In this document: positions 1-26,604 of the stretch, piece by piece | How the letters are laid out: the number at the start of each line of letters is the position of its first letter | How positions within the stretch are numbered: position 1 is the first letter of the stretch | Source: Microcoleus sp. N9_A2 | Lineage (GTDB): Bacteria > Cyanobacteriota > Cyanobacteriia > Cyanobacteriales > Microcoleaceae | Assembly: GCA_036701775.1 (NCBI GenBank) | Contig: JAUBRH010000074.1 | Direction: 5' to 3' (one strand) | DNA: 26,604 nt | Translations under genes and position numbers: made by a program | The notes under the pieces: model-generated | The model's input: the letters and a program-made list of their open reading frames with translations, nothing else | What the model was told of the DNA's origin: nothing | Databases searched by the model: none

Positions 1-97
1 AGCAACAGCTTGCCTGAGATTCAAAGGTGGCTACTTCTAGCTGTGCTCATTTTTTAGTCTAAACTACAGTATAAAAATATTGACTCTTTAAAAGTTC

Positions 98-160
98 GTA
101 GTGAGGACTTCAGTCCTCTGTTGAGGGAGTTGAGTTAAGAAGGACTAAAGTCTTCACTAC
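98..160. repeat. Inverted pair of a short palindromic dispersed repeat (GTAGTGAGGACTTCAGTCCT / AGGACTAAAGTCTTCACTAC)
   Basis: Arms 98-117 and 141-160 are reverse complements at 17 of 20 positions. The first arm also contains its own 6-bp hairpin, GAGGAC-ttca-GTCCTC (103-118). The element lies downstream of the cysK stop. Confidence 0.5.
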
Positions 161-226
161 AAACAACAGCAGAGCGTAGAGTGTACGCCCTGCTTTTAGT
201 TTTTGGGACTGATCCCCAAAGCCAAC

Positions 227-1189
227 CTAGTTGACAGCCATCGCCAGATTGAGTTCTGGATCTTGGAACAAGGGAGTGCTGAGGTAGCGTTCGCCGAAAC
301 TAGGCTGAATCATCACAATCAATTTCCCGGCATTTTCGGGACGCTTGCCGATTTTCAAAGCCGCACACAGTGCCGCACCGCTGGAAATACCGGACAAAAG
401 TCCTTCTTCTCTGGCTAAGCGACGCCCGTAGGCGATCGCCTCGTCATCGCTAACAATTATCACTTCGTCGATCGCATTCACATTCAGCACCGGCGGCACA
501 AAACCAGCACCGATACCTTGAATTTTGTGAGGCCCAGGCTTTCCGCCCGAAAGTACCTGACTGTTAGCCGGCTCAACGGCGATCGCCTTAAACTCGGGTT
601 TCCGCGACTTAATCACCTCTGCAACACCCGTAATCGTACCGCCAGTGCCGACTCCAGAAATCAGGAAATCCACCTCGCCGTCGGTATCTGCCCAAATTTC
701 CTCAGCCGTTGTCAAACGGTGAACGTCCGGGTTCGCCGGATTCCGAAACTGCTGCAACATATACGCATTCGGAGTTTTGTCCACAATCTCTTGAGCGCGG
801 CGGATGCAGCCGCTCATGCCCTCAATGCCGGGAGTTAGTTCTAGTTGGGCCCCGTAAGCACGCAACATCGATCGGCGTTCGGTGCTCATCGTATCCGGCA
901 TTGTCAAAATCAACTGGTAGCCCTTAGCCGCCGCCACCATTGCCAAAGCAATTCCGGTATTGCCAGAAGTCGGTTCCACTAAAACCGTTTTGCCTGGACT
1001 AATCAGCCCTTCGGCCTCGGCTTGATTGACCATACTGACACCAATCCGGTCTTTTACCGATGCTGCCGGATTCATGCCTTCGAGTTTGACCACAATCCGA
1101 GCCAAGCAGCCTTCGGCTTGGGGAATGCGGTTGAGTTGCACCAGGGGTGTGTGCCCCACCAATTCTGTAATGTCGCCAGCAATACGCAT
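227..1189 (-). CDS. cysK: Cysteine synthase A (O-acetylserine sulfhydrylase), PLP-dependent
   Basis: 320-aa ORF. It has the PLP-lysine motif [10 protein letters not shown], the [10 protein letters not shown] loop and [10 protein letters not shown], and resembles CysK over its full length. Confidence 0.95.
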
Positions 1190-1245
1190 AATCTTTGTCA
1201 GTTGGTTGTTGAAAGTAAATGTTAATTCCTAGTTGGCAATACTAA

Positions 1246-1686
1246 CTAGATGTAATACATAATATCGAGCTGCCGTCTGCCATTGCGTTTTTCGCGCAGA
1301 TCCTGTAGCGTGTATTTTTGCAACACCAAGTTGGCAGTCGATCGCGCTTCTTGCCAAACTTCCCAAATCACCGCACTTTCTACAGTTTGAGCAGGCGAGT
1401 CTTTTTGGGAGCGATCGAACTCTGAGCCTTCGAGACAGTTGATAATTTCTAGGAGTGTAATTTTCCAGGGTTCCCTCGCCAAGATATAACCTCCCTTAGC
1501 TCCTCGCTGGCTGCGAATCAGCCCGCAACGTCTCATGGTAGCCAGCAATTGTTCTAAATATCGATCGGGAATATTTTGCTGAGCCGCTATCTGGCGAATT
1601 TGCAGAGGCTCGCCTTCTTCGTAGCAATCGGCAAGCTCCAGCAAAGCTAAGATTGCGTATTCGCTTTTACAGGAGAGTTCTACCAT
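1246..1686 (-). CDS. Rrf2-family transcriptional regulator (CymR-like, no Fe-S cysteine triad)
   Basis: The N-terminus MVELSCKSEYAILALLELA and the winged-helix segment IPDRYLEQLL...GLIRSQRGAKGGYILA are typical Rrf2. The ORF track begins at a TTG (1713) placed directly after GGAG, so the ATG at 1686 is the more plausible start. The only Cys in the C-terminal half is in INCLEG. Confidence 0.88.
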   Translation of the reverse strand: MVELSCKSEYAILALLELADCYEEGEPLQIRQIAAQQNIPDRYLEQLLATMRRCGLIRSQRGAKGGYILAREPWKITLLEIINCLEGSEFDRSQKDSPAQTVESAVIWEVWQEARSTANLVLQKYTLQDLREKRNGRRQLDIMYYI

Positions 1687-1983
1687 AATTGCTTCAAATA
1701 TCAGAATTATCAACTCCGAAGTCAGATGTTAAAATTCTCCTCAATGTTGAGTTGCCAATTCTAACTCCTAACTTTACCTTTTATTATACCCCGGTTTTCC
1801 ACTGAACTTAATCGACTTTCGTCACTTCATCCTTGGGACGATCGGCACTCTCGCTTCTGTGAAACCTGCGTTGCTAGTTTCGACTCTCTCCGCTTCCACG
1901 ACGGCATTATATCAAATCTTTTAGCATCGGAATTCTTCCTATCTCTCTTCTCAACAAGCGCGTGAGTCAGCGTCAATCCCTCG

Positions 1984-2056
1984 TCATCTGCGGTGAAGAA
2001 ATTCTATTTTTTGAACCGCAGATGAGGGCAGATCAACACAGATGAACGCAGATGAA
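1984..2056. repeat. Hairpin plus CAGATGA-rich imperfect tandem repeat (dispersed cyanobacterial repeat type)
   Basis: TCATCTGCGGT (1984-1994) and ACCGCAGATGA (2015-2025) form a perfect 11-bp inverted repeat. This is followed by cagatgaGGGcagatcaaCAcagatgaaCGcagatgaa. A related motif, ccgcagagaacacagagaacacagag, occurs at 23710-23735. Confidence 0.5.
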
Positions 2057-2210
2057 TTCCGGTTGCACCATCGGGAATTGTTAAATGTTGACTGGATTTT
2101 ACTATTCCGATGCTACCGGAATTGATATTACCTCAAGAAACCGGGTTTCTGCGTCTACGACTAATAATTTTTAATTTTTAATAGATTCTCGGCGCCCCCT
2201 TTGTCCCGAA

Positions 2211-2239
2211 AACAAAAAAGCCCTGCAGCAGGCAGGGCT
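2211..2239 (-). terminator. Rho-independent terminator of the porin gene
   Basis: On the minus strand the sequence reads AGCCCTGCctgcGCAGGGCT followed by TTTTTTGTTTT. It lies about 70 nt after the porin stop at 2308. Confidence 0.75.
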
Positions 2240-2307
2240 AAACTGGGCCTTTAGAGTTGCCAGCAGAGAGGGTATTACCGCCTCCCCCTGCCTCCTCTAA
2301 CCCGCTC

Positions 2308-4515
2308 TTAGAACGTGAAAGTAGTTCTCAGAGTACCAATAATGATGTCATCATTACGGTCATCTTGATTAGGATTTGTCACCCAAATCACGCCCGGAGT
2401 AACAGAAATGTTGTCCGAAAGCTGAAACTTGTAGAACCCTTCAACGTGATAGGAATCATCGTTGCGGAAGCTCCGCAAACTCCTCGAAGCTTCAAGTTTA
2501 TCCAAGTAAGGCTCACGACCTACCACCAGCCCTAGCAAGTTGCCTTCTTTCCCTAAATCAGGCAAAGCCAAGGTGACAGCGTAGTTCCAGATTTTCGCAT
2601 CGCCGATGCCGAGAATGCGGGCATTGGTTAAACCGGCCCAGCCACCAAGGATAAATCTCGGGCTCAGTCGCAACGAAGCCTGAGCTCCATAGGAGTTGGT
2701 GACAACTTTGCGAGCGCCGAAGCCCTCAAAGCCTTCGCTCAAACCGTTGAGAGAATTAGCCACGCCGGTACCAGTGAAACCGCCGAGATTGTCGATTCCA
2801 TTCCCCAAACCGTTGTCAAAGCCAAAGTTACCTCGGTTAAAGTAACCGTGGTTATAGTTGAAAGCAACTTGCAAGTTGCGTCCAGGGGTAAAAGTCAACT
2901 GACCCATCGCCGCGTAGTCGCCGTTCAACAAGCCTGCGCCCCTAGCCGGACTGGCTGGATTTGACGCCAAATAACCAAATGACAGAGAAGTTGGGCCGAA
3001 CACGCCGCCCAGTAAGCCCCTGCCGCCAAAGGCATAGTCAAAGCCAATACCTGCACCGCCACCTAAGCGATAAATGGGGTTCCGCTGTCCAAAGGCGCTC
3101 AATGACCCGTTGCCACCGTCAAAGTCTTCAAAGTAAGGGTTGACAGTCGGCAGAATGTCGTCCCACACGACAGCGTTGGCTGCAAGGGTAACGTTCAGTC
3201 GCTGACCGACGGGGAACTTGTACAGCAAGGTGTCGAGGGCAACAACGTTGTCGGTTCTGCCGACTACATTCCAAGTTTGAGTGCCTTCGCTGGTAGCACC
3301 AAGGTTGAAGTTGCGACCGTTGCCGACTTGAAGCCTGGTCAGCAGTAAGTCTCTGCCGGTGAAGCTCGTATTTAAATTTAGACGCACCCGTTGTTGGAAG
3401 ACAGCTTCGTTGTTGTCGCTGCCGACTCTTCTTTCGTCTCTGCCAAACAAGCCAACGTTCCCACCAAAGTCATCGCTGAGAGCGAAAATTGCTTCCCCAG
3501 TCAGCTTGGTAGTGGTGGAGAATTGGTTGGCTTCGAGTTCGGATGTCCGAGCTTCCAGAGCATCGACGCGACCGCGCAGGGTTGCCAGTTCCGCTGCAAA
3601 TTCTTCTTGGAGCCGTTGGAGGGCTGCCAAGTCATCTCTCGTAGCGAAGTTGCCAGTGCCGCCTCTAATTAGCTCGCTCACCTTGTCTAAGCAAGCATTT
3701 AAACCGGCTGCGAATTCGTAGCGGGTCATGGCCCGGTTGCCGCGGAAGGTGCCGTCGGGATAACCAGCAATACAGCCGTAGCGCTCGACTAGGGATTGCA
3801 ATGCTTGGAATGCCCAGTCTGTGGGCCGCACGTCGGAAAGTTGAGATACTGAGGTAACTTGACCTTCAGTTTCGCCGCCGGCAGCACCTTCGGTGCTGTA
3901 CTGGTTGAGCTGTTCTAATGTGGCGGCTGGGTTTTGCTCTTGTGGTGCGGCAGTTTGGGCTAAGGATTCAGCCGGTTGTGGCAAACTTTGTTCTGCCGAC
4001 TCTGCCACTGCCGGGGCTGGAGTTTCTAATTGAACTGCACCGATTTGCTCTGGGAGAGCGGTAGCTGCCGGGGCTGGAGTTTCTACTTGGGCTGCTGGGG
4101 CAGAATTTTCTACTGGTTGAGCGACTGTTGGCTCAACTGCGGCTAAAGATTCACTTGTAGGTTGTGATGCCGCTTGGGGATTTGCCTCAGCAGGGGCTGT
4201 GTTGGCTCCGACGATCGCACTTTCAGTTGCAGCAGTGGCCACATCTGCCATCGCTGCCTGGGTTGCGCTGCCAGCGACTTGGGAAATTTCTTCTACTGGC
4301 TCGGAGGCTGCAGTTGTTTCGGAAACAGCAGCTAAAGCATTTAGTTTCGCTTCGGAGGTTTCAGCGGTTTCAGCGCTTTCAGCTTTAGCGACAGCGGGAT
4401 TTAGCGCATCAGCAGGCTGCTGAGCGTCTGCTGCCATCGCGCTCGAAGAAACTACTAGGGTAGCTCCTAAGACTGCTGGGCTGATTAGTAAGTAACTCCA
4501 CAAAAATTTCGACAT
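2308..4515 (-). CDS. Outer-membrane porin with N-terminal SLH domain and OprB-like beta-barrel (cyanobacterial 'iron uptake porin' type)
   Basis: The protein has a signal peptide (MSKFLWSYLLISPAVLGATLVVSSSAMA), a long A/E/P/T-rich linker and an SLH motif (DVRPTDWAFQALQSLVERYGCIAGYPDGTFRGNRAMTRYEFAAGL). It continues with a coiled-coil segment, a Gly/aromatic-rich barrel and a C-terminal F. The ATG at 4515 has GAGG/GAGAG upstream, so it is preferred over the GTG at 4533. Confidence 0.88.
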   Translation of the reverse strand: MSKFLWSYLLISPAVLGATLVVSSSAMAADAQQPADALNPAVAKAESAETAETSEAKLNALAAVSETTAASEPVEEISQVAGSATQAAMADVATAATESAIVGANTAPAEANPQAASQPTSESLAAVEPTVAQPVENSAPAAQVETPAPAATALPEQIGAVQLETPAPAVAESAEQSLPQPAESLAQTAAPQEQNPAATLEQLNQYSTEGAAGGETEGQVTSVSQLSDVRPTDWAFQALQSLVERYGCIAGYPDGTFRGNRAMTRYEFAAGLNACLDKVSELIRGGTGNFATRDDLAALQRLQEEFAAELATLRGRVDALEARTSELEANQFSTTTKLTGEAIFALSDDFGGNVGLFGRDERRVGSDNNEAVFQQRVRLNLNTSFTGRDLLLTRLQVGNGRNFNLGATSEGTQTWNVVGRTDNVVALDTLLYKFPVGQRLNVTLAANAVVWDDILPTVNPYFEDFDGGNGSLSAFGQRNPIYRLGGGAGIGFDYAFGGRGLLGGVFGPTSLSFGYLASNPASPARGAGLLNGDYAAMGQLTFTPGRNLQVAFNYNHGYFNRGNFGFDNGLGNGIDNLGGFTGTGVANSLNGLSEGFEGFGARKVVTNSYGAQASLRLSPRFILGGWAGLTNARILGIGDAKIWNYAVTLALPDLGKEGNLLGLVVGREPYLDKLEASRSLRSFRNDDSYHVEGFYKFQLSDNISVTPGVIWVTNPNQDDRNDDIIIGTLRTTFTF

Positions 4516-4840
4516 ATTCACTCTCATCCTCACACCGATTACAGAGAAACTTTTTTAGTCTTCTATGTGGTCAGTCGTTGCTCCACTAGCATACTCTAAA
4601 AAGAGACCTAAAATTCACTTTTTCTTTTGATTCTTTCGGGCTGACCTAGTATATAGATGTGACTGATGGCTACAGAGAGCCTGTTTTTTTGCCTGTACTC
4701 AACGGCGTCAAAACCAGACCAGGCTTGGGCTGTCGATTGATTTTACTGATGACACTTGATAGCGCCCGATCGCCTATTTACTTTTTAGCACAGCACGCCC
4801 GACTCGTCTAGGCTGATTCGACTTTAACCGATACTTTTTT

Positions 4841-4857
4841 GCTAACATTTGCTAACA
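4841..4857. repeat. GCTAACA-ttt-GCTAACA direct heptamer pair
   Basis: Read directly from the sequence. Its reverse complement TGTTAGCAAATGT recurs at 5090-5102 (as TAGCAAATGTTAG) and 5107-5120. Confidence 0.6.
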
Positions 4858-5089
4858 AATACATATTGAGAGCTGATCTCAACCAAGGTGTATCAACTGA
4901 TGCCCGTAGAATTTTCTACAAGCTCTTATATTCTTGCGTTCAGCTTGGTTATCGCTTACAGCTATTAGCCAATCTGATTATTTGCTTGGATAATGTAGAG
5001 GCAACTTATTTATATAGCGGTTGCGTACTACCAAGGTTTTTCACCTAAATCTGAGTGGCTAAATTCATTCTATATGATATGAAAACCTC

Positions 5090-5120
5090 TAGCAAATGTT
5101 AGTGATTGTTAGCAAATGTC
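5090..5120. repeat. Two copies of TGTTAGCAAATGT-type motif, inverted relative to 4841-4857
   Basis: TAGCAAATGTTAG (5090-5102) and TGTTAGCAAATGTC (5107-5120). They lie immediately downstream of the HD-GYP gene stop at 5136. Confidence 0.6.
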
Positions 5121-5135
5121 AGAAAACTTTTAGTG

Positions 5136-6773
5136 TTAATCAACCTCCAAGCTGTGCCCGAGAACGCTAAAGACTTGGCGATGATCGAACAATTCTAACA
5201 AATCAGCGTTGATTTTGTTGTGAGCTGCTTCTTGCCGCAAAATTTTCATCGCTGCCTCTGTACGCAGGGCTCGCTTGTAGGGGCGATCGCCTGCTGTCAG
5301 GGCGTCGTAAATATCGGCGATCGTCATCAATTGCGCTTGAATTGGAATTTCTGACTTGTTTAGACCTCGCGGATAACCTGTGCCGTCGAGTTTTTCGTGA
5401 TGTCCGTAGGCAATGTCTGGAACATTTTTCAAATCCTTTGTCCAAGGAATTTGTTTCAGAAACTCGTAAGTGTGAGTTACGTGAAATTCTATTGCTGATC
5501 GTTCTTCCGGCGTCAGGTTGCCCCTCGACACCATCAATTGCACGATCTCGTCTTGGTTCAGCAGGGGTTTCTTTGCCCCATCTATATCTCTGTAAGTTTG
5601 TCGAGAAATTTCTCGCAGTTGAGCTAGCGGTTCTGCTGCCAAAATGTGAGGCTCGTTTGCCTCTAGCAGCACTTCCCAGTATTCTGCTAATCTGGTTTTC
5701 GCCTCTGCTAGCTTAGTGTCTAGCTGTTCGATTTCCTGGCATTGAGCGCACTCTGGCTCCTGGATCGGGTGTTGTCGGTAGGCTGAATGCTCCAGCAAGT
5801 ATTTATATTTAGACTGGACGCATTCCATTTCCATTGTCCGTTGAGCTAAGCCAAAGCGGTGGCGAATGATTTCTAGCTGTGCGGGGTAGAGCTTTTTCTG
5901 TTTGGTCAAAATTGCTTCGGGTACTCCAATTTTGCCAAAATCGTGCAGCAGGGCGGCGTAGCGAAGTTCTTGAATTTGGCGGTTGTTAAAGTAAATAGAG
6001 CGCAGTCCTCCGCTGCTGACGGTGTTTACTTCTTCTGAAAGGCTTACTGTGAGGGCTGCTACTCGTTCTGAATGGCCGTAGGTACAGGGGTCTCTGGCTT
6101 CTATGACTTGTACCGAGGCTTTGACGAAGCCCTCGAACAAATGTTCTATGCTGTCTTGGAGTTGATTGCGCTCGATCGAGATTGCTGCTTGAGAAGCGAG
6201 CGATCGAACTATCCTTTCTTCCCACTCCGAATACTGCTGCGTCGATTCCCAGGCATTGTCTGCTGTCAGCACCGTATCTGCCTTTGTTTTGCGGTTGATC
6301 AATTGCAGTACACCTATTGTCTCCCCCTGTCGGTTTTGCATCGGCAGTACCATTACCGAGCAGGTGCGGTAATTAATATCCCTGTCAAAACTGGTATCTA
6401 GCCGGTAGGGTACGCCCGAGGGTAAGTCGTAGGCATCAGACAGGTTCAAACTTTGACCTGTAATTGCCACGTATCCTGCCAAACTTTTGTCTGTCAGCGG
6501 CAGAGCAAACTCTTTAAACGACAGGCTCGGTTTAGAAGCGTTTTGGGCTACCTTGAACAGCAGCTTAGATGTTTCGTCGCTGTGATCTACTAAGTAAACG
6601 CTGCCAGCATCGCTGTAGGTAATTTCCCTACTTTTGGATAAAATTAAGTTTAACAAGTCGCTCAAATCTTGGGCGCTCGACAGAGCCGCGCCAATATCTA
6701 AAAGCTTTTCTATCAGATCGGTTTTTTCTGCTGCAGACTCGTTCTTGAACTCTGGCTTTTCAAATACGATCAT
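5136..6773 (-). CDS. GAF domain / HD-GYP domain protein (putative c-di-GMP phosphodiesterase or signalling protein)
   Basis: 545 aa. The N-terminal half looks like a GAF domain. The HD motif is LLHDFGKIGVP and the GYP motif is HHEKLDGTGYPRGL. Confidence 0.9.
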   Translation of the reverse strand: MIVFEKPEFKNESAAEKTDLIEKLLDIGAALSSAQDLSDLLNLILSKSREITYSDAGSVYLVDHSDETSKLLFKVAQNASKPSLSFKEFALPLTDKSLAGYVAITGQSLNLSDAYDLPSGVPYRLDTSFDRDINYRTCSVMVLPMQNRQGETIGVLQLINRKTKADTVLTADNAWESTQQYSEWEERIVRSLASQAAISIERNQLQDSIEHLFEGFVKASVQVIEARDPCTYGHSERVAALTVSLSEEVNTVSSGGLRSIYFNNRQIQELRYAALLHDFGKIGVPEAILTKQKKLYPAQLEIIRHRFGLAQRTMEMECVQSKYKYLLEHSAYRQHPIQEPECAQCQEIEQLDTKLAEAKTRLAEYWEVLLEANEPHILAAEPLAQLREISRQTYRDIDGAKKPLLNQDEIVQLMVSRGNLTPEERSAIEFHVTHTYEFLKQIPWTKDLKNVPDIAYGHHEKLDGTGYPRGLNKSEIPIQAQLMTIADIYDALTAGDRPYKRALRTEAAMKILRQEAAHNKINADLLELFDHRQVFSVLGHSLEVD

Positions 6774-6932
6774 GGTCGGAGGATGGGGAATAGCCTTTTA
6801 TACATTGAACGTTGGGCCTCTCGACTTTTTCACACCCGATTTTAACCCCAAGTCGATTTTTTATTTGCGAGCTTTCCGCGATCGGCGACTGTGGCTAGAT
6901 GCAGGACTCTTGTTGGGTCAACTGGCACTCTT

Positions 6933-7214
6933 TTAATCTAGCGCAGAAATCTCTTGAGCTAGCGCAAAGTCTTTCTCAGTTAAGCCTCCGGCATCGTGGG
7001 TTGTTAAGTTAACTGTAACTTTGTTGTAGGAGATTTCTATGTCGGGGTGATGTCCTGCGGCTTCTGAGGGGGCGACCAACTTATTTACAAAGGCGATCGC
7101 TTCGATAAAATCTTTAAATGAACCTGTACACCGCAGTTGTTTACCTTCAACCGTCCACCCTGACAATTGACTGGCGCGCTCTTGAATTTCTGTATCGTTA
7201 AGTAGGTCAGCCAT
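6933..7214 (-). CDS. 4a-hydroxytetrahydrobiopterin (pterin-4-alpha-carbinolamine) dehydratase
   Basis: 93 aa. The motifs LSGWTVEGKQL, FVNKLVAPSEAAGHHPDIEISYNKV and LTTHDAGGLTEKDFALA are typical of PCD/DCoH. Confidence 0.9.
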   Translation of the reverse strand: MADLLNDTEIQERASQLSGWTVEGKQLRCTGSFKDFIEAIAFVNKLVAPSEAAGHHPDIEISYNKVTVNLTTHDAGGLTEKDFALAQEISALD

Positions 7215-7285
7215 AATTTATTTTACTTTGGGATTAGCAATGGCAGATTAATAGTCCACCTGCAGAAAATCCTACCAAAAACTAT

Positions 7286-7356
7286 CCGCTCTCACCAATA
7301 GTATTGAGCCTCAAGTTTTAACACTCAAGATTTAACACTATTTGAGGTGAGAGCGG
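7286..7356. promoter_or_regulatory. Hairpin (11-bp perfect arms) enclosing two tandem 14-mers TCAAGWTTTAACAC, upstream of the dehydratase gene
   Basis: The arms are CCGCTCTCACC (7286-7296) and GGTGAGAGCGG (7346-7356). The tandem 14-mers are tcaagTtttaacac (7311-7324) and tcaagAtttaacac (7325-7338), which differ at one base. The element lies about 100-125 bp upstream of the start at 7214 on the minus strand. Confidence 0.35.
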
Positions 7357-7368
7357 TCTAGCGGGTCT

Positions 7369-7499
7369 TCAGATTAGAACCTGACTGCCGGGAGAATCCC
7401 TAGCTCAGCCTGGTTCCCGATGGAATTCGTTTCCAGTTGGAAACGAGGGCTGGCTGCTAGTGAGCGGCCCCGGCGCACAGCCGGTAGTTTCCAATCTGA
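7369..7499 (+). ncRNA. Candidate structured RNA of unknown class (multi-branch fold)
   Basis: A closing helix pairs 7369-7379 with 7489-7499 (10 bp, 1 mismatch) and continues as CTGCCGG (7385-7391) with CCGGTAG (7481-7487). Internal elements are the hairpins CGTTTCC-agtt-GGAAACG (7428-7445) and GGTTCC-cgat-GGAATT (7412-7427), plus CTAGC/CAGCC pairing with GGCTG/GCTAG (7400-7410 with 7448-7460). The G-U pairs favour the + strand. I recognised no known family. Confidence 0.3.
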
Positions 7500-8004
7500 T
7501 GACCCATGAGTTTACTACCTATCATGGGCATCACCTCCGGGATTAGCTAAATGGTTTAATATTTGAACGCACCTCACCCAAATACAAGATTTGGTGTGAG
7601 GATTTGTGCGCTAGCCCTTGCCAGCGTAACCGAAAGAACCTGCGTTCTGAGTATCATTTCAGTAATCACAATTATTAGAATAACACAAGGAATTAGAAGT
7701 GGGGGGATGCAAATTGATATTTTTGCAAGATGCGGGCAAATTACTGACGGAGCGAGGTTTTCGATCGATCTCTACAGCCAGCGGACGATCGCAGTTTCAG
7801 CCATTTGCCTATATTTTCTTCAGAATCCGGGCTGTGCGGTTATCAGGTGCATGGCAACTCTGGCGGCGGGGAAAGGCCGATCGATTTCTTGCCAGATAGG
7901 AGAGTTCACCAGATATAAAAAAACAAGTTGTTCTAGCCGCAGGCAGACTTGGTTTTTGTAGAAAATAAACTTTTTTTAGGGCGCTAATGCGCTCGAATCC
8001 TGCA

Positions 8005-8040
8005 AACAAAAAGCTCCCGCCACCAGGCAGGAGCTTTTTA
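8005..8040 (-). terminator. Rho-independent terminator of psbD (palindromic, could act bidirectionally)
   Basis: The minus strand reads AAAAAGCTCCTGCC-tggt-GGCGGGAGCTTTTTGTTTG. A second 8-bp hairpin, AAGGGTAA/TTACCCTT, lies at 8047-8081, closer to the stop. Confidence 0.8.
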
Positions 8041-8114
8041 AGCATTAAGGGTAAAGCCTAAAGTGCTTTATCTTACCCTTTTAAAATGTTGGAAATTTTG
8101 ATATTTCGCGCTGA

Positions 8115-9173
8115 TTACAGAGCGTTACCGCGAGGCAGAACTTCTTCAGGGAAGATGAAGTTTTCGTGGGGTTGGTCAGTCGGAGCCATCCAAGCACGAA
8201 TGCCTTCGTTAAGCAGAATGTTCTTAGTGTAGAACGTTTCAAACTCAGGATCTTCAGCAGCGCGCAATTCTTGGGATACAAAGTCATAGGCGCGCAGGTT
8301 TAATGCTAAACCGACGATGCCAATGGAGCTCATCCACAAGCCTGTGACAGGTACGAACAGCATGAAGAAGTGCAACCAGCGCTTGTTGGAGAAGGCAATT
8401 CCGAAGATTTGCGACCAAAAACGGTTGGCTGTCACCATCGAGTAGGTTTCTTCTGACTGAGTTGGGTTGAAGGCGCGGAAGGTGTTAGCACCTTCGCCGT
8501 CTTCAAACAGAGTGTTTTCCACGGTTGCACCGTGAATAGCGCACAACAGCGCGCCGCCCAAGATGCCTGCAACGCCCATCATGTGGAAGGGGTTGAGCGT
8601 CCAGTTGTGGAAGCCTTGCAGGAATAGCAGGAACCGGAAAATTGCTGCGACGCCGAAACTGGGGGCGAAGAACCAGCCTGATTGACCCAAGGGGTAAAGC
8701 AGGAACACCGAAACAAACACGGCGATGGGGCCGGTGAATGCTAGGGCGTTGTAGGGACGGATGCCTACCAAACGGGCGATTTCAATCTGACGCAGGCAAA
8801 AGCCGATCAGTGCGAAGGCGCCGTGGAGGGCGACAAATGTCCACAAACCACCGAGTTGGAACCAGCGGGTGAAGTCCCACTGTGCTTCGGGGCCCCACAG
8901 GAACAGCAGGGAGTGTCCGAGGCTGTTGGCTGGGGTGGAGACTGCTACGGTGAGGAAGTTGGCTCCTTCGAGGTAGGAACTTGCTAAACCGTGGGTGTAC
9001 CAGGATGTGACGAAGGTGGTGCCTGTTAACCAGCCACCGATGGATAGGTAGGCGCAGGGGAATAGCAGGATGCCAGACCAGCCTACGAAGACGAAGCGAT
9101 CGCGTTTGAGCCAGTCGTCGAGTACATCAAAGATGCCTCTTTCGGTCTGGGCGCGTCCGACTGCGATTGTCAT
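8115..9173 (-). CDS. psbD: Photosystem II D2 reaction-centre protein, monocistronic copy (no overlapping psbC)
   Basis: 352 aa, running from MTIAVGRA to [10 protein letters not shown]. The expected sequence contexts for the functional residues are all present: [37 protein letters not shown] and [10 protein letters not shown]. Confidence 0.97.
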
Positions 9174-9370
9174 TTACGCAAATCTCCAAAAAGATATAAT
9201 TACAACGGATTTGTCTCTAGTCATTATTCCCCAACGGTTGCCTCTGCTTAGCAGAAAACTATTTGGATTATGAACAGAGTTTACTTTTCTTTACCGTATT
9301 CAAGATTATAGAGGTAATTCTTTACAATGGCAAGTATTTCTTAAAGAACTTCCGGATCTTGACTTGTCCC

Positions 9371-9406
9371 CGAAGTCCTCGAAGTTCTCGAAGCCCTCGA
9401 AGAAAC
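9371..9406. repeat. Four tandem nonamers CGAAGNNCT
   Basis: cgaagtcct cgaagttct cgaagccct cgaagaaac, read directly from the sequence. The array lies in the divergent region about 200 bp upstream of the psbD start. Confidence 0.7.
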
Positions 9407-9418
9407 CCGGAATCCGGG

Positions 9419-9534
9419 CAGGAACTCACAGGCATCGCCCCTACAGAAAGCGGTTTTTTTTACAGGAATACTTCGTTACAGCCCGCCCCCACGGTTAAAA
9501 ACCCGGTTTTTTGCGTCTTGATGCGTAAGTCCTG
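9419..9534 (+). mobile_element. MITE-like element, copy A (degenerate left end)
   Basis: It shares the core aatacttcgttacagcccgc...aaaaacccggttt and the right terminus TGCGTAAGTCCT with copies at 15609-15712 and 18869-18978. It has no coding capacity. Confidence 0.55.
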
Positions 9535-9585
9535 TCCTATATATATACTGAGGATAGAGCTCCAAACTTAGGTTTTTAAGACTAT

Positions 9586-9855
9586 ATGTTCAGCATTGAC
9601 ATCATTGTGAAAAATACGCCCGTCTCGCTGTCGGTGCAGCGGAAGTTGGAGGAGGACGCTGAGACTGTTTACCAGCAGGTACTGGCGGCGATTCGCAACT
9701 CCCAACCGCAAATTTTGGAACTCACCTGCGAGAAAAATCCTGAGAAAAAGGTGGCTGTACTCAGCAGCGAGATTTCTGGGGTGGTGGTTTCTCAGAAATC
9801 GGGGGCGTCATCTACAGGCAGATCCCCTGGCTTTGTCTCGATGACAGCAGAATGA
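9586..9855 (+). CDS. Small conserved hypothetical protein (89 aa)
   Basis: The ORF is clean, and its stop overlaps the next gene's ATG (ATGA at 9852-9855), suggesting translational coupling. The sequence MFSIDIIVKNTPVSLSVQRK...SSEISGVVV resembles small conserved cyanobacterial proteins as I remember them. Function is unknown. Confidence 0.55.
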   Translation: MFSIDIIVKNTPVSLSVQRKLEEDAETVYQQVLAAIRNSQPQILELTCEKNPEKKVAVLSSEISGVVVSQKSGASSTGRSPGFVSMTAE

Positions 9856-10550
9856 GGGCTGGGGGTGTTGGTGCCGATATGGGCCAGTCAGCGGTTGCGG
9901 TGCGCGAGTTGGGTTTTTGCTGGCCGTCGGGCGATCGAGTTTTGCAAGGTTGCTCTCTGGATGTACCTAAGGGCGAGTTTTGGATGCTTTTGGGCACTAA
10001 CGGCAGCGGCAAGTCTACGCTGTTGAGGCTGATGGCTGGGCTGCTGCACCCCCAGTCGGGGGAAATTGACCTGAGTGGGCGGGTGGGTTTTGTGTTCCAA
10101 AATCCGGATCACCAATTGGTGATGCCGACGGTGGGTGCGGATGTGGCTTTTGGTTTGGTGGAGGAAAAGCTTTCTAATGTTCAGGTGCGGGCGAGGGTGG
10201 CTGAGGCTTTGGAGGCTGTGAATTTGCTGGATTTGCAGCGGCGGCCGATTTATGCTTTGAGTGGGGGACAGAAGCAGCGGATTGCCCTTGCTGGGGCGAT
10301 CGCCCGTCACTGCGAAATTCTGCTGTTGGATGAACCGACTGCTTTGTTAGATCCTGATTCTCAGTTGGATTTGGTGGCGGCGGTGCAGCGGTTGGTGAAA
10401 AATCGCGGGATTACGGCTTTGTGGGTGACTCACCGTTTGGATGAGTTGAATTATTGTGATGGGGCTTTTTTGTTGGAAAAGGGCCAAGTTGTCGATCGAG
10501 GAGATCCGGCGCGTTTGAAGCAGCGGTTGATGCAAAGTCAAGATGTTTAG
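9852..10550 (+). CDS. ABC transporter ATP-binding protein (ECF/CbiO-like ATPase)
   Basis: Walker A is GTNGSGKST, the signature is LSGGQKQRIALAGA and Walker B is ILLLDEPTALLD. An alternative start at 9879 (MGQSAV) is possible. Confidence 0.9.
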   Translation: MRAGGVGADMGQSAVAVRELGFCWPSGDRVLQGCSLDVPKGEFWMLLGTNGSGKSTLLRLMAGLLHPQSGEIDLSGRVGFVFQNPDHQLVMPTVGADVAFGLVEEKLSNVQVRARVAEALEAVNLLDLQRRPIYALSGGQKQRIALAGAIARHCEILLLDEPTALLDPDSQLDLVAAVQRLVKNRGITALWVTHRLDELNYCDGAFLLEKGQVVDRGDPARLKQRLMQSQDV

Positions 10551-10649
10551 GTGTTAAGCAATTTTTGAATTAAGTTACTCGGCGATTGAAATCGCTTCTA
10601 CAGAAACGAAGTCTGCCTCCGCAGACTAAGAGAATGGCGGCACGCTAAA

Positions 10650-11438
10650 TCAATCTCGCAATCCTCGATCGCGCAACCAAGCCTCTGCCCAAATTGTATC
10701 GGCTTCTGACAGCGGTGGTATGACTTCCCAGTTGCGATAATCTATCTTGAGGTCATAACTTGCTATGTCGTAAATTTGAGTGAATAATTCCTGCAAATTG
10801 ATTATAGGTTCGGTATCGCCCGATCGCAGCGGTAAAGGAAAGGCAGGCAGCGGGTTCTGCACGTTAAAAGCGTACAAATCTGCTCTGGGACGGCGATTTC
10901 CCCGACACACCAAAACGCTATAGTGGCTTTCAATGTCATTGCCAATAACTGGCATTTTTTGACCGCGCCGCAATAAATCTATTTCAATTAAATGAGTGCG
11001 ACTGGATAAAATTTCTTCTCGCTTTTCTTCGTACATTTGTCGTCCTTTTCCTGTGCGCTTATTGCTAGGCGAGAGGATTTCTATCAGGGTGATTAGTTCT
11101 TGGTTTCCTCTTTCTCTAATTTCTAAATAGCCTTCCCGAACCTGGTAGGGCATGGGAATATTTACTGTCAAGGGTTGTGTTGGTGGCGCTGCAACGGCTA
11201 CGTTTGATGTGATTAATTCGGTTGTAGTTCTTGGCTGAATTACGTTTACATCAGGAATGCCAATTGATAAATTGTCGTCAGCGGTTTCATACATTCTCAC
11301 TTCTACAGACACTAAATACTTAGGACGTAATTGCGGAGATAATAATCGGGCAATTTCAATAATTAGCCAGTGGTGTAGGGCAGGCCAGAGTTCGGGATGC
11401 TCTAAATACGGGTCCATACCGGGAAAGGGAGATGGCAT
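10650..11438 (-). CDS. DUF4058-like protein (possible PD-(D/E)xK / Uma2-like nuclease fold)
   Basis: The N-terminus MPSPFPGMDPYLEHPELWP is, as I recall, the hallmark of DUF4058. The segments IGIPDVNV ... YLEIRE ... LIEILSPSNK resemble the PD...E.K arrangement of Uma2/DUF820 endonucleases. Confidence 0.7.
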   Translation of the reverse strand: MPSPFPGMDPYLEHPELWPALHHWLIIEIARLLSPQLRPKYLVSVEVRMYETADDNLSIGIPDVNVIQPRTTTELITSNVAVAAPPTQPLTVNIPMPYQVREGYLEIRERGNQELITLIEILSPSNKRTGKGRQMYEEKREEILSSRTHLIEIDLLRRGQKMPVIGNDIESHYSVLVCRGNRRPRADLYAFNVQNPLPAFPLPLRSGDTEPIINLQELFTQIYDIASYDLKIDYRNWEVIPPLSEADTIWAEAWLRDRGLRD

Positions 11439-11591
11439 TGATGTGACTCCTTGACTTAAGTCTATTTACAGTTTAGCAATGTTGTTTGGGGAAAATTAGG
11501 GCCGATCGCACTTCCGGTAAAATAGAATAATTCCTATTTGTGGAAGGGCGATTCCCTAGGGGATAGCTCCGCTTCACGCACTTTCCAACAA

Positions 11592-11834
11592 TTAAACTTC
11601 GATCTGCAATTGTGTTTGAATTGGAACGCTGTTTTCATCCAACACAGACACCGCATTTACGAAAACAATTGTATGCGGGACTGCGGGCATTAAGCGGCGC
11701 AGTGCTTTGAGGTAAGATTCGGCATCGGGGCGGCGGCTGAAACGGGCGACTGTTAACCGCTGACAGTTGGGGAGGTGGCGAATTATGCACCAAGGTTGAA
11801 GTCGATCGCGATATGTCGGTTGTTTTGATATCAT
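11592..11834 (-). CDS. Small hypothetical protein (80 aa)
   Basis: GAAGGA lies 9 nt upstream of the ATG. The gene runs in the same direction as the DUF4058 gene and sits 153 bp upstream of it. The motif RDRLQPWCIIRHLPNCQRLTVARFSRRPDAESYLKALRRL resembles small conserved cyanobacterial proteins as I remember them. Confidence 0.55.
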   Translation of the reverse strand: MISKQPTYRDRLQPWCIIRHLPNCQRLTVARFSRRPDAESYLKALRRLMPAVPHTIVFVNAVSVLDENSVPIQTQLQIEV

Positions 11835-11931
11835 AGGAAAATCCTTCCCACTTTTGTGGGTGGTGAATGAAAGGCGATCGCTCTAGATTTCTCAGGTCAG
11901 GGGGCGATCGCTATTAATTGTATATTCATTA

Positions 11932-11951
11932 AATTACGAGTAGTCGTAATT
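11932..11951. promoter_or_regulatory. Candidate operator palindrome upstream of the XRE regulator
   Basis: AATTACGA-gtag-TCGTAATT is a perfect 8-bp inverted repeat ending 13 nt before the HTH start codon at 11964. Confidence 0.35.
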
Positions 11952-11963
11952 GTCAAGGGCGGA

Positions 11964-12176
11964 ATGGGACGAATTAGACTGCGAGTTCGAGAACTTGCTC
12001 AAGAGAAGGGTTGGACTCTTAGGGAAGTCTCCAACAGAACGGGTATTCCATATACTACGATCGCCACCTATGCCAGTTCTCCAGGTATGGCAACTGTTGA
12101 CTACACGGCTTTGGACAAGATGGCTCGTGCGTTCGATATTGCGATCGAAGATTTAGTCGAGATTTTGGAACAGTAA
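11964..12176 (+). CDS. XRE-family helix-turn-helix transcriptional regulator (70 aa)
   Basis: LRVRELAQEKGWTLREVSNRTGIPYTTIATYA is a canonical Cro/C1-type HTH. AAGGGCGGA precedes the ATG. Confidence 0.85.
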   Translation: MGRIRLRVRELAQEKGWTLREVSNRTGIPYTTIATYASSPGMATVDYTALDKMARAFDIAIEDLVEILEQ

Positions 12177-12296
12177 ACTGATTGTGCGTAAACGACGGCT
12201 CTTGCGTTAGCACTTTTTACACGATACTTGCGTATATTGGAATTTTCCGGCTGTAGACTAGAGTCAGGAGTTGTTCAGTTTGCCGGAGTTATATTA

Positions 12297-12794
12297 ATGC
12301 CAATTAATCGTCTGTCTGATATACAAGAGAACTTGGAAGATCTGCAAGAGCAATTAGGCGGCAAGCAGAAGGCTCTAAATTTAGCACCGCAAGAAGAAAA
12401 AATCCGAATTAAACAGCAAATTCGAGAGCTACGCAAGGAAATTAGGGAACAGGAAGAGGAGTATTGGCAGGTTCTCGATCGGCAAACGAAAACAGTGGAG
12501 ATTGCTGAACCGGAGGCTGAGCTTGAGATTATTGTTGCTGACATTGTCGAAGAAGTTGGGCAAATTGAAGTGCAGCGACAGTATCCCGATGAGGTGGTTC
12601 AGATTTTGCAGCAGATTCGGGACAAGCTGAACCAACCGGGACCGACAGCGGCCGCGAAACTCAAAGGCGTAATCTCCAGCATTCCGCCGTTTGTGGGAAT
12701 TTCCTACGAGGCTGAATTGGATACAGAGAATTTTTTACAGCAGCATTTCCCAACGTTTCGGAAATGGGCTAAGGTATTAGCAAAAAAGTCCTAG
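12297..12794 (+). CDS. Coiled-coil protein (165 aa), probable N-terminal module of the downstream STAND NTPase
   Basis: GGAG lies 8 nt before the ATG at 12297. The first ~85 aa are heptad-like and E/K/Q/R-rich (LEDLQEQLGGKQKAL...IRIKQQIRELRKEIREQEEEYW). The C-terminus contains a short hydrophobic segment, AAAKLKGVISSIPPFVGISYEAELD. The ORF ends 1 codon after an A_AAA_AAG heptamer. Confidence 0.7.
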   Translation: MPINRLSDIQENLEDLQEQLGGKQKALNLAPQEEKIRIKQQIRELRKEIREQEEEYWQVLDRQTKTVEIAEPEAELEIIVADIVEEVGQIEVQRQYPDEVVQILQQIRDKLNQPGPTAAAKLKGVISSIPPFVGISYEAELDTENFLQQHFPTFRKWAKVLAKKS

Positions 12795-12823
12795 ACCTGG
12801 AGGAAAAAACACCCAATCCAGGT
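12782..12823 (+). other. Putative -1 frameshift signal: slippery heptamer A_AAA_AAG plus downstream stem-loop
   Basis: The zero frame reads gcA AAA AAG tcc TAG. The -1 frame continues GTC CTA GAC ... into the NB-ARC ORF. A stem pairs ACCTGGA (12795-12801) with TCCAGGT (12817-12823), 6 nt after the heptamer. Confidence 0.45.
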
Positions 12824-12898
12824 TTCACAAGTTCTTACAAACTTTACGATATTCCCTCCGAACTTGGTTCCAAAAACTTTGTCGGGCGGGATGAAGAG

Positions 12899-15571
12899 AT
12901 GCAGCAATTGCACGGATTGTTGCAGGATGGGAGCCGCGTTGCGATCGCCGCTGCGTCGGGAATGGGCGGCATCGGCAAGACAGAATTGGCATGGCAATAT
13001 GCAAACTTTCACCGCGATTACAATACCTATTCAGCCGGGATTTGGTGGCTGTTTGTGCGGGAAATGGGTTTAGCGCCGCAGGTGTTGCAGAAATCGCTGC
13101 GAATGGGAATTCAGCCGCCGGATACTCTGGAAAATCTGGAGGAACGGTTGCAGTTTTGCTACGAAGAGTGGGCAAAAAAAACCTCTGGGAATGCTCTGCT
13201 GGTATTGGATGATGTCAGTGATTACCGGGCGGTGCAGTCGTTTTTGCCTAGAAATCCCCGGTTTAAGGTGTTGCTGACAGCGCGACAAATTGTGCCGCCG
13301 CCTGTTGGGTGTTTGCCGTTAAAAGTGTTGAAACCGGAGGCAGCGCTAAACTTGCTGCGACTGACGGCTGGGGATTTGCCGGGAAACAAACTCAGACGGA
13401 TTGATGCCCAGCTTGAAGATGCTCAAGCGCTTTGTCAGTGGTTGGATTATTTGCCTTTGGGCATTGAACTGGTGGGGCGCTATCTGTGGCGCAAGCGGGC
13501 GCTGTCCTTGGCAGAAATGCTGCAACGGTTGCAGAGTCAGCGATTGGAGGCGCGGGCATTGCAGGAGGCGGAAGCTGGGATGACGGCTAGGCGAGGAGTG
13601 GCAGCAGCCTTTGAGTTGAGTTGGGAGGAGTTGAAACCTCCCGCGCGGACGCTGGGGTGTCTGCTGAGCGTGTTTGCTCTGGCTCCGATTCCTTGGGAGT
13701 TGGTAGCCGACTGTTTTCCAGATTGGGATGAGGAGGATTTGGAGGATTGTCGGGATTACGAACTGCTGGAACAGAGTTTGCTGTCGCTGGTGGAGGATGA
13801 AACCTCAGATCCGGCTCAATCTGGGCTGGTGCAGGCACGCTATCAACTTCATGCTTTGATTCGGGAGTTTTTTGCGGCCAAATTGCAGGGACGCGCCGAT
13901 GCTGAGAATTTGCAGAGAAGTTTTGCGACGGTGCTGACAGCGGTGGCGAAGACGATTCCGCAGACTGTGACGCTGGAGGTGCAGGAACGGGTGAAAGAGG
14001 CGCTGCCCCATTTGGAGCTGGTGGCGGAGCAATGGTCGCATTTGCTGGAAGATAGTGATGCTACGTGGTCTTTTACAAGGTTAGGGGTGGTTGCCCAGGA
14101 ACAGAGTTTGTGGGCAGAGGCCCAGAAGTGGTTGAAAGCTTGCCTCCAGATGACAGAGAAACGCTGCGGAGCTGAACATCCTGAGACGGCAAAGAGTTTG
14201 AACAATCTTGCAGAGCTATACCGTGCAATGGGTCGCTACCCAGAGGCGGAACCCTTGTATGTGCGATCGCTCTCTATTGACGAGCAACAGCTCGGAGCCG
14301 ACCATCCCTATACGGCAAGTAGTTTGAACAATCTGGCAGTCCTGTACAATGCAATGGGTCGCTACGCGGAAGCGGAACCTTTGTATGTGCGATCACTCTC
14401 GATCTGCGAACAGCAGCTCGGAGCCGACCATCCCAATACGGCTCAGACTTTGAACAATCTGGCAGCCCTGTACGGTGCAATGGGACGCTACCCGGAGGCA
14501 GAACCCTTGTATGTGCGATCGATCGCGATCTGCAAGCAACAGCTCGGAGCCGACCATCCCGATACCGCAAGTAGTTTGAACAATCTGGCAGAGCTATACC
14601 GTGCAATGGGACGCTACCCGGAGGCAGAACCCCTGTATGTACGATCGCTTTCGATCCGTGAGCAACAGCTCGGAGCCGACCATCCCGATACCGCAAGTAG
14701 TTTGAACAATCTGGCAGCCCTGTACCATGCAATGGGTCGCTACGCGGAAGCGGAACCCTTGTATGTGCAATCGCTCTCGATCTGGGAGCAGCAGCTCGGA
14801 GTTGACCATCCCGATACCGCAAGTAGTTTGAATAATCTGGCATGGCTGTACAATGCAATGGGGCGCTACTCGGAGGCGGAACCCTTGTTAGTACGATCGC
14901 TCTCGATCTGCGAGCAACAGCTCGGAGCCGACCATCCCAATACGGCAACGAGTTTGAACAATCTGGCAGAGCTATACCGCGCAATGAGACGCTACTCGGA
15001 GGCGGAACCCTTGTTAGTACGATCGCTCTCGATCTGCGAGCAACAGCTCGGAGCCGGCCATCCCAAGACGGCAAGTAGTTTGAACAATCTGGCATTGCTG
15101 TACGAGTCAATGGGACGCTACCCGGAGGCAGAACCCCTGTATGTGCGAGCCCTCACGATTAACGAGCCGCAGCTCGGAGTTGACCATCCCGCTACGGCAA
15201 GTAGTTTGAATAATCTGGCAGAGCTATACCGTGCAATGGGGCGCTACTCGGAGGCGGAACCCTTGTTAGTACGATCGCTCTCTATCCATGAGCAACAGCT
15301 CGGAGCCGACCATCCCGATACCGCAAGTAGTTTGAACAATCTGGCAGGGCTGTACGATGCAATGGGTCGCTACCCGGAGGCAGAACCGCTTTACCTGAGA
15401 GCATTAGAAATCTTGTTTAACCGATTGGGAGAGAATCATCCCAACACCCAAAAAGTTTGGAGCAATTTCATTGATTTTCTCTGGGATGCGATATCAACGG
15501 GTCAAGACTCGCAACTTTCCCAGCATCCAATAACGCAAGCAATGCTTAAGCGACTTCGGGAGACGGAGTAG
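12899..15571 (+). CDS. STAND NTPase: NB-ARC domain followed by ten KLC-type TPR repeats. The coding frame is open upstream to 12773, so the true N-terminus probably lies upstream of this ATG.
   Basis: The P-loop is GMGGIGKTELA, Walker B is LLVLDDV, and LLTAR and YLPLGIELVG (GxPLA-like) are also present. These are followed by ten 42-aa TPR units of the form LNNLAxLYxAMGRYxEAEPLYVRSL. The conserved lead-in NFVGRDEE lies immediately upstream of the listed ATG. Confidence 0.9.
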   Translation: MQQLHGLLQDGSRVAIAAASGMGGIGKTELAWQYANFHRDYNTYSAGIWWLFVREMGLAPQVLQKSLRMGIQPPDTLENLEERLQFCYEEWAKKTSGNALLVLDDVSDYRAVQSFLPRNPRFKVLLTARQIVPPPVGCLPLKVLKPEAALNLLRLTAGDLPGNKLRRIDAQLEDAQALCQWLDYLPLGIELVGRYLWRKRALSLAEMLQRLQSQRLEARALQEAEAGMTARRGVAAAFELSWEELKPPARTLGCLLSVFALAPIPWELVADCFPDWDEEDLEDCRDYELLEQSLLSLVEDETSDPAQSGLVQARYQLHALIREFFAAKLQGRADAENLQRSFATVLTAVAKTIPQTVTLEVQERVKEALPHLELVAEQWSHLLEDSDATWSFTRLGVVAQEQSLWAEAQKWLKACLQMTEKRCGAEHPETAKSLNNLAELYRAMGRYPEAEPLYVRSLSIDEQQLGADHPYTASSLNNLAVLYNAMGRYAEAEPLYVRSLSICEQQLGADHPNTAQTLNNLAALYGAMGRYPEAEPLYVRSIAICKQQLGADHPDTASSLNNLAELYRAMGRYPEAEPLYVRSLSIREQQLGADHPDTASSLNNLAALYHAMGRYAEAEPLYVQSLSIWEQQLGVDHPDTASSLNNLAWLYNAMGRYSEAEPLLVRSLSICEQQLGADHPNTATSLNNLAELYRAMRRYSEAEPLLVRSLSICEQQLGAGHPKTASSLNNLALLYESMGRYPEAEPLYVRALTINEPQLGVDHPATASSLNNLAELYRAMGRYSEAEPLLVRSLSIHEQQLGADHPDTASSLNNLAGLYDAMGRYPEAEPLYLRALEILFNRLGENHPNTQKVWSNFIDFLWDAISTGQDSQLSQHPITQAMLKRLRETE
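14195..15454 (+). repeat. Ten tandem 126-bp coding repeats (42-aa TPR units) with very high internal identity
   Basis: The period of 126 nt was verified at 14195 and 14321. Units begin AGTTTGAACAATCTGGCA. Long stretches are identical between units. Confidence 0.9.
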
Positions 15572-15608
15572 CTGTTGCTGCTAGAGCGATTATTGCCAAT
15601 TTCCTACA

Positions 15609-15712
15609 AAACTTACGCATGGGGCCCAGAAATCGGGTTTTTTCAAGAATACTTCGTTACAGCCCGCAGATTTGGCAAAAAACCCGGTTTCTCTGACGAA
15701 GCGCATAAGTCT
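15609..15712 (+). mobile_element. MITE-like element, copy B
   Basis: The termini are ACTTACGCA ... GCGCATAAGT (inverted). The core aatacttcgttacagcccgcagatttggcaaaaaacccggttt matches copies A and C. Confidence 0.6.
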
Positions 15713-15752
15713 CGATCGCATTAAAAAGAGGTAAATTGCGATTTTTCGTTTG

Positions 15753-15815
15753 GTGGGGGCGGGTTTTTGAGATAGTCTATCTGTGTCAGAAAGGGTTGGA
15801 AAAACCCGCCCCCAC
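15753..15815. repeat. Perfect 16-bp inverted repeat GTGGGGGCGGGTTTTT / AAAAACCCGCCCCCAC with 31-nt loop
   Basis: Read directly from the sequence. It lies between the convergent NB-ARC and ubiD genes. No U-tract follows on either strand, so it is not a classic terminator. Confidence 0.7.
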
Positions 15816-15862
15816 AGGTCGATCGAGGATGTGCGATATCTCAGATTTTACGGTTGATTCCC

Positions 15863-17371
15863 CTACTTCATCTCATATCCAAACAAATTCGGATCGACTT
15901 CTCCCAAATTCAAATCAGCCAAACCATACTCAGCCCAACGCCTTTCTACCATCGCCGCCACATCCGGATCGGACTCCAAAACTTCCCCCCATTCATGATC
16001 GGTTTCCGGCGGCATCTTCGTAGTAGCATCAATCCCCATTCTGCCTCCCAAACCAATCTTTTCACTGGCAAAATCTAACGTATCAAAAGGCGTATTCGGC
16101 AGAATAAATACATCCCGAACTGGATCGACTTTAGAACTAATTGCCCAAACTACTTGACGCGGATCGCGAATGTTGATACTTTTATCGACAACAATCACAA
16201 ACTTAGTGTAAGTAAACTGCGGTAATGCACTCCAAAATGCTAAAGCAGCCCTGCGCGCTTGACCGGGATATGCTTTATCAATCGAGATAATTGCCGCCTT
16301 ATAACTCAGCGCTTCCATCGGTAAGAAGAAATCGACAATTTCTGATACTTGCTGCCGCAAAATAGGGGTATAAATACGGTTAAGCGCGATCGCCATCATA
16401 GCTTCTTCCTTCGGCGGTCGCCCGCTAAATGTGGTTAGATAAATCGGGTCTTTGCGGTGCGTCATGCAGCTGAACCGAACCAGCGGCGAATCTTCCACGC
16501 CGCCGTAATAACCCATGTGATCCCCAAAGGGCCCGTCTGGCAGAACTTCCCCCGGTGTAATCGTTCCTTCTAACACGATTTCCGAGTCCGCCGGTACTTC
16601 CAAATCTACGGTTTTGCACTTCGCCAATTGCACGCCGGAACCGCCGTAAAGTCCGGCAAATAACCATTCCGATAAATCTACAGGAATTGGCGTTGCTGCG
16701 GCGAGAATGATTAAAGGATCGACTCCCAGGGCGATCGCAACTTCCAATTTTTTACCAGCCTGCGCCGCTTTCCGCAAGTGCCGCGCGCCGCCCCGGACAG
16801 ATAACCAGTGTACAGTCATCGTGTTTTTTGACTGCAATTGCAAGCGATAAACGCCCACATTCGGCGTGCCGGTTTCGCAATCCTTGGTAATTACTAAACC
16901 GAGGGTGATAATTTTGCCCGCATCTCCCGGATAGGGGCGAATCATCGGGATTTTGTTCAAATCCACGCCTTCTCCTTCAAACACCACTTGCTGACAAGCT
17001 GGGAAGAAATCGCGGCCTGGTTTGGCTTTCACTACGTCGAACAAGACTTTGCCGAATTCTATGGCTTGGGATATCTTTTTGGGCGGTTTTGGCTGTTGTA
17101 GCATTCCCAATTTTTTGCCGAGCTCTTCTAGTTCGATCGGCTTTTCCATGTTCATCGCCCAGCAAACCCGTTGTTCCGTGCCCAACAGGTTAATCGCCAC
17201 GGGGAATTCTGCCCCTTTGACGTTTTCAAACAAAAGTCCGGGCCCGCCTTTGACCAGCATTTGGTTGGAAATTTCGGCTATTTCGAGGTCGGAATCGACT
17301 AAAGCGCTAATCCGGCGCAGTTGTCCCCGTTCTTCTAGCAGTTTTAGGAATCCCCGCAAGTCTCTAGCCAT
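15863..17371 (-). CDS. ubiD: UbiD-family decarboxylase (4-hydroxy-3-polyprenylbenzoate decarboxylase type; quinone biosynthesis)
   Basis: 502 aa. The N-terminus reads DLRGFLKLLEERGQLRRISALVDSDLEIAEISNQMLVKGGPGLLFENVKG, and the protein resembles UbiD over its full length. Confidence 0.92.
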   Translation of the reverse strand: MARDLRGFLKLLEERGQLRRISALVDSDLEIAEISNQMLVKGGPGLLFENVKGAEFPVAINLLGTEQRVCWAMNMEKPIELEELGKKLGMLQQPKPPKKISQAIEFGKVLFDVVKAKPGRDFFPACQQVVFEGEGVDLNKIPMIRPYPGDAGKIITLGLVITKDCETGTPNVGVYRLQLQSKNTMTVHWLSVRGGARHLRKAAQAGKKLEVAIALGVDPLIILAAATPIPVDLSEWLFAGLYGGSGVQLAKCKTVDLEVPADSEIVLEGTITPGEVLPDGPFGDHMGYYGGVEDSPLVRFSCMTHRKDPIYLTTFSGRPPKEEAMMAIALNRIYTPILRQQVSEIVDFFLPMEALSYKAAIISIDKAYPGQARRAALAFWSALPQFTYTKFVIVVDKSINIRDPRQVVWAISSKVDPVRDVFILPNTPFDTLDFASEKIGLGGRMGIDATTKMPPETDHEWGEVLESDPDVAAMVERRWAEYGLADLNLGEVDPNLFGYEMK

Positions 17372-17451
17372 TTTTTTTAAGAATTGTTAAGTGTATTTAT
17401 TTTATTATTAGCCCATCGGCCACCATAAAGTTAAGCTACCATTGTCAGTTA

Positions 17452-18861
17452 ATGAAAAATCCCCGACGTTCGCCCGATCGATTCCGCCACAGCCGTAGTT
17501 CCCGCAGCCAGCAGTTTTATCAGTCCCAAGCTGTTAGCCAACAAGCTTTTCAGCCTCCATATCCGTTGAGTTGCGAAGGCGCGGAAAGTTCGAGTTCCCC
17601 AGAAACGGCCGTAAAGTGCGATCGGGAAATTGCGATTTTGCTGCTAGATGCAGAAAACTTGAAACTCGACATTAATGCGGAAAAGTTTTTAGCCAGTTTG
17701 TGCAGCTATCCCCTGCAAGTTAAGATTGCTTTTGCTAACTGGAAAAACCCCAGCACCGGTAAGCTGGATACTGAATTGTACGATCGCGGTTACGAACTAA
17801 TTCACGCTCCGGGCGGCGCTAACACCGCTGACGGTAAAATGATTGCCTTTGGTGCTGCTATTTTATACCGCTATCGGGATGTCCGAGAAGTTTTTGTTTG
17901 TTCCTCCGACGGTTTGTTAAATCACCTCTGCAATCAACTTCAAAATCAGGGATTGACTGTGTTTCGGGTGCGTAGTCAAAATGCTGTATTGTCTATAGAA
18001 AATCATCTGACTGGGGAGAGGAATCACTATTCTTGCAAAGAGGAAGTGGAACTCCCTACTTTTGCAGAACTGGCAAATAAAATTGCCGAGTTGCTGAAGG
18101 CAGAACACCAATCTATCGAGGAGCGGATAGCTTGGTTTTCTAGTATTACTCAACTTTTTCAAGAGCGCCGCGCTATCGAATTAACTTCTATAAATTCCAC
18201 CAATATAGAAGCATTCGCATCATCCCCAAAAGATATAACCTGCGAACCAAAAGAACCTGCAACTTCCGACGTTGTTGGCGCAAACATTGAGTACGAAAAA
18301 TTGCCAGAAACTGTCCCTGCTGATCCCGTGACGATCGATTCACTGGAAGTCTTAGAAAATATACTTGTAGAAATTATTGAATCAGAGATAAATAATTTCC
18401 CAAATAATGCTATTAATGTAGCTGAGCTTAAAAAAATATTTTTCATCCGATGTCAAGTTCAGGCCGATCATATAGTGAAAACTTTCTTGGTTGATTCCAG
18501 TTTAGTCAAATTTTTGAAATCGCGTCCTTCTGTATTTCAATTGACATCGAGCGGGAGCGAACATCACGTGAGGATAGTCCAAAAATCTTCGGATTCAAAC
18601 ACTTCTCCATCTGCCACACTGGAATCATCTTTAGCAAAAATTTTGATAGCTTTAACCGCTCAATCTCCAGGTGCTTACATTTCGACTATCCTAGTAGCAG
18701 GTGAATTTAACAAGCAATACGGTCAACCAATTACTAAAAAGCTGAAATCGCTGGATTTGGGCGAGAAATTTCTAGATTTTTTGCAGTCTTGTCAAACATT
18801 TAAAGTCAAGAAAGAGGGTAATGATTATCAAGTGGCGATCGCCCCTGGCTCATCTTTTTAA
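17452..18861 (+). CDS. NYN-domain (PIN-like RNase) protein with C-terminal OST-HTH/LOTUS-like domains
   Basis: The NYN core is IAILLLDAENL ... ANTADGKMI ... VFVCSSDGLL, with acidic residues present. The C-terminal segment FNKQYGQPITKKLKSLDLGEKFLDFLQSCQTFKV is typical of OST-HTH. The protein is a paralog of 25174-26604. Confidence 0.8.
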   Translation: MKNPRRSPDRFRHSRSSRSQQFYQSQAVSQQAFQPPYPLSCEGAESSSSPETAVKCDREIAILLLDAENLKLDINAEKFLASLCSYPLQVKIAFANWKNPSTGKLDTELYDRGYELIHAPGGANTADGKMIAFGAAILYRYRDVREVFVCSSDGLLNHLCNQLQNQGLTVFRVRSQNAVLSIENHLTGERNHYSCKEEVELPTFAELANKIAELLKAEHQSIEERIAWFSSITQLFQERRAIELTSINSTNIEAFASSPKDITCEPKEPATSDVVGANIEYEKLPETVPADPVTIDSLEVLENILVEIIESEINNFPNNAINVAELKKIFFIRCQVQADHIVKTFLVDSSLVKFLKSRPSVFQLTSSGSEHHVRIVQKSSDSNTSPSATLESSLAKILIALTAQSPGAYISTILVAGEFNKQYGQPITKKLKSLDLGEKFLDFLQSCQTFKVKKEGNDYQVAIAPGSSF

Positions 18862-18868
18862 TCTAATT

Positions 18869-18978
18869 AGGACTTATGCAGGGGGATCGGGAACCGGGTT
18901 TGTGTAGGAAAAAACTTGATTGTGACCCGCAGATTTAGTAAAAAACCCGGTTGCTTTGGTCAGGAGTACGTAAGTCCT
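18869..18978 (+). mobile_element. MITE-like element, copy C (best-preserved inverted termini)
   Basis: The termini are AGGACTTATGCA ... TACGTAAGTCCT. The core is gacccgcagatttagtaaaaaacccggtt. Confidence 0.6.
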
Positions 18979-19043
18979 GCTAATGTTAACCATATATTAA
19001 AGAAAGGTTATCGTTTTTGCAGCCATTTCTTAATCATTAAAAA

Positions 19044-19084
19044 CTTAATCTGATGTTAACCATAATTTAAAACAAGCTTATTAT
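19044..19084 (+). promoter_or_regulatory. Candidate Pho box array (SphR/PhoB sites) upstream of pstS
   Basis: Four 8-mers sit at exact 11-bp spacing: CTTAATCT (19044), GTTAACCA (19055), TTTAAAAC (19066) and CTTATTAT (19077). They resemble the cyanobacterial PyTTAAPyPy(T/A) repeat and lie 85-125 bp upstream of the pstS ATG. Confidence 0.45.
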
Positions 19085-19167
19085 TTTCCCTGTTTTTACT
19101 TAGAATTTCAGTCTATCCTATGGAAGAGATTTGTAAAGTCTGCTATTAATACTAAGGACGAGGAGTT

Positions 19168-20196
19168 ATGGTTTTCTTCACTAAAGGCTGGCGACGCGGC
19201 TTGATAGTTACGCTAGCAGTAGCAGCATTTTCGCTCTCGTTGATTACTTCGGCTGTAGCTGCGGTAACACTAAACGGTTCGGGAGCAACTTTTCCGAAAC
19301 CTTTGTACGATCGCTACTTCTCTCAGATGAGAAGTGCAAATCAAATTACTGTAAACTACGAAGGAACTGGCAGCGGTGCTGGTATCAAAGCATTAATTGC
19401 AGGCACTGTTGATTTCGCAGGCAGCGACGCGCTGATGAGTGGTGCACAAATCGCTGAGGTAAAGCGGGGTGTTATGGCGGTTCCGACTGCTGGCGGCGCT
19501 GTTGCAGTTGTTTACAACTTGCCCGGAGTGATAAATCTGAGGCTAAATAATGATGCGATGAAAGGCATCTTTGAAGGGAAGATTACTCGCTGGAATGATG
19601 CGAAAATAGCCGCAATTTCTGGACAAGCTAAAAACTTGCCCAATACTCCAATTCGAGTAGCTGTGCGGGCAGACAGCAGCGGTACTACCTTTATTTTTTC
19701 TAACCACTTGCAGGCGACCGGCAGCAGCATCAAAGCTGCCGCTCAGCCGAAGTGGCCAGACACCGTTGTCAGCGGTCCAGGAAACCCCGGCGTAGCTGCT
19801 TTGGTGAAAAATACAGCGGGTGCAGTTGGCTACGTTCAAGATACTTATGCTCGGCAAAATAATCTCCAAACAGCATTTATTCAAAATAAAGCTGGCAGAT
19901 TTGTAGATCCTAGCTTGGCTGAAGCCGAAAAAGCTTTGGCTGGGGAATCCTTCCCGGCAGACTTCCGCTTGGTAGAAGGAAATCCTAATGATGGATATCC
20001 GATTGTTGGTTTGACTTGGCTGTTAATCTACAAACAGTATCCTGCGGCGAAAGCAGATGCTATTAAAAAGATGGTTAATTGGGTTATGACTACAGGTCAA
20101 GGTATCAACAAACAGCTAGAGTATACCTCGATTCCGCAAGGTACAGCTCAAAAGGTGATTCAAACAGTGAATCAGAGCGTGGTTGCTAGAGGTTAA
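19168..20196 (+). CDS. pstS: Phosphate ABC transporter substrate-binding protein
   Basis: The protein has a signal peptide and the motifs LNGSGATFPKPLY, YEGTGSGAGI and RADSSGTT. Confidence 0.93.
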   Translation: MVFFTKGWRRGLIVTLAVAAFSLSLITSAVAAVTLNGSGATFPKPLYDRYFSQMRSANQITVNYEGTGSGAGIKALIAGTVDFAGSDALMSGAQIAEVKRGVMAVPTAGGAVAVVYNLPGVINLRLNNDAMKGIFEGKITRWNDAKIAAISGQAKNLPNTPIRVAVRADSSGTTFIFSNHLQATGSSIKAAAQPKWPDTVVSGPGNPGVAALVKNTAGAVGYVQDTYARQNNLQTAFIQNKAGRFVDPSLAEAEKALAGESFPADFRLVEGNPNDGYPIVGLTWLLIYKQYPAAKADAIKKMVNWVMTTGQGINKQLEYTSIPQGTAQKVIQTVNQSVVARG

Positions 20197-20216
20197 TTCA
20201 ATTTTTTTCCAATAGT

Positions 20217-20254
20217 TATGAGTTTTGAGTTAAATGTATGACTCAAAACTCATA
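20217..20254 (+). other. Strong stem-loop in the pstS-pstC spacer (possible attenuator or processing/stability element)
   Basis: TATGAGTTTTGAGT-taaatgtatg-ACTCAAAACTCATA forms a 14-bp perfect stem. No U-tract follows. Confidence 0.5.
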
Positions 20255-20407
20255 CATTGCATTTATTAAGATGCAGGCACGCACAATGCTATCTATTTCA
20301 TTAATCAAAGATTTCGCTGTTTACCAGAAAGAATTGGTTTAAAGCCTCTCCCTGGTCGGGAGAAATTAAAAGCAGACGATTCATTACTCCAATCCTCTTC
20401 CTTCCAT

Positions 20408-20436
20408 GTCAACTGTCAACTGTCAACTGTCAACTG
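20408..20436. repeat. Heptamer tandem repeat (TCAACTG)x4, STRR-like
   Basis: gTCAACTGTCAACTGTCAACTGTCAACTG, read directly from the sequence. It lies 20 nt upstream of the pstC start. Confidence 0.85.
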
Positions 20437-20455
20437 AATGAAGCCATAACTCGGT

Positions 20456-21457
20456 ATGACCAATTCTTCAAAGAAACCGAAAAAATTGACTCGGAAGCCG
20501 GCAGCAATCAACACCCACGTAGATTTGACTGATACGAAGGGTGAAGGTTTGTGGCTGGAGTCGGGATTTACTGTATTTGTATGGGCTTTTGCTATAGCGA
20601 CGGCGGGCATCCTGTTCTGGATGAGTGGAATAATTTTTAAGGATGCTTGGCCGGCTATTAGCAAGTTTGGACTAGAGTTTTTGTGGAATCCAAAATGGGA
20701 TATCGGGGAGTTGCAGTTTGGGGCTTTGCCGTTTATTTACGGTACAGTAGTTAGTTCTGCGATCGCCATTATTATAGCAATTCCCCTGGGACTTTCAGTC
20801 GCGATCGTAACCAGCGAGAACTTTTTGCCGACTTGGGTGCGATCGCCCTTGGGATTCATGGTTGAATTAATATCAGCCATTCCCAGCGTCATCGTTGGCC
20901 TGTGGGGAATCTTTGTGTTAATTCCCTTTCTGCTACCTTTACAGCAGTCGCTGTTCAACAATTTCAGTTGGTTTCCCCTATTCAGCAGCGAACCTTTTGG
21001 GCCGGGAATGTTGCCCGCTGGCATACTTTTATCGATTATGATTTTGCCCACAGTCGCCGCCATCAGCCGCGATGTCTTGCTGTCGGTTCCAGTAGATTTG
21101 CGAAGTGCTTCCATGTCCCTCGGTGCCACCCGCTGGGAAACCATATTTAAGCTGTTATTGCCAGCAGCAAGTTCGGGAATTATCGGAGCGACTATCTTAG
21201 CATTGGGACGCGCTTTGGGCGAAACAATGGCAGTCACAATGGTAATTGGCAACTCGATTCAAATCAACAAATCTATATTAGCTCCCGGCTACTCAATTCC
21301 CGCTGTTTTGGCCAGTCAATTTCGGGAAGCTCAAGAAGAACTGCACATCGGTTCTCTAATGTATTTAGCCCTAATTCTATTTGTGATTACCCTATTAGTG
21401 AACGCAGTAGCAGTATTGTTGGTGCAGCTAATCGGCGTCAAGGGAGCTAAGAATTAA
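20456..21457 (+). CDS. pstC: Phosphate ABC transporter permease PstC
   Basis: A multi-pass membrane protein with the EAA-like loop ASMSLGATRWETIFKLLLP. It sits between pstS and pstA. Confidence 0.9.
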   Translation: MTNSSKKPKKLTRKPAAINTHVDLTDTKGEGLWLESGFTVFVWAFAIATAGILFWMSGIIFKDAWPAISKFGLEFLWNPKWDIGELQFGALPFIYGTVVSSAIAIIIAIPLGLSVAIVTSENFLPTWVRSPLGFMVELISAIPSVIVGLWGIFVLIPFLLPLQQSLFNNFSWFPLFSSEPFGPGMLPAGILLSIMILPTVAAISRDVLLSVPVDLRSASMSLGATRWETIFKLLLPAASSGIIGATILALGRALGETMAVTMVIGNSIQINKSILAPGYSIPAVLASQFREAQEELHIGSLMYLALILFVITLLVNAVAVLLVQLIGVKGAKN

Positions 21458-21459
21458 CC

Positions 21460-22440
21460 ATGACTCAAGCACAAAATTCAAACAGTATTCTGGATACAGA
21501 AATCTACAAACCCCTGTCACTGAGCCGAAATTTTTTCAGCCAGGGAATGACAGTTATTGCCTTCGCTCTTACAGGTCTTGCCCTGCTGCCTTTGTTCGCT
21601 ATTTTGTACAAAATATTGGGCGAAGGACTGACACACTTAAGCTGGGAAGTGCTAGTATCTCTGCCCGCACCCGTCGGAGTCGAAGACCAGCCCAACGGCT
21701 TTGCAAATGCGATTCTTGGTACAGCTTTAATGGTGGGAATTGCCACATTATTTAGCGTACCAATTGGCGTGATGACGGGAATATTTCTGTCAGAGTTTGG
21801 CAGAGAAAACAAGGCGATAGCGAATACAATCCGCTTTATCACCGTCATTCTCAGCAGCGTTCCCTCTATTGTTGTCGGCGTGTTTGCTTACGCCCTAATT
21901 GTCGTTACAACTAAGGCTTTTTCAGGATTGGCCGGCGGTGTTGCTCTTGGTATAATCATGCTGCCGGTTGTGGCGCTGACAACAGAACAAGCATTAAAAT
22001 TAGTGCCTACTTCCTATCGCCTCGCTTCTGCGGGTTTGGGAGGCGGACGCTTTCAAACAATGTTTCGGATTATTATTCCCTCAGCACTTCCGACTATTAC
22101 CACAGGCATTTTACTTGCAGCTTCCCGCGCCGCCGGCGAAACTGCACCTCTAATTGTAACTGCCTTGTCGAGCCAATTTTGGCCTCCTTTAGTTGAGAAA
22201 TTGGGGGAGATAGTTCAGTCTCCCGTCGGCACAGAAACTATCTCGAAAATCCAAGAAATTCCCGAGACACTGCTGACTCCAACTCCTTCTATGTCAGTAT
22301 TAATATACAGTTACGCCAGCTCTCCTTACAAAGAGCAAAATGAATTAGCGTGGACTGCGGCCTCTGTCCTTTTGGGAATGGTTTTGTTCACCAGTTTAGC
22401 CTCCCGCGCCGTCACTCGCAAACGCTTGCAAAATCGGTAA
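21460..22440 (+). CDS. pstA: Phosphate ABC transporter permease PstA
   Basis: A membrane protein with the loop ASAGLGGGRFQTMFRIIIP and the C-terminal YASSPY motif. It starts 2 nt after the pstC stop. Confidence 0.9.
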   Translation: MTQAQNSNSILDTEIYKPLSLSRNFFSQGMTVIAFALTGLALLPLFAILYKILGEGLTHLSWEVLVSLPAPVGVEDQPNGFANAILGTALMVGIATLFSVPIGVMTGIFLSEFGRENKAIANTIRFITVILSSVPSIVVGVFAYALIVVTTKAFSGLAGGVALGIIMLPVVALTTEQALKLVPTSYRLASAGLGGGRFQTMFRIIIPSALPTITTGILLAASRAAGETAPLIVTALSSQFWPPLVEKLGEIVQSPVGTETISKIQEIPETLLTPTPSMSVLIYSYASSPYKEQNELAWTAASVLLGMVLFTSLASRAVTRKRLQNR

Positions 22441-22450
22441 ATTGCGTGGA

Positions 22451-22485
22451 AAGGAAGAAGGAAGAAGAAAGAAGGAAGAAGGAAG
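22451..22485. repeat. Purine heptamer array (AAGGAAG)x5, one variant unit
   Basis: aaggaag aaggaag aagaaag aaggaag aaggaag, starting 10 nt after the pstA stop. Confidence 0.85.
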
Positions 22486-22603
22486 AAAACAACTATCTGT
22501 GTATTTGTGATTTCCGAAATCAGTGCATAGCTATCAAGACGAACTAAATCAGACCATCGGGTAAAATTCTGCATCTAAAAAATTACCAACCACACTAGAA
22601 AGA

Positions 22604-23464
22604 ATGCAAATAATGAAACCCAAAAGCAACTTAAAAGCTGAAAAATATAGCGACCAATTTTTAGAAGACGCGACTCCTGAAATCGACCCCAATGCAATGC
22701 CAGCCTTGCGGGTTCAGGACTTGAGTTTCTCCTACGGAACTCACAAAGTGCTCGAAAATTTGTCAATGAATATTCCTCACCCGCAAGTGACGGCGATTAT
22801 CGGCCCTTCTGGTTGTGGCAAATCAACATTTCTTAAAGCTCTAAATCGCATCGGCGAATTGGAAGGAAAAGTACAAATAAAAGGCAGGGTTGAGTTTTTT
22901 GGACAGGATATTTACAGTCCTAAAGTCAATATTAATAGTTTGCGCCGCCAAATGGGCATGGTGTTTCAAAGACCGAATCCTTTTCCGCTGAGCATTTACG
23001 ATAATATTGCTTACGGAGTGCGTATTTTTGGTCGTAAAAGCAAAGCAGAGTTAGACGAAATTGTGGAATCTGCCCTGAAAAGTGCGGCGCTTTGGGATGA
23101 AGTGAAAGATAATTTGAAGAAGTCGGCGCAGGGGATTTCGGGCGGACAGCAGCAACGGCTTTGTATTGCTCGCGCTTTGGCGGTAAAGCCAAGAATTCTG
23201 CTAATGGATGAGCCTTGTTCTGCTTTAGATCCGATTTCTACTATGAAAATTGAGGAGTTGTTTCAGACTCTGCGACAGCAGTTGACTGTGGTGATTGTAA
23301 CGCACAATATGCAGCAGGCGGCTCGGGTTTCTGATTATACGGCTTTCTTTAATACTGATGAGAGCCGCATCGGCCGCATGGTGGAATTTGGGCCGACAAG
23401 CCGGATTTTTACTTCTGCAAGTAATTCGAGTACGAGAGATTATATTCAAGGTCGTTTCGGTTAA
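22604..23464 (+). CDS. pstB: Phosphate ABC transporter ATP-binding protein PstB
   Basis: The motifs are GPSGCGKSTFLKALNR, ISGGQQQRLCIARALAVKP and LLMDEPCSALDP. An alternative start lies at 22613. Confidence 0.93.
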   Translation: MQIMKPKSNLKAEKYSDQFLEDATPEIDPNAMPALRVQDLSFSYGTHKVLENLSMNIPHPQVTAIIGPSGCGKSTFLKALNRIGELEGKVQIKGRVEFFGQDIYSPKVNINSLRRQMGMVFQRPNPFPLSIYDNIAYGVRIFGRKSKAELDEIVESALKSAALWDEVKDNLKKSAQGISGGQQQRLCIARALAVKPRILLMDEPCSALDPISTMKIEELFQTLRQQLTVVIVTHNMQQAARVSDYTAFFNTDESRIGRMVEFGPTSRIFTSASNSSTRDYIQGRFG

Positions 23465-23470
23465 TAAGTA

Positions 23471-23494
23471 GAAGGAAGAAGGAAGAAGGAAGAA
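23471..23494. repeat. Purine heptamer array (GAAGGAA)x3.4
   Basis: gaaggaagaaggaagaaggaagaa, starting 6 nt after the pstB stop. It is the exact reverse complement of 23823-23846. Confidence 0.9.
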
Positions 23495-23579
23495 TGTTTA
23501 TACAGCAAGCTTTTTAGCCATCTGTATCTTACTTTTAACTAAGTGGATTTACTTGCTTACACCTTGAACCTCTTTCAGA

Positions 23580-23640
23580 ACAGGTAAGATGCCTGTTCCA
23601 CAACAGGCAAATATTTTTGTGGAGCAGGCATCTTGCCTGC
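23580..23640. repeat. Palindromic dispersed-repeat element (CAGGYAAGATGCCTGYTCCAC inverted pair)
   Basis: ACAGGTAAGATGCCTGTTCCAC (23580-23601) matches the reverse complement of GTGGAGCAGGCATCTTGCCTGC (23619-23640) at 19 of 22 positions. Confidence 0.6.
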
Positions 23641-23822
23641 TATAGTTATGGAAGCCGCCAAGGTTCAACCGGACGTTATATCGTTTCCGGTTGCATCGGA
23701 ATGATTTAACCGCAGAGAACACAGAGAACACAGAGGGAGACGAGAGAGATATGAATAATTCCGATGAAGAGCGGAATTAATACTATTAATTGCTGAAACT
23801 ATTGCGGGAAATTGCAATTTTC

Positions 23823-23846
23823 TTCTTCCTTCTTCCTTCTTCCTTC
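23823..23846. repeat. Pyrimidine heptamer array (TTCCTTC)x3.4, inverted copy of 23471-23494
   Basis: ttcttccttcttccttcttccttc, ending 13 nt before the probable permease start at 23860. Confidence 0.9.
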
Positions 23847-23859
23847 AACATCTGGCTAT

Positions 23860-25131
23860 ATGTCTTCACCATTGCTAAAGCGAGAATTGGGTGTTTTTGG
23901 CGCAACTCTCATGGGCCTGGGCTCGATTGTGGGCACGGGAGTATTTGTGAGTATCGGAATTGCGGCGGAAATTGCGGGGCCGGGAGTGATTTTGGCTGTA
24001 GGTATTGCGGCTTTAGTTGCTGTCTGCAATGGCCTTAACAGTGCTCAGTTGGCGGCCAATCATCCTGTGAGCGGCGGTACTTATGAATATGGTTACAAAT
24101 ATCTGAATCCTTGGCTGGGTTTTACTGCCGGCTGGATGTTTATTGTAGCGAAAACGGCTTCGGCTGCTACTGCTGCTTTGGGTTTTGCGGGGTATTTTTT
24201 AAATGCAGTTGGTGTTGCCGATCGCACTTACCTCATCCTAACAGCATTAGTCGCCCTCGCCGCCCTAACTTTAATTGTCTTGACGGGAATCAGACGATCA
24301 AATATTGCCAATACAGTCACAGTCTCAGTTACACTCTTATCTCTGGCTGTCTTTATCGCTGCAGGTTTGCCAGAGGTCAGGTGGGAAAAAATGTCCGCGC
24401 TACAGAATGATAGCTCGATCGGCTCCATCCTCCACGCCACCGCCCTAATGTTTGTCGCCTACACCGGTTACGGGCGCATCGCCACCATGAGCGAAGAAGT
24501 GCGGGAACCGAGGAAAACCATTCCCAAAGCCATAATCTTTACTTTGGTGCTGACAATGCTGCTTTACGTGGCGGTAGCAATAGTTTTCGCAGGTGCGGGG
24601 GGAGATAAATTGTCCTTGCAAACAGGCGCTGCGGCTGCACCCTTGGAAGTCATCGCCCGCAGTTTCCGAATTCCGGGAGTTTCGCAACTGCTAGCCGTCG
24701 GCGCAATTACTGCCATGCTGGGAGTCTTGCTGAACTTAATTTTAGGGCTGTCGCGCGTCTGGCTGGCGATGGGGCGGCGCTTGGATGTGCCGCGAGTCTT
24801 GGCGCGGCTGAATCCTGCGGGCACAACGCCCTATGTGGCTGTGATATTTGTCGAAATTACGATCGCACTTTTAATTTTAGTCGGCGATGTCAAAACCACT
24901 TGGTCTTTTAGTGCCTTTAGCGTTTTGATCTACTACGCTATCACCAACCTCGCAGCGCTGCAACTTTCCCCCGCCGAAAGGCTTTACCCGCAGTGGCTGG
25001 CTTGGGTTGGATTGGCTGCGTGTCTGTTTCTGGCTTTTTGGGTGGAGAGGGAAATTTGGCTGACTGGGTTGGCGTTAATTGCAGCAGGTTGGGTTTTGCG
25101 GGCGATCGTCCGGCGACCGACAATAAACTAA
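23860..25131 (+). CDS. APC-superfamily amino acid permease
   Basis: A polytopic membrane protein whose N-terminus LKRELGVFGATLMGLGSIVGTGVFV is typical of APC permeases. The longer ORF from 23812 only adds a translation of the heptamer repeat (FSSSFFLLPS). Confidence 0.85.
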   Translation: MSSPLLKRELGVFGATLMGLGSIVGTGVFVSIGIAAEIAGPGVILAVGIAALVAVCNGLNSAQLAANHPVSGGTYEYGYKYLNPWLGFTAGWMFIVAKTASAATAALGFAGYFLNAVGVADRTYLILTALVALAALTLIVLTGIRRSNIANTVTVSVTLLSLAVFIAAGLPEVRWEKMSALQNDSSIGSILHATALMFVAYTGYGRIATMSEEVREPRKTIPKAIIFTLVLTMLLYVAVAIVFAGAGGDKLSLQTGAAAAPLEVIARSFRIPGVSQLLAVGAITAMLGVLLNLILGLSRVWLAMGRRLDVPRVLARLNPAGTTPYVAVIFVEITIALLILVGDVKTTWSFSAFSVLIYYAITNLAALQLSPAERLYPQWLAWVGLAACLFLAFWVEREIWLTGLALIAAGWVLRAIVRRPTIN

Positions 25132-25173
25132 CATTATGATAGATTGAGACACCATCCCGCATTGTAGAGGGCC

Positions 25174-26604
25174 ATGCCCGATCGAACTTCCTTCCTAGCC
25201 ACTCAAGAATCAGTCGCATTCAGCGCCATCAGTCGCTATATCGCTCAAACACTAATTGCCATTCAGGAACAACATCCCGAATGGATAGCTGAAAAATACA
25301 GGAAAACCCCCTGGGCCAAACCTGATTTTCAGTCAGTTTTGATTGAAAAATTGACCAAAAGTTTCCAAGTAGCCAGCGATACCAAATCCCTGCTGCAGAC
25401 AGCCAAAAAATATCTCCAAATTCTGCTGATTCCAGAATTCATTAATTCATCTCAATTCAGCAAAATATTTGCCAAAATTCAGCAGCTAGCCACAGCCGCA
25501 TCGCAAAACACAGTTTCCCCAAAACCTCCAAATCCCACCGCAAATCAAACACATTCGCTTCCTATCGGCATTGCCATCTTGCTGCTAGATGTCGAAAACT
25601 TGCAACTCACCATCGAAACCGAAAAATTCCTAGAAAAAATCTCGCACTATCCCATCCAAATCAAAGTAGCCTTTGCCAACTGGCGCAGCATGGGCAAAAA
25701 AGATGCCGAATTTCACCAGCGCGGCTATCAACTGATTCACGTGCCCCCCGGCAAAGACAGCGCCGACTTAAAAATGGCAACAGTAGGCGCATCAATTTTC
25801 GTACATTATCCCACAGCCAAAGAGATTTTTGTCTGTTCGTCCGATCGCGCCCTCACCCACCTCAGCAACACACTGCAAGCCCACGGATTAACCGTATTTC
25901 AAGTCCGCAAGCAAATAGATAAAATCATAGTTTTAAACAGCCAAACCGGACAAGTAGAAACCCATTCCCTTGTAACCATACCGGAAATTACACCCGTAGA
26001 ACAATTAGTTATTCAACTAAAAGAATTAATCAAAAAAGAGCAAAAACGCACCTCCGCTCAGTGGATAAAAATTTCCACAATTTCAGCTTTATTTACAGAA
26101 AATTACGGTTTAGTCCTAAATCAAATTGTTACCCAGCATCTCCTAGGAACTAAAACCAGAGAGATATTTCTCAAATATCCCACCGATTTTGTTCTTCACA
26201 AACCCTCAGAAAAATCTCAAACTTATGTCACTATCTTTGAAGTTAAATTACCCCCACCACCGCCCATACTTAACAAAGACAATGTGAATCACACCCAAGC
26301 AGCACAGACTAGCTTAACAGATATTAATTCTCTCGAAGACTTGGAAAAAGCTATAGTCAAAATAGTTAGCGACTTAACCGACAACTCTCCTCAAAATTCT
26401 GTATTTCTTTCCAATGTAGGCAGCGAATTTCAAAGACAATACGGCAAACAAATTACCCAAACAATTAAAGAGTTTAATCTCGGTAAAAAATTCCCTAATT
26501 TTTTGCAATCCTGCGCTTCTCTCCAGCTAAAAAAAGTCGAAAAAGGCTGGCAAGTTTCTCTCAATCAACTAAAAACTAAAATATATCAACCTCCCCATTA
26601 CTAG
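25174..26604 (+). CDS. NYN-domain protein with OST-HTH/LOTUS-like C-terminus (paralog of 17452-18861)
   Basis: IAILLLDVENL ... KDSADLKMA ... IFVCSSDRAL ... HGLTVFQVR aligns residue-for-residue with the first paralog. The C-terminal segment is FQRQYGKQITQTIKEFNLGKKFPNFLQSCASLQL. The stop codon is the last triplet of the window. Confidence 0.8.
   Translation: MPDRTSFLATQESVAFSAISRYIAQTLIAIQEQHPEWIAEKYRKTPWAKPDFQSVLIEKLTKSFQVASDTKSLLQTAKKYLQILLIPEFINSSQFSKIFAKIQQLATAASQNTVSPKPPNPTANQTHSLPIGIAILLLDVENLQLTIETEKFLEKISHYPIQIKVAFANWRSMGKKDAEFHQRGYQLIHVPPGKDSADLKMATVGASIFVHYPTAKEIFVCSSDRALTHLSNTLQAHGLTVFQVRKQIDKIIVLNSQTGQVETHSLVTIPEITPVEQLVIQLKELIKKEQKRTSAQWIKISTISALFTENYGLVLNQIVTQHLLGTKTREIFLKYPTDFVLHKPSEKSQTYVTIFEVKLPPPPPILNKDNVNHTQAAQTSLTDINSLEDLEKAIVKIVSDLTDNSPQNSVFLSNVGSEFQRQYGKQITQTIKEFNLGKKFPNFLQSCASLQLKKVEKGWQVSLNQLKTKIYQPPHY

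Follow-up and report, generated by a model that had tools for sequence, protein, structure and literature searches.

Programmed -1 ribosomal frameshifting of the dnaX style combines a slippery A_AAA_AAG heptamer with an SD-like element and a stem-loop, and in E. coli the AAG codon is slippery owing to the missing tRNA-Lys(CUU). A signal of this layout occurs at the junction of two annotated genes in a 26,604-nucleotide stretch of Microcoleus sp. N9_A2 DNA (hereafter the window), the second of which codes for an NB-ARC/TPR protein with a predicted NOD fold like that of Apaf-1 and the plant NLRs.

Organisation of the locus

The five ORFs of the locus were all recovered where the preliminary description had placed them, between an ABC ATPase gene on the left and ubiD on the right, and their domains were confirmed with Pfam. 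The main features are as follows.

Left flank: UPF0367 and the ABC ATPase, with psbD farther left
10650..11438, minus strand: DUF4058 gene (PF13267, E=1e-107, full length)
11592..11834, minus strand: 80-aa ORF
11932..11951, plus strand: operator-like palindrome AATTACGA-gtag-TCGTAATT (N4 spacer), 12 nt before the XRE ATG
11964..12176, plus strand: XRE/Cro-type HTH gene, 70 aa, allele 'A' (Pfam HTH_26 1.4e-8, HTH_3 6e-6)
12297..12794, plus strand: coiled-coil (cc) module ORF, 165 aa (homologues of 163 aa, starting MPINRL)
12899..15571, plus strand: NB-ARC NTPase with TPR sensor, annotated from its first ATG (Pfam NB-ARC 3e-12)
14167..15387, plus strand: 126-nt (42-aa) TPR tandem array, 9.7 copies (TRF, 84% identity)
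Right flank: UbiD

No named defence system was found in the locus by PADLOC, as had been expected. The block had also been taken to be accessory. It sits, however, between the ABC ATPase and UbiD in every Microcoleus-type locus for which both flanks were captured, and within the genus Microcoleus it is not accessory. In the comparison of Microcoleus genomes the flanks are 97-100% identical, and the locus between them is hypervariable.

The conserved start of the cc ORF is the ATG at 12297, as indicated by the 163-aa homologues, and not the TTG at 12228 chosen previously. The encoded protein matches no Pfam family, and its AF2 model, which is all-helical (pLDDT 82), gave no match to a known fold. 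Most of the 221 representative clusters that make up the cc family consist of stand-alone proteins of ~165 aa, and some alleles have a TRADD-like N domain fused to them. In the NB-ARC ORF the ATPase motifs are intact (P-loop GMGGIGKT, Walker B LLVLDD and LPLG), and its TPR part comprises 11 TPR_12/TPR_10 units (Pfam). The TPR copy number differs between strains, and the lengths of the -1 ORFs cluster mostly near 723, 762, 803, 845, 887 and 929 aa, in steps of ~42 aa. In Foldseek the NOD model resembles Apaf-1 (E=6e-13), plant NLRs and their resistosomes, and CED-4; the closest non-Microcoleus relatives of the STAND carry TIR/SEFIR, trypsin or EAD4 N-termini, and cc-STAND copies are found on plasmids and adjoining toxin-antitoxin genes. 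The proposal that the plus-strand STAND module is of the 'NTP-dependent conflict system' kind is thus supported, with a putative role in defence.

The junction between the cc and NB-ARC frames

The cc and NB-ARC/TPR ORFs had been described as two genes. The cc ORF terminates in GC-A_AAA_AAG-TCC-TAG (12782-12794), with the slippery heptamer in frame, and the NB-ARC frame is open upstream of its annotated ATG as far as 12773, 9 nt 5' of the heptamer, and for 929 codons downstream. The junction comprises the following elements.

12771..12774, plus strand: SD-like AAGG, read from the sequence, 7 nt 5' of the heptamer
12782..12788, plus strand: slippery heptamer A_AAA_AAG, in frame as X_XXY_YYZ, with the 0-frame stop TAG 12792-12794 one codon later
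12789..12898, plus strand: trans-frame linker VLDLEEKTPNPGFTSSYKLYDIPSELGSKNFVGRDEE in the -1 frame, without ATG, GTG or TTG
12793..12825, plus strand: stem-loop with the core ACCTGGA...TCCAGGT, beginning 5-7 nt past the heptamer

The heptamer is the sole in-frame A_AAA_AAG among the 23 Lys-Lys sites in the long ORFs of the window. Each of the 15 genome loci compared (the window and L001-L014) has it at the end of the cc ORF. The 22 Microcoleus-type junctions examined, which come from independent isolates and metagenomes, all have the same A6G, and in the 21 such junctions that aligned gap-free the heptamer is retained and the -1 frame stays open. The SD-like AAGG overlaps a -1-frame stop (TAA at 12770-12772). 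The stem-loop, with an MFE of -12.5 kcal/mol (z=-1.9), only marginally beats shuffled sequences, 4.7% of which are equally good, and within Microcoleus a few changes disrupt it and none are compensatory.

No ATG, GTG or TTG occurs in the NB-ARC frame between 12773 and 12899, and the first NTG codon of the -1 frame in the window lies 39 codons downstream. In the -1 frame the linker encodes a conserved LYDIPSELGSKNFVGR pre-P-loop motif; it recurs within ORFs of distant homologues, with LYDIPADLGSENFVGRE in Pegethrix, Nostoc and other relatives preceded by an EAD4, trypsin, TIR/SEFIR or short N-terminus. The NB-ARC and AAA_16 HMM matches, as well as the first NOD helix of the AF2 model, likewise start upstream of ATG 12899. 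In the gap-free alignment of 21 Microcoleus-type junctions, the 59 nt before this ATG (the 3' half of the linker) contain nine synonymous and three non-synonymous variants when read in the NB-ARC frame; reading them in the two remaining frames gives synonymous to non-synonymous ratios of 0:11 and 2:9. No stop codon arises in the -1 frame of the junctions compared. Judged by this pattern of variation, the linker is under coding-type constraint in the -1 frame.

The XRE, cc and NB-ARC/TPR genes probably constitute a functional operon in which cc and STAND are joined by a programmed -1 ribosomal frameshift. The case for the frameshift rests on the signal, its conservation, the coding-type constraint on the linker, the missing start codon and the natural in-frame fusions described below. 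Most ribosomes translating the cc ORF would stop at the TAG at 12792, freeing a 165-aa helical cc protein, while a fraction would slip back one base at A_AAA_AAG (12782-12788), probably aided by the SD-like AAGG 7 nt upstream, by the stem-loop beginning 5-7 nt past the site and by the proximity of the stop. The slipped ribosomes would read ..LAKK-VLDLEE..LYDIPSELGSKNFVGRDEEMQQL.. and produce a 1,091-aa cc-NB-ARC-TPR protein, the NB-ARC coding frame actually being entered at 12782, and a ribosomal shift of this kind would fix the ratio of free cc to cc-STAND. If the two ORFs are joined in this way, the 'non-enzymatic N-module' would therefore be the true N-terminal domain of the STAND. As an ATG is present at 12899, an N-terminally clipped NB-ARC protein may also be made. 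The hypervariable TPRs would sense a ligand, upon which the NOD would oligomerise and cluster the cc domains. Homotypic helical contacts between clustered and free cc may then produce the output, in the form of a scaffold or polymer or of a membrane-active assembly.

Recurrence of the signal in the cc family

The proposed frameshift joining of cc and STAND is a new result, and neither an Rfam family nor a published description of a cc-STAND frameshift signal was found. Among metagenomic cc loci, 43/49 (24 context clusters) end in N-A_AAA_AAR with a stop 0-9 nt later, and wherever the signal is present the downstream ORF is in the -1 frame, never in +1. The codon preceding the heptamer varies (GCA, CCA, GTA, CTA, TCA or ACA), its last base always being A. 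An SD-like 4-mer is located 6-18 nt 5' of the heptamer in 18/24 clusters versus 17% at control positions (p=9e-10), with no such motif in the other six, and an MFE of -11 kcal/mol or lower is reached in 12/24 clusters versus 13.5% of control windows (Mann-Whitney p=7e-4), a strong hairpin being absent from about half of the clusters; these 'independent' cluster counts overstate independence somewhat because the sequences are related. At the protein level, Lys-Lys occurs in the last eight residues of 42/49 aligned cc family representatives, and forms the exact C-terminal end in 28.

The domains encoded in the downstream -1 ORFs across the family are NB-ARC, NACHT, nSTAND, NPHP3_N, VMAP-C, GUN4, TPR and FGE. 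The P-loop lies ahead of the first usable start codon in the loci L057-60, L041, L036 and L022/29 and in Anabaena UHCC 0451. In L046/L047 the run contains one extra base (A7) and cc-NACHT is encoded as a single 730-aa ORF, with the join located exactly at ..AKK, and P0362 and P0309 are also natural in-frame cc-STAND fusions. The same -1 frameshift device probably recurs throughout a family of NLR-like conflict genes in cyanobacteria.

Alternative explanations

The same fusion product could be derived through RNA polymerase (RNAP) slippage on the A run (programmed transcriptional realignment), whereby an extra A would be added to a fraction of the transcripts and the fusion made from the edited mRNA, but this is unlikely. 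A9 runs occur in five clusters (L035, L036, L048/54, L061 and Anabaena UHCC 0451) and A9G in Nostoc C057, all without an SD-like motif and without a hairpin, the fused L046 allele has one extra base in its run, and slippage on A9 is described for Thermus dnaX in one published account (PMC3711429). The A9-run loci may thus make use of transcriptional instead of ribosomal slippage. The window and most clusters, however, have A6 only, too short a run for bacterial RNAP to slip on efficiently. The seventh base of the heptamer is invariably G, its X_XXY_YYZ phasing is strict, and SD-like motifs and hairpins are enriched, all of which are ribosomal signals for which RNAP slippage has no need.

It is very unlikely that the cc and NB-ARC/TPR ORFs are two separate genes, as annotated by gene callers and NCBI, with cc acting only in trans, NB-ARC/TPR translated from ATG 12899 or a non-canonical spacer codon, and the spacer serving as a translational-coupling or regulatory RNA. 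An ATG does exist at 12899, the relatives P0164 and P0207 begin directly at MKFVGRDEEL with no N-module, and the start picked by the caller in Stenomitos overlaps the cc gene and is not ATG, GTG or TTG. Two separate genes cannot, however, account for the members in which the P-loop is situated upstream of any ATG, GTG or TTG, and leave unexplained the constant -1 downstream frame, the invariant phasing of the heptamer, the synonymous-type variation upstream of the ATG and the in-frame fusions joined exactly at AKK.

The preliminary description favoured a five-gene defence system in which the nuclease-like DUF4058 protein is the STAND effector and the 80-aa ORF, which has no match in Pfam, NCBIfam or PADLOC, is an accessory. 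In all Microcoleus-type loci with contigs extending over that side the genes lie next to each other, both gene sets evolve fast, and the invariant DUF4058 residues IPD...E-I/L-L-S-P-x-N-K are compatible with a PD-(D/E)xK site. Nevertheless, away from the orthologous Microcoleus site no cc-STAND locus contains DUF4058 or the 80-aa ORF, and the window-type XRE is not found nearby in any distant cc-STAND locus. On plasmids DUF4058 stands alone, adjoining Uma2 or toxin-antitoxin genes, homologues of the 80-aa ORF occur in unrelated contexts on 13 cyanobacterial plasmids, and none of the plasmid homologues examined adjoin each other or STANDs. Synteny is conserved and co-variation is not seen, a pattern that the preliminary description itself had named as evidence against its reading: every one of the four possible pairings of a DUF4058 allele class with an NB-ARC allele class is found among the Microcoleus loci, and DUF4058 copy number varies independently. 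Furthermore, the STAND would already possess its own N-terminal module through the frameshift. A five-gene system is thus highly improbable, and DUF4058 and the 80-aa ORF look like unrelated bystanders, independent neighbours of the STAND conflict unit.

That the split reflects pseudogene decay, a sequencing error in the homopolymer or A-tract phase variation at the level of the DNA is barely credible, for although it is located at a homopolymer and lineage L046/47 has A7 in frame, A6G is present in 22/22 Microcoleus-type junctions and the heptamer in 23 other clusters, the -1 frame never gains a stop, the ATPase motifs are intact, and on a run as short as A6 slipped-strand phase variation is not efficient.

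The XRE regulator and flanking repeats

In the operon with the proposed ribosomal frameshift, the XRE protein would act as a repressor via its allele-specific palindrome. The palindrome, previously placed at the start of the XRE gene, is present, but 12 nt upstream of the ATG. Exact copies of it occur only ahead of XRE genes that share at least 97% identity with the window allele; the remaining XRE alleles are preceded at this position by palindromes of another sequence, such that palindrome and allele co-vary. Other Microcoleus genomes contain one to five tandem XRE copies of different specificity alleles.

The two elements on either side of the wider region that had been called MITE copies are only about 60-70% alike overall, but have a common hairpin layout and share an identical 21-nt core (9466-9486 and 15647-15667), compared with 0 such matches in shuffles.

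The putative frameshift junction between the coiled-coil and NB-ARC/TPR genes

The five genes named in the preliminary description of this region, which comes from a Microcoleus, an oscillatorian cyanobacterium, are borne out by the ORF map and by profile searches, and lie between psbD-UPF0367-ABC ATPase at the left and UbiD-NYN at the right:

10650-11438, minus strand, DUF4058 gene (PF13267, E=1e-107)
11592-11834, minus strand, 80-aa ORF without an assigned family
11964-12176, plus strand, XRE/HTH_26 protein of 70 aa (Pfam)
12297-12794, plus strand, small helical coiled-coil (cc) ORF of about 163 aa, its start at ATG 12297 being set by homologues
12899-15571, plus strand, NB-ARC protein with eleven TPR_12/TPR_10 units (Pfam), the TPR tandem array having a 126-nt period and 9.7 copies

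The cc ORF ends in ...GTA TTA GCA AAA AAG TCC TAG, in which the heptamer A_AAA_AAG (12782-12788) supplies the AAA and AAG codons of the 0 frame in the same X_XXY_YYZ phasing as in Escherichia coli dnaX. The NB-ARC frame, which is -1 relative to that of cc, is closed by a TAA at 12770-12772 and open from 12773, so that both frames are open from 9 nt before the heptamer to 3 nt after it. A -1 slip is predicted to yield ...LAKK-VLDLEE... within a 1,091-aa cc-NB-ARC-TPR protein. Among the Lys-Lys sites in window ORFs of at least 150 codons, one of 23 is written as an in-frame A_AAA_AAG, namely the junction heptamer. No ATG, GTG or TTG occurs in the -1 frame over the 39 codons before 12899, and this start-less stretch codes for ...KKVLDLEEKTPNPGFTSSYKLYDIPSELGSKNFVGRDEE ahead of the Met at 12899. 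The segment 'FVGRxxEL', which precedes the P-loop in this NTPase class, is found here upstream of the annotated Met. When the upstream extension is included, the Pfam AAA_16 match begins at FVGR and the NB-ARC match three residues before the Met, with the NB-ARC E-value passing from 3e-12 to 2e-13. Likewise, the first helix of the nucleotide-binding NTPase part (NOD) is placed by AlphaFold from residue 37, ahead of the Met at residue 40, while the first half of the linker is variable and modelled as disordered (residues 1-18, pLDDT below 50).

The same locus is found in 13 species-level Microcoleus/Oscillatoriales genomes, in another isolate and on eight metagenomic contigs. The comparison covered 21 gap-free junctions, the window included; two loci were left out, one because its contig ends just past the cc stop (L009) and one because of a small linker deletion (L019). 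All 21 retain the heptamer with a 0-frame stop one codon after it, have an uninterrupted -1 frame and place the first ATG 39 codons downstream. In the 59 nt upstream of the annotated ATG, the NB-ARC frame shows nine synonymous against three non-synonymous changes, with nine of the 12 at third codon positions, whereas the other two frames give synonymous to non-synonymous counts of 0:11 and 2:9. The stretch before the ATG therefore evolves as coding sequence without a start codon.

Distribution of the coiled-coil module and its slippery 3' end

A full HMMER scan yielded 221 representative clusters of the cc module (50% identity), the members of which are mostly stand-alone proteins of about 165 aa. 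The module also forms the very C-terminal end of some longer proteins (TRADD-N, SNF2 helicase, Roc-COR GTPase and another STAND) and, in a few cases, the in-frame N-terminus of long STANDs, including the homologues P0362 (1,315 aa, with TPRs) and P0309 (1,169 aa). Lys-Lys is found within the last eight residues of 42 of the 49 aligned cc representatives, 28 of which end exactly in KK. No cc relatives were found in a scan of viral contigs. A metagenome scan with a ten-sequence query returned 49 loci at 92-38% identity, and in 43 of these the cc ORF ends in N-A_AAA_AAG or A_AAA_AAA/C/T, with a stop 0-9 nt later. These 43 loci fall into 24 clusters grouped by flanking sequence, which are homologous to one another and hence not fully independent. 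Given this recurrence, and given that each of the 15 genome loci has the heptamer where cc ends, a sequencing error or an artefactual fusion was rejected as an explanation. The codon ahead of the heptamer is GCA, CCA, GTA, CTA, TCA or ACA, its final base being A throughout. In the metagenomic loci a stop in the -1 frame lies only 13-88 nt before that of cc, and the +1 frame is closed. The downstream -1 ORF extends for tens to nearly 900 codons, reaching several hundred where the contig suffices, with a few stopping at 35-90, and encodes NB-ARC-TPR, NB-ARC+DUF7779, NACHT, nSTAND3/4, NPHP3_N/nSTAND1, VMAP-C, GUN4, TPR-only or TM+PPC bodies.

Two further cc junctions are located on plasmids of culturable hosts, which makes them convenient experimental models. 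On pCRI9333.05 of Crinalium epipsammum PCC 9333 (L064, 3230-5565) cc leads to a NACHT body via GCA AAA AAG TTG TAG, and on p057_E of Nostoc sp. C057 (L065, 5055-6448) to a TM+FGE-sulfatase body via CTA AAA AAA AAG TAA. Both are annotated in RefSeq as two separate genes, the downstream start being placed 168-198 nt past the cc stop. At several of the compared loci no possible start codon precedes the P-loop, so that a functional NTPase there requires the shift. In L057-60 the P-loop is at residue 61 and the first NTG only at residue 65, and in Anabaena UHCC 0451 these are at residues 89 and 185, respectively. The first ATG falls at residue 346 in L041 and 275 in L036, while L022 and L029 contain none at all. 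In two assemblies (L046 and L047, on contigs of 97 kb and 187 kb) the junction at about 4460-4500 reads GCA AAA AAA GCT CTA GCC..., with one extra base (A7), and cc, NACHT and TM are encoded in a single 730-aa ORF joined at ...AKK. The closely homologous loci L024, L026, L027 and L034 and that on Crinalium pCRI9333.05 read GCA AAA AAG TYN TAG CCC... and give the same protein only via a -1 shift, showing that fused and frameshift-requiring states interconvert in evolution.

Many NB-ARC/TPR relatives in the Nostocales (e.g. P0169, P0177, P0211 and P0217) are labelled 'partial' at NCBI despite being located on contigs of 0.2-1 Mb. These may represent further unrecognised recoding or split genes.

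Putative stimulatory elements and type of slippage

An AAGG is located 7 nt upstream of the window heptamer, and a stem-loop with the arms ACCTGGA/TCCAGGT (-12.5 kcal/mol, z=-1.9) begins 5-7 nt downstream of it. Across the family, 18 of the 24 clusters have an SD-like 4-mer 6-18 nt ahead of the heptamer, compared to 17% of control positions (binomial p=9e-10). The 48 nt past the heptamer fold at -11 kcal/mol or lower in 12 of the 24, compared to 13.5% of 960 control windows (Mann-Whitney p=7e-4), and z lies below -2 against dinucleotide shuffles in eight clusters. The family stems begin 2-7 nt past the heptamer and are unrelated in sequence between clusters. Within Microcoleus the hairpin varies too little for base-pair covariation, the few changes being disruptive and none compensatory, and the structural claim thus rests on the recurrence of hairpins across lineages, not on covariation. 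No Rfam family matched in the window or at the cc/NB-ARC junction. A promoter and terminator scan from XRE to NB-ARC gave no more matches than expected by chance, and no terminator separates cc from NB-ARC. Clusters with an A9 run lack both the SD-like element and the hairpin, so transcriptional slippage may serve in these instead. For the window junction, the dnaX-type heptamer, the frame overlap, a conserved product without an independent start and the flanking stimulators are, taken as sequence features, those of a predicted site of -1 ribosomal frameshifting.

The NB-ARC/TPR protein and the coiled-coil module

The NB-ARC-TPR gene had been described as a STAND NTPase, which is upheld by its NB-ARC profile match, intact ATPase motifs (GMGGIGKT, LLVLDD, KVLLTAR and YLPLGIE) and Apaf-1-like modelled fold. 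The AF2 model of the NOD (pLDDT 79) finds Apaf-1 (1z6t) as its Foldseek match in the PDB (E=5.9e-13, TMq 0.60), followed by structures of NRC4, NRC3, ZAR1 and CED-4. With its motifs, profile match and modelled NBD-HD-WHD arrangement, the protein is a member of the STAND NB-ARC (AP-ATPase) clade. Homologues sharing about 45-57% identity are found in Pegethrix, Nostoc, Calothrix, Moorena and others. In distant homologues the motif preceding the P-loop lies inside the ORF, e.g. ...LAPLYDIPADLGSENFVGREDDL..., behind N-modules that comprise a short Gly/Asn-rich peptide, a trypsin-like peptidase, SEFIR/TIR or EAD4. The canonical order is therefore N-module, linker, NB-ARC and TPR, an order that the Microcoleus gene would regain only via the -1 shift.

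The cc protein is modelled as all-helical (pLDDT 82), with a long hairpin (helices 2-29 and 32-66) and five shorter helices, and a conserved PPFVGISYEAELDTE segment is modelled with low confidence. Foldseek searches of the model against the PDB and BFVD returned nothing below E=0.4, and a PDB profile search was also negative. Weak helical matches to apolipoproteins, CdvB and YaxB were dismissed as noise of composition or topology. No match at E <=0.01 was obtained with the Pfam EAD1-11, bDLD, TRADD-N or Death models, and TRADD-like_N is present solely as an extra N-terminal domain in 387-aa cc alleles. Since the module is found by itself, as a C-terminal part of other proteins and as an N-terminal part of STANDs, its behaviour is adaptor-like. 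In NTP-dependent conflict systems, coiled coils that occupy the 'effector position' have been listed as scaffolding or multimerising modules (Kaur et al. 2020).

Relation to known systems and proposed role

The -1 frameshift in dnaX gives two products, tau and gamma, with a common N-terminus (PMC3711429). The locus resembles it in the A_AAA_AAG heptamer and in the similarly spaced SD-like element before and stem-loop after it, but the gene families and organisms are unrelated. The dnaX shift truncates, with the -1 frame stopping at once, whereas here the 0 frame stops and the shift would add more than 900 residues. Such extension follows the logic of IS3 OrfA/OrfAB and of the phage tail-chaperone proteins G/GT, in which a short product is made alone and as the N-terminal domain of a -1 fusion at an A-rich heptamer, translation setting the ratio of the two (PMC5009743). 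Whereas these yield a transposase or a virion chaperone, the products of the locus would be an NLR-like NTPase-sensor and its N-terminal module, and, unlike IS3 or G/GT, the cc cassette is joined to many different downstream bodies. As an expression device, the locus would nonetheless work like dnaX, IS3 or G/GT frameshifting.

Among immunity-related systems, the NTP-dependent conflict systems (Kaur, Burroughs, Iyer and Aravind; eLife 2020, 2021) share the NB-ARC and TPR_10/TPR_12 body. Further likenesses are relatives with EAD4, trypsin and TIR/SEFIR N-termini, TRADD-N-linked variants, VMAP-C, GUN4 and FGS partners and enrichment in filamentous cyanobacteria. They differ in that the N-module of the locus would be attached translationally rather than genetically and that cc matches no Pfam EAD, Death or TRADD model. 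Plant CC-NLRs (ZAR1, NRC and Sr35) and Apaf-1 likewise combine a helical N-domain, NB-ARC and a repeat sensor, but their sensors are LRR or WD40 and not TPR, and no PDB fold, plant CC domains among them, is significantly similar to the cc model (best E above 1). Avs/AVAST and bNACHT also pair a STAND NTPase and repeat sensor with a variable N-terminal module, whereas the locus has no enzymatic effector and, beyond a generic TPR model, no PADLOC model. The earlier statement that the gene combination matches no named defence system agrees with this PADLOC check, in which, among profiles that include Avs1-5 and bNACHT, only the generic 'TPR' model (1.6e-14) and no system-specific profile was matched; LmuB and PbeC appeared as sub-threshold coiled-coil noise (E about 5e-4). 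The 80-aa ORF and the cc protein have no family in PADLOC, NCBIfam or Pfam. The locus is classed here as a relative of the NTP-dependent conflict systems and not as a member of any named anti-phage system. Frameshifting, slippage and recoding are not mentioned in Kaur et al. (eLife 2020) or its 2021 sequel, nor is frameshifting in these genes mentioned in recoding surveys and reviews or a 2026 STAND survey. Nothing relevant emerged from a literature search on frameshifting in STAND, NLR or defence systems.

A tentative reading, considered rather unlikely as a whole, is that cc with its A_AAA_AAG-stop end constitutes a portable recoding cassette producing free and sensor-tethered subunits at a fixed ratio, with the activated sensor nucleating the free subunits into a death-executing structure. 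In filamentous cyanobacteria and some other bacteria, a single mRNA would thereby give two proteins, a free helical subunit and the same subunit attached to one of several NLR-like sensors (NB-ARC, NACHT, nSTAND, VMAP and others). Once activated and oligomerised, the sensor would seed a filament or membrane pore made of the free subunits, as a counterpart to NLR-ASC or CC-NLR resistosome signalling that is hard-wired through translation. As a corollary of this reading, a large number of cyanobacterial STAND genes would be mis-annotated as N-terminally truncated or 'partial'.

The probable frameshift as such offers a simple handle on the output of bacterial STANDs without an enzymatic effector, the proposed fixed ratio between free and tethered N-module suggesting a nucleated assembly that is directly testable. 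Cellular -1 frameshift genes of bacteria outside mobile elements form a short list, namely dnaX, copA, csoS2 and cdd. The cc-STAND genes would represent a large and phylogenetically broad addition to these and the first example from NLR-like immunity or cell death. Pairs of a 'small hypothetical protein' and a 'TPR protein' would be re-annotated as one gene with two products.

The DUF4058, 80-aa ORF and XRE genes

Outside the orthologous Microcoleus site, no homologues of DUF4058, the 80-aa ORF or XRE were found near cc loci. In plasmid records, homologues of the 80-aa ORF occur on 13 and of DUF4058 on seven; a single plasmid carries both, 38 kb apart. Three plasmid contexts of the 80-aa ORF contain DISARM, helicase and HTH genes and three of DUF4058 contain Uma2-endonuclease and toxin-antitoxin genes, with no STAND in any of the six. 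The preliminary description had proposed DUF4058 as a candidate effector partner of the STAND gene and had itself named conserved synteny without allele co-variation as the result that speaks against this, which is the result obtained. DUF4058 in Microcoleus comprises two allele classes (65-68% and 81-99% identity) in one or two copies, the NB-ARC half likewise two (about 61% and 86-92%), and all four combinations occur, refuting the partnership on that basis. DUF4058 had been called PD-(D/E)xK-like; its alignment contains the invariant residues D63, E106, E120 and K127 and an E-I/L-L-S-P-x-N-K block, and no sequence relative was found in the PDB. Both DUF4058 classes are present in tandem in L012 (2912-4523) and L014 (2074-3685), sharing 95-99% and 67-68% identity with the window copy, which suggests that the 'alleles' are old paralogues that have been differentially lost.

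The XRE gene more plausibly belongs to the operon, since a palindrome upstream of it co-varies with its allele. The proposal of an XRE repressor with a palindrome at its start holds as regards its HTH_3/HTH_26 Pfam matches and the upstream palindrome, for which the role of operator is predicted. The 8+8 palindrome AATTACGA-N4-TCGTAATT (allele A) lies 12 nt upstream of the XRE start codon, and across genomes its sequence changes with the recognition-helix allele that the first XRE gene carries, the palindromes of other alleles being AGCTATG-AG-CATAGCT (B) and GATACG-TT-CGTATC (C). These features are those of a candidate XRE/Cro-type repressor with a putative cognate operator. Each Microcoleus genome has one to five 70-aa XRE genes, which repeat in tandem every 233 bp with spacers of 20-26 nt (mostly 23 nt); the stretches concerned are 11932-12176 in the window, 8776-9687 in L001, 4543-5684 in L004 and 4542-5683 in L011. 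The alleles number at least five. They differ for the most part in the recognition helix of the HTH and are ordered differently from genome to genome; the arrangement looks like a cassette array of repressor specificities.

Variability of the locus and its surroundings

The block had been considered accessory, which does not hold within the genus: in Microcoleus-type loci reaching both flanks it is always found between the ABC ATPase and UbiD, and no integrase or transposase is present at the Microcoleus-type locus. Protein identity across genomes is 94-100% in the flanks, 70-92% for cc, 61-92% for the NB-ARC half, 68-100% for XRE and 65-99% for DUF4058, and the number of TPRs varies in steps of 42 aa. 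With its constant site and divergent genes, this is thus, within the genus, a fixed but hypervariable locus and not a presence/absence island. At greater distances, cc-STAND cassettes are found in other chromosomal contexts and on mobilizable plasmids. The conserved junction between the variable cc, NB-ARC and TPR modules may serve as a recombination joint for the shuffling of sensors and outputs.

The Microcoleus-type metagenomic locus L015 (4490-5216) has a linker reading ..NFVGRDEEM that leads, in place of NB-ARC, into a TRADD-N-like segment and then another cc module, UbiD being close behind, and appears to be a rearranged or deleted allele. Just beyond UbiD, the NYN-domain protein (window 17452-18861) likewise evolves fast and shares 55-75% identity with its orthologues in L001-L014, compared to 98-99% for UbiD, and the L001 copy has a Zn_ribbon_InsA match at its N-terminus. 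Hairpin-type repeats at 9466-9486 and 15647-15667 of the window share the identical 21-nt core GAATACTTCGTTACAGCCCGC, with A/T-run inverted arms on either side, and a third hairpin of similar design is located at 15753-15815. HIP1 sites (GCGATCGC) are dense in the intergenic regions of the window.

Follow-up and report, generated by a model that had tools for sequence, protein, structure and literature searches.

The locus raised the question of how an NB-ARC/TPR reading frame (ORF2) with no start codon ahead of its first conserved domain is translated. In the window, meaning the whole 26,604-nucleotide stretch of Microcoleus sp. N9_A2 DNA analysed here, ORF2 lies on the plus strand, as do all the features described below, in the -1 frame relative to the upstream ORF1. 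It is open from 12773 to 15571 with 932 intact codons; the frame opens at 12773 because its last stop codon, TAA, occupies 12770-12772. No ATG, GTG or TTG was found in this frame between 12773 and 12899, a distance of 126 nt. The GenBank (PGAP) annotation describes two separate genes, the second starting at the ATG at 12899-12901 and encoding an 890-aa 'tetratricopeptide repeat protein'. A first-pass annotation had proposed that the two frames are joined by a programmed -1 frameshift. Its coordinates for ORF1 (12297-12794), the slippery heptamer (12782-12788), the -1 frame and ATG 12899 held when read from the sequence, as did its claim that the extension contains no start codon.

The comparison with Pfam demonstrated that the first start codon falls inside the NB-ARC domain. 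The NB-ARC (STAND) NTPase domain (PF00931, 48.4 bits against a cut-off of 23.5) was detected at 12890-13555, corresponding to residues 40-261 of the extended frame. The NB-ARC match begins at D40 (profile position 2) and the AAA_16 match at N35 (profile position 1), both ahead of M43, for which ATG 12899 codes. M43 is the final position of the FVGRDEE-M lead-in and is Leu in the Stenomitos homolog (L019). Initiation at M43 would remove the FVGRDEE lead-in, which the first-pass annotation had correctly placed ahead of the ATG. The Walker A motif GMGGIGKT was read from the sequence at 12959-12982, and a TPR sensor array composed of 9.7 tandem copies of a 126-nt (42-aa) unit was located at 14167-15387, with a TPR_12 match of E=1e-193 in 11 stretches. 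ORF2 met the criteria for an NLR-like STAND/NB-ARC protein, namely an NB-ARC domain above the curated threshold with a Walker A motif, and a C-terminal repeat sensor array.

ORF1 (12297-12794) begins at ATG 12297, preceded at a distance of 8 nt by a Shine-Dalgarno sequence, GGAG (12285-12288), identified in the sequence, and all its homologs begin with MPINRLSD at the equivalent ATG. It ends at TAG 12792-12794 and encodes a 165-aa all-alpha protein, which is inferred from sequence alone to be the default product of the locus. The model predicted a fold in which residues 3-66 form a long helical hairpin and shorter helices follow (AF2 pLDDT 81.6). The module family, having the motif AAAKLKGVISSIPPFVGISYEAELDTE, comprised 254 clusters at 50% identity, and the Pfam search of ORF1 returned no family above threshold. 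The genes neighbouring the locus were housekeeping genes.

The 3' end of ORF1 reads gca aaa aag tcc TAG and contains the heptamer A_AAA_AAG (12782-12788) in the ORF1 frame, with AAA 12783-12785 as the P-site codon and AAG 12786-12788 as the A-site codon. A -1 slip would make GTC (12788-12790) the next codon; the -1 frame is open from 9 nt ahead of the heptamer, and the 0-frame TAG lies one codon past it. The predicted fusion, ORF1 codons 1-164 followed by 927 codons and a stop in the -1 frame (12788-15571), is a module-NB-ARC-TPR protein of 1091 aa. The arithmetic of the two products claimed earlier (165 aa and about 1,090 aa) was thus confirmed, their production in vivo being an inference. 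The trans-frame linker VLDLEEKTPNPGFTSSYKLYDIPSELGSKNFVGRDEE (12788-12898), which includes the NB-ARC start and lacks a start codon, would be read only after the slip, as would the predicted trans-frame peptide ...WAKVLAKKVLDLEEK.... A_AAA_AAG is among the heptamers tied to high frameshifting efficiency in E. coli (PMC4066793). AAG is shifty in E. coli because tRNA-Lys(CUU) is absent; whether Microcoleus is also without this tRNA has not been established.

We compared 70 loci, the window and 69 related ones (labelled L), with lineages defined at 70% identity. An in-frame X_XXY_YYZ heptamer 0-9 nt before the ORF1 stop, together with a long -1 ORF over the site, was detected in 59 of the 70 loci, representing 19 lineages; by chance, roughly a few percent of ORF ends would be expected to carry such a heptamer. 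The two-frame arrangement, the heptamer and the downstream hairpin were present in all 21 Microcoleus-clade loci with an intact ORF1, and the locus was single-copy and syntenic across Microcoleus species. The same arrangement was found in 18 further lineages, down to approximately 35-45% protein identity. The distance between stop and heptamer was 0 or 3 nt in 54 of the 59 heptamer loci. Three canonical types of heptamer, A_AAA_AAG, A_AAA_AAA and G_GGA_AAA/G, occupied this one position (AAAAAAG in 50 loci, AAAAAAA in 6 and GGGAAAR in 3). The codon before Lys-Lys varied among gca, cca, gta, cta and aca (A, P, V, L and T) with the third position always A, and the Lys-Lys codons were AAA AAG, compared with a background usage of 83 AAA to 44 AAG. 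Two hallmarks of a -1 frameshift site, an X_XXY_YYZ heptamer in the 0 frame and conservation at synonymous positions, were therefore both met. As G_GGA_AAR is not a homopolymer, these variants pointed to tandem tRNA slippage, and not to RNA polymerase slippage or a purely protein-level constraint on Lys-Lys. These results showed that the slip-site arrangement is conserved across a family of bacterial conflict-system genes.

A stem-loop was found downstream of the heptamer at 12793-12825, with arms at 12793-12801 and 12817-12825 forming 9 bp around a 15-nt loop. Its core is a perfect 7-bp Watson-Crick stem (12795-12801 with 12817-12823) lengthened by a G-U and an A-U pair, as the first-pass annotation had described. 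The heptamer is separated from the extended stem by 4 nt and from the perfect stem by 6 nt, within the approximately 4-9 nt regarded as the criterion for a stimulatory structure. The MFE was -12.5 kcal/mol (z -2.1), with 5 of 200 shuffles folding as well, and the hairpin was not terminator-like. Across 18 heptamer lineages the hairpins gave a mean z of -2.27, when compared to -0.14 in 53 control windows (Mann-Whitney p=1.2e-5). Their sequences were unrelated between lineages and their position was constant, as seen in L019 (GTCTCCCGATC/GATCGGGAGAC), L029 (stem of 14 bp) and L065 (stem of 13 bp). Within the Microcoleus clade no compensatory changes in the hairpin were seen, and it was weakened in four of 22 sequences (L005, L023, L007 and L015). 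The proposed Shine-Dalgarno-like element, AAGG, held only in part. It exists at 12771-12774, 7 nt upstream of the heptamer, within TAAGG (12770-12774), which includes the last -1-frame stop TAA, and its predicted pairing with the anti-SD (-5.5 kcal/mol) ranked at the 18th percentile among ORF1 windows; four orthologs (L001, L003, L022 and L023) have AAAG instead. This element is probably too weak to be convincing as a stimulator in the Microcoleus clade. Stronger equivalents (TGAGGG, TAGGGGAG and GGGAGG) occurred in other lineages, and the pairing ranked no higher than about the 5th percentile in five lineages outside the clade and at 8-10% in another two.

The comparison also demonstrated that selection acts on the -1 frame upstream of ATG 12899. 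In the 54 nt before this ATG, six of the seven variable sites fell at the third position of the -1 frame, and these changes were synonymous save one E-to-Q codon in L027. Nucleotide diversity across 12782-12901 was below that of the flanking coding sequence. No ATG, GTG or TTG was found upstream of the FVGR/FTGR lead-in in the window clade or in the checked relatives L019 and L029; Stenomitos, L029 and other homologs have Leu at the M43 equivalent, and their first start codon lies deeper in the domain. A conserved protein is consequently coded in the -1 frame ahead of any start codon. In several other lineages (L065, L068, L061 and L067) a start codon was located just 12-54 nt beyond the ORF1 stop, and a separate ORF2 is therefore formally possible there.

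The same joining was found as ordinary in-frame fusions in relatives. An A7 run gave an intact 722-aa module-NACHT protein in L049/L050 (97-kb and 187-kb contigs) and an in-frame fusion in the ortholog L014, and the distant relatives P0176, P0189 and P0222 carry in-frame module-STAND fusions. When the predicted trans-frame protein was compared with P0176, one HSP spanned the junction (E=3e-36). The module and slip site were found ahead of NB-ARC, NACHT, nSTAND, VMAP-C, GUN4 and PBP partners, with the GUN4, PBP and STAND partners joined in frame in some relatives and via the -1 site in others. Lys-Lys also marks the module end in the in-frame fusions, and part of the AAA/AAG conservation could therefore be a protein-level constraint. 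The alignment of orthologous loci, which the first-pass annotation had suggested as a check, thus showed the two-frame layout, heptamer and hairpin to be conserved, with in-frame fusions where the run is A7 or the relatives are distant.

The slip signals, their conservation and the equivalent in-frame fusions are shown by sequence and comparison. Slipping in vivo and its efficiency are inferred, in the absence of trans-frame peptide, ribosome profiling or reporter evidence. On this comparative basis, we consider it very probable that the module is joined to the NLR-like STAND NTPase by programmed -1 ribosomal frameshifting of the kind seen in dnaX and IS3 orfAB. Ribosomes would start at ATG 12297, and the majority would stop at TAG 12792 to release the free 165-aa module. 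A fraction, with tRNA-Lys on AAA in the P site and on AAG in the A site, would be stalled by the hairpin at 12793-12825, slip back one base on A_AAA_AAG, read GTC at 12788, and go on for 927 codons to produce the 1091-aa module-linker-NB-ARC-TPR protein. The slip efficiency would thereby set the ratio of free module to module-tipped sensor produced from one mRNA. As ATG 12899 is conserved clade-wide, independent initiation of an N-terminally clipped NLR is not excluded as an additional product.

The first rival explanation is that of two ordinary adjacent genes, in which the NLR starts from ATG 12899, the Lys-Lys-stop is a natural C-terminus, and the hairpin is incidental or regulatory. In its favour are the presence of ATG 12899 in all Microcoleus-clade loci, the PGAP start at this codon, the Lys-Lys at the module end in in-frame fusions, and stand-alone copies of the module without a downstream ORF (L016-L018 and L021). 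However, a start at M43 cuts into the NB-ARC/AAA_16 match, the 54 nt before the ATG evolve as coding sequence in the -1 frame, and the equivalent residue is Leu in Stenomitos, L029 and others. The third-position A, the G_GGA_AAR variants, the position-specific hairpins and the A7 in-frame fusions are also left unexplained, and we regard this alternative as highly improbable.

Transcriptional slippage, in which RNA polymerase adds one A to A6 so that some mRNAs carry an A7 fusion, was judged equally improbable. It is supported by the natural A7 alleles that encode fusions, and by A9 runs without any downstream hairpin in four lineages (L039, L040, L051/L055), a signature of transcriptional realignment; frameshifting of 10%, 40% and 63% has been reported for A7, A9 and A11 cassettes, respectively (PMC3711429). 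In contrast, the window has only A6, and the criterion of a run of about 8-9 or more A/T was met solely in L039, L040 and L051/L055. The X_XXY_YYZ phase of the heptamer is kept in every case, lineages with G_GGA_AAA/G are incapable of such slippage to a useful extent, and a position-specific hairpin with an adjacent 0-frame stop stimulates ribosomes, not polymerases. Artefact or decay, whether through a sequencing error in the homopolymer, a pseudogene created by a recent loss of 1 nt or A-run phase variation, which the first-pass annotation had listed as mundane alternatives, can be practically ruled out, since, although homopolymers are indel-prone and A7 occurs in the ortholog L014 and the paralogous lineage L049/L050, A6G and the stop after it recur in 50 loci drawn from independent assemblies and metagenomes, GenBank lists the same two ORFs unchanged under four accessions apiece, all of the 120 listed close ORF1 homologs end in ..KK-x-stop, and ORF2 is intact over its 932 codons and under purifying selection. 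The programmed -1 frameshift proposed earlier was thus supported by comparative data, without protein or reporter evidence.

The programmed frameshift has close counterparts. In the IS3 family (IS911, IS150), the small orfA ends just past A_AAA_AAG, the ORF that follows is in the -1 frame and has no effective start, and stimulation comes from a structure further downstream and in some cases also from an SD upstream; frameshifting fuses an N-terminal module to a C-terminal enzyme, and the short product is functional too (see PMC5009743). Unlike IS3, the present locus is not a mobile element, and its module is partnered with STAND NTPase/TPR and further domains of conflict systems. E. coli dnaX (tau/gamma) has the identical A_AAA_AAG, a similarly spaced hairpin and an upstream SD-like element, and sets the stoichiometry of two products with a common N-terminus (PMC3711429). 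The dnaX shift truncates the protein (gamma), whereas the present one would extend it roughly 6.6-fold, and the SD-like element is weak in the Microcoleus clade. Phage lambda G / GT (G_GGA_AAG) likewise makes an excess of short product together with a small, fixed proportion of a fusion extended at the C-terminus, and some lineages of the present family use G_GGA_AAG/A; the proteins and biology are unrelated, and no strong hairpin is needed in lambda. The GeneTack clusters (Mg-chelatase, DUF111; Antonov et al. 2013) are similar in that adjacent annotated genes are joined by a conserved A-rich slip site and in-frame fusions of other taxa serve as support, but they concern different gene families and mostly long A runs (transcriptional or mixed). 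The present family was not found among the clusters in the consulted sections of that paper.

The module also resembles those of the NLR-like STAND systems that carry effector-associated domains (EADs) in bacteria (Kaur et al. 2020, PMC7159879; 2021, PMC8195603) and of Avs/bNACHT, which combine a helical, non-enzymatic module at the N-terminus with a STAND NTPase and a TPR sensor, and in which the module recurs on many core proteins at either terminus in multicellular cyanobacteria. The present module is N-terminal to nSTAND1, AAA_16-TPR, GUN4 and PBP, occurs ahead of VMAP-C, is C-terminal on NACHT, Roc-COR, SNF2 and TRADD-N proteins, and is also found free, which meets the EAD criterion of a small non-enzymatic domain at either terminus of diverse core or effector proteins (Kaur et al. 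2020). Unlike the known EADs, it remained below the Pfam EAD thresholds; the best match, EAD9 (E=0.008-0.05; 13.8 bits against a cut-off of 25), was given by five of 42 module members and covered the N-terminal helical hairpin only. The six-frame profile search of the window returned ORF1 alone, so that no second copy, and no effector-fused copy in an adjacent gene as expected of EADs, was present. PADLOC gave no Avs match; ORF2 matched just a generic TPR model, and ORF1 had just weak coiled-coil matches. The assignment to effector-associated or adaptor domains is accordingly tentative, and the second EAD copy might here be the free ORF1 product itself.

A role of the module-NB-ARC-TPR gene in defence is inferred, there being no defence phenotype data. 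By analogy with ASC and NLRs, free copies of the module could assemble homotypically with those on the oligomerised sensor, or the free module may serve as a buffer against auto-activation; both remain possibilities. The proposed frameshift-joined sensor gene is not annotated; frameshifting is not mentioned in Kaur et al. 2020 and 2021, nor was any description of such a gene found in the literature searched. The frameshifting itself is of a known kind, and what is new is the gene family in which it would operate and the portability of the module and its slip site among partners.

ORF1, which encodes the small helical module of 165 aa, extended on the (+) strand from ATG 12297, with a GGAG read from the sequence 8 nt 5' of this start, to TAG 12792-12794, and its last codons were gca aaa aag tcc TAG. 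The ORF listing placed the large NB-ARC/TPR ORF (ORF2) at 12899-15571, starting from ATG 12899, in the -1 frame relative to ORF1. This frame was open from 12773, just after TAA 12770-12772, and the extension was translated as GISKKVLDLEEKTPNPGFTSSYKLYDIPSELGSKNFVGRDEE-M-QQLHGLL...GMGGIGKTELA. As the listing begins each ORF at the first ATG, GTG or TTG past a stop, the extension 5' of ATG 12899 contains none of these codons. In the Pfam search, position 2 of the NB-ARC profile corresponded to D40 and position 1 of AAA_16 to N35, both upstream of M43, the residue encoded by ATG 12899.

The slippery heptamer A_AAA_AAG was located at 12782-12788 in the phase of ORF1. The next codon after a -1 slip would be GTC 12788-12790, giving a predicted fusion of 164 + 927 = 1091 aa with the junction peptide VLAKKVLDLEEK. 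A stem-loop was formed by the arms 12793-12801/12817-12825 with seven Watson-Crick pairs, one G-U pair and one A-U pair (MFE -12.5 kcal/mol, z -2.1). Its identity as an intrinsic terminator was rejected, as it has no T-run and the terminator scan found none at the hairpin. The first-pass annotation had reported these ORF ends, the heptamer, the -1 frame and the hairpin at 12773-12901, and this observation held when re-read from the sequence. Non-canonical starts in the extension (CTG 12797, ATT 12776/12851) were also considered and rejected; unlike the heptamer, none is conserved across lineages. In most lineages the last -1-frame stop was only 2-4 codons 5' of the heptamer (12770-12772 in the window), sitting within TAAGG, TGAGGG or TAGGGG. 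Two roles are conceivable for this stop, as a component of a Shine-Dalgarno (SD)-like element or in guarding against premature -1 products, though neither rests on a statistical test.

Close homologs of ORF1 numbered more than 450. Nearly all of the 120 listed were stand-alone Microcoleus proteins of 163 aa, and every one of the 120 ended in KK-x. A scan of one genome per species gave 21 loci. Fourteen Microcoleus loci and the window shared the DNA sequence gcAAAAAAGtccTAG or a near variant, together with a -1 ORF of 735-932 codons opening 21 nt 5' of the ORF1 stop, in which the first start was always the ATG 105 nt past that stop. The locus of Stenomitos frigidus (L019, 59% identity) read gcA_AAA_AAG TAA, followed by a perfect 11-bp hairpin differing from that of the window (GTCTCCCGATC/GATCGGGAGAC) and an NB-ARC/TPR -1 ORF of 763 codons. 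Here the position equivalent to M43 was Leu, and the first start codon lay past FVGRDDEL. Comparison of orthologous loci, proposed in the first-pass annotation as a check, found the two-frame layout and the heptamer kept in Microcoleus and Stenomitos.

The TPR array of ORF2 (14167-15387) was built from a 126-nt unit repeated in tandem 9.7 times, with 84% matches. Changes in TPR repeat number probably account for the varying lengths of the ortholog -1 ORFs, and such arrays are prone to assembly collapse. In Microcoleus sp. SVA1_B3 (L014:4460-4560), an A7 run put ORF1 in frame with the downstream sequence; this locus lacked the NB-ARC domain, passing from ...AKKVVD directly to the TPR sequence HPDTATSLNNLA in an open frame of 683 codons, and might represent either a genuine deletion derivative or a collapse of the assembly at the repeats. 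A metagenomic locus of 92% identity (L022:3992-4350) had a -1 ORF of just 118 codons with the slip-site cassette intact, possibly reflecting sensor decay or an assembly error. The genes neighbouring the locus in the window were housekeeping genes. A DUF4058 gene (10650-11438, (-)) flanked it upstream in divergent orientation, an NYN-domain gene (17452-18861, (+)) lay farther downstream past a UbiD gene, and the tRNA scan of the window detected no tRNA genes.

Diverged DNA was collected by scanning metagenome contigs with a 12-sequence alignment (L022-L060) and from the contigs of eight distant representatives (L061-L069). In 59 of 70 loci, corresponding to 19 lineages at 70% identity, ORF1 carried an X_XXY_YYZ heptamer in its own frame, separated from the stop by 0-9 nt and covered by a -1 ORF (at least 100 codons or running off the contig). 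The heptamer was AAAAAAG in 50 loci, AAAAAAA in six, and GGGAAAA or GGGAAAG in three. The 11 exceptions comprised three loci with a truncated ORF1, four stand-alone modules with nothing downstream (L016-L018, L021), one with a short -1 ORF only (L036), and three in-frame fusions with an A7 run (L014, L049/L050), of which L049/L050 encoded an intact 722-aa module-NACHT protein on contigs of 97 kb and 187 kb. Tandem GGGCATA repeats without a -1 ORF followed the ORF1 homolog in Tychonema sp. (L017:4496-4560) and an Oscillatoriales MAG (L018:1173-1240), and the former retained A_AAA_AAC before the stop.

The codon preceding Lys-Lys was gca, cca, gta, cta or aca, specifying five amino acids with A always as the third base, while only 33% of codons in the ORF1s ended in A. 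The two Lys codons of the slip site were AAA then AAG, against an ORF1 background of AAA:AAG 83:44. Three loci (L067-L069) carried G_GGA_AAR at the same place, again with the adjacent stop and hairpin; this is the same tandem-slippage heptamer as that used by phage lambda G-GT. Such lineages are predicted neither by a constraint on a Lys-Lys protein sequence nor by RNA-polymerase slippage. The comparison leads us to infer with considerable confidence that the constraint at the slip site acts on the nucleic acid and the ribosome.

The folding stability of the 45 nt 3' of the heptamer was evaluated against shuffled sequences in 18 heptamer lineages. The mean z was -2.27 and the mean MFE -14.3 kcal/mol, compared with -0.14 and -8.0 kcal/mol in 53 control windows inside ORF2 (Mann-Whitney p=1.2e-5). 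The stems started 0-7 nt past the heptamer, and their sequences were unrelated from lineage to lineage. Within the Microcoleus clade the stem was merely conserved; the 22 sequences showed no compensatory pairs, and four of them had a weakening change. Three lineages with an A9 run had no hairpin (z = 0.05 to 1.1). On the metagenome contigs concerned (L039, L040, L051, L055), the A9 slip site lay 6-9 nt before the stop, with z > 0 and no hairpin. The A9 run and the missing hairpin fit a replacement of ribosomal by transcriptional slippage inside one gene family, which we consider likely. The AAGG at 12771-12774, earlier read as an SD-like element, was indeed present, but its anti-SD pairing was weak (-5.5 kcal/mol, 18th percentile) and it read AAAG in four orthologs; as a stimulator it was unconvincing for this clade. 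Several other lineages possessed strong G-rich elements (TGAGGG, TAGGGGAG, GGGAGG, GGCGGGGG) 8-16 nt upstream.

The extension also bore signs of coding selection in the -1 frame. The 54 nt 5' of ATG 12899 contained seven variable sites among 22 sequences, six of which were third positions of the -1 frame. These six were synonymous, except in one E-to-Q codon of L027, whose first position was the seventh variable site. The first 57 nt of the extension behaved like a variable linker. In the MAFFT-based diversity scan, nucleotide diversity was 0.03-0.10 across 12782-12901 versus 0.10-0.17 in the flanking coding sequence. The predicted trans-frame protein aligned with an in-frame fusion, P0176, in one HSP spanning the junction (E=3e-36; KVLAKKVLDLEEK...IPSELGSK..FVGRDEEM vs KRALKKVVGIAPRR..IPSNLGSR..FVGREAEL).

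The first-pass annotation had explained the locus by a programmed -1 frameshift joining ORF1 to the NB-ARC/TPR ORF. We favour this as the best explanation and regard a ribosomal frameshift of the dnaX/IS3 type as very likely, while the slippage itself and its efficiency are inferred from the signals. Independent initiation at ATG 12899, the first start in the -1 frame, would leave residues matched by both Pfam profiles untranslated and is absent as an option at the equivalent position of L019; it is very improbable as the main route, and may coexist as a minor one. Transcriptional slippage on the A6 run could restore the same frame, and is likewise very improbable at this locus, as the G_GGA_AAR lineages would not be expected under RNA-polymerase slippage. 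A sequencing error, a recent pseudogene arising from a 1-nt deletion, or phase variation, the mundane alternatives of the first-pass annotation, failed and are all but excluded, because the exact ORF pair recurs under four GenBank protein accessions each in Microcoleus sp. N9_B2 and relatives, annotated there as separate genes ('hypothetical protein' and 'tetratricopeptide repeat protein').

The profile search identified 254 module clusters at 50% identity, with most members of about 165 aa. Among the representatives of that length, 33 of 76 had the exact KK end and 46 of 76 had KK within the last six residues. AlphaFold2 (42 sequences) gave a confident all-alpha model (pLDDT 81.6), in which a long helical hairpin spans residues 3-66 and is accompanied by four to five shorter helices. 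The most conserved motif, AAAKLKGVISSIPPFVGISYEAELDTE (PPFxxxSYEaELDTE after AAAKLK; 12682-12723, ORF1 residues about 129-142), fell in an inter-helix loop modelled with low confidence (pLDDT <50 for residues 133-139); its function is unknown, and it might be an interaction or cleavage motif. Foldseek against the PDB gave no meaningful match to the model, and PADLOC no significant homology to ORF1. The sole Pfam result was a sub-threshold EAD9 match, seen in 5 of 42 members and limited to the N-terminal hairpin, which was not counted as membership. The distribution of the module matches the architectural definition of effector-associated domains (EADs; Kaur et al. 2020, PMC7159879), with sequence membership not shown. 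In filamentous cyanobacteria it occurred free, or as an N- or C-terminal part of STAND, GTPase, VMAP and TRADD-N proteins; the window held a single copy. An amyloid-signalling (BASS/Bell-like) role, considered because the C-terminal motif PPFVGISYEAELDTENF of ORF1 might be mirrored by NPGFTSSYKLYDIPSELGSKNF in the NLR linker, was dropped without a formal test, because other lineages lack this resemblance, e.g. in the linker of L019.

The -1 ORF encoded NB-ARC and TPR domains in the window, L019, L029 and L056, NACHT in L038, nSTAND4 in L040, an NPHP3_N/nSTAND1-like domain in L057, nSTAND1 in L065, AAA_16 and TPR in L061 and L068, GUN4 in L043, VMAP-C in L044, and a periplasmic-binding domain in L054. 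In-frame proteins carried the module N-terminal to nSTAND1 (P0189), AAA_16 and TPR (P0222), TPR, a periplasmic-binding domain (P0237) or GUN4 (P0194), and C-terminal to NACHT, LRR-Roc-COR, SNF2 and TRADD-N proteins. As other relatives have in-frame fusions of the module to these same partners, the module and the slip site appear to travel as a unit. We therefore lean, by a narrow margin, towards a bolder reading taken as a whole: the module and its 3' cassette (heptamer, adjacent stop and hairpin) would be a portable unit shuffled onto at least seven kinds of C-terminal partners (NB-ARC-TPR, NACHT, nSTAND1/4, VMAP-C, GUN4 and periplasmic-binding domains), and recoding would be general in the conflict systems of multicellular bacteria, cyanobacteria included, supplying a free adaptor or effector module and a module-tipped sensor in a fixed ratio from one mRNA. 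A HicA toxin gene lay immediately 5' of the module gene in one lineage (L061:2416-2876, L062:190-417), preceded in L061 by a UPF0150/HicB-like gene, and about 1.2 kb upstream with three genes between in a second (L063:1519-1749); this may be a defence-island context or coincidence.

Few conserved -1 frameshifts are known in cellular, non-mobile bacterial genes (dnaX, copA, csoS2, cdd, Mg-chelatase and a handful more), and the mechanism itself is of a kind already established in other systems. A full-text literature search on frameshifting in STAND, NLR and conflict systems did not find this case described. The Aravind-lab EAD papers (PMC7159879, PMC8195603) and the DGR/STAND paper do not contain the word 'frameshift', and the case was not found in the GeneTack survey, the 2016 recoding review, the EAD/TRADD-N papers or recent STAND papers. 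Frameshifting thus appears to be new for NLR-like STAND sensors and for related proteins of conflict systems, as does the conservation of the arrangement throughout a family whose heptamers are interchangeable; that module and cassette move as one portable unit, if this holds, also appears new.

If the frameshift is real, this would be the first conserved cellular -1 frameshift in NLR-like STAND sensors, and a large family would join the known cellular cases. The public annotation of these loci as a 'hypothetical protein' plus an N-terminally truncated TPR protein would then misdescribe the sensor, whose N-terminal module would escape domain-architecture surveys. The naturally occurring variants (A6G or G_GGA_AAR with a hairpin, A9 without one, A7 in frame) amount to a ready evolutionary experiment in switching among ribosomal slippage, transcriptional slippage and gene fusion, and the family is a source of compact cyanobacterial frameshift cassettes for synthetic biology. 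By analogy with adaptor/NLR assemblies, and given the EAD-like distribution, free modules might pair homotypically with the module-tipped sensor or buffer it, which remains a hypothesis. The coupling of bacterial NLRs to adaptors or effectors would become testable with all-fusion (A7) or no-fusion heptamer alleles. Slip efficiency would then serve as an inbuilt dial that sets how much free module is made per sensor, a bacterial counterpart to the adaptor:sensor stoichiometry of inflammasomes.
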